DNA from: an uncultured cyanobacterium
GTDB taxonomy: Bacteria; Cyanobacteriota; Cyanobacteriia; CAKZMO01
DNA: 64,000 nucleotides
Assembly (NCBI GenBank): GCA_963719515.1
Contig: CAVRCJ010000006.1
Coordinates: 320,001 to 384,000 of the forward strand
Direction of reading: 5' to 3'
Below are positions 1-64,000 of the stretch, piece after piece. How positions within the stretch are numbered: the stretch's first letter is position 1; each line of letters starts with the position of its first letter. The translations under genes were made by a program, and so were the position numbers. The notes beneath the pieces are model-generated. The model was not told the origin of the DNA, searched no databases, and saw nothing but the letters and a program-made list of their open reading frames with translations.

Positions 1-3000
1 TTCAATGGGGTCGCCCAGCGCCGTACCCGTACCGTGGGCTTCGATGTAGCCGATCGTGCTGGCCTCGACGTCGGCAGCAGCCTGAGCGTCCGCAATCACC
101 GCCGCCTGGCCTTCCACAGAGGGGGCGGCGTAGCTCACCTTTAAGGCCCCATCGTTGTTGATGGCGGACCCTTTAATCACCGCGTAGATATCATCGCCAT
201 CGGCCAAGGCGTCCGACAATCGCTTGAGCACCACAATCCCCGCCCCGTTGCCAAACACCGTACCGCTCCCTTGGGCATCAAAGGCGCGGCAGTGGCCGTC
301 GGGGGAGAACACTGCCCCTTCCTGGTACAGGTAGCCCGTCTTCTGCGGCAGCCGGATGGCCACACCGCCCGCCAGCGCCATGGTGCATTCGCCGTTCAGC
401 AGGCTCTGCGCAGCGCTGTGGACCGCCACCAGCGCGGTGGAGCAGGCCGTTTGGATATTGACGCTGGGGCCGGTGAGGTTGAGCTTGTAGGACAGGCGAG
501 TGGGCAGGAAATCGGGCGACTGTCCGATGGTCATTTGAATATCGCCGACGGTTTCTAGAAACGAGCGGTTGGCGGCGTAGCCCAGGCTGGGGCAGACGTT
601 GTTGATGAAGTAGGTGTTGATTCCGCCTCCCGCGTACACGCCAACGGTGCCGGGATAGGTCTCCGGGTCATAGCCCGCGTCTTCCAGGGCTTCGACGGCG
701 CATTCCAAAAAGACCCGCTGCTGGGGGTCTAGCTGCTCGGCTTCTCGGGGGCTGTAGCCAAAGAAGGGGGCATCAAACTGGTCCACATCGGCCAAAGCCG
801 CCCCGGCGTTGACGTAGTTGGGCTGGCTGAGCCAATCCGGGTCAGCAGGCTCTAGCTCGCCGGGGGGAAAGGCGGAAATCGACTCTACGCCGTCACACAG
901 ATTTTGCCAAAAGGTCTCCACGTCCGGGGCACCGGGAAACCGCCCCGCCATGCCGATGATGGCGATCGCCTCGTGGGATAGCCGCTCTCGCGGGCGGCGG
1001 GGCTTGTGGGGCTGCGCCGCCTGGGCTGGCTGACTGAGGTGCTGGGCCAGCCGCTGGATGGTGGGGTATTGGAACAGCGTGACGACGGAGAGTTCGGCAG
1101 TCAGGCCTGTTGACAGATCTGAGCCAAATGCCTCCACTAGCTTTTGATGGGCCTGAATCAGCAGCAGGGAGTTTCCTCCTAGCTCAAAGAAATTATCGCC
1201 AATGCCGACTTCGTCTAGCTGCAGTAGGTCTCGCCACACCTGGGCGATGCGCTGCTCCGTTTCGGTTTGGGGCAGCACCAGCTCGGTGGCCAGCTCGGGG
1301 CGCGATCGCTCTGGGACTGGCAGGGCCCGTCGGTCTAGCTTGCCGTTGGCGTTGAGGGGCATCGCGTCTAGCAGGACAAACGCCGCCGGGACCATGTAGT
1401 CCGGCAGTCGGTCCTGCAGGTAGCACCGCAGGGTGGGTTCGAGGTCGCGGGCGATTTTGCCTTTGAGGGGGTTGTTGGCGTAGCGGCTCCAGTCATGGGT
1501 CGGCGAGGTTGGGGTTGGCGGGGTTGGACTGTACCACAGCAGCGGCTCCACTGGTGCAACTGGGTCACGCTCAGCGCCATCTCTAGCCCCCAGTTCTGAG
1601 GGGAGACCGGACTGGAAGTCCCCCGCAGCCTCTAATTGCCCTGGATGCTGCCGCTCAAGAACGACGTCGTAGCAGCCGGGACTTCCCGCCGACCAGGTTA
1701 CCGAGACGGCGTAGGACAGCGCCTCCCCCAGCTGCCACCAGTCCTCTGGCTCAACGCCCCGCCCTGCCCGAATCTGAGATTTGAGTTTACCAACGGTGCA
1801 ATCATCCTCGCTCTGCAGCGCCGCCAGCAGCGCCATCTCTGTCTCCAGACGGGCATTGGGCACCTGCTCAACCACGAGCGCCTGGGGCCGGTCTTGCAGC
1901 AGCAGCCGAACCTGGTCCAGCGTTAGCGGTCCTCTGCCCGACTCCCCAGCATTCCAAGCGAGCTTTGTCACCTCGGGCGAGGCAACCGGCGTGCCCTCAA
2001 CCCACAACGTCACGTCGTAGCGAAACGCCGTCAGCTCATTGCGGGCCTGCCCCCGCTTCAGCTGCACGACAACATGGCTAATTTTGTCCGTCTGCGCCGC
2101 CAGGGCGTAAAATAGCGCCGGATCAATCAGCAGCTCCTCCTCGTTGTCGATACTCCTTTGCAGTCGCTGCCGCAGCTGCCGTTTGGACAAAGTATCGGGC
2201 GATCGCGCTAGCTGGACGGAAGCGTGGAAGGCCTCCAGCAGCGGCAGACTGCGGATATCGCCGATAAAAATGAACCCGCCGGGCCGAACCGCCGCAGCCG
2301 CTTTCTCCAGCACCTCAACGAAGTAGTCCACGCTGGGAAACAGCTGAATCACGGAGTTGACGACTACCGCGTCAAAGGAATCGGGCGCAACGCCGCGAAA
2401 ATCATCGGCGGCCCGCTGGCGCAGCGCCACCTGGGACCAATCTCCCGCCAGGGCGGGGAGCTGCCGGGCCACGTAGTCCAGGGCTTCCTGAGAAATGTCG
2501 GTTCCTAGGTAGTGGGCGCAGGTGGGGGCCACCCGAAACAGCAGCATTCCCGTACCGCAGCCGATTTCAAGGACGCGGGTCGGTCCTCCTGCGCGAATTC
2601 TGGCCACCGTAGCCTCCACCCAGTCCCGCATCTGCGCCGCCGGGATGGGCTGGCCGCTGTAGCTGTCGTTCCAGCCGACGATGTTGAAGGTGGGGTCGGC
2701 GCTGTCATCCATCTTCGTTTGGCCATAGACGACGTTGTCCACCTGCTGCCACTGGGCCACCTGCTCCGCCTGGGCCGTTGAGCTGATGTCCTGATGACCC
2801 ACCACATAGGCCACCACTCGCCTATCGCCGGGGGTGTCTTCTCGGGCCACTACTGCCGCCTGCTGCACCGCCGGGTGGTGACTCAGAGCAGACTCAATTT
2901 CCCCCAGCTCAATGCGAAAGCCGCGAATTTTCACCTGGTCGTCAGTGCGGCCCAAAAATTCCAGCGTGCGATCGCTGCGGTAGCGCACCAGGTCGCCGGT

Positions 3001-4959
3001 TTTGTACAGCCGGTAATCCCCAAACGCGGCTCTCGCGGTTTCAAAGGGGTTGGGTATAAATCGCTGCTGGGTCAGCTCCGGCCGATTCCAGTAGCCGCGG
3101 GTAACGCCAGCGCCGCCGATGTATAGCTCTCCCGCACCGCCGATGGGCACGGGCTGGAGGTGGGAATCTAGCAGGTAAATTTGGGTATTGGGGATGGGGC
3201 GACCAATGGGAACGGTGGTGTCTTCCGGCTGGGGAGTGCAGCGATGGACCGTGGCCCAGACGGTCGCCTCTGTGGGGCCGTATTCGTTGTAGAGCGCGGT
3301 GTCTTTGAGGGAGCTGTGGTGCTGGGTGATGAGGGCGGGAGGACAGACCTCGCCCGCCACAATGACGACCTGCAGCGAGGCCAGTGAGTCGGAGTCGCGG
3401 AGACTCTCTAGGCACAGCCCATAGAGCGACGGCAGACAGAGGAGATGGGAGATGCGCTCTTGCGCGATCAGCTGCGTCAGCTGCTGCGGGTCTTTTTGAA
3501 CCGCATAGGCGGGAATAACCAGGGTGCCGCCCGTGCAAAGCGTCCAGAAAATGCCCGCAACGGAGCTATCGAAGGCGAAGGAGGACAGCAGCAGGTAGCG
3601 GGTGACGGGCTCGGGGTAGTAGTCGAGGCGGGCCGCCGTGGAGTGGAGCAGGTTTCGGTGAGAGACCAAAACGCCCTTAGGGTTGCCCGTGGAGCCCGAG
3701 GTGTAGATTACATAGGCTAGGTTGTCTGGCCTAGCCTGCTGGGCCGGATTTTCGCAATTTTCCTGGGCAATCTCCGGCCAGTCGGCGTCGAGGCAAACTA
3801 GCTCAAGCGAGGTCTCCGGAAGCTGCGACAGAACGTTTTGCTGGGTGACCAAAATAGACACCTGAGCATCCGCCAGCATGAACGCCAGCCGCTCTTTGGG
3901 GTAGGCCGGGTCTAGAGGCACATAGGCTCCGCCCGCCTTAAGGATGCCAAGAATACCCACCACTATATCCAGCGATCGCTCAACGCAAATCCCCACCAGA
4001 GCGTCTGGGCCAACGCCTCGCTCTAGCAAATGGTGTGCAAGCTGGTTCGCCCGAAGATTCAGCTGCTCATAGGTTAAAGCATCATCTCCGCAGGTTAGCG
4101 CCACAGTATCCGGCGTTTGGGTAGCCTGATGCTCAAACCAATGGTGAATCGCCTGGAATTTTGAGCGATCGCCTGGAGCGTCATTCCACTCAATGAGAAG
4201 CTGATGCTTTTCGGCTTTTCTTAGCAAGGGCAAGCAGGATATGGGCTGCTGAGGATTGCGAACGATAGCCTCTAGCAGCGTTTGAAAGTGCTCCATCCAC
4301 TGCTTTATTGTGGATGAGGTAAACAGCAGCTGATTATACTGCGCACAAACGGTAATCGCGTCCGTTGTTTTCGAGGTGATTAGGGCCCAGTCAAATTTTT
4401 CTGATGCAGTGAAGGAGCCGTTGGTTTCAAAATCTTGGCTTATGAAAACAGCCGAAAATTCCTCAAGATCCTTGACTTCACTATCCGGTTTTGACGACGT
4501 CGACTTCCAGGTCAATTCATTTAGGGCGTCGAAATTTCGCCAGCGACGAGCAGCAAACTCAACGGTCGGATCTTCGGAGAAATCTACAGAAATAGGGATA
4601 AGGCTATCCGATACCACGGAGTCTTTTCTGAAGTCGTTTTTCTCGCCTCTTTTTTGTTCTCGCCGCCTTGCTTTAGCAGGCTTCGCCTCAGCTGATCTTA
4701 CTTGAGAGGGCAGCGTAGATGTAATTTTAAAAGCATCTAAGGATGACAGCCGGTGAAGCAGAATTTGAAACGCTATCAACAGCAGGTCATCTGCGGAGAT
4801 TCCAAGGGAATACGCTGAGCTGACAATCCTTTCCGTAAGTGTTTCGCACAGCCGTATACTGTGCCTTTCTTCCTTGTATGCGCGCGGATGATGTCGAAGT
4901 CGATCCGTCAGCAAATTTAGAATAGGAAAATCATCCACTTGTCTAGACCCTCTGTTCAT
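1..4959 (-). CDS. Hybrid NRPS-PKS (partial C domain, A domain interrupted by a methyltransferase, PCP, KS); runs off the left edge
   Basis: Manual translation from ATG at 4959 stays in frame to position 1. A-domain motifs YTSGSTGNPKG, YNEYGPTE, YKTGD, QVKIRGFRIELGEIE and NGKLDR; MT motif VLEIGCGTG; PCP DNFFELGGNSL; KS DPQQR, QTACST and EAHGTGT. Missing from the ORF track because it has no stop codon in the window. Confidence 0.93.
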   Translation of the reverse strand, partial: MNRGSRQVDDFPILNLLTDRLRHHPRAYKEERHSIRLCETLTERIVSSAYSLGISADDLLLIAFQILLHRLSSLDAFKITSTLPSQVRSAEAKPAKARRREQKRGEKNDFRKDSVVSDSLIPISVDFSEDPTVEFAARRWRNFDALNELTWKSTSSKPDSEVKDLEEFSAVFISQDFETNGSFTASEKFDWALITSKTTDAITVCAQYNQLLFTSSTIKQWMEHFQTLLEAIVRNPQQPISCLPLLRKAEKHQLLIEWNDAPGDRSKFQAIHHWFEHQATQTPDTVALTCGDDALTYEQLNLRANQLAHHLLERGVGPDALVGICVERSLDIVVGILGILKAGGAYVPLDPAYPKERLAFMLADAQVSILVTQQNVLSQLPETSLELVCLDADWPEIAQENCENPAQQARPDNLAYVIYTSGSTGNPKGVLVSHRNLLHSTAARLDYYPEPVTRYLLLSSFAFDSSVAGIFWTLCTGGTLVIPAYAVQKDPQQLTQLIAQERISHLLCLPSLYGLCLESLRDSDSLASLQVVIVAGEVCPPALITQHHSSLKDTALYNEYGPTEATVWATVHRCTPQPEDTTVPIGRPIPNTQIYLLDSHLQPVPIGGAGELYIGGAGVTRGYWNRPELTQQRFIPNPFETARAAFGDYRLYKTGDLVRYRSDRTLEFLGRTDDQVKIRGFRIELGEIESALSHHPAVQQAAVVAREDTPGDRRVVAYVVGHQDISSTAQAEQVAQWQQVDNVVYGQTKMDDSADPTFNIVGWNDSYSGQPIPAAQMRDWVEATVARIRAGGPTRVLEIGCGTGMLLFRVAPTCAHYLGTDISQEALDYVARQLPALAGDWSQVALRQRAADDFRGVAPDSFDAVVVNSVIQLFPSVDYFVEVLEKAAAAVRPGGFIFIGDIRSLPLLEAFHASVQLARSPDTLSKRQLRQRLQRSIDNEEELLIDPALFYALAAQTDKISHVVVQLKRGQARNELTAFRYDVTLWVEGTPVASPEVTKLAWNAGESGRGPLTLDQVRLLLQDRPQALVVEQVPNARLETEMALLAALQSEDDCTVGKLKSQIRAGRGVEPEDWWQLGEALSYAVSVTWSAGSPGCYDVVLERQHPGQLEAAGDFQSGLPSELGARDGAERDPVAPVEPLLWYSPTPPTPTSPTHDWSRYANNPLKGKIARDLEPTLRCYLQDRLPDYMVPAAFVLLDAMPLNANGKLDRRALPVPERSRPELATELVLPQTETEQRIAQVWRDLLQLDEVGIGDNFFELGGNSLLLIQAHQKLVEAFGSDLSTGLTAELSVVTLFQYPTIQRLAQHLSQPAQAAQPHKPRRPRERLSHEAIAIIGMAGRFPGAPDVETFWQNLCDGVESISAFPPGELEPADPDWLSQPNYVNAGAALADVDQFDAPFFGYSPREAEQLDPQQRVFLECAVEALEDAGYDPETYPGTVGVYAGGGINTYFINNVCPSLGYAANRSFLETVGDIQMTIGQSPDFLPTRLSYKLNLTGPSVNIQTACSTALVAVHSAAQSLLNGECTMALAGGVAIRLPQKTGYLYQEGAVFSPDGHCRAFDAQGSGTVFGNGAGIVVLKRLSDALADGDDIYAVIKGSAINNDGALKVSYAAPSVEGQAAVIADAQAAADVEASTIGYIEAHGTGTALGDPIE

Positions 4960-5791
4960 TTCACCCAGAAAATGCTTTTTTTAAGAGATAACGGCTTACG
5001 CCCTATGCCCTACGCCATCACATAGGATCGCGCCCAAGCGGACCGACAACGCTATTGAAGGCCAAAATCTTACATGGTGTGCATTGGAACCAGATGAACA
5101 TAGTACTTAATCGCTGTGGCGATTAAGCAGGACATCCTTCTACATTATAATTGATTGCTATATGCCTTGAGCTGATGACGTTACTAAAACCAATCTTTGC
5201 AGAATCGGTGCCCTTTCTCAGCGCTTCAACAATCTTTTGGCCGCAATAAGATTCGCCACAAATCTCAACAATGTATTAATTTTGATATGTGAATATTAGG
5301 ATGGCTTGTTCGATCTCGAGCATGTCTCTATCCAATCAAAAGCGATATTTTCACTTTAAAGCAAGCATTTCTTAGCGCTCTAAATTCTGTCTACAGTCTA
5401 AATTGAAAACACAAGTTCGAAGGGCTACGCACTCTAGAGTACGCTCGTGCGGGATAGCTCGTTCTTTCAAGATCTATCAATGCCTTAAATTTTTGATCTG
5501 GCTTTTTTCTTAAGATAGCCCTGTTCCTATTGCTTAGCGTTCTTTTGGGTTGTAATACTCAGTAATACATAAAACAGTATTTGCCTGGACGTATGCTTTG
5601 CCCTCTAGACTCTAGACAAAGCGACTCTGGTTGTCTATTGCCGTTGGGCGGAGGCACTGCCCGTTCAGAGCACTGCCTGTTTAGGACATTGTTTGCCACA
5701 AACATTATGCTAGCGTTTGCCAACCTTGATCATGTTAAACAGAGGTTCTATGGGGGATTAGAGACAGGATTGGAGACTCAGGCCCGGCTAC

Positions 5792-6336
5792 TTGAGCAAG
5801 ACAGGCTCCGAATTCGAGTCAATTCACATTCTAATTGGTCGCTTCCTTGCCGATCGCCATTCCCCTGCTCCGCTCGATACGGCTCGCATCTTAGGCAACA
5901 ACCCGAAATTTGACTGGGGAGAGGGGATGCCGCTCGAAAAGGTGATCGACTCCCCAGAAGCCTTCGATGCCCTAATGCTCAACCCGTCGCTGTTTCGCAA
6001 CGCGATCGCCATCATCGAGCCTTGGGAGCACGTCGGCTATAACCGTTTAGGGGAGCACGTGCGAGCCTCCGAAAACGTGGCCTACCTGGCGCAGACTATT
6101 GCAGACTGCGACTCGGTGCTGTTTCCGATGTGGTCGTCAGGGCCGTTCGACCTAGACAAACTTATCCCGGTAATCAGCTCAGGGCTGGCGATCGGCGTGG
6201 AAGGCGGAGATCCTCCGGTGCGCAACCCAGCTACCTTCGAGGGCTCAAACGCCTCCCAAGCCGAGATGATTGCCCTCACCGAGTATGTTGACTTTGAGAC
6301 TAAGGAAGTGCGGCGCTCGTTTACAGAAGACGTCGT
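5792..6336 (+). pseudogene. Hypothetical protein fragment cut by the IS200/IS605-type element
   Basis: ORF 5792..6403 looks like real coding sequence, but its last ~20 codons are read from the element's left end starting at ~6337. Confidence 0.55.
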
Positions 6337-6391
6337 AAAGCCCACTCCTTTAGGGGTGGGATATAAGGCGGCGAGCCAGAGGCGAGCAATT

Positions 6392-6526
6392 CTATTCCTC
6401 TAATCGCAGCCGATCTATCCATTCCTCTATGAGTTGGGTCATGGTTTTGTCCCGTTCTTTTGCAATACTTCTAAGCTTTTGCAGTCTTTGCTCAGACAGC
6501 CTGATGGTAAAGTTCTTTTTTGTCAT
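6392..6526 (-). CDS. 44-aa ribbon-helix-helix (CopG-like) DNA-binding protein
   Basis: Manual translation MTKKNFTIRLSEQRLQKLRSIAKERDKTMTQLIEEWIDRLRLEE*: a beta-strand (FTIRL) followed by two amphipathic helices. Too short for the ORF track. Confidence 0.8.
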   Translation of the reverse strand: MTKKNFTIRLSEQRLQKLRSIAKERDKTMTQLIEEWIDRLRLEE

Positions 6527-6570
6527 CTCGCATGTGCATTGTATGTGCGTTTATGCTAGCATGACAATAA

Positions 6571-6870
6571 GTTCTTCAACATACTCAAGGTTCGGCGGGT
6601 TCGGCTGAGAAGTTCAGCCGGTAAAGCTTTGAGCGTACCGAAAGGATGTAGCTTAGCAGTTTAGACGGGTAAAACAGAGCCGCGAGCGGTAAAATGCCGG
6701 GTTCGACATTGTCTGCAAAGCCTAAAGGAAGAAAACCGTCTTCGGTTGCTTGTGGAAACACAACCAGGCAGGGCGTTGTCTGATGGGAGAGTAGATGTTA
6801 GACAGGCTCAGCCTGCATTCTACGCCGGTATCCCAGAATCCCACGCGCTTTAGCCGTGGGAGTGCGTCAA
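6571..6870 (+). ncRNA. Putative structured RNA inside the IS200/IS605-type element
   Basis: No convincing ORF. Many nested stems: 6584-6592/6625-6633, 6602-6620, agacgg/ccgtct, GAAA-capped hairpins, caggc/gcctg, tgtctgat/gttagaca. An extended -10-like TGcTAGCAT lies just upstream. Confidence 0.55.
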
Positions 6871-6914
6871 ATCGGTGCCGGGAGTACGTTACGGCAAAAC
6901 GCCAACCTATACCT

Positions 6915-7328
6915 ATGCCATCGCCTTTCATTTCGCCCAACGATATCCTAGAGGCCGCTCGGCAGATTCGCCCGGAACTTCCCGAGCTGCTGCCCGCTGA
7001 GTCCGTCGCTCGCTTCGATCGTCAGCTTGCTGACTACCTCGCTCAGGCTCACAGTGGCGAAGCCGTCCATGAGCAGGTTCTTGAGCTACTGCAAAGCGAC
7101 CCCGAGACCGAAGACTGGCTACTGGAGACCTTTGGACCCCGCCGGGTGGCTAAAGGAGAAACCATGCGGGGTGGCTATCAGGGGTTGCCCGGCAGCATCA
7201 GCGCGATTGGCGCTCAGAAGTATGTCTGCCCCGAGGGCAATGACTACACCCGATTTTTGCGCTCCGCCGGCGATGTCCCCCGCTGTAAGACTCACGGTTG
7301 TTTGCTGGTTCCCGCTAGCGAGGTGTAG
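6915..7328 (+). CDS. Hypothetical protein with a C-terminal Cys/His (possible Zn-binding) motif
   Basis: In-frame ATG at 6915; the upstream extension in the track lies in the IS end. Helical N-terminus, YQGLPG linker, YVCP...CKTHGC. Stop abuts the next ATG. Confidence 0.75.
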   Translation: MPSPFISPNDILEAARQIRPELPELLPAESVARFDRQLADYLAQAHSGEAVHEQVLELLQSDPETEDWLLETFGPRRVAKGETMRGGYQGLPGSISAIGAQKYVCPEGNDYTRFLRSAGDVPRCKTHGCLLVPASEV

Positions 7329-8258
7329 ATGTACAAAGGCTTCCTCACTGCGGTAAGCAGCAAGCTGGCCGAACGCTGGGTCGCTAACCTATTTGCCCCT
7401 GCCTTTGTGTTCTGGGTAGGGGGGCTTGCGGCACACTTCCAAACGGAGAACTGGGAAGATCTAAAGACTTGGCTCGCTGGTCTAGACAACGCGCTGCAGG
7501 TGGCTGTGCTGCTGGGTTGTCTGTTGGTGGTGGTGACATCAGGGTTCATAGTCCAGCGGTTTGACCTAGCGGTACTGCGCTTTTTCGAGGGCTACTGGCC
7601 GGCCTGGACTGCGCCGCTGCGCGATCGCCTTTTGCAGCGGCAGCAGCAGTGGTACGCACAGGCGGAGGACCGCTGGAACGAACTGATGGTAAAGCAGCAG
7701 GAAAGCAGCGGTAGAACCTCCCAAGAAGACGAAGAGTTTATTGCTCTAGATGCGCAGCTGCATCGGGCACCCGTGGGGCACAGCCGACAGATGCCCTTAA
7801 AGCTAGGCAATATTCTGCGGGCCGCTGAAATGCAGCCAAACAACAAGTACGGCTTGGATGCGGTGGTGTGCTGGCCCAGATTGTGGATGGTGTTGCCACA
7901 AGAGGTCAAAGAAGAGATTCAGCAAGCTCGCAGCGACCTCAACACCGCCGCGCGGGTTTGGCTGTGGGGGGTGCTGTTTTTAATTTGGTTTTTTATCTAC
8001 CGATGGACCTGGTGGGTGGTTCCAGTAAGTTTGGGAACGGCATGGTTTGCTCATCACTGGATGCTGCTGGCAGCGGCGACCTACGGGGAGCTGCTGGAGT
8101 CGGCCTTCGATCTATATCGCTTTGAGCTCTACGCGGCACTGCACTGGCCGCTACCTAAGACTCCCGAAGAAGAGCAGCACAGTGGAACGTTGCTGACCCA
8201 GTATTTGTGGCGAGGATCGCGAAGTAGGTCACCGGAATTTGTATTTGACCGCGATTGA
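7329..8258 (+). CDS. Hypothetical membrane protein (2+2 predicted TM helices)
   Basis: 309-aa ORF with hydrophobic pairs at each end flanking a soluble LGNILRAAE...KYGLDAVVCWPRLW segment. Confidence 0.8.
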   Translation: MYKGFLTAVSSKLAERWVANLFAPAFVFWVGGLAAHFQTENWEDLKTWLAGLDNALQVAVLLGCLLVVVTSGFIVQRFDLAVLRFFEGYWPAWTAPLRDRLLQRQQQWYAQAEDRWNELMVKQQESSGRTSQEDEEFIALDAQLHRAPVGHSRQMPLKLGNILRAAEMQPNNKYGLDAVVCWPRLWMVLPQEVKEEIQQARSDLNTAARVWLWGVLFLIWFFIYRWTWWVVPVSLGTAWFAHHWMLLAAATYGELLESAFDLYRFELYAALHWPLPKTPEEEQHSGTLLTQYLWRGSRSRSPEFVFDRD

Positions 8259-8384
8259 GGCGATCGCGTCAAAAGTAGACCAGTTCCCGACAAAGAGAAA
8301 CCTAAAAAAATACGACACCGTTACCGATGTCGTCATGCTGGGCGATCGCTCTAATGTAACCCTGTTCGTAGCGGCCTTGTCCCC

Positions 8385-8422
8385 AACCGTGTGAAACCTG
8401 AAAATTCAGGTTTCACACGGTT
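8385..8422. terminator. Perfect 18-bp inverted repeat downstream of the atp operon
   Basis: aaccgtgtgaaacctgaa-aa-ttcaggtttcacacggtt between convergent genes. Confidence 0.7.
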
Positions 8423-8439
8423 TTAGCTGTAGGTCCACG

Positions 8440-9390
8440 CTAGCCTAAAGCTTCAGCACCACCTACAACCTCTAGGATCTCCTGGGTAATCGCAGCCTGG
8501 CGCGCTTTGTTGTACACCAAAGATAGTGAACTAATCAAATCGCTGGCGTTGTCGCTGGCGTTGTTCATCGCCGTCATTCGAGCTGCGAGCTCGCTTGCAG
8601 CCGACTCCTGCAGAGCGCGTAGCAGCTGGTTGTTGAGATAAAGCGGCAACAGAGCATCCAAGATTTGGACTGGATCCTGCTCGAAAATCATGTCCTGAGG
8701 CATCTGCGCGGGCGTCGGAGCCTGTAGCGCATCGCGCTCGACCTGAAAAGTACCGCCGCGAGAGGTGAGGCGAAAAATTTCGTCGTCTTTGGGTTCTAGT
8801 CCCTGAGGATCTAGCGGCAGCAGCGTCTGTACCACAGGCTGAGAGCTAATCAGCGAGACAAACTTAGTGTAAACCAGCTCGACGCGGTCGACCGTTCCTG
8901 AAAGAAACAGAGACAGCAGCTCATCAGCAACCTTAGAGGCCTCAGCCGCCGTCGGCACCTGCTCCAGGTTGGTAAACGTTTTGCTGATAGGCTGGTCGCG
9001 GCGCTGAAAGTGCTGAACGGCCTTGCGCCCTACCAGCACATAGCGAAAATCAACGCCTTCTGCCTGAAGCTCCTTAGCCCTTATTTCTCCCCGGCGAATC
9101 ACGTTGGTGTTGTAGCCACCGCACAGACCGCGATCGCCAGATACCACCAGGATGGCAACCGAGCCCACCTCTCGCTTCTGGAGCAGCGGCAGATCAGCGT
9201 CCTCAAATCGCAGCCGGGTTTGCAGGCCAAAAAGCACCTGCGCTAGCCGGTCGGCAAAGGGCCGGGTGGCGGTCACCTGCTCTTGGGCACGACGCACCCT
9301 AGCCGCAGCCACAAGCCGCATCGCCTCAGTAATCTTTTTTGTGTTCTTGACCGACTTGATGCGATCGCGAATTGCCTTAAGGTTTGCCAT
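8440..9390 (-). CDS. atpG: F1 ATP synthase subunit gamma (cyanobacterial atpC)
   Basis: [11 protein letters not shown]..., [23 protein letters not shown]. Confidence 0.98.
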
Positions 9391-9464
9391 GGGTCTTGTT
9401 TAAAGGTGAATGATTGAGCTAGCGCGATCGTCGACAACAAACGCGATCGCGCTAACGATAAAGG

Positions 9465-10985
9465 CTACAGAGAAGCCTTAAAGACCTGCTTATACTCAGT
9501 CAGCACGTCCTTCATGAGGCCAACAACGGCATCGGAGAACTTCTTGTTCTCTTTCTCCACCAGCTCAGGGTAGTCCGTGCGGTTGGTTTTCATATAGTCT
9601 CGCAGCCCATTGGCAAAGTCCGCCACCTTATCCACAGGCAAGTCGTCTAGGTAACCGTTAATGCCTGCGTAGATGAGGATGGCCTGCTCAGCTACAGACA
9701 GCGGCGAGTACTGGGGCTGCTTGAGCAGCTCCCGTAGACGCTGACCACGAGAGATCTGGTTCTGCGTCGCCTTGTCGAGGTCAGAGGCAAACTGGGCAAA
9801 GGCCTGCAGCTCGTCAAACTGAGCTAGCTCCAGCTTTAGCTTACCGGCCACCTTCTTCATCAGCTTGGTCTGGGCCGCCGAACCCACCCGGGAGACGGAG
9901 ATACCAGCATTCACCGCAGGCCGTAAGCCAGAGTTAAACAGATCAGAAGACAGGAAGATCTGACCGTCGGTAATGGAGATCACGTTGGTAGGAATGTATG
10001 CCGAGACGTCACCCGCCTGAGTTTCGATAATAGGCAGAGCCGTCATGCTGCCCTCGCCCAGCGCTTCGCTGAGCTTGGCGGCCCGCTCTAGCAGACGAGA
10101 GTGTAGGAAGAAGACGTCTCCGGGATAGGCCTCACGTCCGGGCGGACGACGCAGCAGCAGGGACATTTGGCGGTAGGCCTGGGCTTGCTTGGTAAGGTCA
10201 TCGTAGACCACCAGCGTAGCTTTGCCGTTGTACATAAAGTACTCGGCGATGGACGCACCCGTGTAGGGAGCTAGATACTGTAGGGCGGCAGGGTCACTAG
10301 CGTTAGCGGCGACGACAATGGTGTATTCCATTGCGCCACGCTCCTCAAGGGCGTCGACGACCTGGGCCACCGTGGAGGCCTTTTGACCGATGGCGACGTA
10401 GACGCAGATCACGTCCTCTGATGCCTGGTTAAGGATGGTATCTACGGCAATAGAGGTCTTACCGGTCTGACGGTCACCAATGATGAGCTCTCGCTGGCCC
10501 CGACCAATAGGAATCATGGAGTCGATGGCGGTGATGCCGGTTTGTAGCGGCTCGTATACCGACTTACGGGCAATAATTCCTGGTGCAACTCCATCAATCA
10601 GGCGGGATTCACTGGTTTCAATAGCGCCCTTTCCGTCAATGGGTCGACCCAAAGCGTCGACCACCCGGCCCACCATGGCATCTCCTACAGGCACATCGGC
10701 GATGCGGCCCGTAGCCGTCACTGAGCTACCTTCTTGAATGTTGCGACCGCTGCCCATCAGCACGACGCCGACGTTGTCTTCTTCTAGGTTGAGGGCGATA
10801 CCAACGGTACCGTCTTCAAACTCAAGCAGCTCTGACGCCATGGCCTGATCGAGGCCGTATACGCGGGCAATCCCGTCACCGATGGAAAGCACTGTCCCAA
10901 CGGTGGAGACCTTGACTTCCTGGTCGTACTGCTCAATCTGCTGCTGAATAATGCTGCTAATTTCGTCTGGTTTAATGCTTACCAT
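9465..10985 (-). CDS. atpA: F1 ATP synthase subunit alpha
   Basis: [22 protein letters not shown]. Confidence 0.99.
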
Positions 10986-11079
10986 AGGTCTTCCTCAACG
11001 TAGTTGTTCGTCGTTCCATTGCTTGCGATCGCGGCAGAAATTCATCTCAAATGCTACAGCGGAGCCGCCTGCCGTTCTC

Positions 11080-11634
11080 CTAGGATCCGGATATGGACCC
11101 CAGCTTCAAACCGATGCGGCGAAGCTGACCGCGCAGGCTGGCGTCAATCACCTGAGAGCCCACCTTAATAATCACACCGCCAATGAGGTCGGGGTCAATT
11201 CGGGTTTCAAGCTCAATTTGATTGGCCTGAGTGAATCCCAGCACTTTTTGCCGAACGGATTCTTGCTGCTCATCTGACAGAGAAATCGCCGACGTTACCT
11301 CCGCCAGCACCGTGCCATTGCGCTCACGAACCCTAGCCTGATACTCGACGCAAATGCTGTCCAGGTAAGAAATACGCCCTTTATCAATCAACAGCATCAA
11401 AAAGCTGCGAGTGTAAGGGTCTAAATCCTCGGCGGCGCGGGTCAATACGCCCTTTTTGACGTCGTTTTGAATCAGTGGATTTCCCAGAAGATTTCGCAGC
11501 TCCTCTGATTCACCCAGAAGCTGCCGCAGCCCGCGAATATCTTCCGCTATAGCGTCAACTTTTCCCTGAGCGTCGGCGAGAGACATCAGCGCTACCGCAT
11601 AGGGCGATGCAATTTCAGACGTCATAGCTGCCAT
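11080..11634 (-). CDS. atpH: F1 ATP synthase subunit delta (cyanobacterial atpD)
   Basis: IASPYAVAL, DPDLIGGVIIKVGSQVIDAS; operon position. Confidence 0.96.
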   Translation of the reverse strand: MAAMTSEIASPYAVALMSLADAQGKVDAIAEDIRGLRQLLGESEELRNLLGNPLIQNDVKKGVLTRAAEDLDPYTRSFLMLLIDKGRISYLDSICVEYQARVRERNGTVLAEVTSAISLSDEQQESVRQKVLGFTQANQIELETRIDPDLIGGVIIKVGSQVIDASLRGQLRRIGLKLGSISGS

Positions 11635-11637
11635 GAA

Positions 11638-12195
11638 TTATTCTCCCAACATTGTGATACTTTTATCTACCAGACGCTGCTGGGTAGAGTCGTCTAAATC
11701 AGAACGGAGGCGCTCCTCGGTGCGCTGCAGCGCCATCTCGGCCACTCGCTGTCGCAGCTCAGCCACCATGCGATCGCGCTGGGATGTCGTGTCTTGGACC
11801 GCAGCCGCCCGCAGTCGCTCCACATCCTTCTCAGATTGATCAAGGACAGCCTGACGGGCCACTTCGGCACGGCCTTCAGCATCCTTAAGTAACTTTGCCG
11901 CTTCGGTTTGCGCCTGAGCCAGCTTTTGCTGCTCTTCTGCAAGGTTCGCTGCCGCGTCCTGTTTACGCTGCTCGGCATCTCGAATCTCTGATTCGATGCG
12001 CGATCGCCGCTCAGCCAGAGTACTTCCTAGAAATCCGCGGCCAAAATAGACGAGAACGCCAATAATAATGACTAGATTAATTAAATTGGTATCCAGCAGA
12101 TTTAAGTTGAGAGCAAATCCATGCTCTTCGGCTGCTTCAGACGCTTCAGCGCCGATAGCGCTAGCCTCTACAGCAAGGAGAAATAACGTTCCCAT
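11638..12195 (-). CDS. atpF: F0 ATP synthase subunit b
   Basis: NLLDTNLINL TM segment plus coiled coil; start could be 12204. Confidence 0.95.
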   Translation of the reverse strand: MGTLFLLAVEASAIGAEASEAAEEHGFALNLNLLDTNLINLVIIIGVLVYFGRGFLGSTLAERRSRIESEIRDAEQRKQDAAANLAEEQQKLAQAQTEAAKLLKDAEGRAEVARQAVLDQSEKDVERLRAAAVQDTTSQRDRMVAELRQRVAEMALQRTEERLRSDLDDSTQQRLVDKSITMLGE

Positions 12196-12273
12196 GTCGT
12201 TCACTTTCGATTTAGCACGTTTCTACATCATTCTAGAAATACTGGCCAGGCGCTGCAGTTCATGAGGCTTCAG

Positions 12274-12750
12274 TTAAACGCTCAAGAGGCGGTCTAGAAT
12301 CTGCTGACTTAAGCTATTTACCTGGCCCTCTAAAGTAGCCATAGCAGACGTCCGCTGTTCCTCAAGCTCTGTTTGAACTTGTTCACGCTGCGCTTGAGCC
12401 TCTTGCTGCGCTTTTGCGATCTCCTGGGACGCAATCTGCTGTGCCTCAGCCTGAGCGTTGGTTACAATCTCTTGAGTGCGACGCCGCGTTGACGCTAGCT
12501 CACTCTCATATTGCTCGGCTAGCTTCTTTGCTTTGGATAGCCGCTCTTCAGCAGCGGTAATACTATCGCGCACGAGTCCTTCGCGCTCGTCAATCATTCG
12601 GCCCAACGGCTTATAGAAAAGCGCATTTAGTGCGGCAACTAGCAGTAAAAATTGAACCGCCATCAGCGGCAGAGTCGCGTCGAGGTCAAACAGTCCACCG
12701 GCTTCTTCAGCCGCTGCCTCTACCGCGAATAAAATCGTCCAGCAGGTCAT
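12274..12750 (-). CDS. atpF2: F0 ATP synthase subunit b' (cyanobacterial atpG)
   Basis: [17 protein letters not shown]; operon position; start placed at MTCW. Confidence 0.95.
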
Positions 12751-12836
12751 AACAATATCCCGACAGCTATAGAAGGGAGCAAATAGGCAAAGCAAATATG
12801 GGCAGAAATCAGTTGACTTCCGCCCAAAGATGTGGC

Positions 12837-13097
<261 letters not shown>

Positions 13098-13266
13098 TTA
13101 AGTAAACTAAAACTTTTCTTTCAGACAAACCAGCTTGGCGGCTAAACCAAGCGCAAACACTACGCAGAACAGCCAGCAGGCTTGCCCTAGACCCTACTCA
13201 GAATTCATCCGAGAAGCACCTCAGCAGACCTGCAGAACTATCCTTCGCCTGAACACAAGCATTAAG

Positions 13267-14013
13267 CTACTCGTGCTCACCGTGGTCTTCCATAGCCTCA
13301 CCGATATAGGCTGCTGCTAGAGTCGCAAAAATCAGAGCCTGAATTGCGCTCGTGAACAGCCCGAGAACCATTAGCGGCAGAGGAACAAACAAAGGCACGA
13401 GCAAAACCAGTACCGCGACGACCAACTCATCCGCCAGAATGTTTCCGAAAAGACGGAAGCTGAGGGACAAGGGCTTAGTAAAATCTTCCAGTATCTTGAA
13501 CGGCAGCATAATCGGTGCCGGTTCAACATAATTTGCGAAATACCCAAGACCCTTCTTGCTGAAGCCAGCGTAGAAGTAAGCCAGCGAAGTCAGTAGCGCA
13601 AGAGCAACTGTAGTGTTGATGTCGCTTGTTGGAGCAGCTAACTCGCCCTCTGGAAGCTCGAACAGCCGCCAGGGAACAAGCGCACCAGACCAATTTGACA
13701 CAAAGATAAACAAGAACAATGTACCAACAAATGGCACCCACGGACGATATTCCTTCTCTCCAATTTGAGTTTTGGCCAGATCTCGAATGAATTCCAGCGC
13801 ATACTCCATCAGGTTTTGAAGGCCGCTTGGAATTCGCTGTAGATTGCGGGAAGACAAAAATGCCACCCCAATCAGCAGCGCAATCACAAACCAGGAGGTC
13901 AGAAAGACCTGACCATGTAGCTTCAAATTACCAACTTGCCAATACAGATGATTGCCGACTTCAAGCTCAGCAAGGTGTAGGGTTGTTAGATTAAATCCGT
14001 TCAGCAGTCCCAT
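13267..14013 (-). CDS. atpB: F0 ATP synthase subunit a
   Basis: [23 protein letters not shown]. Confidence 0.98.
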
Positions 14014-14084
14014 GGGACAAATGCCCTCAAAAAATCAATTTAGAATCACGGCGCGGAGGTCAGACGTCCAGGCGGAAGCTGATC

Positions 14085-14591
14085 TCAAGACGATGAGTCT
14101 GAGAAAACACCTCGAATAACATAGACGATTAGGGCCGCTTTATAGGTCAGAAAACCTAGGAAGATTGGTAAAATCTCTAGCTGATTAACGCGAGATGCGA
14201 TTAAAATCACTCCTACGAGGAGCGCTAGCCGACTGTTACCTAGCCGCGCCCGCTGACGCCCCAGCTGTCCCACATGCTTGGCTAACATGTTGAGATAGAT
14301 TAGGCCGGTAGAGGCTCCAATTAAGTAGTTGAGCGCTACGTTTGAACCGTAGACCCACCAGACGGAACCCACTGCCAAGCCGGCCAACGCCACAGTCAAT
14401 ACCAGCAGCTCACGGCGGAGCTGCTGGTATTCTTGAATGGAGTCGTCAGGCTCTACTGAAAGAGATGCTGCGGAAACTGGGGCCTCTGCTTCGGGTAATG
14501 CCTCTACTTCTGTAGAGGCATTAACTTCAGGAGAAGCGCTGCCTGTCTCGTTAGCTTGCTCAGGTTTAGCCGCGATCGCTCGATCAGTCAA
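14085..14591 (-). CDS. atpI: ATP synthase protein I (atp1)
   Basis: Four hydrophobic segments, PIFLGFLTYKAAL; first gene of the operon; start uncertain. Confidence 0.9.
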   Translation of the reverse strand: MTDRAIAAKPEQANETGSASPEVNASTEVEALPEAEAPVSAASLSVEPDDSIQEYQQLRRELLVLTVALAGLAVGSVWWVYGSNVALNYLIGASTGLIYLNMLAKHVGQLGRQRARLGNSRLALLVGVILIASRVNQLEILPIFLGFLTYKAALIVYVIRGVFSDSSS

Positions 14592-15226
14592 GGGAAATAC
14601 CGGTGGCAGTTAGAGGGCTGTGGCTGCGCGAGCCACAGGAGATCATAACATGCAGCGCTGCCCGAACCACATAAAAAATTAAGGTTTGTCTGGAAGCTAG
14701 CAGCGGCCCAGGATCAGCCCAAGATCAATAGCGTACTGGAAGCGATCCGGGGGTCACAAAATCGTAGTCGGTCGAATCAACCAAATTTTGGGTTGGGGAT
14801 CATGGGGATTCAGATTCACCCCATGGGCAGGCTCGCCTGTGGTTCAGCCCCTGTCCAAGCGGGGGAACTCAACAAAACTTATCCTCTTTCCTCACGATTC
14901 AGCAGCGTCCTCTATCATATTCACTATCTTGTCTTCAAGAAATCGCTGCGCTTTGATGGGCTAATGAGTTCTACACACTTTTTAATAAATCCCCGCAGCG
15001 ATCCCAAAACGATTTAACCTGAATCTTGAGCTGGGTCAAACCTTAGGCATTTGCCAGAGTTGATTTCGCAGGTCTTCTATAGCGTGTAGTCATGCCTTGT
15101 GTATCAATAGGCTACTCGCACGCAGTGGGTCTGCTTTGAGTTAGCCCTCCGCTAGTCACCCGGCAACAGCCCGTTTTGAATCTTGATATTGACAACCGCT
15201 ATTAATTTATCAATGGGAGCTTTTGA

Positions 15227-17947
<2,721 letters not shown>

Positions 17948-17986
17948 ATCCCGTCTGGGCAGCCGTCCTAGCGCCCGCCCACTAGC

Positions 17987-18030
17987 CGACAAGGCAGCCG
18001 GTCCCTACCCCAATACCGGCTGCCTTGTCG
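17987..18030 (+). terminator. 16-bp stem-loop between apcE and apcA
   Basis: cgacaaggcagccggt...accggctgccttgtcg. Confidence 0.6.
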
Positions 18031-18225
18031 TGCGCCGTCGCTGGGCCAAGGTAATCGGGAAAATCGTTAAGAAAATGAGTAAGACTGTTACGAAATATTG
18101 CTGCTCAGCTCGAATGGTGAGCGCAATGCCGCAGAATTATTCCGGAGGCGGTTAGGCTCTAACCCTTCTAAACGCCAGCATTAGATAATTTCTGGTCAAT
18201 CTATTTTTTTTGGAGGACTTTGTCG

Positions 18226-18711
18226 ATGAGCATTGTCACGAAATCTATCGTGAACGCCGACGCCGAGGCTCGTTACCTCAGCCCTGGCGAATTGGATCGC
18301 ATCAAGTCGTTCGTAACGTCTGGTCAGCGCCGCCTGCGCGTTGCACAGACGCTAACTGAATCTCGCGAGCGGATCGTCAAGCAAGCCGGTGACGCACTTT
18401 TCCAAAAGCGTCCTGACGTAGTTTCTCCCGGCGGCAACGCCTATGGTGAGGAAATGACGGCGACTTGTCTACGCGACATGGATTACTATCTTCGTCTAAT
18501 CACCTACGGTGTGGTTTCCGGCGACGTCACGCCCATTGAAGAAATCGGCATCGTTGGCGTCCGCGAGATGTACAAGTCTCTCGGAACCCCCATTGAAGCG
18601 GTCGCTCAGGCTATTGCTGAGATGAAGAACGTAGCGACATCCATGATGTCCGGTGAGGACGCTTCTGAAGCAGGTTCTTACTTCGACTACGTTATCGGCG
18701 CAATGCAGTAG
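18226..18711 (+). CDS. apcA: Allophycocyanin alpha subunit
   Basis: [33 protein letters not shown]. Confidence 0.99.
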
Positions 18712-18778
18712 AAATACGAACGTTTTGATTTCTCAACGTTTGCTGTAAAACATAATTTTGGTTTAGGGAAGCGAAATA

Positions 18779-19264
18779 ATGCAAGACGCAATCACTTCTG
18801 TAATTAATTCCTCCGACGTCCAGGGCAAGTACCTAGACGGTTCGGCAATGGATAAGCTCAAGAGCTACTTCGAGACTGGTGAACTGCGCGTTCGTGCGGC
18901 AACCACCATCAGCGCTAATGCGGCTAGCATCGTCAAGGAAGCCGTTGCTAAGTCTCTGCTGTACTCAGACATCACCCGTCCGGGCGGCAACATGTATACG
19001 ACCCGTCGCTATGCGGCCTGCATCCGCGACCTCGACTACTACCTGCGCTACTCCACCTACGCGATGCTCGCAGGCGATCCTTCCATCCTTGATGAGCGGG
19101 TTCTCAACGGCCTGAAGGAAACCTACAACTCTCTGGGTGTGCCCGTCGGTGCTACCGTTCAGGCAATCCAGGCTATGAAAGAGGTTACCGCGAGCCTAGT
19201 CGGATCTGACGCTGGCAAAGAGATGGGTGTCTATCTAGACTACATCTGCTCTGGCTTGAGCTAA
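18779..19264 (+). CDS. apcB: Allophycocyanin beta subunit
   Basis: [20 protein letters not shown]. Confidence 0.99.
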
Positions 19265-19455
19265 CACAAGCGCCGCAATCGCTAGCTGCTGACTAGCGAA
19301 TGTAATCGCGCTAATTCGAGGGCTGGAAACTGTAGGTCGATTCTAGGCGGTCAAGGGCTGTAAAGCTGGGACGGTTTAGGCGATCGCAAGCTCCAGTCCT
19401 CATGTTGTAAGAAGAGTCATCTCGACATCTCCCGCATTAAATGAGGTATCGCTCC

Positions 19456-19659
19456 ATGCGAATGTTCAAAGTTACGGCTTGTGTTCCTAGCCAAACTCGA
19501 ATTCGGACGCAGCGTGAGCTGCAAAACACCTACTTTACTAAGCTTGTTCCCTACACCAATTGGTTTACGGAGCAGCAGCGTATTCAGAAGATGGGTGGCA
19601 AAATTGTTAAGGTCGAACTTGCTACCGGTAAGCCGGGCATGAATACCGGACTGGCCTAG
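19456..19659 (+). CDS. apcC: Phycobilisome small core linker
   Basis: MRMFKVTACVPSQTRIRTQRELQNTYFTKLVPY. Confidence 0.98.
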   Translation: MRMFKVTACVPSQTRIRTQRELQNTYFTKLVPYTNWFTEQQRIQKMGGKIVKVELATGKPGMNTGLA

Positions 19660-19700
19660 CGTTAGAGTTCTCCAGTTGAATCACGCTAGATTGCGCTACT

Positions 19701-19729
19701 GCGAAAGGGGTCATTTGGCCTCTTTTTGC
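19701..19729 (+). terminator. Likely intrinsic terminator after apcC
   Basis: aaaggggtca-tt-tggcctcttttt hairpin with T tract. Confidence 0.55.
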
Positions 19730-19816
19730 TGTTTTGGGCCATTGTCTAGGCCATTGTCTAGAGCACTGCGCTACCCTTCTTGCTACTGTGTCTCTAGCTC
19801 TCTATCTCTGTAGCTC

Positions 19817-20962
19817 ATGCTCCGCTACTTGTTCCCCATCATCGATCCCTCGGCAAAACACTGGGCATTTGAGGCACGGCTGCTCCGCTGGCTAACGCTA
19901 ATCTGGCTCCTTGTGGGGCTGATCGTGCTGTTCTCCGCCTCCTATGTGGTCGCTGACGCAGAGCGAGGTGACGGTATGTACTACTTTAAAATGCAGCTGC
20001 TGTGGATCTTTGCTGGACTGACGCTTTTCAATAGCTTGGCGTACCTGCCGCTGAGGCGGGTCGTGAGCGGAGCCCCTTTAATATTTGTGGCAGTGTTTCT
20101 GCTGATTGTGGCTACGATAGTTCCTGGCGTCGGCACCACCGTCAATGGGGCCACCCGCTGGCTGCTGATCGGTCCTATCAGCATTCAGCCTTCAGAATTG
20201 ATCAAGCCATTGCTCATCCTGCAGAGCGCCCGCATTTTTGGACAATGGAATGCCATTCGCCTCGGCACGCGGCTGGGCTGGATATTATTTTTTATTGTGG
20301 TTACTGGCTGCATTTTGATACAGCCTAACCTCAGCACTGCGGCGCTCTGCGGCCTTGTCGTCTGGAGCATTGCTCTAGCCTCAGGCCTGCCCATGAAATA
20401 TCTCAGCAGCGCGGCCCTCAGCGGCTTCACCGTAGCGGCTTTGAGCATTGGTTTTAGAGAGTATCAGCGGCGGCGCTTCATCTCATTTCTCAACCCCTGG
20501 AATTCTCCCACTGGAGATGGCTATCAGCTGGTTCAAAGCCTGCTGGCCATCGGGTCTGGCGGCCTCTGGGGCACGGGTTTGGGGTTCTCGTATCAGAAAC
20601 TGTTCTACCTGCCTATTCAGTACACTGACTTTATCTTCTCGGTCTTTGCTGAGGAATTTGGCTTTGTTGGGTCGCTATTTCTGCTGCTGCTGCTGCTGCT
20701 TTACGGAACGATTGGGCTGCGGGTGGCTCTAAAAGCCACTTCGTCTCTGCATCAGCTAGTGGCAATCGGGGCTGTTCTTTTGCTCATTGGCCAAGCCATC
20801 CTTAACATCGGCGTAGCGGCAGGGGCACTGCCGACCACAGGGTTACCCTTTCCCCTGATGAGCTACGGCGGGAGCTCTATGATTGGCAGTCTGGCGGTAG
20901 CGGGTCTACTGGTACGCGTTGCTCGAGAAAGCTGCGGGGCCGAGGTGGTGCCGCTCTCGTAG
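19817..20962 (+). CDS. ftsW: SEDS family protein FtsW/RodA
   Basis: GATRW, QPSELIK, TDFIFSVFAEEFG, PLMSYGGSS. Confidence 0.93.
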   Translation: MLRYLFPIIDPSAKHWAFEARLLRWLTLIWLLVGLIVLFSASYVVADAERGDGMYYFKMQLLWIFAGLTLFNSLAYLPLRRVVSGAPLIFVAVFLLIVATIVPGVGTTVNGATRWLLIGPISIQPSELIKPLLILQSARIFGQWNAIRLGTRLGWILFFIVVTGCILIQPNLSTAALCGLVVWSIALASGLPMKYLSSAALSGFTVAALSIGFREYQRRRFISFLNPWNSPTGDGYQLVQSLLAIGSGGLWGTGLGFSYQKLFYLPIQYTDFIFSVFAEEFGFVGSLFLLLLLLLYGTIGLRVALKATSSLHQLVAIGAVLLLIGQAILNIGVAAGALPTTGLPFPLMSYGGSSMIGSLAVAGLLVRVARESCGAEVVPLS

Positions 20963-21053
20963 GGGAGCAGGGCGGCGATCGCCGTGAGGCAACACCGTCT
21001 TCAAGGGTTAAGTCCGCTAAGATTAAGACGTAGCGGCTCGGCGAGCATCTCAC

Positions 21054-21785
21054 ATGGATACCCTTCAGCTTTGGCTTTATGACATAGAGCAGCTTGCAGA
21101 CTCTACGGTAGTCAGCCAGCTCGACCACCTCAGCTTCTTTAGCCTCGGCATCATTTTTTCAGCGGGACTGGTCACCAGCCTTACCCCCTGCATGCTTTCC
21201 ATGCTGCCCATCACGATTGGCTACATCGGCGGCTATGAGGCTAACAGCCGCTTTCAGGCTGCTAAGCAGTCGCTGTGGTTTGCCTTGGGTCTGGCCACTA
21301 CCTTGGCGGCGTTAGGACTTTTGGCGGCGATCGCCGGCCGAGTCTATGGCCAAATTGGGGTCGGGCTACCGCTGGTGGTCAGCGCCTTAGCGATCGTCAT
21401 GGGGCTGAACTTACTGGGATTGCTACCCCTCAAATTCCCCAGCTTGGGAGCTACTGACTGGATCACCAAGGAACTGCCCGAGGGCATGCGGGCCTACCTA
21501 ATCGGCCTGACCTTTGGGCTAGTGGCCTCTCCCTGCAGTACCCCGGTGCTGGCGACGCTGTTGGGCTGGGTGTCTGCCACAGGCGACCCACTGCTGGGCG
21601 GCGGGCTGCTGCTGGCTTATACGGTGGGCTACGTGACGCCGCTGGTGCTGGCGGGCACTTTTACCGCCTCACTGAAGAAGCTGCTGGAGCTGCGTCAGTG
21701 GTCCAGCTGGATTACCCCCGCTAGCGGAGCGCTGCTGATTGGCTTTGGCGTGGTTTCCCTGATGCTGCGGCTGCCTGCAGTTTAG
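21054..21785 (+). CDS. ccdA: Cytochrome c biogenesis protein CcdA
   Basis: SLTPCMLSMLP and ASPCSTPVL TM cysteines. Confidence 0.95.
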   Translation: MDTLQLWLYDIEQLADSTVVSQLDHLSFFSLGIIFSAGLVTSLTPCMLSMLPITIGYIGGYEANSRFQAAKQSLWFALGLATTLAALGLLAAIAGRVYGQIGVGLPLVVSALAIVMGLNLLGLLPLKFPSLGATDWITKELPEGMRAYLIGLTFGLVASPCSTPVLATLLGWVSATGDPLLGGGLLLAYTVGYVTPLVLAGTFTASLKKLLELRQWSSWITPASGALLIGFGVVSLMLRLPAV

Positions 21786-21876
21786 GGCGAGCTCGCGCGT
21801 GGTGACGTCTTGGGCGGGCTAGCAGCGCTAGGCCCCTGCAAGATTTTCGGGTATTTACGAATTTACGACCGAGATT

Positions 21877-23274
21877 ATGACCGAACTCTCTCTTCCTCCA
21901 GCCATAGGGCGCTACTTCAAGCAGCAGGTGTCTCTACTGGCCGACCTGCGCCTCGCCATTGGGCTACTGCTGGCGATCGCCCTGTTCAGTATTGTGGGCA
22001 CCGTCATGGAGCAGGGGGAAACCGTCGCTTTTTACCAGGCCAACTACCCTGAAGAGCCAGCCCTGTTTGGCTTCTTAACCTGGCGAGTGATCCTGCAGTT
22101 TGGGCTCAACCACACTTACCAAACCTGGTGGTTTCTCGCTCTGCTGATTTTGTTTGGTGCTAGCCTAACCGCCTGCACCTTTACCCGCCAAGTTCCGGCA
22201 CTTAAAGCCGCCCGCCGCTGGAAGTTTTACCAGCAGTCCAGAGAGTTTCAGAAGCTAGCCCTTAGCGCCGAGATGGCTATCCCCACCGAAGGGTTAGACC
22301 GCGTTGAGGCGCTGCTGCTGAAGCGCCGCTACCGCATTTTCAAGGAAGGCAACAGCCTCTATGCCCGCAAAGGCATCGCAGGCCGAATCGGCCCGATTGT
22401 AGTGCATGCCAGCATGCTCATTATTCTCGCGGGGTCGATTCTGGGGTCAATGACGGGCTTTTTTGCCCAGGAAATGGTCCCTAGCGGCAACACCTTCCAG
22501 GTAAAAAACGTCTTCGAGGCTGGCCCCTGGGCAAAAAACCTGTTGCCTACCGATTGGGCCGTGCGGGTCAACCGCTTTTGGATTGACTACACGCCGGAGG
22601 GGGCAGTAGACCAGTTCTACTCTGACCTGACGGTGGTTGACGCCGACGGCGAGCCGCTTCACCACAAGGTCATCCACGTCAATGAGCCCATGCGCTACCA
22701 GGGCATCACTTTTTATCAAGCCGACTGGAGTATTGCGGGAGTAGAGGTGCGGGTCAACAGAAGCCCAACCCTGCAGCTGCCCATGGCATCCCTAGAGGCC
22801 GGCAGCGGCAAAATTTGGGGTACCTGGATTCCCACTAAGCCGGATCTAAGTGATGCGGTGGCGGTGGTGGCCAAAGATCTAAAGGGGACGCTGTTTCTCT
22901 ACGGCACGGACGGCGAGCTGTTGGGCAGCATTCGCGAGGGCATGTCTACTCAGGTAAACGGCGTCACGCTATACCTCGACCGAGTAGTGGGCAGCACGGG
23001 ACTGCAGATCAAAGCGGATCCGGGCATTCCGGTGGTGTATGCCGGGTTCGGCCTGCTGATGATCGGGGTGATCATGAGCTATGTCTCTCACTCTCAAGTG
23101 TGGGTACTGCGTGCGGAAGACGAGCTGTACGTCGGGGGACGGACAAACCGGGCTCAGGTGACCTTCGAGCGTGAGATTGTAGAAATTCTCGACCAGCTAT
23201 CAGGAGAGTCAGGCTCCGAGGGCAATCATGCTGAAGCGACTGAAGCGCGATCGCAGGAGCCGGCGCTGAACTAG
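21877..23274 (+). CDS. ccsB: Cytochrome c biogenesis protein CcsB (Ccs1/ResB)
   Basis: [33 protein letters not shown]. Confidence 0.95.
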
Positions 23275-23459
23275 TTCAGGTGAGCTACGCTAGTTTAGGC
23301 AAGTTTATCGTTCGTTACAAACAAACCTGAAGTAGATCCTGAAGTAACCTCAACTTTTCAGGATTTTTTCTGCTGCCCTGCGCCGCGATACTGAATTTAA
23401 GACAGCAAGGCACCGCTTACAGCAGCGTGCAACCTCCCAACCCCCAGGAGAATTTAATC

Positions 23460-23633
23460 ATGGTTGCTACTCCGAATAGACTATTTTCTGCTTCCCCTTC
23501 AACAATCTCCCCGCCTCCCCTCAAGACATCGGCTAAAGCGCCTCAGCCCCAGCAAAACCGCTACAGACTGACCGCCCGTTGGGTCTCAGAAGACGGCAAA
23601 TTAGTCTGCAGGTGGCTCCCAACAATCCAGTAG
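23460..23633 (+). CDS. Small hypothetical protein (57 aa)
   Basis: AGGAG ribosome-binding site before ATG 23460; C-terminal LTARWVSEDGKLVCRW. Confidence 0.55.
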   Translation: MVATPNRLFSASPSTISPPPLKTSAKAPQPQQNRYRLTARWVSEDGKLVCRWLPTIQ

Positions 23634-23770
23634 CGGACAGCGAATTTTAGGTAAGGCCAACAGAATCTCTTTGCCCCCTCAAAGCGAAGCAGCGTTGGCC
23701 CTTACCTAAGCCAGACGAGACATACCCAACCTCTTGATCCCCTGACCTCACCGTTAAGAAGGTCGCAACA

Positions 23771-24022
23771 ATGGCATTCCCTGAATCTGAATCCCCCGTA
23801 GCCTCTCTCGGTCTTATGCCCCAAAACAACGATCGTGCGTGCCCCACCCCACCAGAGGCACCGGCTGAAGCTGAGAGGAAAACCAATGCCGTCTACCTCC
23901 TCGCCCCAATTATCGCAGTGGTCTTGATCTATCTCGGCAGCGCTATGCTGATCACGGCAATTATTGACTTCAATCACTCGACTTTGATTGATGCCCCAGC
24001 TCAAATTGAGCGTCAGCGGTGA
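23771..24022 (+). CDS. Small hypothetical membrane protein
   Basis: 83-aa ORF with one long hydrophobic segment. Confidence 0.45.
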   Translation: MAFPESESPVASLGLMPQNNDRACPTPPEAPAEAERKTNAVYLLAPIIAVVLIYLGSAMLITAIIDFNHSTLIDAPAQIERQR

Positions 24023-25221
24023 GCCGGCGCGGCGGCATCTGAATTTTGAGCTGGGGCCTGTAAGAATGCTACTATCTTGCGAGCTGCGGCTTCTAAAACC
24101 TCAGGCGGATGCACCAGCGCTAGGCGAATGTAGCCTTCTCCATAAACGCCAAATCCCGCACCGGGAGACGCCGCCACGCCGGTTGCTTTCACTAGCTCCG
24201 TGCAAAAGCGGACCGAGTCTTGGGTCCAGGGCGAGGGAAGTTTGGCCCAGATATACATCGTCGCGACCGGTATTTCGACGCTCCAGCCCAGTGACTTTAG
24301 GGTTTGCACTAAAGCATCTCGCCGCTGCCGAAAGGTATCGGACCCTGCCTTGACCGAAGCCGACGGTCCCTCTAGAGCGGCGATCGCCCCATTCAAAATG
24401 CCGCGATACTGATTGAAGTCCACCGCTGCCTTCACCTGCCTCAGGGCGCGAATCAGCTCGGCGTTACCGATGGCGTAGCCTACGCGAAAGCCCCCCATGT
24501 TGTAGGACTTAGACATGGAGAAAAACTCGATGGAGACCGCTTTTTCTGGGTCAGCCTGCAGAACCGACGGCGCAACTACATCGTCAAACACGATATCCGG
24601 GTAGGGAAAGTCGTGGACCAGTACCAGGTTATGCCGCTGGCAAAAGGCTACGGCCTTTTCAAAGAAAGACAGCGGCGCGATCGCCGTCGTGGGGTTGTGG
24701 GGATAGCTGAGCACCATCATTCGAGACAGGGCAAGCACCTCACCGGGAATATCTTCCAGCACCGGCAGAAAGTCGTTCTCCGCCAGTAGAGGCATCGTAT
24801 GGATACGCCCATTTGCGAGATGGACCCCACCCGCGTGGGAGGGATAGCCCGGATCGAGCAGCAGCGCCACATCTCCGGGATTGAGCACCGCTAAGGGCAG
24901 ATGGGCGGTCCCCTCCTGAGAGCCAATTAGCGCCAGCACCTCTGTCTCCACATCGACCGCCACGCCGAACTTACGCTGATACCACTTCGCCGCCGCCCGC
25001 CGAAAGGGCTGGGTGCCGTGGTGGAGCAGGTAGCCGTGGGTAGCCGCATCGGGCAACGACTGGGCAATTGCCTCCAAAACATGGGGCGGGGTAGGCAGGT
25101 CAGAGGAGCCTAAAGACAGATCAATTACGTCTTGCCCCATAGCCCGTGCTTCGGCTTTGGCCTGGTCCATGTCGGCAAAGACGTTCCGCTGAAGCGGCTT
25201 CAGACGCTCCGAAAATTGCAT
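24013..25221 (-). CDS. PLP-dependent class I/II aminotransferase (LL-DAP aminotransferase-like)
   Basis: YPHNPT, HDFPY, FFSMSKSYNMGGFRVG. Confidence 0.92.
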   Translation of the reverse strand: MQFSERLKPLQRNVFADMDQAKAEARAMGQDVIDLSLGSSDLPTPPHVLEAIAQSLPDAATHGYLLHHGTQPFRRAAAKWYQRKFGVAVDVETEVLALIGSQEGTAHLPLAVLNPGDVALLLDPGYPSHAGGVHLANGRIHTMPLLAENDFLPVLEDIPGEVLALSRMMVLSYPHNPTTAIAPLSFFEKAVAFCQRHNLVLVHDFPYPDIVFDDVVAPSVLQADPEKAVSIEFFSMSKSYNMGGFRVGYAIGNAELIRALRQVKAAVDFNQYRGILNGAIAALEGPSASVKAGSDTFRQRRDALVQTLKSLGWSVEIPVATMYIWAKLPSPWTQDSVRFCTELVKATGVAASPGAGFGVYGEGYIRLALVHPPEVLEAAARKIVAFLQAPAQNSDAAAPAHR

Positions 25222-25317
25222 ATTTTCTCCCCTTTAAAAAGCGATCGACTTTACCTACCGGGACTTATCGGAACCAGCGGGGGCAGGCATCCCCACGCCC
25301 TATCACTCAATAGACCA

Positions 25318-25653
25318 TTAGGCCGTAGCCGACAGATGGCCATCCAAAAAGCTCGTCAGCCGGTCCTTGGTGACTGCCCCCTCTATGCCTTCTACCTTCT
25401 CCCCCCCGCGAAATAGCATCATCGCCGGGACGCCCTCTACGCCGCAGGTCGCTACAGACTCAGGGTTGGGGTCCACCTCCATCTTGGCTATCTTCAAAGC
25501 GTCATAGCGATCGCTAATGCCGTTCATCACCGGGCCCATCAATCTGCAAGGGCCACACCAGGGAGCCCAGAAATAGACCAACACGGGCTGCTGATGGCTC
25601 GCATCAACCACCTCTTGCTGAAACTGAGGATCGGTAATTTCGGTGACGGCCAT
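25318..25653 (-). CDS. Thioredoxin
   Basis: WAPWCGPC active site; start placed at MAVTE. Confidence 0.95.
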   Translation of the reverse strand: MAVTEITDPQFQQEVVDASHQQPVLVYFWAPWCGPCRLMGPVMNGISDRYDALKIAKMEVDPNPESVATCGVEGVPAMMLFRGGEKVEGIEGAVTKDRLTSFLDGHLSATA

Positions 25654-25728
25654 AGTTATATCCTTGCTATTCATCGCATCGCTATATTACTTCTAGATTA
25701 GCGGGATTTGGGGTCTGCAGCGCATGCG

Positions 25729-26586
25729 CTAAGGTCGCCAAGGGTAGTCGCTGAAATCAGGAGGACGCTTTTCTAGGAAAGCCTGCTTTCCCTCTCGGCC
25801 TTCCTCCGTCATGTAGTAGAGCAACGTCGCATTGCCTGCTAGCTCCTGTAACCCAGCTTGTCCGTCACAGTCGGCGTTGAAAGCAGACTTGAGGCAGCGA
25901 ATGGCAATGGGGCTTTTCTGCAAGATTTCCGCCGCCCAAGCGACTCCTTCAGCCTCTAGCTGGTCTACCGGTACGACGGCGTTTACCAGACCCATCTGTA
26001 GCGCGTCTTGAGCGCTGTACTGACGACACAAAAACCAAATCTCCCGCGCCTTTTTCTGCCCCACGCTACGGGCTAGGTAGCTCGCCCCAAAGCCACCGTC
26101 AAAAGAGCCCACTTTCGGCCCGGTTTGGCCAAACCGGGCGTTGTCTGCAGCAATGGTGAGGTCGCAGACGACGTGAAGGACGTGACCACCGCCAATAGCG
26201 TAGCCCGCGACGAGGGCAATCACAACTTTGGGCATGGAGCGGATCAAACGCTGCAGGTCCAAAACGTTCAGCCGGGGAACACCTTGGTCATCGAGATAGC
26301 CCGCCTCGCCGCGGACGCTTTGATCGCCGCCCGCACAGAAGGCATATTTGCCGTCGGTGTGAGGGCCTGCACCGGTGAGCAGGACAACACCAATGCGCGG
26401 ATCCTCGCGGGCGTCGAGGAAAGCGCTGTACATTTCGGAGACGGTTTTAGGGCGAAAGGCGTTGCGCTTGTGGGGGCGATTGATTGTGATTTTGGCGATG
26501 CCGCCGGCTTTGTGGTAGTAGATGTCGTCGTAGTCGGTTACGGTTTGCCATGTCACCATGGGGGTTGAGCCTGAATTCAGCTTCAC
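25729..26586 (-). CDS. menB: 1,4-dihydroxy-2-naphthoyl-CoA synthase
   Basis: [34 protein letters not shown]. Confidence 0.97.
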
Positions 26587-26621
26587 TATTATGGCGAGTT
26601 GCGGGGCTTAGGGCGATCTTC

Positions 26622-29480
26622 CTAGCGCGATCGCTGAATAATTTCCGGGAGGATAACGCCCACTTGGTTGTTAAAGACCTCCATATTGTTGCGGTCTTTG
26701 TCGTCAAAGCTCGCCCTGAAAACTTCAGGAACATCGGGCCAAGCGTCCGAATTGTAGAGGTCGAAGCAATTGGGCAATCGCTTATTGAGAAGCTGCGTCA
26801 CCCCTAGCAGCTCGCCGTCGGTGCTTAAAATAGGTAGGCACAGCAGGCTACAGGTGCGGTATCGCGTCTTCTGATCAGTTTCGCGCGCTCGCGCCGACTG
26901 AGAATGATCGTAGAGATCAAAGGGAATATTGACGCCTCGCTGGGTTTCGGCCACGAAACCCACAAACCCCTCACCCACAGGAATGCTGGTTTCCATCCAG
27001 GCTCCCCCCTCCTGCTGAATTCGGGTCCACAGGCTCTGCTTATCGGCGTTGAGGAGCCATAGGGACGTACGGTCGGCATTGGTCAGATTTTTGAGGGCTT
27101 TCATCACGTTTTGAATCAGCTCTTCCGCATTGCCGCTGCTCTGACTGACAAAGCTGATAGCTCGGTAAAGCGGGTCGAGTTCCCGCCGCTGCTCTCGAAT
27201 CGTGAGAATCTCTTGGTGGAATGAGCGGAACGCCTGTAGCACCGGCAGGAGATTGTCGGTAGACTGCTGCAGGAGCGACGCATCGGCCTGGCTAAACCCA
27301 GCTGAGTTGACGGTGCGAGCAATCTGAAGGTCGAAGCTAGGTTCAAGTTTGTCAAAACTACGCACCACCGCAATCACGTTGCCCTCGTGATCAACAATCG
27401 GGAACAGCGCCAGGCTTTGAAAGCGGTTAAGCCGTTTGATGCTGATGCCTTTACAGACCAGTGGGTCGCGGAAACGGTGGGGCTGTGAGGCCACCTGGAC
27501 AGCTCTGGAGTCCGCAATTTTCCGCGCGATTCCCAGGGTCGAAGAGACGCGAAACTCGCTGGCGTTCATATCCCCTTCTTCAATACTTAGGGACCAAAAA
27601 TCGGTGCCGTCGAGGTTGAGCAAAAAGACCGTTGTGTGGGCCGCGAGCAGCTGCTTGCTAACGGACTGGCTGATAAAGTTCAGCATGTTGTAGAGGGCAT
27701 TGTAAAGCGCCTCTTCGTTTTGGTCAGTCACCGCATTGCTGAGGACGGCTAAGGCATTATAAATAGCCTCTTTGGGCCTAGCCTGAGAGAGATACTTAAG
27801 CGTTTCGTGACTTTTAACAAACTGAAGAATTACCCCTACCCGCTGGTTAAACAACTGCATCGCCTGCTGGTCGTTTTTATCAAAGCTGGTTTTGAAGTGA
27901 TCGGGGACGTTGGGCCAATCTTCTTTGCGGTAGGGGGGATGGTCGCCGGGTTTACGCTTGTTGATCAGCTGGGTGACCCCAATGAGCTCCCCATCGGGGC
28001 TCAGAATAGGCATGCACAGCAGGCTACAGGATCGGTAGCGGGTTTGCTGGTCGGTGTACTTAGCGTTACCGGCGCTGGGATGCGTGTAGAGATCGTAAGG
28101 GATGTTGATGGCCTCGCGATTATGGGCCACCGTCCCCGCAAAACCAACGCCAATGGCGCAGCGCACTTCTCCTTTGCCCGGAATCTCGGTCCACAGGTCA
28201 CCGCGATCGCGGTCAACCAGCCATAGGGTACTGCGGTCAGCGTTCATCAGCTTCTTCGCCGAGTCCATCACCCGCTGCAAAATAGCCTTAGTGTCAAGGC
28301 TGATCTGATCGATGGAGCTAGTGGCCTCCATCAAAGCCGCCGTGGCCCGCAGCTTCTTGATCACCGCGTAGCACGACTGACAGCTCTCTAAAATGCGGCG
28401 AATGGGTACGAGGCACTTGGAAAGCCGCTCTAAATCTAGGCGAGTAAACCCACGAGGGGCAATAGTCGCAGCGCTATTGTAGGCGGTCTGCAGCTTATTG
28501 AGCACCTGAATCACCGCCACGACCTCCTTGGCTCTATTGAGAATGGGGAGGGCCAAGATGTTGTGGGTGCGATATTGGTAGGCCTGGTCGTAGACCTTGA
28601 CGCGGTCGGCGCGGGAGTCGTCGTAAAGGTGATTAGGGATATGAATAGGTATCTTGGTTTGGGCTACCCGGCCGGCGATGCCTTCTCCCATCTGTAGCTG
28701 GATGTCTAGAAATTCTCCCTGGTCATTTTCGGCCACCAGCGAGCACAGCTCGCTCCCCTCATCGCTCACTAAAAAGATGCTCACTCGGTCGGCGCTCAGC
28801 AGAGCTCCAATCTTCGCGGCCACGTCCCGTAGGGTTTTGTAGAGAATGCGGGCCGAGGCCTGATCATCTGCCTCGCTGTCGATACTCGATAGAATTTGCA
28901 CTTGCGAAATCAGCAGCTTACGCTCTAGCTGCAGCAGCAGCTTGCGAAACTCAGATTCACTCGCCTCTAGGCCAGAGTGCAGCTTCTTGAGCACGCTACC
29001 CACCCAGTCCACATTGAATATAGTGGCGTAGATGCGGTTGTGAATGGTGAGCACTTCGCCCTGCTGTTGCGCTAACCCAAGACGCTGCAGTTCCTTATGT
29101 TCATGGGAGTTGGCGATTGCCACTTCACCCTGCTGCACCACAGTGCGATAGAGCTTGAGCAGCTTGACGTGGCTAGGGCGGGGGCGCACGAGATAGTCAC
29201 GGATGTCGCGAATAAACTCCAGCTCGGGGCTTTTTTCCCAAACCCGAATGACGCGATAGTGAATAAATTGCTCCACCCACGCCGCCTCAGAACCGGCGGA
29301 CGGGGCCTCTTTTCCCTTGAGTAGCAGTTCACACAGCTGCCGCGTGAGAATGGGCTGTCCCCCCGTCCAAACCAGCAGCGCGTTCCCAAGAGCAAGGTGG
29401 TTGGGGAACCTCTCCGCAAAGTCTGGGGGAATGAGGGTACTGCGATCGGACGATATGGGCTGAAGCTTAATGGCAGACAT
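26622..29480 (-). CDS. Multi-GAF domain protein with an N-terminal helical module resembling the tail of AAA_35-type NTPases
   Basis: WTGGQPILT...HNRIY N-terminus; four GAF-like repeats (ADRVSIFL, ADRSTLWL, AAHTTVFL, ADRTSLWL), with QLxNK...FD motifs in the second and fourth. Confidence 0.85.
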   Translation of the reverse strand: MSAIKLQPISSDRSTLIPPDFAERFPNHLALGNALLVWTGGQPILTRQLCELLLKGKEAPSAGSEAAWVEQFIHYRVIRVWEKSPELEFIRDIRDYLVRPRPSHVKLLKLYRTVVQQGEVAIANSHEHKELQRLGLAQQQGEVLTIHNRIYATIFNVDWVGSVLKKLHSGLEASESEFRKLLLQLERKLLISQVQILSSIDSEADDQASARILYKTLRDVAAKIGALLSADRVSIFLVSDEGSELCSLVAENDQGEFLDIQLQMGEGIAGRVAQTKIPIHIPNHLYDDSRADRVKVYDQAYQYRTHNILALPILNRAKEVVAVIQVLNKLQTAYNSAATIAPRGFTRLDLERLSKCLVPIRRILESCQSCYAVIKKLRATAALMEATSSIDQISLDTKAILQRVMDSAKKLMNADRSTLWLVDRDRGDLWTEIPGKGEVRCAIGVGFAGTVAHNREAINIPYDLYTHPSAGNAKYTDQQTRYRSCSLLCMPILSPDGELIGVTQLINKRKPGDHPPYRKEDWPNVPDHFKTSFDKNDQQAMQLFNQRVGVILQFVKSHETLKYLSQARPKEAIYNALAVLSNAVTDQNEEALYNALYNMLNFISQSVSKQLLAAHTTVFLLNLDGTDFWSLSIEEGDMNASEFRVSSTLGIARKIADSRAVQVASQPHRFRDPLVCKGISIKRLNRFQSLALFPIVDHEGNVIAVVRSFDKLEPSFDLQIARTVNSAGFSQADASLLQQSTDNLLPVLQAFRSFHQEILTIREQRRELDPLYRAISFVSQSSGNAEELIQNVMKALKNLTNADRTSLWLLNADKQSLWTRIQQEGGAWMETSIPVGEGFVGFVAETQRGVNIPFDLYDHSQSARARETDQKTRYRTCSLLCLPILSTDGELLGVTQLLNKRLPNCFDLYNSDAWPDVPEVFRASFDDKDRNNMEVFNNQVGVILPEIIQRSR

Positions 29481-29566
29481 AGATCACGTCCCCACTGGTG
29501 ACGGAAGGCTCGGTCGCCGGTAAATCCGCGACGGGAGTAATGACCTATTATGACATTCACCTTGAC

Positions 29567-31195
29567 TCAAATAACACCATTCCAAGCAACACGGGGCTTG
29601 GCCAGCACGGGCGAGTAGGGCAAATTCGCGGGGCCGACCTGAGTCTCTTGGTCTAGCACATGCACCACCTGATTATGAATCGCCTCGGCCTGCTCGGGAG
29701 AGTTGCCGATGCTGGTGAGCCCCAGCTTGCCGAACTCACTTAGGCACCCCATGAGGTGAAACGCAGTGCCGGTTTCCGTGGCGCTGTTGAAGTGTAGTCG
29801 GTGATGGGCAATGATTTCCATCAGGTCGCTGGGCAGCAGGCCGCGGTAGGAGGACTTTTGCAGATTGTCTGAAGCAATGTAGTACTTGGGGTTGCCCTCT
29901 TGGTCAAAAAACATGCCGGTGCCCGGATCGTAATGTCCATTGGTCAACAGCTTCATGGTCATAAAGGGGTGCGTCGTTCCCCCTTTTCGCAGGTTTACCT
30001 CAATCGCCTGCAGCTCCCAGCTGGCGGCAGCGCTGGCGGGGCCGGGCTGCCGGGCGGCAATCACATCCACGCTGTAGCGCTCCACCGCGCCCTTGGCGGC
30101 CAGACACTGACCGACTCGATAGCCCCACTCCTGCAGCGGCTGCCGGTAGGCGGCGTCGGCAGGAAAGCGGCACCCCAGAAAAATTTGGCCGTCGGGGCCG
30201 CCTAAAATCTGGTCATGGGTGGAGAGAATTTCCACCTTCCCCGAAGGGGTGACGCGCCCTTGGACGCTGGGCGATCGCTTTTCTTCTCCCTCAATAAAGG
30301 CCTCCGCTATAGCCCCTAGCTCCGCAACCCGCCTGCTGAAGGTAGTCCAGGTCTCCGATGGCGCTTGAAAGCTCAGGTGGTGAAACTGCTGGGCGATCGC
30401 CGCCACTCTATCGGTATGGGAGGCGCTTTTTGGGGTAACGGAGGTCAGCGGGGACAGGTCTAAAATAGCGTTGCCCTCCCCTGAGAAGCCCTCATTGAGC
30501 TTAATCACAATCCGCTTTAGGTGGGGCTGACGCTCCCAAAGCTCGGCAGTTACCTCAGCCAGGTCATCTGCGCTATGCACGAGCTGACTGCCGTCGGGGT
30601 GGGGGATGTTGCAGTCGGCGAAGATTTCGCGACTGCCCGCCTTAGTGCCCCAATGCAGCAGATCGGGGGTCAGCCCTAGCAGCGGAACTTCGAGCTGCAG
30701 CGCCAGCTCCTGCTCGAAGTGGGTAGAGTTGTAGCAGGTCATGTACGACTTGCCGGGCCGTAAAAACTGCCGGATACGCTCCACTAAACGCGGGCGCTCT
30801 AAGATCTTTTCCGTGAGGCACTTGAGAGAAGCGTCGTAGGTGCTCAGCATCAGAAGGCGATCGCGAGCCTGGGAGATGGGGACGCCGGGCAGCAGCTGTA
30901 GGTAGTAGTCAACGACATTGGGGTGAATCGGCTGAGAGGTGATGTAGATGAGGCGCGTTTGGGGATTGCGCAGACGGATAAACGAAAACAGCAGCCGCTC
31001 CTCGTAATGGTGAAACCCCTTAATTTTCTCTAGCTCCCGCTGATCTAAGCTGAGAGAGGGCACCACCAAAATATCGTAGGCGCTGCGATCGAAGTCATCA
31101 ATGGGCTGCCAGCAGTCCCGCAGCTGGGCCTGAAGCTGCTCAAATCGCTCAGCGCCATTAGCTTTTGCGTGCTGAGCCGAGGAAGAAGAGGACAT
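29567..31195 (-). CDS. PGM1-related ATP-grasp peptide ligase family protein
   Basis: HYEERLLF, KLNEGFSGEGNA, SPSVQ, IEVNLRKGGTTHP. Confidence 0.85.
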   Translation of the reverse strand: MSSSSSAQHAKANGAERFEQLQAQLRDCWQPIDDFDRSAYDILVVPSLSLDQRELEKIKGFHHYEERLLFSFIRLRNPQTRLIYITSQPIHPNVVDYYLQLLPGVPISQARDRLLMLSTYDASLKCLTEKILERPRLVERIRQFLRPGKSYMTCYNSTHFEQELALQLEVPLLGLTPDLLHWGTKAGSREIFADCNIPHPDGSQLVHSADDLAEVTAELWERQPHLKRIVIKLNEGFSGEGNAILDLSPLTSVTPKSASHTDRVAAIAQQFHHLSFQAPSETWTTFSRRVAELGAIAEAFIEGEEKRSPSVQGRVTPSGKVEILSTHDQILGGPDGQIFLGCRFPADAAYRQPLQEWGYRVGQCLAAKGAVERYSVDVIAARQPGPASAAASWELQAIEVNLRKGGTTHPFMTMKLLTNGHYDPGTGMFFDQEGNPKYYIASDNLQKSSYRGLLPSDLMEIIAHHRLHFNSATETGTAFHLMGCLSEFGKLGLTSIGNSPEQAEAIHNQVVHVLDQETQVGPANLPYSPVLAKPRVAWNGVI

Positions 31196-31275
31196 GGGAC
31201 AGCTCCAAGTAAAGCATTCAAGATCGGCAGGCAAAACAGTGGCCAGCGTCAGCCTACCAAAACCGCCGCTGGCTT

Positions 31276-32235
31276 CTAATGAGAGGACACCACCTCACAA
31301 GATGATACGGGGGATACCCCCGCCAGGTCCAGAATCTGGGGGATCAAATCCTCTCGTCGCACCGCCATCATGTGCACCCCCTGACAAATCTGACGGGCAG
31401 CCTTCACCTGCTCGGCGGCAATGCGCATGCCCTCTTCTAGCGGCGCTTTGGCTCGCTCTAAGCGCTCAATGGTTTCCTCCGGGATCTGTACCCCCGGAAC
31501 GCAGCGATTGATAAAGCGGGCATTTTTGGCTGACTTAAGCAGAAAAATGCCCGCAAGTACGGGCTTATCGCTTCCTGCTACCACCTGGGTCATAAAAGCA
31601 TCGAGGCGCTCAAAGTCCGACACCAGCTGACTTTGAAAAAACTCAGCGCCAGCCTCTAGCTTGCGCTCAAAGCGGCGCTGTAGGCCAGACCAGCTCGGAC
31701 ATTGGGGATCGACAGCCGCCCCGGCAAACAGGGTGGTGGCTCCGTCGGTGAGCGGCTTGTCGTTATCGTCAAGGCCATGGTTCAGGCGTTCAATCAGCGC
31801 CAGCAGCCGCACCGACTCCAGGTCAAAGACGCTCTTCGCCTTGGGGTGATCTCCTGCCTTCACCGGGTCGCCCGTCAGGGCCAGCACGTTGCGGATGCCC
31901 AGCGCCTGCGCCCCCATCAGGTCGGCCTGCAAGGCAATGCGGTTGCGATCGCGGCAGGCAACCTGATAGATGGGCTCGATACCAGCCTGCTGCAGTAGAG
32001 CCGAAGCAACCAGAGACGACATTCGCAGTACGGCCCGACTGCCATCGGTTACATTGACGGCGTGGACTCGGCCGCGGAGCTGCTGCGCCATAGCGAGCAT
32101 GTGGGCCGGGTTCCCTCCTTTGGGCGGCATCACTTCAGCCGTAAGCAAAAATTCTCCTCCCTCTACTGCGCGGTGAAGTCGCCCCTTGTCTGGGGTGGGT
32201 GCTGATAGGTGCGTCGACGGTCGTGGGTCTAGCAT
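31276..32235 (-). CDS. metF: Methylenetetrahydrofolate reductase
   Basis: AEVMPPKG, NVTDGSRA, ACRDRNRIALQ, LALTGD; start placed downstream of the sodN terminator. Confidence 0.92.
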   Translation of the reverse strand: MLDPRPSTHLSAPTPDKGRLHRAVEGGEFLLTAEVMPPKGGNPAHMLAMAQQLRGRVHAVNVTDGSRAVLRMSSLVASALLQQAGIEPIYQVACRDRNRIALQADLMGAQALGIRNVLALTGDPVKAGDHPKAKSVFDLESVRLLALIERLNHGLDDNDKPLTDGATTLFAGAAVDPQCPSWSGLQRRFERKLEAGAEFFQSQLVSDFERLDAFMTQVVAGSDKPVLAGIFLLKSAKNARFINRCVPGVQIPEETIERLERAKAPLEEGMRIAAEQVKAARQICQGVHMMAVRREDLIPQILDLAGVSPVSSCEVVSSH

Positions 32236-32341
32236 GGATGATGGGGGCGCTTCAGGGGGGAGGGGAAGTGACGAGAAATTGATGGGTGCTGTCCTAGGGA
32301 GTTTGCCTCGGAGTCTCACCTTGAACTCTAGCGTGGGCTCT

Positions 32342-32369
32342 AAAAAAAGGCACGCATCGACTGCGTGCC
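32342..32369 (-). terminator. Intrinsic terminator after sodN
   Basis: Minus strand ggcacgca-gtcga-tgcgtgcc-ttttttt. Confidence 0.8.
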
Positions 32370-32432
32370 CCATTGGACGAAGGTATCGTCAGCAAAGCGA
32401 ATAAGCGTGGTCTGCGCCGTGTAGCGCAGTGC

Positions 32433-32912
32433 CTAGCTAGCCTTATAGAAAGTGACGTTGCGATCCTTAGTGGCCCAAAAGATGTTGTGGATCTTCTCGA
32501 GGGCGGCCATTAGCTCACTGCAGTGCTCAGGGCTGACTTCGACTTTACAGGCGGAGCAGAGCTTGGCGGCCTTCCAAAAGGTGTCGTGAAGGTCGGGGTA
32601 CTTCTCCAGGTGAACGGGCTTGAAGTAGTCCGTCCAGAGGATGAGAATTTCGTCCTTAGTGATTTGAGCCTGCTCTTCTTTAATGGCGATGTAGCGAGAC
32701 ATTGTATTTCCGTAAGCCGCCATTGCCTTAGCGTCACCCGAAGCGGGAGGCGCGAGGTCGAGCATCTTCTTGGTCATGTTGACCACGGCCTCAGCTGCGA
32801 TGCGAGCCCCTGCTGGGTCATAGACGCCGCAGGGTCCGTCGCAGTGAGCATGGACGGCTTCTGCAGGAAACCAAGCTTTGATTTGGGATGCAATTGTTTT
32901 TAGCATAGCCAT
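32433..32912 (-). CDS. sodN: Nickel superoxide dismutase precursor
   Basis: Ni-hook HCDGPCGVYDP after a short leader; LWTDYFKP. Confidence 0.97.
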   Translation of the reverse strand: MAMLKTIASQIKAWFPAEAVHAHCDGPCGVYDPAGARIAAEAVVNMTKKMLDLAPPASGDAKAMAAYGNTMSRYIAIKEEQAQITKDEILILWTDYFKPVHLEKYPDLHDTFWKAAKLCSACKVEVSPEHCSELMAALEKIHNIFWATKDRNVTFYKAS

Positions 32913-33071
32913 AGGTGAATTGATGTTGTAACAGCGTGAAAGGATATTGCCTAGCGGGTCAGCAGCTCAAACCAGCGTAGCGCTGGTTCGATAAATTAGT
33001 CTGATGGGCTGGGCTGATGGGTGAGGCCGACAGCGCCAAAGGCTGCGCGCGGCAGCTCGCAATCATTCTAC

Positions 33072-33119
33072 CAAATCTGTAGTCAGACAAATCTGTAGTC
33101 AGGCAAATCTATCGTCAGG
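33072..33119. repeat. Three tandem 16-bp repeats
   Basis: caaatctgtagtcaga / caaatctgtagtcagg / caaatctatcgtcagg. Confidence 0.85.
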
Positions 33120-33153
33120 GGAGAATTCCTGTCAGAAGCCATAGGGCCAAGAA

Positions 33154-33810
33154 CTACAGGGCTCGCTTGGCCTCTTGCGCCACCTGTTCCATCTCATCAT
33201 TGGCCAGAGTTTGCAAGGCTTCTCGGGTGTCCTCGCCGCCAATTTGACCCAAGGCCTGCGCAACGCGGTGGCGAATTTGCCAGTCTGAGTGGTCGACGTA
33301 GCCAGTGAGATAGGGTACCGCCCTTGGGTCTTTGAGTTCCCCCAAAGAGCCGATGGCGACGGTGTGAATAAGCTCATTGCTCCCCTCAAGCGCGGCGACT
33401 AGAATCTCGTAGCCTCGCGGGTCGCCTAGCTCTCCCAGCGCGGCCACAATGCTAAATTTGACCAACCACTCGTCAGTCTGCTGATAGAGCGTGTGCATTG
33501 CCTCGAAAGCTTCAGTGAGCTTGAGCGCTCCCACCGAATCGGCAGCGGCAGCCCGCACATCCATATCGGCGTCGCGCAGCAGCGCTTCCTCTAGAATTTG
33601 AAGCGACGTCTCGCGGTTGTGCTGACCCACAGAGGACAGCTGGCTGATGGCGGCGTAGCGGACCCTGGGGTTTTGGTCGGCGATCGCCACCTGAAGCAAT
33701 TCAAACGCCTGGGACACATCCAGATAGCGGATCTGGTTGACCGCGCTGAGGCGCTCGCCATAGTCCTCCGAAGAGAGGCGCGCTTTCACCGATTCAAAGG
33801 TTACATTCAT
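33154..33810 (-). CDS. nblB: HEAT-repeat phycobilisome degradation protein NblB
   Basis: LSSEDYGERLSAVNQ, VRAAAAD, WLVKFSIVAALGELGD; follows a CBS gene. Confidence 0.85.
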   Translation of the reverse strand: MNVTFESVKARLSSEDYGERLSAVNQIRYLDVSQAFELLQVAIADQNPRVRYAAISQLSSVGQHNRETSLQILEEALLRDADMDVRAAAADSVGALKLTEAFEAMHTLYQQTDEWLVKFSIVAALGELGDPRGYEILVAALEGSNELIHTVAIGSLGELKDPRAVPYLTGYVDHSDWQIRHRVAQALGQIGGEDTREALQTLANDEMEQVAQEAKRAL

Positions 33811-33930
33811 GTCCTGTGCTCATCCCCATCCTATATCGACACCTTGTCGCGGCATGGTCCGCAGCGACAGGCTCCTTGCACGGCACAGCGTGCAGCGCAA
33901 CCAACCACCGCAAGCCTTACTACGTCCAAT

Positions 33931-34425
33931 CTAAGCCTCATCCTGCTGTGAGGCCATGTAGCGGATCACATCTCCCCGAGTGACGACGCCAACAACCTTA
34001 GACTCGTCGCCCGCGACCACATCGACCACAATCAACCGGGAAACTTCCTTACGGTGCATTAGCCGCGCAGCATCTCGTAGCGAGGTCTCGGGCGATACTG
34101 TCGTCACTTTATCGGTCATCACGTCCTTCACCCGCTGCCCTAGCGCCTTATGCAAATCGCGCTCGTAGTTCGCAGGATTTTCGAGATAGATGACGCTGTC
34201 GAGCAGCATGACGTACGGCGGCAAATCGACGCCGCTTTCCTGCCACATCAGCTCAGCTTCTGAAATAATGCCCACCAATTTGGCAGACTCATCAACGACA
34301 GGAAGGCCGCTGATGCGCCGCTTGGCGATGGTCTCAATGGCCTCACGCAGCGGGCTATCAGGCATTACCGTAACTGGATCTGAGGTCATCACCTCGCGGA
34401 CTGTCGTCTGAGTTGGAATAATCAT
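33931..34425 (-). CDS. CBS domain pair protein
   Basis: VMTSDPVTV, ISGLPVVD, KALGQRVKDVM. Confidence 0.93.
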   Translation of the reverse strand: MIIPTQTTVREVMTSDPVTVMPDSPLREAIETIAKRRISGLPVVDESAKLVGIISEAELMWQESGVDLPPYVMLLDSVIYLENPANYERDLHKALGQRVKDVMTDKVTTVSPETSLRDAARLMHRKEVSRLIVVDVVAGDESKVVGVVTRGDVIRYMASQQDEA

Positions 34426-34652
34426 TACGATCGGCGGTACCGATTTAGCTGTAACGTCAATTGTACGGAATATATGAGCTGAGGCTGAGTTGCTGTCACA
34501 GATTTGTTACAAAGACAACAGTTTTGCAGACAGCCCCGACAGCCTATTAGGATGCGCTAATTCCGCTAATATGAAGTGCTAAGAGCCAGACCCGCCAAGA
34601 TAATGTCCGCTTCTCGACAAGACCGTACCAGTAAGACCGTGCCAGCGAGACT

Positions 34653-35051
34653 ATGCCACTAATTGATGCCGTTGCCTGGGTATGCGTCCGCGATCGCCGC
34701 CTGCTGTGCGTGCTGTCACGGGGGAAAGGCGCCTATTTTTTGCCGGGGGGAAAGCGGGAACCCGGAGAGAACGACTGGGAAGCCCTGTCGCGAGAGGTGT
34801 GTGAGGAGGTGCAGGTGCGCCTGAAGCAGGAGAATTTCAAGTTTTTTGGCACCTACCGCGACCTCGCCCACGGCTACACGACCGGGCGGGAGGTGGAGCT
34901 GATCTGCTATACGGCCACCTACGAGGGCAACCCGGCACCCAGCCGGGAAATTGAGCTAGTGGATTGGATTATCCACCGCGATCGCCACCGCTGTGCGCTG
35001 CTGACGAAACAAATTTTAGACGAGCTTTACCTCAAGAATTTAGTTGATTGA
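34653..35051 (+). CDS. NUDIX hydrolase
   Basis: Nudix box PGGKREPGENDWEALSREVCEE. Confidence 0.92.
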   Translation: MPLIDAVAWVCVRDRRLLCVLSRGKGAYFLPGGKREPGENDWEALSREVCEEVQVRLKQENFKFFGTYRDLAHGYTTGREVELICYTATYEGNPAPSREIELVDWIIHRDRHRCALLTKQILDELYLKNLVD

Positions 35052-35129
35052 CTATTGTCAAGCCCGATGGCGCATCGCAAAGGCCGCCTGACGTCTACTT
35101 TTCCTAGCTCCGCTCAATTTCTAACACCC

Positions 35130-35728
35130 ATGCCCATTCCCGTTCCTACCCGCCCCAGCGGCTATCGCATTGGCTCTGGCGATGCTCCAGTACAAGTCGA
35201 GGTCTTCCTGGATATAGAATGTCCGTTTTCTAAAAGGCCTGGCCGACTATGCTGGCGCTGGCTAAGCTGGCGCTGGCCAACTCGGAAAACGCCCAGCTTG
35301 CAGTCACGGCACATATCATCGTGCTGTGCGATCACCGCCAGAGCTGGGATTTGACCAAGACGCTGACCGAGATTGCGGGGACTGATGCGCCTAGAGGCTG
35401 GGCATTTATCAGCCATCTCTATCAGCACCAGCAGCGCTTTAGCAGCGAGGTCTTTCAAACCAAAACCCGGCAAGACCTGCTTCGTCTGATTGAGCGCTTG
35501 GCGGCAGAGTTCGATTCTGAACAACCTGCTCCTGATTTAGTCAATGCCGTCAGCAGCGATAGTGGCGCGATCGCCAATCGGGCCAAAGCCTCAATTCGCT
35601 ATGCCGCTAGCCGCGGGGTATGGTCAACCCCAACCTTCATCGTCAACGGTAGCGAAGTACCTCAGCTCGAATCGAGCGCTACGATTAGCGACTGGCAGAA
35701 ATTTTTGGCTTCTCTATCCTCTCCATGA
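35130..35728 (+). pseudogene. DsbA/thioredoxin-fold protein with a one-base frameshift
   Basis: FLDIECPFSK in one frame and AWPTML...STPTFIVNG in another; adding one A at 35232-35235 joins them. Confidence 0.8.
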
Positions 35729-35916
35729 CGAACACGACAAAGGCAGTGCCGCTATCAGGGCAAGTTTGGCGCGCTTGAGATTAGCGGCAACCAGCGCTGC
35801 CCACCTGGTCGCAAGCTACTTCAATGTCTGACGGATAAGCCCCGGTCGCCCGCCCGCACAACCGCGATCGCATAGCGGAGACGTAGTCTTTATCGCCAAG
35901 CCTCACTGGCAGCTGG

Positions 35917-36399
35917 CTAAAACTTCTCTACCTGGTCCATCAGGTGCTCCCCCGGAAACAGATCAATTCCGACAGCTGACTTCATCAAATAGGCCAGCAT
36001 AAAGATAAACAGGCTAATCAGCAGGTTAAGGCTTACCAACAGAAACACCGCCGCGACAAAGTTACCGACGCGCGTCAGCGAATTTGCCTGATACTGTCGC
36101 CGCCCCCGACGGCGATCCTTCCCCACAAATAGCACCACATAGAAGCGCGAGATCAGCAAATCCACCGTAAAGCGCAAGTCTACAATCTTGGGAGACGGCT
36201 TAGGGATCGCGATCGCCAGCAGCCGCTTCACCTCGCTCACCTGATGGGGATCTAAGCTACTGCGCACCTCGGAAGCCATATAGCCTAGGTAATCATCTAC
36301 CGTCGGAACCGTGCCGCGGGAGCGGGCAGGGTAGACTTTCTCAGACAGAACGCCATCGGCGCTATTCTCTGCGCCATGGCTCGTGGAAGATTGTGTCAT
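35917..36399 (-). CDS. Hypothetical membrane protein
   Basis: 160-aa ORF, VDLRF, C-terminal TM, YLMKSAVGIDLFP. Confidence 0.75.
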   Translation of the reverse strand: MTQSSTSHGAENSADGVLSEKVYPARSRGTVPTVDDYLGYMASEVRSSLDPHQVSEVKRLLAIAIPKPSPKIVDLRFTVDLLISRFYVVLFVGKDRRRGRRQYQANSLTRVGNFVAAVFLLVSLNLLISLFIFMLAYLMKSAVGIDLFPGEHLMDQVEKF

Positions 36400-36450
36400 C
36401 TGAATGAAGATAATGGGGTTATCGCGAGCAGATGCAGAGGGCAGTTGTCT

Positions 36451-36963
36451 CTAGGGCATCAAATTTGCTGCGCCAAGCGCTATGACATTCAGGTACGGCA
36501 TAAAGCCGTGAACCAGCCAGCCCAGAACCCCAGCCGACAGCGTGAACAGCGTCACTAGCGACGGGGCATATCGCAGGGGCAGGTCTAGGTGGCGCAGAAT
36601 CTGCTGGGTCTGCGATCGCCCCAAGGACAGGAGGTAAAACCAGATCATGGCCCCAAGCCACAGGGCGATCAGCGACGCTGCCCACAGCCGCGCATTAGAC
36701 TGAGGCAATGTGCCGCCTAGGCCAGCGGGCCAAGTCTTTTGTAGCGTAATAAGAGACATCGTCACAACTAGCCCAAAGTTGGCTAGCGCTATGCCGTCTC
36801 GCTCCACCTGAACGAGATAGATAACCAAGCCACTGACCCCGAGCCAGCCATACCAGGGCAGGGCAAAAGCGGCTAGCAGCCACCCTCCCCCTAGGGCGCC
36901 GAGCCACAGAATTGTCAAACTAATTGAAGGCAGCAGCGGTTTTGAGGCCTGTTGAAGCAGCAT
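36451..36963 (-). CDS. Hypothetical membrane protein
   Basis: 170-aa strongly hydrophobic ORF. Confidence 0.6.
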   Translation of the reverse strand: MLLQQASKPLLPSISLTILWLGALGGGWLLAAFALPWYGWLGVSGLVIYLVQVERDGIALANFGLVVTMSLITLQKTWPAGLGGTLPQSNARLWAASLIALWLGAMIWFYLLSLGRSQTQQILRHLDLPLRYAPSLVTLFTLSAGVLGWLVHGFMPYLNVIALGAANLMP

Positions 36964-37025
36964 ATTGGGCGGGGCGCGTCGCTTATACGGGAGACTAGGC
37001 CTATTGTTCCCGCAGCGCTGGGGTT

Positions 37026-37445
37026 TTATCGTTCGCTGTTCAATGTCCGAATGCGTCGGGACAGCAGACGAATAATGTTGATAGCGATCTCGGGGGTTTC
37101 GTCGATGGCTTCGTAGAGCTGCTGCTGGGTCAGCAAGAGGCAGTCACAGGCCTTGAGCGTTTTGATGGAGGCCGAGCGCGGCTCGGCGTCAAAGACGGCC
37201 ATTTCACCGAAGCAAGCCCCCTTTCCCAAGGTTGCCAGCACGCGATCGCGAATCTGCACGTTCACTTCGCCGGACACCACAATATAAAGCGATCGCCCCT
37301 CTTGGCCCTGGTCAAAGATGGTGTGTCCTGCCGGAAACCCGACTTCATCCATCACTGAGGCTAGCCGCACCAAAAAGTCGTCCCGCAACTCCTTAAACAG
37401 AGGCACCTCTCGGATGAACAGCAGTCGGTCAATACTGGCTAACAT
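37026..37445 (-). CDS. Stand-alone cyclic nucleotide-binding domain protein
   Basis: LYIVVSGEV, FGEMAVFDAEPRSAS. Confidence 0.92.
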   Translation of the reverse strand: MLASIDRLLFIREVPLFKELRDDFLVRLASVMDEVGFPAGHTIFDQGQEGRSLYIVVSGEVNVQIRDRVLATLGKGACFGEMAVFDAEPRSASIKTLKACDCLLLTQQQLYEAIDETPEIAINIIRLLSRRIRTLNSER

Positions 37446-37840
37446 AGAGAACTTAGAATTAGATCGAAAACTTAGGAGCGAAAGCTTAGAGCGAAGGGCG
37501 AGAAGGGCTGGAAAGCCCTAAGGAAGGTCAATGCGGATACCACACCAGAAAAGCGCTAGGTTAGCGGATCGGAACTACACTAGCGATAAGACCGAGAAAA
37601 TTCATCTCTGACACGTGCTGACTAGGGGGAGTTGGGTCTGTAAAGGGGAGGGGGCTAACTTCGGCGCACTGTCACGATGTAGCTGGCATGATATAGCTGT
37701 CGTGGTATAAACCGATGGTGAAAACCATTGACGGTGTGGTCATGATGTATATCATTTAACCTGAGCCGATGCAAATCGGCAGACTCTCGCTCGAAGTCCC
37801 TCAAGTCCCTCCATTGCTGTTGTCGGTATTGTAGACCCGT

Positions 37841-39397
37841 ATGCTCACGTTTTTGTCTGCCGCATCACTGCTACTTTCGCAAACTATTGCAGCCCCGCCC
37901 CGTCTTCCTAATCCCGATGCCTCCCGCTCCATCTCCCGTCAACAGGTGGTACGCCCTCTACCAGAGGAGCTAGACACCGTCCCGGTGTTTAACAGCAATA
38001 GCCCTGAGGTGGTGCAGTCCGAAGGCATCTTGCTCTCGACCTTTCCCCCGGAGGGTATGGCAGTTCCCTCGGCGCACCTAGACTTTGCCTTTGAAGACCG
38101 GTTCGATATTTTCACCCACCACATCGCCCGAGGCAGAACCCCAGATGATACCCGCACCCTGTTTCTCGGCGTCATGCTGTACAACCCTGGCGATCGCCCC
38201 GTGTCGGTGGAGGTGCTGCAGGGGGTCAGCTACCTCACCAACGAGGCCCCTTACCTAGACCTACCGGCCTACGTCGCCAACCCCTACGGCACGGTTTTCG
38301 CCGGACCGGGTAGCCGCACCATGAGCGATATGCTGCGGGGCGTGCGTCAGCCTAGCTTGCCCTCTAGGGTGACCATTCCGGCGGGCTATACCCATCTGTT
38401 GGTCAATGCCCCCATTCCCGTACGACGGCTCACGGTGCCGACTGACGGCACGCTGCTGCCGGGGCGGCTGATTCCCACGCCGCGTAAGACTGCGGCCTCA
38501 GCAGGGGTGGACGGTACATTAACCGATCTGGCGGCGCTGCGGCCTCAGCCTCCCGCCAATCGCTCCCTGCCGACTAACGGACGCTCGTCCCTGATGTATC
38601 TATCGAGCGATGGCCCTGTCCATGTGGCAAGTATGGCGATGTTTGCCTCGGTGGGCCCTGACGGCAATGAGCGCGTACCAACGCTCCCGGAGTGGCAGCG
38701 GCTTTTGCTGGGCCGTGGCCTAGCCGGTCCCCGAGACTATCCCCCGACGCCCCCTGACGCTCAGCAGTTCAGCCGCTTTTTCTATGGCCGGGTGGCTGGG
38801 GTTGCTCAAGGCTCTCAGTGGTCGACGACTCTCACGGATGACCCTAATAGCAGTGCGCTGCAAATTCCTGATGCCGGCGACTATCTCTCGTTTGTGCTGA
38901 GTACGGTGGATCACAATACCTTTGGCACTGAGCAAATTCAAAGTGCGCCGATCCTAGCGCGCTACCCTGACACCGCCTACCGGGCCCACGGCAACTACGG
39001 GGTGCGCTATGACCTGTCCTTGCCGCTGGTCAACGATAGCGATCGCACTAAGACGGTGGCCCTCTCTATTGAAACCCCAGTGCAAGATGAGTCCTCGGCT
39101 GACACCCTTAGTTTTCTTAATCCCCCCAGCGATCGCATTTTCTTTAGGGGAACGGTGCGCTTTCGCTATACCGACGACTGGAACCGGCAGCAGACCCGCT
39201 ACTTCCACCTGGTTCAGCGGCAGGGACAGATGGGTGAGCCGTTGGTGACCCTGCGGCTGCCGCCCCGCCTGCGCCGCACTGTTGAGGTTGAGTTTCTCTA
39301 TCCTCCCGATGCCACTCCGCCCCAGGTGTTGACCGTCCACACCCTGCCCGACACCATCGCCGAAGGCTCTCCTGAGCCAGAAGCCGCCCAAAGATGA
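37841..39397 (+). CDS. DUF3370-type secreted protein
   Basis: Signal-like N-terminus; VFNSNSPE, GILLSTFP, AHGNYGV, YPPDATPPQVLT. Confidence 0.85.
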   Translation: MLTFLSAASLLLSQTIAAPPRLPNPDASRSISRQQVVRPLPEELDTVPVFNSNSPEVVQSEGILLSTFPPEGMAVPSAHLDFAFEDRFDIFTHHIARGRTPDDTRTLFLGVMLYNPGDRPVSVEVLQGVSYLTNEAPYLDLPAYVANPYGTVFAGPGSRTMSDMLRGVRQPSLPSRVTIPAGYTHLLVNAPIPVRRLTVPTDGTLLPGRLIPTPRKTAASAGVDGTLTDLAALRPQPPANRSLPTNGRSSLMYLSSDGPVHVASMAMFASVGPDGNERVPTLPEWQRLLLGRGLAGPRDYPPTPPDAQQFSRFFYGRVAGVAQGSQWSTTLTDDPNSSALQIPDAGDYLSFVLSTVDHNTFGTEQIQSAPILARYPDTAYRAHGNYGVRYDLSLPLVNDSDRTKTVALSIETPVQDESSADTLSFLNPPSDRIFFRGTVRFRYTDDWNRQQTRYFHLVQRQGQMGEPLVTLRLPPRLRRTVEVEFLYPPDATPPQVLTVHTLPDTIAEGSPEPEAAQR

Positions 39398-39422
39398 CGC
39401 ATATCCATGCTGCCGCGCGGCC

Positions 39423-40703
39423 TTAGCGTACACCTTCCATCACCTCAGAGTTTCTGAACTTCCAGGCGGCCCCTAGCAGGCGAACCCAGTTGCGCTGTAC
39501 CTGCTTGGGCGTACAGTTGAGAATCTTGGCAATCTCGCGGTCGGTGGGCAGTCCCCCATCGCGATCGCGGATTTGCTGACGCTTGAGGTGTAGAAGCTGA
39601 CGCTGCTGAGGCTTGAGCTGGTCAAAGAACTGCTCCCACTGGCCTTCTGAAAGCCCTAGGTTTTGGTCGAGGTCGGCCCCCAGCCACTGATGCACCATTT
39701 GCCAGTTCCGCGAGCAGGAGAACTTCTCCACGTGGTACTTGAACCGCTGCTGGAGATAGTCCCGCTGGCGGGGAGTGAGGCCCAGCACTTCGTCGATTTC
39801 AGGGGCCGACAGGTCCTGCAGCTTTAGGGAAAGATAATCTAGGCAGTCCTGCTGGTCCTGCTCGGCGAGGTAGGCCATCAGCTCCGTTACCACCCGGTCC
39901 CGCAGCACGGCTTCGGAGGGGTCCACCGCGTCGGCCACCATTTGCTCTTTAACCTGCTGAACGATGGGGGAGCGGCTGTACATTTCCGCCTCTTCGCCGC
40001 GCCCTGATTCGACCGCCGCCTCAAAGTCCATGGAGGTCTCGCTGGGCTGCCGCTGGCAGAAGGCCTGGGCCCGCAGGACAACCAGCTGCTGGTTGCGCCG
40101 ACCGGGCAGGGAGATGCGCCGCTTGGCGTACTGCTCGGTGAAGGCCATATATTCCGATAGCTCAATGCGGCTGCGGGGGCGATAGGTCTCGGGCATCTCG
40201 TTTTCTCGCCGGAAGCTCTTGAGCACCTCAATATAGAACCCCTGCAGGAAGTCTTCAATCATGCTGTAGCGAGCCTGGAAGCCGTAGTTCCCTCGGCTGG
40301 GGGCGATGTGGCGATAGACCATAGCGCTGAGGCTGCTGTGCAGGTCAACCCGGCCTCGCTGCGACCCGGCGCGATAGTAGCCTAGGCATTTAGTCACCCG
40401 GTGCTGAGCCAGGGTCTCTTGCCAAGAGCGGATTTCTCCAGATTGCTGAATGCGATCGCTCTTGAGGCAGATGCGCTCAACCTCACGGGTGAGGCGGCGG
40501 GCAACGGACCTAACGCTGCTTGTAATCGAAGGAACGTCTTTCTTAAAGCCATCAATAATAAACTTATATAGGTACGATGCCTCAATATTCTCAGGGGGCG
40601 CTGCATCGGTACCGGTTGTATCAGGCTTATCCTCTAGTTTCGCGCTGTCAGCATTGGAAATGTTGGCGGAAGTGCGGATGTTCTCTTTGTATTCGGTAGT
40701 CAT
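39423..40703 (-). CDS. HetZ-related DNA-binding protein
   Basis: EVERICLKSDRIQ, EYMAFTEQYAKRRI, LGLTPRQRDYLQQRFKYH, C-terminal HTH. Confidence 0.85.
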   Translation of the reverse strand: MTTEYKENIRTSANISNADSAKLEDKPDTTGTDAAPPENIEASYLYKFIIDGFKKDVPSITSSVRSVARRLTREVERICLKSDRIQQSGEIRSWQETLAQHRVTKCLGYYRAGSQRGRVDLHSSLSAMVYRHIAPSRGNYGFQARYSMIEDFLQGFYIEVLKSFRRENEMPETYRPRSRIELSEYMAFTEQYAKRRISLPGRRNQQLVVLRAQAFCQRQPSETSMDFEAAVESGRGEEAEMYSRSPIVQQVKEQMVADAVDPSEAVLRDRVVTELMAYLAEQDQQDCLDYLSLKLQDLSAPEIDEVLGLTPRQRDYLQQRFKYHVEKFSCSRNWQMVHQWLGADLDQNLGLSEGQWEQFFDQLKPQQRQLLHLKRQQIRDRDGGLPTDREIAKILNCTPKQVQRNWVRLLGAAWKFRNSEVMEGVR

Positions 40704-41070
40704 GAGTTATATCCTTTGGTGATGCACGGACACTTGAGTCAGGCCTTGAAGTCAGTCCCTTTCAGGCGTCCTACACTTCAGACTGTATGAAATCGAACTG
40801 TGCCAATGTCGGTAAGCTGTGTCACTCTCTTAAGTAACTTGAACTCAGCTCATTGAGGCCTAATATTGGGGGCGGTTGGCAAACTGGCTCCAAGGCGTCA
40901 AAAGCCCGGTACCTATGCATCTCGTCGCTTTTTGTGCTCCTTGCCCCGCTGCTGAGCAGGCTCCCCCTAGCCCAAAAGTCCACTCCAATTCTCCAAGTGG
41001 TTCAGCTTGGCCAATAATTATTGTTGTGCGGACGGTGTGTCCGGTTTCCCGAATATGTAAATGAGGATCT

Positions 41071-42402
41071 ATGGCGATCGCCTATTTTGACTGTCCCACT
41101 GGAATTGCGGGAGACATGTGCCTGGGTGCCCTGCTTGATGCAGGTTTGCCCTTGTCCTACCTAGAAGAACAGCTTGCCCAGCTCGACATTCGTGGCGAGT
41201 TTAGTCTGGAGGTGGAAACCGTCCAGCGGCAGGGGCAGCAGGCGACGAAGCTGTGGGTAAGGCTCAGGGAGAACCGCCCAAAGCTTACGCATGACCATCA
41301 CCATTCAGGCCAGGTCAACGGGGATGCCCATGGGCATCCCCATACACACTCCCCAAGTCGCCATCTCCCCGAGATCCTTACCCTGATTGAGCAGAGCGAG
41401 CTGCCCCCTCGCGTCAAAGCCTGGAGCACAGAGGTTTTTCAAAAGCTCGCCCAAGCGGAGGCCCAGGTCCACGGCATTCCCGCTGAGCAGGTACACTTCC
41501 ATGAGGTGGGGGCCGTGGATGCCATCGTCGACATTGTAGGCACCTGCATCGCCCTAGACTGGTTTGATATCGAGCGGCTCTATTGCTCAGCGCTGCCCAC
41601 TGGGGGCGGCACCGTTAGCGCAGCCCACGGGCGACTGCCGGTGCCGGTGCCCGCCGTACTGCAGCTTTGGCAACAGCGTCAGGTTCCCGTCTATAGCAAC
41701 GGCATTCAGCGGGAGCTAGTGACCCCTACGGGCGCGGCGCTGATGGTGGCCTTGGCGACTGAGTTTGGCGGTCCTCCAGCGATGTCCCTGGAACGAGTAG
41801 GTTTGGGAGCCGGATCAGCGGCGCTGCCAATCCCAAACGCGCTGAGGGTGTGGATTGGCGAGGATAGCTCGGTCTCGCCGCCAGCAGCGTCTGCCCCAAC
41901 CCCGCTAGCTTTGGTAGCATCGCCAGCGCTGGGTGCCCTAGAGGCGATCGCCGTCCTTGAAACCCAGGTTGATGACCTCAGCCCGCAGGTGATTGGCTAT
42001 CTGTTTGAGCGCCTTCTGGGGGCCGGAGCCTTAGACGTGTTTACTCAAGCGATTGGCATGAAGAAGAGTCGCCCCGGCGTATTGATCAGCGTCGTCTGCC
42101 CTATAGAGCAGGTCAATATCTGCGAGCAGGTCCTCTTCCAAGAAACGTCAACTCTGGGGATACGCCGCCGAACGCAGCAGCGCACCATCCTGCAGCGAAG
42201 CAGCGACACTGTGGAAACCCCCTATGGCCCGGTAAGAATTAAAGTGGCCCGGTCTCGCGCAGACGGCCCGGTGGTCAATGTTCAGCCCGAATACGAAGAC
42301 TGCGCTCAGCTTGCCAGAGCGGCCAGCGTGCCGCTACGCAAGCTTCAGGAGCAGGCGCTGCAGTGCTGGCAGGCTAGCTACCCGGCAGACAAGCCCCAGT
42401 GA
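41071..42402 (+). CDS. larC: Nickel pincer cofactor biosynthesis protein LarC
   Basis: [15 protein letters not shown], His-rich loop, [26 protein letters not shown]. Confidence 0.95.
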
Positions 42403-42431
42403 CTAGCGCTGCAAAGTAGGCCAGGGCGTCG

Positions 42432-42863
42432 CTAGGCAGACTTGAGCTGTTTGCAGAGCCTCAGCTCAGTCCCCTGAGAATTCCACTGCACGCAGTCAAA
42501 GACCTGATGCAAGATGTATAAACCGCGACCACATTCCCCTACTTCCTCGGGCATTTCGTGGCAGCGTTTCTTCACTGTGCTGGATGATGGAGCAAATCCG
42601 CCGCCTTGGTCAGACACAATCCACCAGTACTCATGGTTAAAAAAGAAGAACTGAACCATGACCGCTTTGCCGGGATCAAGCTTGTTGCCGTGTTTTGCCG
42701 CGTTCACCAATGCTTCTTGAAGACCGAGCCTGACCTCACATCGACACTGAGAGGGCACGTCGGCTAACAGTAGATCTAGAACGGGGCAGAGGTGAAGAGT
42801 CGAGGAGAAGCTCAGAGTTCCATATTTACGACCCAAATTTGGCCGCATTGCAACTGCAATCAC
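42432..42863 (-). CDS. pmgA: Anti-sigma factor-like regulator PmgA
   Basis: LSFSSTLHLCPVLDLLL, LGLQEALVNAAKHGN, ECGRGL. Confidence 0.88.
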   Translation of the reverse strand: MIAVAMRPNLGRKYGTLSFSSTLHLCPVLDLLLADVPSQCRCEVRLGLQEALVNAAKHGNKLDPGKAVMVQFFFFNHEYWWIVSDQGGGFAPSSSTVKKRCHEMPEEVGECGRGLYILHQVFDCVQWNSQGTELRLCKQLKSA

Positions 42864-43088
42864 GCTAGAACCTCACCAATACTGTAATTTTTCTAAGCCT
42901 TGAAATTGGCCTAGGTCAAGCTGACCAAAGCGTTCAGCCCACACTCATAATAACACAGGCATTTTGGTCGTCTCTAAGTTGACGAAGGCGTTTCTCTTGC
43001 CTGGTCTAGGATTTAGCCATTCTGACCAGTGATCTGCGCCGGGTGTAATGTGTGTTGTAGGTCACTTTTCAGGGAAAAGAATGACCAG

Positions 43089-44042
43089 TTACGGCTTTTC
43101 CTGGTCCACCGCCGCTCGCCGCAGCCGCAGCTGAACGTCCTCCATTACTTTGCGGTTCACCGACAGCAAATCGGCCACCAGTCCAAAAATCCACAGCTGC
43201 ACCCCCACCAAAATCAGCATCGCCGCTAAAATCAGGCTCGGCGCGCGGGCGCGGGTCGGGTCGTCGAACAAAAACAGGATTACCCACCGCAGCCCCAGCA
43301 GCAGCCCGGCCCCAAACGGCAGGCCTCCCAAAATCGTGAAGAACCGCATCGGACGGTACACCATAAAGATGCGGATGATAGTCAGGATCGAGCGCTGAAT
43401 ATAGCTGGGGATGCTCTTCACCAGCCGAGAAGGCCGCAGGTCGCCGTTGATGCGAATAGGGACTGAGGTAATCACCATGCCCTTGTGGCCAGCCTGGATG
43501 ATGGTCTCTAAGGTGTAGGTGTACTCATTGAACACGTTCATCTGCAGCGCTGCCGTGCGGCTGAGGGCACGAAAGCCGCTGGGGGCGTCGGGGATTTTGG
43601 TGTTGCTGGCTAGACGCACTACCCAGCTTCCCAAGCCCTGCAGCAGCTTTTTAATAGGCGAGAAGTGGGCAATATCGTGGATAGGTCGAGCGCCCACCAC
43701 GATCTCGGCCTCCCGCCGTAGGATAGGGGCGACCAGTTTGGGGATGTCGGCAGCGCAGTACTGATTGTCGGCGTCGGTGTTGACGATGATATCGGCCCCG
43801 GCCCGCAGGCAGGCTTCTAGTCCTGCCATAAAGCCCACCGCTAATCCTCGGTTGTGCTCGAAGCTAACGATATGGTCGACGCCGTAATTTTTCGCCACCT
43901 CCACGGTACGATCGCTGCTGCCGTCGTCGATCACCAGCCACTCCACTTCATCTATTCCTGGAACCTGGCGCGGCAGCTCGGCCAGGGTCGTGCCGAGGGT
44001 TGCCTCTTCGTTGTAGCAGGGGATCTGAATAATCAGCTTCAT
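43089..44042 (-). CDS. Glycosyltransferase family 2
   Basis: IQIPCYNEE, IDDGSSD, NTDADNQY, two C-terminal TM helices. Confidence 0.93.
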   Translation of the reverse strand: MKLIIQIPCYNEEATLGTTLAELPRQVPGIDEVEWLVIDDGSSDRTVEVAKNYGVDHIVSFEHNRGLAVGFMAGLEACLRAGADIIVNTDADNQYCAADIPKLVAPILRREAEIVVGARPIHDIAHFSPIKKLLQGLGSWVVRLASNTKIPDAPSGFRALSRTAALQMNVFNEYTYTLETIIQAGHKGMVITSVPIRINGDLRPSRLVKSIPSYIQRSILTIIRIFMVYRPMRFFTILGGLPFGAGLLLGLRWVILFLFDDPTRARAPSLILAAMLILVGVQLWIFGLVADLLSVNRKVMEDVQLRLRRAAVDQEKP

Positions 44043-44228
44043 CGCGTAGGCTCACTGTGCTTCACTCGTGGTGAGTCAAGTAGTTTTCGAGAGTATCGAA
44101 GCCCTCGCCTCAATAACGGTTCATTATCTAGTCCAAGTGACGCTACGGTAAAGCGAACGGACCCTTGGACTTAGATATGGCACGATGGGGCAACCTACCC
44201 CACGCTGCCGTGAGGCTTAATCAAGATC

Positions 44229-44666
44229 ATGCCCCAATCCTCATTGACCGATATCGCCCGACAGGCGCAGGCGATCGCGGCGGCTGAGACTGCCGTTGTT
44301 GCTCTAGCCGAAAAAAGCGGAGAGACCATATTCTACGCAGCGGCGGTTGGCAAACATGCTGAGGCGATCGTAGGAAAACGAAGCCAAGCGTCTACCTCAG
44401 GGCTCTGCGGTGCTGTCTTCGCTTCTGGGCAAGCGGAGCTGGTGTGTCACACTCGCGGCGATTTGCGGGTGCGGCAAGACTTAGCTGAGGCATTGGGCAT
44501 TACAACCGCTTTAGCGGCTCCTATTACTCGAGGCACACAGCTGTTGGGGGCGCTGATGGTGCTCAACCGGCAGGATGGCGGTGTCTTCGACGACGTGAGT
44601 AGAGGGGAGCTAACTGCCTATGCCGAGGCTTTGGCAGAAAGTTTTTGGCGGGAAGTACAGTCTTAG
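44229..44666 (+). CDS. Stand-alone GAF domain protein
   Basis: GLCGAVF, ALAAPI, GALMVLNRQDG..F. Confidence 0.8.
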   Translation: MPQSSLTDIARQAQAIAAAETAVVALAEKSGETIFYAAAVGKHAEAIVGKRSQASTSGLCGAVFASGQAELVCHTRGDLRVRQDLAEALGITTALAAPITRGTQLLGALMVLNRQDGGVFDDVSRGELTAYAEALAESFWREVQS

Positions 44667-44727
44667 CGGGCGATAATCTTGGCGGGTGGTTGGTCAGAGT
44701 TCAAAGTATGCGTGACATCCTCCCCCG

Positions 44728-45987
44728 CTAAACCCTAACGGGCTGTAGACGGGGGCTTCCCAAATTCACAATTGAGAGTTGCTGGTTCAACGGCATCCCA
44801 ACGGATAAGCCTCCACAGCCAGAGAGCGATTGTCCGACCGCCCTATTCAATATGTTGATTGCTGCATTCCAATCCCGGTTCATCTTGAGCCCACACCCAC
44901 AGACATGAACCCTATCACCCAGCGTCTTGACGACGCGCTCACCACAGCCCGAACACTCAATGCTAGTACCGTTGGGGTTGACGCCAATAGCCAGTTTGCT
45001 GCGTTTTACCGCGACCGCTTGCAGGATATTGAGGAATTGGCCCCAGGCCGCATCGAGGATCGACTTAGCCAGCCGGGTTCTGGCAAGTCCCTTGATGTTC
45101 AGGTTCTCGAACGCTATCAAGTCGTAGTTGGCGCAAAGCCAATGCGAGAGCTGATAGTGAAACTCTTTGCGCTGGCGGCCTACATGCAGGTGCAGCCGCG
45201 CCACCTTGTTGGCCTGCCGCTGGTGGTTCTTAGAGCCCTTCTCCATTCGGGCCAATTTGCGCTGCTGACGGCCAAGACGCTCTTGAGCTTTGCGATAAAA
45301 CTGCGGAATACTTACCGCTTCACCGTTAGAGGTAGTGAGGAACTTTTCAAGTCCCACATCAATACCAACGACGGATTCAACCTCGCTGACCGGCAACGGT
45401 TCTGGGACCGTCCCGTCTTCAAGAGACAAGCTGACATACCAACCATCGGCCTTGTTCAAGATTGTGGCCTGCTTCAATTTGAAGCCGTCAGGAATTGGTC
45501 GGTGCAGGATGACCTGTACTTCGCCAATCTTCGACAGCTTCAGCATGTCGCCGTTCAAAAACGCGCCGGCCTTAGGGCAGTTCACCCTTGGGTAGGTAAA
45601 CGAGCACAGGTTGCCCCGCTTCTTAAAACGTGGCCTACCGCCCCGCTTACCATTTTTGTCCGGCGACATCCAGCGCTTCCACGCTTTGTCCAAGCGCATC
45701 AGGTTTTGTTGCTGGCAATCAGCGTAAATGCCTTTGTACTCAGGGAACAGCTGTTTCGTCTCTTTGAGGGCAGCAGCCTGTGAGTAATAGTCAATCTTTC
45801 CGCCAATCTCGCCTATCGGCTCTGAGCGCAGGCTGCATCTATCAATCTGGCAGCGCCATCGGGATAGCACGTCTAGCCGCTCCCCCAGAGCGTAGTTCCA
45901 ATGCCGACGCAGCAACTCTCCCCAGAGGGCCATAGTGTCGGCCTGCTGAGCAGTTGGCTTTAGTCGGTATTGGTAGGCTAGAATCAT
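44728..45987 (-). CDS. tnpB: RNA-guided endonuclease TnpB
   Basis: YQYRLKPT, RuvC GIDVG / AFENL / RDWNAA, Zn finger CSGC..CGC. Confidence 0.96.
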   Translation of the reverse strand: MILAYQYRLKPTAQQADTMALWGELLRRHWNYALGERLDVLSRWRCQIDRCSLRSEPIGEIGGKIDYYSQAAALKETKQLFPEYKGIYADCQQQNLMRLDKAWKRWMSPDKNGKRGGRPRFKKRGNLCSFTYPRVNCPKAGAFLNGDMLKLSKIGEVQVILHRPIPDGFKLKQATILNKADGWYVSLSLEDGTVPEPLPVSEVESVVGIDVGLEKFLTTSNGEAVSIPQFYRKAQERLGRQQRKLARMEKGSKNHQRQANKVARLHLHVGRQRKEFHYQLSHWLCANYDLIAFENLNIKGLARTRLAKSILDAAWGQFLNILQAVAVKRSKLAIGVNPNGTSIECSGCGERVVKTLGDRVHVCGCGLKMNRDWNAAINILNRAVGQSLSGCGGLSVGMPLNQQLSIVNLGSPRLQPVRV

Positions 45988-46009
45988 GTCATCATCATAG
46001 CTTAGTGAC

Positions 46010-46420
46010 ATGACCTACAACAAGGGCTATCGCTGTGTTTACAGCTTGAACATACACTTAGTGCTTGTAACTAAATACCGGCTTAACATCATTGACAAGC
46101 CAATTCAAGAGCGTCTCTACGAGATTTTTGCTGATACCTGCGAGAAGTGGAGTAGCAACCTTGTCGAGATAAACGGAGAAGCAGACCACGTTCACTTATT
46201 GATTAGCTATCCACCGGACGTGCAGCTTAGCAAACTGGTAAACAACCTGAAGACCGTGTCGAGCAGATTGATTCGTAAGGAGTTTGAAGAGCGTGTTGCA
46301 AAAGCGTATCGAAAACGGGTGTTCTGGTCTGGGGCTTACTTTGTCGCTTCAACCGGCGGCGTCACCCTGGAGCAGGTCAAAGCCTATGTCGAGAATCAAC
46401 CAGGCGTCGAGCCTAGCTGA
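46010..46420 (+). CDS. tnpA: IS200/IS605 Y1 HUH transposase
   Basis: HLVLVTKYR, DHVHLL, VKAYVENQ. Confidence 0.96.
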   Translation: MTYNKGYRCVYSLNIHLVLVTKYRLNIIDKPIQERLYEIFADTCEKWSSNLVEINGEADHVHLLISYPPDVQLSKLVNNLKTVSSRLIRKEFEERVAKAYRKRVFWSGAYFVASTGGVTLEQVKAYVENQPGVEPS

Positions 46421-46483
46421 TTCTCGCTCCTATCCCCCTCGCCACCAAACGCTAGCGCGTTCTGGTGGGAGTACCCCGGAGAA

Positions 46484-46834
46484 CTAGATGGATTCGATAC
46501 CGGCGCGGATGATTTCAACAGCGTAGGCCCCAAAGTTGATCGTCAGGGCCAGCAGGGCGGCGCTGTAGGCCCCCAGACTCGGCCCCAAGCTGGAGATGCC
46601 GAAGAAGATGAACAGCAGCTGTACCAGGAATGGCGTGTTGCGGATGGCTTCTACGTAGGTGGCGGCGATCGCTCCCAACAGGCGATTACCCGAGGTGCGG
46701 CACAGCGCTCCTGCTATGCCGATCAGCAGCCCTAGCAGCACCGCTAGGGTAGAGAGCTGCAGGGTGAGCCACACCCCACTGAGCAACAAATCCCAATTAT
46801 TCCAAATGACCTGAAATTGAAACCGGTAGGCCAT
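46484..46834 (-). pseudogene. Amino-acid ABC transporter permease (HisM/GlnP type), 3'-truncated by the IS
   Basis: YVEAIRNTPFLVQL; ends at EIIRAGIESI just before the EAA loop, where the IS left end begins. Confidence 0.88.
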
Positions 46835-46942
46835 CGCTGTTTAAATAACGTTCGTTGTTGACCACCGTCACCATCCACCTGAGGGGCGTGCGGCCATACG
46901 CCCCTACCGGTTACACCATCCCCACAATCTGCTTGTGACGTA

Positions 46943-48247
46943 TTACGACGCGATAAATTCGTTCCATTTTTGAACAAGATACGTATTCTCGCTCATGGTC
47001 GAATTCCACACCACGATATTGCCAAACCGCTCCTCAAACGAGCCGCCATCTCGCACGGCCCCCGTCTTCGCCAGGGTTTTGCCAAACGGGTCCACAATAT
47101 CCTCTGGCGCAGGCTGTCCCTCGTACCAATAGGCCCACTCCGCGTCAGACATATAGGTCTTGGAGTTCTCCGGCGCAGCGCTGTAGTAGCCCTGACGACC
47201 CAAGAAAGCGCCTACCCAACCCTCTAGCATCCAGTTCAAATATTCGTAGGCGGCGTCCCGCTCCATGCCTTCGAGGTTTTTAGACAGCCCGACGCCGCCA
47301 CCCCAGCCGCGATAGCCTTCCTTCAGCGGCGCATAGACACAGTCAATGCCCTGGGCCTGCACCGCCGTCACCGCCGGAGACCACATGGACTGCAGTACCA
47401 CCTCGCCTGACGACATCAGGTTCACCGACTCGTCAAAGGTCTTCCAGAAGGCTCGGAACTGGCCGTTGGCCTTTTGCTCTTTAAGAATTTCGGTGAGCTG
47501 ATCGATCTCGGCTTGGGTCATGTCGCCCTTGTCCGCAAAGCTCATTAGCCCCAGGGCCTCAGCCACCATAGCGGCGTCCATGATGCCGATTTGGGGAATG
47601 TCGAGGATGGAGGTCTTGCCGCGAAACTCTTCGCTGAACAGCTCGCCCCAGCTTTCGATACTACGGCCCACTAGGTCGGGGCGGTAGCCCAAGGTGTCGG
47701 CGTTGTACTGAAAAGGAATCAGCGTTGCGGATTCGGTGGGGGAGTCAGAAAATTCGCTGGAGTCTGGTCCCTGTAGGTACATGACTCTATAGGGCGCGGT
47801 GCCCTGCGATGTCTCGACGGGCATGCCGTCGAATTTGCCTGAAGTAAAGAAGGGAACGATTTTGTCCCAGGCCGTGATTTTGTTGATGTCGATCGCCTGC
47901 AGGTTGCCGGAGGGGACCACCAGCGGCAGGCTAAAATACTCGCCGTCAAAAACGTCGTACTGGTCGGGCTGGGTGATGGCGATTTGGTTGTTTTCTTCGG
48001 TGCTCAGGGCCCGCATCTCTAGCTTGAAGCCGAGATCTTCCTGGGCCTTGTCGCGAATTTCGTTGATTTGAGAGACGCCGGTGCCGATGAGCCGTAGGGT
48101 GACGTCTTTAGCGTTGTTGGCGTTCACCTCGGGGCCGGTGGCAGGGTTGTTAGGGGTGCCTTTGGGGGCGGCGCACCGAGCAGTGGCTACGGCAGCACCA
48201 GCCGCGAGGCCGGTGTAGAGCAGTTTACGGCGGGTAATTCGGGTCAT
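46943..48247 (-). CDS. ABC transporter substrate-binding protein (PotD/PotF-like), Tat signal
   Basis: GAGGAG RBS, TRRKLL twin-arginine signal ending in Cys, YNADTLGYRPDL, QSMWSPA. Confidence 0.88.
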   Translation of the reverse strand: MTRITRRKLLYTGLAAGAAVATARCAAPKGTPNNPATGPEVNANNAKDVTLRLIGTGVSQINEIRDKAQEDLGFKLEMRALSTEENNQIAITQPDQYDVFDGEYFSLPLVVPSGNLQAIDINKITAWDKIVPFFTSGKFDGMPVETSQGTAPYRVMYLQGPDSSEFSDSPTESATLIPFQYNADTLGYRPDLVGRSIESWGELFSEEFRGKTSILDIPQIGIMDAAMVAEALGLMSFADKGDMTQAEIDQLTEILKEQKANGQFRAFWKTFDESVNLMSSGEVVLQSMWSPAVTAVQAQGIDCVYAPLKEGYRGWGGGVGLSKNLEGMERDAAYEYLNWMLEGWVGAFLGRQGYYSAAPENSKTYMSDAEWAYWYEGQPAPEDIVDPFGKTLAKTGAVRDGGSFEERFGNIVVWNSTMSENTYLVQKWNEFIAS

Positions 48248-48321
48248 GGTCGTCTCCTCAAAAACGTGATCTATATCGAATGTTTGGAACGTTACCACGC
48301 TGCGAGGCTGTGCTGCGAGGT

Positions 48322-49500
48322 TTAGTGGGGTAAAAAAACGCAGTCGCTAGCGGGCCACTGCACGGAGAGCGTCTGACCTTCTTTCACACCCAGCCGGTTC
48401 CAATCTTCGGTCCGTAACGTATGTAGCAAATCTTGTCCTGTGGCTTCTGCTACCAAAGATACACGGGTCACATAGCCGGTCATCTCTACGGCGGTGATGC
48501 GGGCGGTAAGACGGTTGAGGTGCTCGCCGGTTGAGCTCGCTGCCGGTAAATCTTCTCCCGACAGCTGCAGCAGATCTGGGCGCACTGAGCAGGCCGCCTC
48601 GCTGCCCACCGGCACGCCGTGGCCCGTTGCCACCAGGACGCCAACCTCTGGCACCTCTAGCTCCACTAGCTCTTGACCCGAGCCGTCGGGCACAGCGCGG
48701 ATGACCTTGCCCGCAAAGACGTTGTTGTCTCCAATGAACTTAGCCACGAACCGCGATGCGGGGGCATTAAACAGCTCGGCAGGCGTGGCCACCTGATCGA
48801 TGAGGCCGTGATTCATCACCACGATTTGGTCTGAGAGGGAAAATGCTTCCTCGACGTGGTGGGTGACTTGAATGAAGGTGAGACCAAACTGCTGCTGAAT
48901 TTTGCGCAGCTCTCGCCGCATACGGACCCTTAAGTTTTCGTCTAGCGCGCTCAAGGGTTCATCCAGCATCAGCACCTGAGGGCGGGTAATTAACGCCCGC
49001 GCCAGGGCAATGCGCTGCTGCTGCCCGCCGCTGAGCTGGTGGGGTTTGCGATCGCCCGTGTGGGTCAGCCCCACTAGCTCCAGCATTTCGTCCACCCGCT
49101 GACGCCTTTCGTTCACCGGAAGACCCTGCATCTTGAGCCCAAACTCTACGTTTTGCCACACCGTCTTGTGGGGAAACAGGGCGTAGTTTTGGAACATCAT
49201 GGCCGTGTTGCGCTTCGCTGGCGGCAGCGCCGTGACGCAGCGATCGCCGATCAGCACCTGCCCCTGGGTCACCGCTTCGTGTCCGGAGATAAGCCGTAGG
49301 GTGGTGGTTTTGCCGCAGCCGCTGGGGCCGAGCAGACAGCAGTAGCTCCCGGCTGGAATGTCGAGGGTCAGGTTTTCGATGGCGACCACGGTGCCGTAGG
49401 TCTTGGTGACAGAGCGCAGGGCGACCTGAGCGGCGGTCCCCGTTTGGGGCGATGTCTCCTGCTGGCGCGGGGGGGATGAGAGGTTGGTGCTGACCGCCAT
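48322..49500 (-). CDS. ABC transporter ATP-binding protein (PotA-like)
   Basis: GPSGCGKT, LSGGQQQR, LDEPLSALD, TOBE-like C-terminus. Confidence 0.93.
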   Translation of the reverse strand: MAVSTNLSSPPRQQETSPQTGTAAQVALRSVTKTYGTVVAIENLTLDIPAGSYCCLLGPSGCGKTTTLRLISGHEAVTQGQVLIGDRCVTALPPAKRNTAMMFQNYALFPHKTVWQNVEFGLKMQGLPVNERRQRVDEMLELVGLTHTGDRKPHQLSGGQQQRIALARALITRPQVLMLDEPLSALDENLRVRMRRELRKIQQQFGLTFIQVTHHVEEAFSLSDQIVVMNHGLIDQVATPAELFNAPASRFVAKFIGDNNVFAGKVIRAVPDGSGQELVELEVPEVGVLVATGHGVPVGSEAACSVRPDLLQLSGEDLPAASSTGEHLNRLTARITAVEMTGYVTRVSLVAEATGQDLLHTLRTEDWNRLGVKEGQTLSVQWPASDCVFLPH

Positions 49501-49507
49501 GGCTACT

Positions 49508-50831
49508 TTACGGAGAGGTTTTCTGTAGTGAATCTGAGGAATCTTGTTCGGCGCACGGATAGTGCTGGTCAAGCTGCAGGAGCGTGTTCAGCAAGACGTT
49601 AGTGCCGGCGATGCAGTGCTCTGGCAGGGTGTACTCGGTTTCAGCGTGGCTGATGCCCCCCTGACTGGGAACAAAAATCATGCCCATATCCGTGAGGCTG
49701 GCCATGATCTGCGCGTCGTGGCTGGCGCGGCTGGGCAGCGGGCAGGCGCTTAGGCCGATGTCGCCGCACACCTGGGCGATCGCATTATAAATGTGGGAAC
49801 TGACGGGGACGGGCTCGTTGCGCAGCTGGGGCGCGACGCGAATCTCGGTTTGGGTGGCGGCGGCGATCGCCCCGGCCTCGTCTTCCAGCATGGCCGCCAT
49901 CCGGTCTAAAGACTCGTTAGACAAGTCCCGCATGTCCACCGTCAGCTCGACCCGACCCGGCACCGTATTCGCTACGTTGGGCGTCAGCGTCATCGAGCCG
50001 ACCGTGGCCACCTGGTCCCCGCTCACCATCTCGTCGCACAGGCAGGCAATTCGGTTCACCGCTAGGGTCATTTCCGCCGCTGCCACCAGCGCGTCCCGCC
50101 GCATGCTCATGGGGGTGGTGCCCGCGTGGCTGGCCTGGCCCACCACCGTAATCAGAAACCGTCGCTGCCCCACGATTCCGGTGACTAGACCTACGGGTAC
50201 GCCCCGCTGCCTCTAGCACCGGACCTTGCTCGACATGGAGCTCTACGAAAGCGGCCAAGCTTCCCGGCGGACGCTGCGCGGTGGACAGCACGGCCCAGCT
50301 GCCGCCAATGGCATCAACGCTGGGCTGGATGGGGGCGTAGTTGGGGTGCTCGTAGTGGGCCGGATCGGGGCTGGCCCGTCCCGCCATGGCCTTGCTGCCA
50401 ATCATCGTCCGCTCTTCATCGGCAAAGATAATCACCTCCAGGGGGTGACCGAGCTGCTTGCCCTGTTCGTGCAGCGTGCGCACTACTTCTAGCCCAGCCA
50501 GCACGCCATAGGTGCCGTCGTAAATTCCCGCCTTGGGGACGGTGTCGAGGTGAGAGCCGGTGGCCAGGGCTGGGGCTTTGGGGTAGCGCCCTGGATAGCG
50601 GCCTATTATGTTACCGGCAGCATCCGTGACGGTACGCATCCCCGCCGCCCGCATCCAGTCTCCCACCACCTGCCGCGCCTGCCGGTCTTCAGGGCCAAAA
50701 GCCAACCGCCGCACGCCGCCTTCCGGCAGCGCGCCAATCGCGCCAATTTCGGCGATCGCCTGCATGAGGCGCTCACCGTTCACGGCCATCGCTGCGGTGG
50801 GGGGTTTGGTAGGTAAAGTATCTTTCATCAA
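49508..50831 (-). pseudogene. M20-family Zn amidohydrolase (allantoate / N-carbamoyl-amino acid type), frameshifted
   Basis: GSHLDTV, DGTYGVLAG, DEE and ELHVEQGPVL in one frame; HAGTTPM, RASHDA and GISH in the next. One extra base in the run at 50202-50205. Confidence 0.88.
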
Positions 50832-50925
50832 ATGCCGGTAAATTTCCCAGCAGGGGTTATCTGCTGATGACGGTTTGGGTAGCTCTAGTTAAGCATAGGC
50901 GATCGCTTGAGGTCGGAGTTCCCTG

Positions 50926-50967
50926 AACATATTGGTGCAAGGTCTTCTGTTCTGTCGTAAAAGATAC
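50926..50967 (-). promoter_or_regulatory. NtcA-activated promoter
   Basis: Minus strand GTA-TCTTTTAC-GAC, exactly 22 nt, then TATGTT (TAN3T). Confidence 0.7.
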
Positions 50968-51037
50968 GGTCTTCACCTTTGCCGTCAATGGGAAAGGCCT
51001 TTTTGTCTATTGCTTTATTCAGGATAGGGATGGAGGG

Positions 51038-51141
51038 GTAGGTTGAAGTTGAGCGAAGTGAAACCCAACGCTAGCGATCGCTTTGTTGGGTTTCCTGACG
51101 TCCTAGCGCAGCCATGCCCGCAGGGTTATACCCCGGCCTAC
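51038..51141. repeat. REP-like palindromic repeat with a small inserted repeat
   Basis: gtaggtt...aaacccaac-[HIP1]-gttgggttt...cctac; the right arm is interrupted by ctagcgcagccatgcccgcagggttata. Confidence 0.6.
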
Positions 51142-51196
51142 AAGTTTAGATTTGATTCACTGGAGAGCTGATGGGCTATCGGCCTGCGCTCTGCCT

Positions 51197-51508
51197 TTAC
51201 CGACGCGGTAGCGGTATCCGTTTGGTGAGGATGCGCATGACGTCGGTGGGGGTGAGGCCGCGCAGAACGCCGTTGGTGTTGGTCATGGGGATGGGCTGTG
51301 ACCATTCGTGGGGTTCGGCGTAGCCGAGCAGATGTAGTCGGTCGCGGCAGTCGTTGACGGCATAGAGGGAGCCAAGGGCGATCAGCCGCAGGGCGTGGTA
51401 GCCGGTCTCGCTTTCGCCGATTAGGTAGTCGCCGGTTTTGGGGTCGATGTTTAGGCGTGCGAGAGCGTCCTGACGGGCGTCAGGATTACGGGTTATTTCG
51501 TAGGTCAT
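51197..51508 (-). CDS. Small hypothetical protein
   Basis: GGAGA RBS before MTYEITR; contains LHLLGYAEPHEWS...VMRILTKR, which I recall from a small cyanobacterial protein family (not verified). Confidence 0.7.
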   Translation of the reverse strand: MTYEITRNPDARQDALARLNIDPKTGDYLIGESETGYHALRLIALGSLYAVNDCRDRLHLLGYAEPHEWSQPIPMTNTNGVLRGLTPTDVMRILTKRIPLPRR

Positions 51509-51733
51509 TTGCGGGTTGTCTCCCATGTATTGGATGTAGGAAAGACAACCCAAACGTCTAGCCACCCCGCGAGCATAAGGCGAGGTGGCTACTCTGGGAT
51601 AAAATTCCCAGTAGCGCCTGCCGCCTCGGACGGTGGGGGTTAGTCCCCTGGTTGTGTTTGGCGGCACTTCCAGGGGGCGCTAAATATTTGGGTAGTCAGA
51701 AGGACAGCTTGTGATTTGCGTCCATGGCTTGGC

Positions 51734-51762
51734 ATCGTAGCGAAGTTTTGCGTATGGCGCAA
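51734..51762 (-). promoter_or_regulatory. Sigma70-type promoter for the 51197-51508 gene
   Basis: TTGCGC-17 nt-TACGAT on the minus strand. Confidence 0.55.
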
Positions 51763-52019
51763 CCGTGTTGGGAAATTTTTGTGGGATGGGTGTGGGGTGG
51801 TGGGCTTTGTGGCTGAGTTGGAGGGCGATGGTTTGGGGCGATCGGTTGGGGCGATCGCTGCAATTGAAGGAAATCTTTCGTAATCTGTGGCTAAGTCATT
51901 GAGAATTTCGCTTTACACCGCAGGGCTGTGTCTGGAATTGTTCACTTGTACACTGAAGCAGATACAGGTGGTCTCGGGCTTATTAGCCTTCGAGCAATAG
52001 ATGCGTATCAATTCGATAG

Positions 52020-52059
52020 ACAGCTGTGTAATTGCTGGATTCTGCAATTACACAGCTGT
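52020..52059. repeat. Perfect 16-bp inverted repeat upstream of the TIR gene
   Basis: acagctgtgtaattgc-8 nt-gcaattacacagctgt. Confidence 0.85.
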
Positions 52060-52107
52060 GCTTTTCAGAAAAACTAATTTCAAGTCAATTCTATAGCGCT
52101 CAGGTTC

Positions 52108-52953
52108 ATGCTTAGAACAAAAATCTTTATTTCGTATCGGCGAAAAGATAGTCTTCGAGAAGCAAGCGATATACATAATGCTCTGGCATTGGAGTTTGGC
52201 AAAGATTCTGTTTTCAAGGACGAAGCAAAGATCGAGCCTGGAGAAAAGTTCAAAAAAGTAATAGACAACGCATTAGATGACTGCAAGGTCTTGCTTGCCA
52301 TTGTTGGAAAAAAGTGGTTAACGGAGACAGATTCAGATGGAATCACTCGACGACTCGACAGAGAAGATGACTTTGTACGCATGGAGATAGAAAAAGCTTT
52401 AGATCGCGGTATACCAATTGTCCCAGTTCTATTAGATGGTGTAGACGTTCCCCAGAAGATTCAGTTGCCGGCGATATTACAGCCTTTGTTCGACAGCCAG
52501 AGTATAAAGATTCGTCACGCTTCTACTTTCGAATCTGATATGGCTAGATTGGTGACAAGAGTTGCGAGATATATTGGCCATCACGTGACCACAGACAAAT
52601 GGGGAAAAGTATGTGTATTTGACGAGTCAGCAGGAACAAGAGTATGGATTTACCCCATAGACGACAATGATATAGAAAATGAGCCCCCCTGCAAATCAGT
52701 TCTTGAGTGGCCTCCCGAAATAGAGGGGCTTGTTGGCAGAAGTAGTGAAGTTGAAAGAGCGGTAGATTTAGTAAAAGACAAGCAGTCAATAGAACTTTAT
52801 GGAGATTCAGGAATAGGAAAGACTGCTATTTTGAGTTACCTGAGTAGCGTCTTAGGAGGTAAAAACTCATATTATAGAGACAAGTTTGGTGAAGACTTCC
52901 ATTTTGATATTCGCTTTAGAAATGGAATTTTATGCAAAATTGGGACGCTCTAG
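52108..52953 (+). CDS. TIR domain protein with a truncated P-loop NTPase (5' part of a split gene)
   Basis: IFISYRRKD, DFVRMEIEKAL, IVPVLLD; then LVGRSSEV and Walker A GDSGIGKT. Confidence 0.88.
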   Translation: MLRTKIFISYRRKDSLREASDIHNALALEFGKDSVFKDEAKIEPGEKFKKVIDNALDDCKVLLAIVGKKWLTETDSDGITRRLDREDDFVRMEIEKALDRGIPIVPVLLDGVDVPQKIQLPAILQPLFDSQSIKIRHASTFESDMARLVTRVARYIGHHVTTDKWGKVCVFDESAGTRVWIYPIDDNDIENEPPCKSVLEWPPEIEGLVGRSSEVERAVDLVKDKQSIELYGDSGIGKTAILSYLSSVLGGKNSYYRDKFGEDFHFDIRFRNGILCKIGTL

Positions 52954-54211
52954 ATCACCCACTAGCCGCTTAGATCACCTGTCCACTTTTTTGAGATTGG
53001 CTTTGTTTAGTGGCATTATAGTAAAATCCACTCATTTGCAGCATTTAGCACTGACAAATTTACCCACTACAAAAGAGGCAGATCTACAGGTAATAGAAGC
53101 TATTTTGAGCAGTTTAATACAAAGCAATATCATAAGATCTAGTAAAGCTAATAGAAATGATGAAGGCAGTATTTATTACAGAATGGGACCAGATCTAGCA
53201 GTTTTTTTGCGGCAATCATGGAACTTAGATGATTGCCTTCGAAAATCGCTTCACTATTTTGAAGACTATCTAGAAGAGCAATCACACATAACAGGTTACG
53301 ATAAACTAGAAGAATGCGACCTTGTTGCATTCTTGCTAGAGCTAGCTAAAGACAACAAGGAACTTCGAGGAGTATCTTTAAGATTAATCAAGAAATTATC
53401 AAGAGCAATGCCTATTATAGGGTGGTGGGACTCATGGCACGAGCTTCTGAACATTATGCTTGAGTCTGCGAGGAGCCTCGGAGATGAATCTGCAGAAGCA
53501 TTTGCTATGCATGAACTAGGAACGCATGCATTGTGCTTAGATGATAACGAAGCTGCAGAAGCTTACTTAAATGATGCTCGTGATATACGAACAAGGCTTG
53601 GGGACGAAGCAGTCCTGAACTTCACGAACCATAACTTGCAGCAGCTTCGGCAAATATCGACTTTAGCTCCTTCTCCTAAACCAGACCCTTCTCCTAAACC
53701 AGATCCCATTCTCAGCCCGGCACGCCCTAAACGGGGTACGCCAGCACAGCTTTTGGTTGGTGGTGCTATCACTACTATTGGAGCAATTTTACTTATCTCA
53801 ACAGTCAATTCGTCTCAGAATAATTCATCCACACAGGGTGAACTTGGAACTATAGAAGCATCGCTTGTATCTGTAGCAGATGGCTATTTTGGAAATACAA
53901 GAGTATGTGCGCAGTCTGTCAACGATTACAATTCACTAGATTGTGTAGATGTTGAAGCTGGTACAGTGCCAAGAACTATTGAACTAAATATTCAGCCAGG
54001 TGAGTATTTTGTATTTGCTACTGATGAAGAGCTTACCGTCGGCGGCCTACTTTATACTCAATATCATGTAAATCAGAGCGATTTTGACGCTGAACCGCTC
54101 TCTGTTAGTGTCGCTGCCAATGAAAGAGTCACAGATATTTTCCTTTCTAATGAGGGGCCTTGTTTCAGAGATCCTAAACCTGAATACTGTGTTGACCCGT
54201 TTAAGCAATAG
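52886..54211 (+). CDS. Helical/TPR-like region, Pro-rich linker, TM helix and extracytoplasmic domain (3' part of the split TIR-NTPase gene)
   Basis: ARSLGDESAEAFAMHELG...IRTRLGD...HNL, (PSPKPD)2, hydrophobic LLVGGAITTIGAILLI, four-Cys acidic C-terminus. Start is probably not native. Confidence 0.7.
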   Translation: MVKTSILIFALEMEFYAKLGRSRSPTSRLDHLSTFLRLALFSGIIVKSTHLQHLALTNLPTTKEADLQVIEAILSSLIQSNIIRSSKANRNDEGSIYYRMGPDLAVFLRQSWNLDDCLRKSLHYFEDYLEEQSHITGYDKLEECDLVAFLLELAKDNKELRGVSLRLIKKLSRAMPIIGWWDSWHELLNIMLESARSLGDESAEAFAMHELGTHALCLDDNEAAEAYLNDARDIRTRLGDEAVLNFTNHNLQQLRQISTLAPSPKPDPSPKPDPILSPARPKRGTPAQLLVGGAITTIGAILLISTVNSSQNNSSTQGELGTIEASLVSVADGYFGNTRVCAQSVNDYNSLDCVDVEAGTVPRTIELNIQPGEYFVFATDEELTVGGLLYTQYHVNQSDFDAEPLSVSVAANERVTDIFLSNEGPCFRDPKPEYCVDPFKQ

Positions 54212-54426
54212 ATAATGTGACCGTATAAGCCTTTGGAGAAAGGCTGCGATCAGACTTCCTGAGTGTAGAAGTGTAATCATTCTGAAAGAGCTGCACAATG
54301 TTAATGATTTTGCAAAGCCCCTGACTAATCTTTAATGCATAGTTACTAAGGGGCCACAACCACTCACAGGAGCATAACCCAGCCCCCCTTCCTCCAAGAC
54401 TGCACTTTGACATAATCTAAAGAGAC

Positions 54427-54712
54427 ATGGAAACGATCTCCGTTATTGTGCTGGTCAAAAACCGAAAGCGTCACTTACGCCATCTCCTGATAGGCGTACA
54501 GCAGCTCAACCCTCCCCCCAAAGGCAGCGCAATTGAAACAGTAGTCGTTCACATGAACGAGTCGCCCCAGCCGCCCCCAGACTTTTTCACAGGAAACTAC
54601 GTCACAGCTGAAATCCACAGCTCAGCGACCAAGCTGCCCCTAGCGCAGGCAAGAAACCAGGGCGCGAAAACCGCCAGCGGCGATCGCCTCATCTTTTTAG
54701 ACGTCGACTGCA
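54427..54712 (+). pseudogene. Glycosyltransferase family 2, N-terminal fragment interrupted by IS3
   Basis: ISVIVLV, LAQARNQGA, LIFLDVDC, then the IS3 terminal repeat. Confidence 0.88.
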
Positions 54713-55242
54713 TGACCTTACCCCGAGAAAGTGGACATTCCAGAAGAGAGGATAAACAAGGAGAATGTTCACATGAGTCAGAAACCACGTCGAAAATTTA
54801 CAGCGGAGCAGAAAGCGGAAGCGGTCCGCATTGTTGAGCAGTCAGGTAAACCTATCAGCCGAGTGGCAAAGGAGATGGGGTTAACCGAAAGCGCATTGCG
54901 CAACTGGGTGAAGCAATCGAAGGTTGACCGCCAGCAGTCTCCTGGGGGGTCGCTAATTTCTAGTGAGCGGGAGGAGCTCAATACCTTGCGCCGAGAGCTC
55001 AAGCGGGTTCGGATGGAACGAGATTTTCTAAAAAAGGCGGCGACCTTCTTTGCCAAGGAAAGCTCAAACCCTATGAGCTGATTGGCGCGGAGAAGGAGAA
55101 TTTCCCAATTGACATGATGTGCCAAGTGCTAGGCGTTTCGAGGAGTGGCTACTATGCCTGGTGTCAGCACAGGGCGTCCGCCAGAGAAAAGGAGAATGAG
55201 ATTTTGTCTGAGCAGATTCAACAGATTTATAGAAGTCGCCGT
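54713..55242 (+). mobile_element. IS3 family element, truncated (IRL, orfA, start of orfB)
   Basis: TGaccttaccccgagaaagtggaca end; A6G slippery site at 55030-55036; orfB start MCQVLGVSRSGYYAW cut at 55242. Confidence 0.9.
54773..55081 (+). CDS. IS3 family transposase OrfA
   Basis: RRKFTAEQKAEAV, HTH VAKEMGLTESALRNW, ERDFLKKAATFFAKE. Confidence 0.92.
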   Translation: MSQKPRRKFTAEQKAEAVRIVEQSGKPISRVAKEMGLTESALRNWVKQSKVDRQQSPGGSLISSEREELNTLRRELKRVRMERDFLKKAATFFAKESSNPMS

Positions 55243-56588
55243 AAAACCCCTCCGCTTTAGGTGTGGGATATAAGGCGGTGAGCGTGGCGAATATATTCAC
55301 ACTTTACACGGCGATTGTTAGACTGTAAGTATGGTTCAAAAGGCTTACCGCTATCGCTTCTATCCTACTGCTGAACAAGAACAACTCTTGCGCCGGACAA
55401 TGGGGTGTACTCGCCTGGTTTACAACCGCGCTTTGGCGGCAAGGACTGAGGCTTGGTACCAGAAGCAAGAGCGCGTCGGTTACGCTCAAACCTCGTCGAT
55501 GCTGACGCAGTGGAAAAAAGAGGAGGGCCTCGAATTTCTTACTGAGGTTAGCTCGGTTCCCCTTCAGCAGGGGCTGAGGCATCTGCAGACCGCCTTCACT
55601 AACTTCTTCGCCGGTCGGGCTAAGTATCCCAACTTCAAAAAGAAGCGCAGCGGCGGTAGCGCAGAGTTTACCAAGGCGGCGTTCAAGTTTAGAGAGGGTC
55701 AGGTGTACTTGGCCAAGTGCTCTAAACCTCTGCCCATTCGATGGTCTAGGGCGCTTCCGAAAGATGCCGCACCATCGACCATCACGGTCAAGCTGACGCC
55801 TGCAGGCCGGTGGTTTGTGTCGCTGTTGGTGGAGGTAGACATTGAGCCACTGCCGGTATCGCCTAACAAAGTTGGCCTGGACTTGGGCATCACCAGTCTG
55901 CTCACGCTGAGCACCGGCGAGAAGATTGCCAACCCCAAGGGCTTCAGGGCCAAGTACCGTAAGCTACGAAAAGCTCTAAAGGCCCTTAGCCGCAAGCAAA
56001 AGGGCTCGAACAACCGATACAAAGCGCGGCTCAGGGTGGCCAGGGTCCACGCCGAGATAGCCGATGCCCGCAAAGACCTGCTTCCCTTCGGGACGCTTCG
56101 CGAACACAAGCTGACAACCCGGCTGGTGCGCGAAAACCAAGCGATCGCCGTCGAAGACTTAGCAGTGGGGAACATGGTCCGAAATCACAAATTGGCGCGC
56201 GCCATCAGTGATGCAAGCTGGGGGGAACTGGTGCGGCAGCTTACCTACAAGTGCGAATGGTACGGGCGGGAGCTGGTTAAGATAGACCGATGGTTCCCTA
56301 GCTCTAAGCGCTGTGGCAGCTGCGGCCATGTCGTAGATAAGCTGCCGTTGAACGTTCGAGAGTGGCAGTGCCCTGAGTGCGACGTGAAGCACGATAGGGA
56401 CGTAAACGCTGCTGTAAACGTATTGGCCGCTGGTCTAGCGGTGTCAGTCTGTGGAGCGACCGTAAGACCTGTTGGCGAAGCCTGCGCTTCGCGCATAGAG
56501 AGCAAATCTCGGAAGGCAGGTGCTACGAAGCAGAAAAGTCTTGGAGCAATCCAAGAATCCCACGTGCTTTAGCCGTGGGAGTAGTCAA
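55243..56588 (+). mobile_element. IS200/IS605 family, IS1341-type (tnpB only) element
   Basis: Left-end hairpin after CCGT; right end cccacgtgctttagccgtgggagtagTCAA. Confidence 0.9.
55331..56572 (+). CDS. tnpB: RNA-guided endonuclease TnpB with two small in-frame insertions
   Basis: AYRYRFYPT, RuvC GLDLG / AVEDL / DRDVNAA, Zn finger CGSC..CPEC. Confidence 0.96.
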   Translation: MVQKAYRYRFYPTAEQEQLLRRTMGCTRLVYNRALAARTEAWYQKQERVGYAQTSSMLTQWKKEEGLEFLTEVSSVPLQQGLRHLQTAFTNFFAGRAKYPNFKKKRSGGSAEFTKAAFKFREGQVYLAKCSKPLPIRWSRALPKDAAPSTITVKLTPAGRWFVSLLVEVDIEPLPVSPNKVGLDLGITSLLTLSTGEKIANPKGFRAKYRKLRKALKALSRKQKGSNNRYKARLRVARVHAEIADARKDLLPFGTLREHKLTTRLVRENQAIAVEDLAVGNMVRNHKLARAISDASWGELVRQLTYKCEWYGRELVKIDRWFPSSKRCGSCGHVVDKLPLNVREWQCPECDVKHDRDVNAAVNVLAAGLAVSVCGATVRPVGEACASRIESKSRKAGATKQKSLGAIQESHVL

Positions 56589-56699
56589 ATCTAAGTAAAT
56601 TTACTTTACAGGTTCTTATCGCTACAGCAGGCGAAAAGGCTCTATCTTGTAGTCATAGGTGCTCACCCTAAGTCGTCAAAATATCGAGTTTTTTCACCC

Positions 56700-57179
56700 G
56701 TGAGTTGCGCTAAGAGCCCCGAAACCGATCCCCCAGACTTCACCGGACAGAACCTAACCGGGCATGACTTCTCCAACCAAGATCTTCGAGAGGCAGTTTT
56801 CACGGGGGCTATTCTTGTAGGGGCTAATTTCTCCCGCGCCTGTCTCGACGGCGCTACTTTAGACAGGGCTGACCTCACCCAAGCAAATTTCAGGTACGCC
56901 CATATGGAAGGGGCGAGCTTGAAGCGGACCTATCTCGACAGAACAATATTCAGATGCGCCTTTTTGTCCTACTCCGATTTTGGCAACGCGGCGCTGATTG
57001 ACGTCGATTTCACCCGCGCCGACCTCAGCGGTGCGGTAATTAGCGATACGCGGCTGAAAGCCTGTCACATCACTAATGCCGTGCTGCCAGACTGGAGCAT
57101 CGTCTACGAAACTCAGCTCACCCTCGAAGGGGGGTACCTGATGAATTTTGAGAATAATGCCCTGGCCACCTTTGACTAG
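56700..57179 (+). CDS. Pentapeptide repeat protein
   Basis: Repeated A(D/N)L/F-x-x pentapeptides. Confidence 0.9.
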   Translation: MSCAKSPETDPPDFTGQNLTGHDFSNQDLREAVFTGAILVGANFSRACLDGATLDRADLTQANFRYAHMEGASLKRTYLDRTIFRCAFLSYSDFGNAALIDVDFTRADLSGAVISDTRLKACHITNAVLPDWSIVYETQLTLEGGYLMNFENNALATFD

Positions 57180-57209
57180 GCAACAGCGATCGCAGCGGCA
57201 TTTCCAAGA

Positions 57210-57244
57210 AAGATCTTGGAGCCCTCAAAGAACTCCAAGATCTT
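57210..57244. terminator. Hairpin between convergent genes
   Basis: aagatcttggag...ctccaagatctt, 12-bp stem. Confidence 0.6.
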
Positions 57245-57277
57245 CCGCGTGCAGCGGTGTGTGGCCCCTCAGCTTAT

Positions 57278-59209
57278 CTAGTTGATGCCGTCCGGCACAG
57301 CAACGCCCGGTAGGGCCTCTAGCTCCGCTCCGCTCAGCGGACTGCCGCCAAACTGGTCATATTGCCGCGCCAGCGCTCCCGTAAACGCCGCGTTGTAGTC
57401 GAGCGCGACCTCGTTGCGAATGTAGTCGCTGCGGTCGTCTCGGTAGTCCCCATCGCTGGGAGACGCTGGCCCGCCAACCAATGCCCCATAGAGTATATTG
57501 GCGTTTGGCGCACCGCTGTTGAAGCTATCCCAGCCGCCGCCGTGGGAGCCTCTGTGGTGAGGCTGCTGCGGAGAGCTCTCTCCAAAGCCCACCATGTAGC
57601 TAAAGCTGCTGGGGTTCTCTCCCAATAGATAATCGATTTGGCGATCGCTGAAGTCGCTGTAGCGCTGGTTAGGGTCATTGACTGTATCACCATACACCCC
57701 GGCCAAGAACGCCGTGTTGGCGCTCAGACGCAGCGACCCCCATTGGTCTAGCCAAGCTAAGCCGCCGTCCGTTTGAGCAACCCCCGCGCCGCTGTCGTCG
57801 CTCCACCAGTCCAGCCAACCCTCAACGTCCTGGCGATAGCGGGGGTTATCGCTTTCCTGCGCCAGCAGCACCGCCGTACCGTAAGCCTTGTCGTCCCAGG
57901 TGTGGGTGTAGCGAGCCAGCCCTTGGTAGGCGGCTTCGGCCTTGTCCAGATAGGCTTGGTCTCCTGTCGCTTTGTAGAGCCACGTTGCGCCCCAGGCCAG
58001 CTCGTCTTGATATCCACTCCAAGAGTTGTAAAAGTCTTTGGCGTTGTCGATGGCGTCAGAATACTTGCCGCGATGCTCATCGGCAAAGGCATAGAGCTGT
58101 TTGGCGTTCTCCAGCAGGCGGTCGGCGTAGGCCGAGTCGCTTTGGCGGAACAGCAGAGAGGCCGATGCCAGTGCGGCTGCCGACTCACCCGCCAGATCTG
58201 ACCCCGGGTTGGCCGCATCAATCTTGAAGGCAGGGCGGTCCATAGTCATCTCTTCCGCTGCCCCCCAGTAAGCATGGTCGGCGTTGCCGTCTCCCACCTG
58301 GCCCCAAAAAGCTTGGGTCTTACCCCCCTCGGTAATGTGGGCTTTCAAGATGTAGTCTGTCCCCCAGCGCACGGCCTCCATCAGCTCGCCCAACTGCCCG
58401 CTAGATTGGTAGGCCTCTTCATACTCCAATGCGCCCCAGCTCAGCAGCGTCATCGAGGCCGCCATAGGAAACCCAAATTTCACGTGGTCCCCCGCGTCGT
58501 AGTAGCCGCCGGTGAGATCAACGCCAACATCAGCGCCATCATCCAGCGCTGAATCGCCGCGCCACTCAATGCGGCTGTCGTCAGGAAGGGGGCCAGAGCG
58601 CTGCGCCTCGTAGAATAGCAGGGACTTCTGCAGCGCCTCGCCGTAGTTAAAGTCTCCGGTAGCTGTGTCAGCGCTGCTGCCGGAATCGCTGACAGAACCA
58701 TCATCAGCACTACCCACGTCGTCGCTAGCGCTCTCACGCCCGGCGTCCGGGCCATCACTTGAGTCGCTGCCCACATCACCCGAGGCGGGCGCAGCGCCAT
58801 CGCCCGTTTCCTGCTCCGCTGCGGGCACCTCCTCCGACGGCGTTGAGGCCGGACCGGAATCGGCGGCTCCACTATCGCTGTTGCCACCAGATGGGGTAGG
58901 CGTGGCCTCACTATTGACGGCGATCGCCGCTAGCTCTCCCGGCGACCCTGCTCCATTAAAGCCAATGGAGACCTCACCACCAGCGGCAATCGTGCCATTC
59001 CAGCTAGCGTTCTCGATGGTGTAGCGGTAGCCTCCCGGTACCGGCTTGCGAGCGACGATTTGAGCGTTCCAAATATGAGCAATCTCAAACGGGGCTTCAA
59101 ATTCAATCGTCCAGTTGTCTAGGGCAGACGGCGAAGCAAGCACGAGCTGCCCCGTGAATCCGCTGCCCCAGTCATTCTCAACGGAAAAGGTAACGTCTGC
59201 GGCTGCCAT
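57278..59209 (-). CDS. CBM2 + glycoside hydrolase family 9 endoglucanase
   Basis: N-terminal NDWGSGF...IWNA...SWNG (CBM2), acidic linker, DLTGGYYDAGDHVKF, PHHR, NEVALDYNA. Confidence 0.95.
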   Translation of the reverse strand: MAAADVTFSVENDWGSGFTGQLVLASPSALDNWTIEFEAPFEIAHIWNAQIVARKPVPGGYRYTIENASWNGTIAAGGEVSIGFNGAGSPGELAAIAVNSEATPTPSGGNSDSGAADSGPASTPSEEVPAAEQETGDGAAPASGDVGSDSSDGPDAGRESASDDVGSADDGSVSDSGSSADTATGDFNYGEALQKSLLFYEAQRSGPLPDDSRIEWRGDSALDDGADVGVDLTGGYYDAGDHVKFGFPMAASMTLLSWGALEYEEAYQSSGQLGELMEAVRWGTDYILKAHITEGGKTQAFWGQVGDGNADHAYWGAAEEMTMDRPAFKIDAANPGSDLAGESAAALASASLLFRQSDSAYADRLLENAKQLYAFADEHRGKYSDAIDNAKDFYNSWSGYQDELAWGATWLYKATGDQAYLDKAEAAYQGLARYTHTWDDKAYGTAVLLAQESDNPRYRQDVEGWLDWWSDDSGAGVAQTDGGLAWLDQWGSLRLSANTAFLAGVYGDTVNDPNQRYSDFSDRQIDYLLGENPSSFSYMVGFGESSPQQPHHRGSHGGGWDSFNSGAPNANILYGALVGGPASPSDGDYRDDRSDYIRNEVALDYNAAFTGALARQYDQFGGSPLSGAELEALPGVAVPDGIN

Positions 59210-59399
59210 AAGATAAGTCCTCTAAAAATATTTTCCAAAGCAAAAAGGCTCCCACCCAATCTCTTGAGTAGAAGCCTTCCGCTGATATGTAGTAAGACTC
59301 GTCTCTCGAATAACAGTTCCAGCGAGGCGAAGCGAAATCCGGACTATTCTGCGAAGGAGGCTGCCCTAAAGTGAAATCCAGCGCAGAATTGCAGCGGGG

Positions 59400-60305
59400 C
59401 TACAGGCGCAACCGCGCCATCTGACAGTCCCGCTCAATCTGCGCCTTCAGCGCCTCCAGAGACTCGAAGGGCTGCTCAGCCCGCAAAAAAGCCTGCAGCT
59501 CGACTTTAAGCTGCTGTCCATACAGATCTTGTGACCAGTCCAACAGATGGGCTTCTATGGTGCGGTGGGTGCCCTGTACCGTAGGCCGATAGCCAATATT
59601 GACCACTCCAGCGATCGCGGCGGTCTGCCCTTCGGCCCATACATAGGCCGCGTAGACGCCTGTGCAAGGGACGAACTTGCATGGGGGAAGATCGAGATTG
59701 GCGGTGGGAAAGCTCAAGGTTCGGCCTAGGTGCTGCCCATGGACAACGGTGCCAAAGAGCGTATAGGGGCGTCCTAGCTGCCGGTTGGCTTTCTCTAGGC
59801 CACCGCTGCTGAGGACGTCGCGAATCGCCGATGAGCTGATGCGATCGCCTCCAGAGACCTCAAGGGGGGTGATGTAAACCTCAACCCCGTGGGCAGCGGC
59901 GATCGCTTTAAGATCTCCCGCAGTGCCAGCGCGCCGACAGCCAAACCGAAAGTTCTCCCCCACGCTCAGATATTTAACCTCTAGCTGCTCAATCAAAATA
60001 GAGGTGATGAAATTCTCTGGGGATAGACTGGCCATGGCCCGGTCAAAAGGCAGCAGCACTAGCTGCTCTACCCCAAGGGTAAACAAATACTCGGCCTTTT
60101 CCTCAGCGGGGGTAAGCAGGGTCCGCTGCTCACCGCTGAAAAAAGCCCGGGGGTGGGGATCGAACGAAACAACGGTCTTGTGCCCTGACGAAGCCCGCAG
60201 CATAGGATGGATCACCTCAAGATGACCCCGATGGACGCCATCAAAGTTTCCGAGTGCGATTGCTGTAGGACGTTGAAGGGCTAGTTGAGAAGAAATAACC
60301 TGCAC
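59400..60305 (-). CDS. ribF: Bifunctional riboflavin kinase / FAD synthetase
   Basis: GNFDGVHRGH, ISSSAIR, PTANL, NIGYRPT, EAHLLD; start placed at GTG 60305. Confidence 0.96.
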   Translation of the reverse strand: MQVISSQLALQRPTAIALGNFDGVHRGHLEVIHPMLRASSGHKTVVSFDPHPRAFFSGEQRTLLTPAEEKAEYLFTLGVEQLVLLPFDRAMASLSPENFITSILIEQLEVKYLSVGENFRFGCRRAGTAGDLKAIAAAHGVEVYITPLEVSGGDRISSSAIRDVLSSGGLEKANRQLGRPYTLFGTVVHGQHLGRTLSFPTANLDLPPCKFVPCTGVYAAYVWAEGQTAAIAGVVNIGYRPTVQGTHRTIEAHLLDWSQDLYGQQLKVELQAFLRAEQPFESLEALKAQIERDCQMARLRL

Positions 60306-60370
60306 GTGTTGGTATCGAGAGAATGGGCGAGCGGCCCCGTGAGTCATTTGCCTCAGCGACCCGCAAACCG

Positions 60371-61282
60371 CTATCGGGCGCGGCTCACGACCGTATCTTC
60401 GACGCTGGCTGTCGGAGTCGCCCCGAGATTGAGCTCTAGCCCTTCCCAAGCCACGGTACTGTTGGGGAAGTGCTCGGCGGCTTCTTGCTTAATATTGTCC
60501 ATGAATTCGTCGCTGTGAAGCGGATCATGGTGGAAAATGATCAGCTGCTTGACGTTGGCAGCGCGGGCAATCTTTACCGCCTCTTGCCAAGTCGAATGGC
60601 CCCACCCAACCTTACCCACCGGCTTCTCGTTATACTCGGCGTCCGTATAGGTCGAGTCATAGATGAAAACGTCTGCATCTTGGGCAAGCCACAAGACGTT
60701 GTCGTCTAGGCGATCGGGGAAATGCTCTGTATCGGTAACGTAGGCCGCAGAGAAGCCATTCCAGCTGACGCGGTAGCCCACGGCCTCACCGGGATGGTTG
60801 AGCATGCGGTTGTCTACGCGAATGTCGCCTACTTGGATTGAATCCCCCACCTCAATGTCGTGGAAGCGAAGGGATGCGCCCATAATCTGCAGCGGCACAG
60901 GGAAGTTAGGATGCAGCATTTGGTCGTTAAGCCGCTGCTCGACCGTTGAGCCGTTGGGGGCTACCGTGCCGTAAATGTTGAACTTGTTGCCGGGAACAAA
61001 CGCTGGGGTAAAGAAAGGAAACCCCTGAATGTGGTCCCAGTGGGAGTGGGTAAAGAACATGCTAGCTTCGACTGGGGTGTGCTTAAGCAGCTCTTGACCC
61101 AATACCCGCAGCCCTGTGCCACCGTCAAAAATTAGCCGGTGCCCATCAATCAGCATCTCAATACAGGACGTATTGCCGCCATATCGAACAGTATGTCCGC
61201 CAGGACAAGCGATACTACCGCGAACCCCCCAGAAGCGAACTTTGAACTGACCTTCAGCGAGCTGTCCGTTACTCTCAGACAT
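60371..61282 (-). CDS. MBL-fold metallo-hydrolase
   Basis: FWGVRGSI, THSHWDHIQG, GWGHS, FHHDP. Confidence 0.93.
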   Translation of the reverse strand: MSESNGQLAEGQFKVRFWGVRGSIACPGGHTVRYGGNTSCIEMLIDGHRLIFDGGTGLRVLGQELLKHTPVEASMFFTHSHWDHIQGFPFFTPAFVPGNKFNIYGTVAPNGSTVEQRLNDQMLHPNFPVPLQIMGASLRFHDIEVGDSIQVGDIRVDNRMLNHPGEAVGYRVSWNGFSAAYVTDTEHFPDRLDDNVLWLAQDADVFIYDSTYTDAEYNEKPVGKVGWGHSTWQEAVKIARAANVKQLIIFHHDPLHSDEFMDNIKQEAAEHFPNSTVAWEGLELNLGATPTASVEDTVVSRAR

Positions 61283-61633
61283 GAGTATCACTTACACTCA
61301 AGTTAACTATTCCTGTAGAGGACCCTGTCACCCTCAATCCTTATCCAATTCTAATGATTATCGCCTAGGGATCGCATGTCACCGATCACAAAATAGCTCA
61401 AATCTCTGAAATGTTGTTCGCCGCAAGAACTATCCTGACAGGTTCACCCAGCGTTGAGGAGTGTGCGATCGCCACCCGTTTTAGGCTTTTCGTATCTTAT
61501 CTCAACCTTGGCATAAAAGAGTATTGATGTGGCAGCAAATTATGGTACTCACAACAAACTTCGTCCAAGCGAGCCTAAAGTGTAGCGCCTTGAAAACTCC
61601 TCTCCTACAGGGTCTTGTCAAAGTGACGCTGGG

Positions 61634-62452
61634 TTATTGACCCAGCCAGGTCCGCTGCTTTAAGTTTCGAAGACCAGAAACGCTCGTCATATTATATTCA
61701 AGCGGCGTCACCGTAATGTGGTTGCGGCGAATAGCCTGCACATCGGTTTGGATTTGCGCGAGCTCATCCAAAAGTTCTTCGCAAAAGGTGTGTTCAGCGA
61801 CCTCATCAATTTCTTCTAAGACCTCTCCCGCTAGCCAGTAGTAGGTCTTCCCTCGTGGGTCCACTCGCTTTTCAAATAGATCCACGTAGCGGCGCACCCC
61901 CTGTCTGGTTAGCAGTATGCCCTTCATAGCCGACTCCTCAACAGCGGGGATATTGATATTGAGAAGGGTTGCTTTGGGCAGCGTCTGGTGGTCGAGAGAG
62001 GCAACAAGCGATCGCGCCACGTTGGCGGCAGGCTGAAACTCTTGGGCTGAAAAGCTTGCCAGGCTAAAGGCAATGCTGGGAATACCCTCTATGACCCCTT
62101 CCATTGCCGCTGAGACGGTGCCGGAATAAAGCACGTCAGTGCCCAAGTTGGGGCCATGATTGATTCCAGAGAGCACTAGGTCAGGTGGGGTTTTGAGCAA
62201 TGCGCCCAGGGCGAGCTTAACGCAGTCGGCCGGGGTTCCAGAACAGGCCCAGGCGGTAACCGACTCGACAAAAATGGAGTCCACCTGCTCGGCGCGGATA
62301 GGATCATGCAGCGTCAGGCCGTGGCCGGTGGCAGAGCGCTCGCGGTCGGGGCACACCACCGTAATCTCGTGCCCCGCCGCCGATAGGGTGTTTGCCAATG
62401 CCCGAATACCTGCTGCAAATACACCGTCGTCATTGCTGATCAACAACTTCAT
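61634..62452 (-). CDS. surE: 5'/3'-nucleotidase SurE
   Basis: [30 protein letters not shown]. Confidence 0.97.
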
Positions 62453-62535
62453 AGGCAACCACCAAGCGCTATAGTTTTCAGCTGCCTTTGCGATAAACTG
62501 GGTTAAGATTACGGCTACCGCTGGCTCAGCCTCAT

Positions 62536-62589
62536 TTTAGGGTAGTCGGGCCATCCGACAGCTTTAGGGTAGTCGGATGGCCCGACAGC
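62536..62589. repeat. 27-bp tandem duplication with an inverted 5-nt hairpin loop
   Basis: tttagggtagtcgg-GCCAT-ccgacagc then tttagggtagtcgg-ATGGC-ccgacagc. Confidence 0.9.
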
Positions 62590-62623
62590 GACAGTCCGGC
62601 AGCAATAGAATTAACCCAGGCGA

Positions 62624-63622
62624 ATGGCTAGTCTAACCGAACTTGAATCCCAACTTACACAGCTCCAGACTGGCGCGCAGCAGGCGATCGCTGCAGCCGA
62701 CGACCTAGAAACTCTAGAGCAGCTCCGCATTCAATACCTGGGTAAGAAGGGGCAGATCTCCAAAGTGTTGGGCGGCATGGGTCGCCTAGATCCTCAGGAG
62801 CGTCCCCAGGTGGGCGCTCTTGCCAACCGCGTCAAAACGGCGCTTCAAGAGAATTTGGACCAGCGACGCGGCAGTCTGCAAACTGCCCAAGTTAAGGCTC
62901 AGCTGGCTGCTGAGACCCTAGACATCACTATGCCAGGGGTCTATCGCCCTCAGGGAAAAGTTCATCCTCTTACAAGCACCGTTGACCGGGCGCTCGACGT
63001 GTTTGTGGGCTTAGGCTATACCGTGGCCGATGGGCCAGAAATCGAAAGCGATTACTACAACTTTGAGGCGCTCAACACGCCGGCAGACCACCCCGCCCGC
63101 GACATGCAGGATACCTTTTATCTGCCCGGTGGAGACCTGCTGCGTACCCACACCTCCTCCATCCAGATTCGCTACATGGAAGAACACGAGCCCCCGATCC
63201 GCGTAGCGGCCCCGGGCCGAGTCTATCGCCGCGATACTGTGGATGCCACTCACTCGGCTGTGTTTCATCAGCTAGAAATCTTGGCGATCGATAAAGGGCT
63301 GACGTTTACCGACCTTAAGGGGACGGTGAGAGTCTTTTTAAGCGCGATGTTCGGGGATTTGCCGATTCGCTTTCGCCCTAGCTTTTTTCCGTTCACTGAG
63401 CCCTCAGCAGAGGTCGATGTTCAGTGGCGGGGCCGCTGGCTTGAGGTTCTAGGCTGCGGTATGGTAGACCCCAACGTGCTTAAAAACGTCGGGTATGATC
63501 CTGAGGTGTATACAGGCTTTGCGGCTGGGTTTGGCGTTGAGCGGTTTGCTATGGTGCTGCACCAGCTCGATGATATTCGTCGCCTCTACAGCAGCGATTT
63601 GAGGTTTCTGCGGCAGTTTTAG
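62624..63622 (+). CDS. pheS: Phenylalanine-tRNA ligase alpha subunit
   Basis: [35 protein letters not shown]. Confidence 0.98.
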
Positions 63623-63660
63623 ACGGCTTCACAGTTCGGCTTTACAGCTTAGTTTTACCT

Positions 63661-63954
63661 TTAGCAATAGCGACGGATATCTTCACCGCACTCATCTGCG
63701 AGATAGCACAGCGCGCGGAACCGTAGGCCAACGAGCTGCTCGTAGAGTGGGTTTAGCTTGCACAGCGGCGGGATATGGGCAACATGGTGACCAAACAGGT
63801 TGACGTCTCGCTCAAAAGGACATTGGGCCGGGACGGCATTGGAGATGAATCGAGCCAGTTTGGGGCGGCGGACGTCGATTCTGTCAAGCCAGCGCCGCAG
63901 GGGGGAGAAGAGGTCGAGGCGAGACTTGAGCTGAGCCGAAGATAATATAGTCAT
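63661..63954 (-). CDS. Mo-dependent nitrogenase C-terminal domain family protein
   Basis: PAQCPFERD, IPPLCKLNPLYEQLVGLRFRALCYLADECGED. Confidence 0.88.
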   Translation of the reverse strand: MTILSSAQLKSRLDLFSPLRRWLDRIDVRRPKLARFISNAVPAQCPFERDVNLFGHHVAHIPPLCKLNPLYEQLVGLRFRALCYLADECGEDIRRYC

Positions 63955-64000
63955 GGGTAGCACAGACGTGAATTGGCTAAAGCACAATATTTGACAGTCA

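What the first reader, a model, noticed from the sequence alone, without database searches (positions are those of the whole stretch)
6337..6870. TnpB-less IS200/IS605 element carrying an RHH-like gene and a ~300-nt structured RNA that runs into the right end
Seen: both ends of this 534-bp element nearly match those of the tnpB element at 55243-56588. Its interior holds only a divergent 44-aa RHH-like gene and a non-coding segment (6571-6830) that does not resemble the 3' end of either tnpB in the window; similarity starts only ~40 nt from the right end. The segment pairs extensively: 6584-6592 with 6625-6633 encloses a perfect cggctga/tcagccg hairpin; ccGAAAgg and tgtgGAAAcaca tetraloops; long-range agacgg/ccgtct; caggcagggc/gctcagcctg enclosing tgtctgat/gttagaca, whose loop (gtaga) can pair with downstream tctac as a pseudoknot. 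Established: in IS200/IS605 elements the RNA reading through the right end uses flanking DNA as the TnpB guide. Inference: this is an RNA-cargo transposon rather than a decayed tnpB. It may be a distinct guide scaffold for a nuclease supplied in trans, or a catalytic RNA, with predicted guide starting atcggtgccgggagta (6871 onward).
Basis: partly seen in the sequence, partly recalled or inferred. Interest (0 to 1): 0.9.

Follow-up and report, generated by a model that had tools for sequence, protein, structure and literature searches.

The report
Guide-RNA mini-transposon with structured leader
This small jumping element has lost its DNA-cutting enzyme gene but keeps a repressor gene and a 300-base folded RNA: the back of that RNA is the enzyme's guide-RNA scaffold, and the front is a conserved RNA module, in no catalogue, seen here only on such enzyme-less elements of cyanobacteria.

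Summary
The element is real, but its limits are 6325-6870 (546 bp), inserted after TTAC, not 6337-6870. It is a non-autonomous IS605-group element. It holds a left end 97% identical to that of a tnpA+tnpB copy elsewhere in the genome, an Arc-like RHH gene (6392-6526, minus), divergent promoters, and an RNA gene (about 6570-6870, plus) that runs out through the right end.

The RNA has two parts. The last 116 nt match the 3' end of tnpB elements in this genome, including the loop-to-tail pseudoknot, so this part is the ordinary TnpB guide (omega) RNA core. The first about 178 nt have no counterpart in any tnpB element tested.

The whole RNA recurs in roughly 400-bp protein-less elements of other cyanobacteria and metagenomes. 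Covariation is strong: 77 pairs, 94% paired, 51 with changes on both sides. Nothing in Rfam matches. Its first sub-domain (D1) also sits at the front of other protein-less element families that carry different cores.

Protein-less PATEs that encode omega RNAs, and Arc repressors in IS605 elements, are both already in print. The structured 5' domain is not, and its function is unknown. Verdict: a new variant of a known kind.

The parts
6321..6324 (+). Target/TAM tetranucleotide TTAC directly 5' of the element
   Evidence: TTAC precedes the left end in the window and in most relatives printed. A script found a TTAC-bounded left end in 22 of 26 copies. An environmental contig with a different left flank also joins at ...TTAC| (table 7).
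6325..6395 (+). Left end (LE) with a subterminal hairpin at 6341-6348/6353-6360
   Evidence: 97% identical over 77 nt to the LE of the tnpA+tnpB element at G000:C16:8968-9044. The hairpin was read.
6392..6526 (-). arc-like ribbon-helix-helix gene (44 aa)
   Evidence: ORF. Sub-threshold Pfam hits to DUF6364, CopG_antitoxin, Antitox_RHH, RHH_10 and RHH_1. 82% nt identity to the RHH gene of about 10 RHH+tnpB elements in the genome. Arc in IS605 elements is described in bioRxiv 10.64898/2026.09.24.754181 (abstract and passages).
6527..6569 (.). Divergent promoter region. The minus-strand promoter for arc is TTGTCA-18-TACAAT (6567..6538). Plus-strand -10 candidates are TATGCT/TAGCAT (6552-6562). 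ATGTGC is repeated at 6532-6537 and 6543-6548 and is a possible Arc operator.
   Evidence: Consensus scan. The TATGCTA.CAT motif also stands just before the tnpB start of the C10-type element. Relatives carry TATAAT-, TAGAAT- or TAAAAT-like boxes 7-10 nt before the RNA start. The operator assignment is inference.
6570..6747 (+). 5' domain of the RNA. D1 is about 6570-6651 (helices 6571-6576/6642-6647, 6585-6591/6626-6632 and 6601-6608/6614-6621). D2 is about 6657-6744 (helices 6657-6659/6742-6744, 6663-6668/6736-6741 and 6677-6687/6696-6704).
   Evidence: Covariation. Covariance model R1 finds one copy in the own genome and nothing significant in tnpB-bearing loci. No Rfam match.
6748..6870 (+). 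TnpB omega-RNA core and right end. Helices: 6750-6754/6759-6763, 6764-6771/6776-6783, 6784-6788/6831-6835, 6791-6796/6818-6823 and 6803-6805/6813-6815. The RE hairpin is 6839-6849/6852-6861. A pseudoknot joins loop 6772-6775 to tail 6865-6868. The element ends in TCAA at 6867-6870.
   Evidence: The profile of the RNA matches C16 and 10 C10-type tnpB elements only over positions 185/186-301. Alignment. A TnpB C-terminal remnant shows in tblastn. Pseudoknot counts. A 280-nt contig in run X1 stops at 6870.
6871..6890 (+). Predicted guide: flanking DNA transcribed by read-through
   Evidence: Inferred from the position of the omega-RNA core at the right end. No 3' end has been mapped.

Best explanation
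Window 6325-6870 is a non-autonomous IS605-group element. It has no transposase gene and no TnpB gene. It carries an Arc-like RHH repressor gene and an RNA gene with its own promoter.

The RNA is about 300 nt and starts near 6565-6571. Its 3' 116 nt are the omega-RNA core of the TnpB clade found on contigs C16 and C10 of this genome. Transcription runs out through TCAA at 6870 into the flank, which would supply the guide.

Inferred mechanism:
- A Y1 TnpA made elsewhere in the genome excises and inserts the element 3' of TTAC.
- A TnpB made by other copies binds the RNA core and cuts the emptied TTAC+flank site, so that the copy is restored by recombination.
- Arc represses the divergent promoters.

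The 5' 178 nt form a conserved folded domain (D1+D2) that occurs only on protein-less elements. I take it to be a leader that lets a free-standing guide RNA survive and load in the absence of the tnpB mRNA, through 5'-end protection, folding help, or recruitment of TnpB or a host factor.

What is shown: the element's anatomy, homology of the core to tnpB elements, conservation and covariation of the whole RNA, and the absence of the 5' domain from the tnpB elements tested. What is inferred: transcription limits, use of TnpB and TnpA in trans, the role of Arc, and the role of the 5' domain.
For: Ends and target:
- The left end is 97% identical to that of the tnpA+tnpB copy on C16. The right end is 83% identical to C16 and 77% to the C10-type copies.
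- Pfam confirms Y1_Tnp and OrfB_IS605 plus Cas12f1-like_TNB in those copies.
- PF01797 (Y1 transposase) gives 14 matches in the genome.
- TTAC stands before the element here and in relatives.

Core:
- The nhmmer profile of the RNA hits C16 and 10 C10-type tnpB elements only over positions 185/186-301.
- tblastn finds the TnpB C-terminal remnant.
- The loop-to-tail pseudoknot is 96% paired, with a G-C to A-U switch in 7 of 20 sequences.

Conservation of the RNA:
- Homologues at E < 1e-5 in 6 of 400 other genomes of the class.
- 10 loci in genome contigs, all cyanobacterial MAGs.
- 23 of 37 metagenome pattern loci confirmed by nhmmer.

Structure (20 sequences, 77 pairs):
- 94.3% of cells paired, against 78.6% in shuffles.
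- 51 pairs with a change on both sides; 0 of 500 shuffles reach any of the five measures.
- Slid controls give 34-47% paired.
- G-U cells number 158 against 21 A-C cells, so the fold is on the plus strand.

Promoter: -10-like boxes lie 7-10 nt before the conserved 5' end in relatives.

5' domain:
- R1 finds 1 copy in the own genome.
- It matches 5 of 150 other genomes.
- It finds nothing significant in tnpB-bearing loci with filters off.
- The D1 model R2 matches 11 of 150 other genomes. None of the 20 such loci examined holds a tnpB.
- No tnpB lies inside any element. Of 57 loci, 1 has an unrelated tnpB outside the element on the other strand.

Cognate TnpB: relatives at 59-69% aa identity occur in 3 of 5 carrier genomes.

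Other copies: contigs 97-98% identical, one with a different left flank, occur in four public runs. Two of these are on record as RNA libraries.

Printed precedent: PATEs encoding omega RNAs used in trans; Arc repressing the tnpB promoter.
Against: - No strand-specific transcript data exist. The contigs in RNA libraries cannot show strand, ends or even transcription.
- The plus-strand promoter of the window copy is weak by consensus. The scan found only the minus-strand one.
- 2 of 5 carrier genomes (G098, 91% complete; G143, 99% complete) hold only TnpBs 31-33% identical to the C16 type.
- In G061, G075 and G327 the cores of the protein-less elements are only 50-73% identical to those of the co-resident cognate tnpB elements, which also end in a different tail motif. 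Loading of TnpB in trans is therefore not assured.
- The 5' domain keeps invariant single-stranded motifs. That is more than a simple protective hairpin needs and hints at a specific partner I could not identify.
- The RHH assignment rests on Pfam hits below the gathering score.
Confidence: 0.6

Rival explanations
1. The 5' domain is an independent functional RNA that merely rides on the element, for example a regulator, a protein sponge or sensor, or a ribozyme. On this reading the omega-RNA core is kept mainly because it overlaps the right end needed for transposition.
For: The 5' domain is as conserved as the core and has invariant unpaired motifs. D1 is modular and sits at the front of other protein-less families with different cores. 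Two carrier genomes lack a cognate-clade TnpB.
Against: D1 and D2 were found only inside IS605-type elements and always upstream of an omega-like core. The core helices and the pseudoknot, which lie beyond the right-end hairpin, also covary, so the core is under RNA-level selection too. No Rfam ribozyme or riboswitch matches.
Confidence: 0.15
2. The RNA guides an effector other than the IS-borne TnpB, such as a domesticated TnpB relative, with the 5' domain as the platform specific to that effector.
For: The protein-less lineage is old and evolves separately from co-resident tnpB elements. It occurs in genomes without a cognate-clade TnpB.
Against: No conserved protein gene is linked to the elements, and their flanks differ from copy to copy. 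Insertion sites vary, as for a mobile element. No candidate effector was identified.
Confidence: 0.1
3. The conserved fold acts in the single-stranded DNA transposition intermediate, on the top strand, and not in RNA.
For: IS200/IS605 elements move as top-strand ssDNA (established knowledge; Meers preprint passages). The strand bias of G-T over A-C pairs fits the top strand as well as the RNA.
Against: A promoter-like box is conserved at a fixed distance before the first helix. Nearly invariant G-U pairs and the loop-tail pseudoknot typical of omega RNAs fit RNA better. tnpB-bearing relatives transpose without this domain.
Confidence: 0.07
4. It is a decaying, internally deleted tnpB element whose interior is neutral junk.
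For: The last roughly 90 nt still translate into a TnpB C-terminal remnant. The window copy is single in its genome.
Against: The interior is conserved across cyanobacterial families with 51 covarying pairs. It shows no similarity, by protein or by profile, to tnpB upstream of the core.
Confidence: 0.03
5. It is an IStron-like self-splicing element that removes itself from host transcripts.
For: The window copy lies in the sense direction within an open frame of 187+43 codons. IStrons join introns to TnpB guide RNAs.
Against: No group I or II intron match at E up to 10 in the window stretch or up to 1 in 10 relatives. The RNA has its own promoter. Most copies do not interrupt long open frames: only 2 of 22 have 100 aa or more spanning the site with 20 aa or more on both sides, and one of those is on the opposite strand.
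Confidence: 0.02

Closest known systems
PATE-like, protein-less IS200/IS605 elements that encode omega RNAs (Geobacillus stearothermophilus; Meers et al., bioRxiv 10.1101/2023.03.14.532601; passages read)
   Same: Hairpin ends shared with autonomous copies. No transposase or nuclease gene. A guide-RNA scaffold at the right end that must be used by a TnpB made elsewhere. Mobilisation by TnpA in trans.
   Different: This element has an added 178-nt conserved, covarying 5' RNA domain with its own promoter, absent from the tnpB elements tested. It belongs to a long-lived lineage of 1-5 copies per genome spread over cyanobacterial families. The window copy also carries an arc gene, so it is not strictly protein-less.
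TnpB omega RNA / reRNA of IS200/IS605 (e.g. ISDra2; PMC8612924 and PMC10097598 seen in search listings only; their structural details are recalled)
   Same: The last 116 nt are homologous to the 3' end of tnpB elements, end at the right-end boundary, read into the flank, and hold a pseudoknot next to the guide.
   Different: It is not embedded in a tnpB mRNA. It is transcribed from a promoter about 300 nt upstream and is extended by a non-coding structured domain.
Arc (RHH) repressors of IS605-family elements (Moon et al., bioRxiv 10.64898/2026.09.24.754181; abstract and passages read)
   Same: A small RHH gene divergent from the tnpB-side promoter. arc+tnpB elements of that layout occur about 10 times in this genome.
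   Different: Here the promoter opposite arc drives an RNA gene, not tnpB. No cyanobacterial Arc and no Arc+RNA-only element is mentioned in that text: the terms 'cyanobacteri' and 'PATE' have 0 occurrences.
IStrons (group I intron plus TnpB omega RNA in IS605/IS607; bioRxiv 10.1101/2023.11.20.567912; passages read)
   Same: A large structured RNA cargo shares the element with the omega RNA.
   Different: There is no intron signature, the RNA has its own promoter, and the copies are mostly intergenic.

Membership tests
IS200/IS605 family, non-autonomous (PATE-like) element | Subterminal hairpins at both ends, homologous to those of an element that encodes a Y1 TnpA | tested here: met
   The left end is 97% and the right end 83% identical to the C16 element, which encodes Y1_Tnp (E 1.4e-37) and TnpB.
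IS200/IS605 family, non-autonomous (PATE-like) element | Insertion 3' of a fixed tetranucleotide, without terminal inverted repeats or target duplication | tested here: met
   TTAC precedes the left end in the window and in 22 of 26 copies by script. No TTAC repeat follows the right end. The 3' flanks all differ.
IS200/IS605 family, non-autonomous (PATE-like) element | No transposase or nuclease gene inside the element | tested here: met
   The only ORF with family hits is the 44-aa RHH. No TnpB similarity lies upstream of the core.
IS200/IS605 family, non-autonomous (PATE-like) element | Mobility: an empty site, or copies at different sites | tested here: inconclusive
   Relatives of the genus carry the two flanks on separate contigs, so no empty site was seen. 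A 97-98% identical arc-bearing copy with a different left flank occurs in runs X3 and X4. Family members sit in unrelated flanks.
TnpB omega RNA | Scaffold homologous to the 3' end of tnpB elements, ending at the right-end boundary | tested here: met
   Profile positions 185/186-301 match C16 and 10 C10-type elements (E 1.6e-11 to 3e-9). Alignment.
TnpB omega RNA | Conserved secondary structure with a pseudoknot next to the guide | tested here: met
   Core helices are 92-98% paired with changes on both sides. The pseudoknot is 96% paired, but only one of its pairs covaries.
TnpB omega RNA | Transcribed, with a 3' guide taken from the flank | tested here: inconclusive
   Only contigs from four runs were available, with no strand or end information.
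TnpB omega RNA | Binds TnpB and directs TAM-dependent DNA cleavage | not testable with these tools
   This needs pull-down and interference assays.
Arc/RHH transposon repressor | Ribbon-helix-helix fold | tested here: inconclusive
   Five RHH-type Pfam families hit at E 5e-4 to 9e-3, all below their gathering scores. No structure was predicted.
Arc/RHH transposon repressor | Gene divergent from the promoter of the tnpB side, and binding there | tested here: inconclusive
   The layout is met: the minus-strand promoter at 6567..6538 overlaps the plus-strand -10 candidates. Binding was not testable.
Group I intron / IStron | Intron core detectable, and insertion in the sense direction in genes | tested here: not met
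   No Rfam intron match. Most copies do not interrupt long open frames.
Any Rfam family | Match at or near a gathering score | tested here: not met
   0 matches at gathering scores in the window. The best hits in 6200-7000 are snoRNA- or sRNA-type chance hits at E 1.8-9.8. 0 matches at E <= 1 in 10 relatives. Only a tRNA matched in 11 D1-bearing loci.

The most novel reading that the evidence does not exclude
The 5' domain, and D1 in particular, is a dedicated module of a long-lived lineage of protein-less 'guide-RNA-only' transposons. It lets them capture a TnpB (or another effector or host factor) made by unrelated insertion sequences, which makes them hyperparasites of the TnpA/TnpB system. 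The module is exchanged between element families with different omega-RNA cores.
Probability: 0.3. Interest if true: 0.8.

Novelty: new variant of a known kind. Interest (0 to 1): 0.62.

Why it matters
Guide-RNA-only derivatives of IS200/IS605 have so far been mentioned only in passing, as evidence that the system's parts are modular.

This case shows such elements as an old, conserved lineage with an RNA domain of its own. That domain is about 180 nt long, is supported by covariation, matches no Rfam family, and was found only where the nuclease gene is missing. It is shared as a module between families with different scaffolds.

If the domain helps a free-standing guide RNA survive or load onto a nuclease in trans, two things follow:
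- It would explain how protein-less elements persist.
- It could be of practical use for expressing TnpB guide RNAs.

The window copy also places an Arc repressor opposite a guide-RNA promoter, which extends the recently proposed role of Arc. Every step can be tested with ordinary assays in E. coli or a model cyanobacterium.

Tried and rejected
- Rfam, window at gathering scores: nothing. Stretch 6200-7000 at E <= 10: chance hits only. Ten relatives at E <= 1: nothing. Eleven D1 loci: one tRNA.
- ARAGORN on 6250-6950: no tRNA or tmRNA.
- BLASTN of the RNA in 60 relatives: only a solo right-end remnant on own contig C11.
- tblastn of three TnpBs against 6500-6900: only the C-terminal remnant.
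- Empty site in genus relatives: the flanks lie on different contigs, so the site is unresolved.
Whether the window copy truncates a host gene therefore stays open; the only figure is 187+43 open codons across the site.
- Expression: only small shares in four runs, all kept as contigs. They show near-identical copies elsewhere but no transcript ends or strand. Parts without cover say nothing.
- Long-range pair 88-90/303-305 of the 11-sequence fold: not kept in the 20-sequence fold, so dropped.
- A scan of my own for further pseudoknots: noisy. Only the loop-tail pairing stood up. No convincing contact between the 5' domain and the core was found.
- Search for the 5' domain inside tnpB elements: none.
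- The left-end picking script chose an inner TTAC for L072, L084 and L117 and found none for 4 copies. Junction frames for those copies are unreliable.
- Literature searches found no description of this RNA domain. The library lacks most subscription journals, and the Greek-letter term for the RNA cannot be searched directly.
- No structure prediction, complex prediction or protein-collection search was run.
Full report
**What is at the coordinates.**
Reading 6100-7100 and 55100-56750 confirms that the flagged stretch shares both ends with the tnpB element at 55243-56588. The left end is 85% identical over 58 nt and the right end 91% over 43 nt.

The same junction, TTAC followed by the left end, is seen in the relatives printed. 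It is also seen in an environmental contig whose left flank differs from the window's (table 7). The element is therefore 6325-6870 (546 bp). Its target motif is TTAC, and it ends in TCAA.

**Relatives within the genome.**
The window lies on contig C6 of a 5.28-Mb, 21-contig genome.
- The best left-end match (97% over 77 nt) is an element on contig C16. It encodes a Y1 transposase on the minus strand and a TnpB on the plus strand (Pfam Y1_Tnp, OrfB_IS605 and Cas12f1-like_TNB).
- The 44-aa ORF at 6392-6526 (minus strand) is 82% identical in DNA to a small gene in about ten 1.3-kb elements. In those elements it is divergent from tnpB and takes the place of tnpA.
- That ORF hits five ribbon-helix-helix Pfam families, all below their cut-offs.
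- Such RHH genes in IS605 elements have just been described as Arc, a repressor of the tnpB promoter (bioRxiv 10.64898/2026.09.24.754181; abstract and passages read).
- A consensus scan finds a minus-strand promoter for the gene (TTGTCA-18-TACAAT, 6567..6538). It overlaps plus-strand -10 candidates (6552-6562). The motif of these candidates also stands just before the tnpB start codon in the arc+tnpB elements.
- PF01797 (Y1 transposase) gives 14 matches in the genome.

**The non-coding part is a two-part RNA.**
BLASTN finds no second copy of 6570-6795 in the genome.

An alignment of right ends and a profile search show where the homology lies. The C16 element and ten C10-type tnpB elements match the RNA only over profile positions 185/186-301. 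That is the last 116 nt, from about 6750 onward. In that stretch tblastn still sees the C-terminal tail of TnpB, as expected for an omega RNA that overlaps the end of tnpB.

Upstream of it (6570-6747) I found no similarity to tnpB in any of three tests:
- translation;
- the sequence profile;
- a covariance model run with filters off over 15 loci, 13 of them tnpB-bearing. The only significant hit was a protein-less element (L123), and the next best was a 28-nt hairpin at E 0.04.

**Relatives elsewhere.**
- BLASTN over 400 other genomes of the class found the whole RNA at 67-75% identity in six genomes of four families. The many hits between E 1e-3 and 0.1 in that table are short chance matches.
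- A motif scan of one genome per prokaryote species gave 10 loci, all cyanobacterial MAGs: Elainellales, Coleofasciculaceae, Acaryochloris, Leptolyngbyaceae, Phormidium, an unclassified Cyanophyceae MAG and one MAG titled only 'uncultured bacterium'. By coordinates, at least five of them are the places already found.
- A motif scan of metagenomes, aimed at the 5' part alone, gave 37 loci. nhmmer confirmed 23 of them; the other 14 are chance matches.
- In every confirmed case the RNA sits in an element of roughly 380-450 bp. The order is TTAC, a left-end hairpin, a -10-like box 7-10 nt before the conserved RNA start, the 300-nt RNA, then the right end.
- None has an RHH gene or a tnpB inside it. 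tblastn with the RHH and the C16 TnpB found nothing in the 23 loci. tblastn with three TnpBs over 57 loci (166,822 nt, including the 14 chance loci) found one unrelated tnpB, outside the element and on the other strand.
- Some copies carry an extra hairpin of about 48 nt between the two parts, or an insertion in the second sub-domain.

**Structure.**
On 20 sequences (alignment A2), RNAalifold plus one hairpin that I added gives 77 pairs in 13 helices.
- 94.3% of cells are paired, against 78.6% in column shuffles.
- 51 pairs show changes on both sides.
- 0 of 500 shuffles reach the observed value on any of the five measures.
- Sliding the partners by 1-3 columns gives 34-47% paired.
- G-U cells outnumber A-C cells 158 to 21, so the fold belongs to the plus strand.
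- A pseudoknot joins the loop of hairpin 6764-6783 to the tail just before TCAA. It is 96% paired, with a G-C to A-U switch in 7 sequences, possibly from a single event. The tnpB elements can form it too.

The single-sequence fold alone is weak evidence (z -2.18 on the plus strand and -1.91 on the minus strand).

**The 5' domain is modular and confined to protein-less elements.**
- Model R1 of the 5' domain (176 positions) finds one copy in the own genome. It matches 5 of 150 other genomes. One of these is a weak hit that covers only the first sub-domain, D1, in a different short element with a core of the 55243-type.
- Model R2, built from D1 alone, matches 11 of 150 other genomes, with up to 16 places in one genome.
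- I examined 20 such loci. D1 sits at or near the front of RNAs in further IS605-type short elements that have other middle parts and other cores. None of the 20 holds a tnpB by tblastn at E < 1e-5. Rfam knows none of them.

**Is a partner nuclease at hand?**
In the own genome, yes: the C16 and C10-type TnpBs share the core.

Among five other carrier genomes the picture is mixed:
- Three have TnpBs 59-69% identical to the C16 type.
- Two have only 31-33% relatives. One of these genomes is 99% complete.
- Cores of the protein-less elements are 69-92% alike among themselves.
- They are 50-83% alike to tnpB-linked cores. Those of G061, G075 and G327 differ from their co-resident tnpB elements in the tail motif.

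The protein-less lineage therefore looks old and independent, and it is not a set of recent deletion products. Use of TnpB in trans remains an inference.

**Other readings.**
- An intron-like role is unlikely. There is no intron match, the RNA has its own promoter, and most copies do not split long open frames (the left end was mis-picked or not found for 7 of 26 copies).
- A role of the fold in the single-stranded DNA intermediate cannot be excluded from strand bias alone. The promoter and the omega-type pseudoknot favour RNA.
- Contigs 97-98% identical to parts of the element occur in four public runs. One ends at 6870 and one carries the arc gene behind a different TTAC flank. This shows other copies exist. 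It does not show expression.

**Comparison with what is known.**
- The Meers et al. preprint says that PATE elements often encode omega RNAs that TnpB from other elements must act on in trans (passage read).
- Arc is described in the Moon et al. preprint.
- RHH-TnpB pairs of archaea are discussed in PMC10691335 (passages).
- I found no description of the 5' domain in five full-text searches or in Rfam. The library misses most subscription journals.
- Earlier notes of this scan describe similar 'structured leaders' on gene-less elements in other phyla, and in one phylum also ahead of tnpB genes. These are unchecked leads. In the cyanobacterial loci examined here I saw D1 only on tnpB-less elements.

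**Verdict.**
The element is a known kind, an omega-RNA-bearing non-autonomous IS605 derivative, here with an Arc gene. It carries a well-supported, undescribed RNA domain whose function is open.

Noticed in passing
L026:1501-1923 (G000:C15:130874-131296); also G000:C5:165974-166383, C14:161643-162055, C3:471430-471841: A second family of roughly 410-bp protein-less elements occurs in the same genome (4 copies). Each has a TATAAT-like box, a different non-coding 5' region of about 200 nt, and the omega-RNA core and right end of the window's tnpB element at 55243-56588. Model R1 does not match them.
   Followed up: partly
window 55243-56588: The tnpB-only element (413-aa TnpB, 55331-56572) sits inside what reads like an IS3-type transposase frame. 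It is preceded by TTAT, not TTAC.
   Followed up: no
L007:1280-2930 (G000:C10:496250-497900) and about 9 more copies: These arc(RHH)+tnpB elements of about 1.3 kb have the two start codons only about 20 nt apart, so each promoter lies inside the other gene. Their left end resembles that of many metagenomic protein-less elements. A same-class relative (G022) holds more than 20 copies of the RHH region.
   Followed up: partly
L123:1501-1594, L126:1501-1594; L145-L168: The D1 sub-domain sits at or near the front of several other families of short IS605-type elements, with up to 16 places in one genome. Their middle parts and cores differ, and in some D1 lies about 55 nt downstream of the TATAAT box.
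   Followed up: partly
L091:419-766, L093:1317-1663, L104:1414-1765, L105:40-385, L116:456-802; L127, L128, L076: There are variants of the RNA. Some have an extra hairpin of about 48 nt between the 5' domain and the core. Others have a UUCG-capped hairpin of about 25 nt inserted in the second sub-domain. L091 and L104 share the same 3' flank although their elements differ.
   Followed up: no
G061:C50:10319-10529 and 12364-12574 (L119, L124): Two copies of the protein-less element lie 2,045 bp apart on one contig. The same genome has at least three more copies, one of them truncated at the 5' domain.
   Followed up: no
L032 (G000:C11:319677-319751): A solo right-end remnant of about 75 nt lies next to a cytochrome P450-like gene. 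It is 83% identical to 6796-6870, with compensatory changes in the right-end hairpin.
   Followed up: partly
window 46034-46399: A Y1 (IS200-type) transposase gene lies in the window itself. It is one of 14 PF01797 matches in the genome.
   Followed up: no
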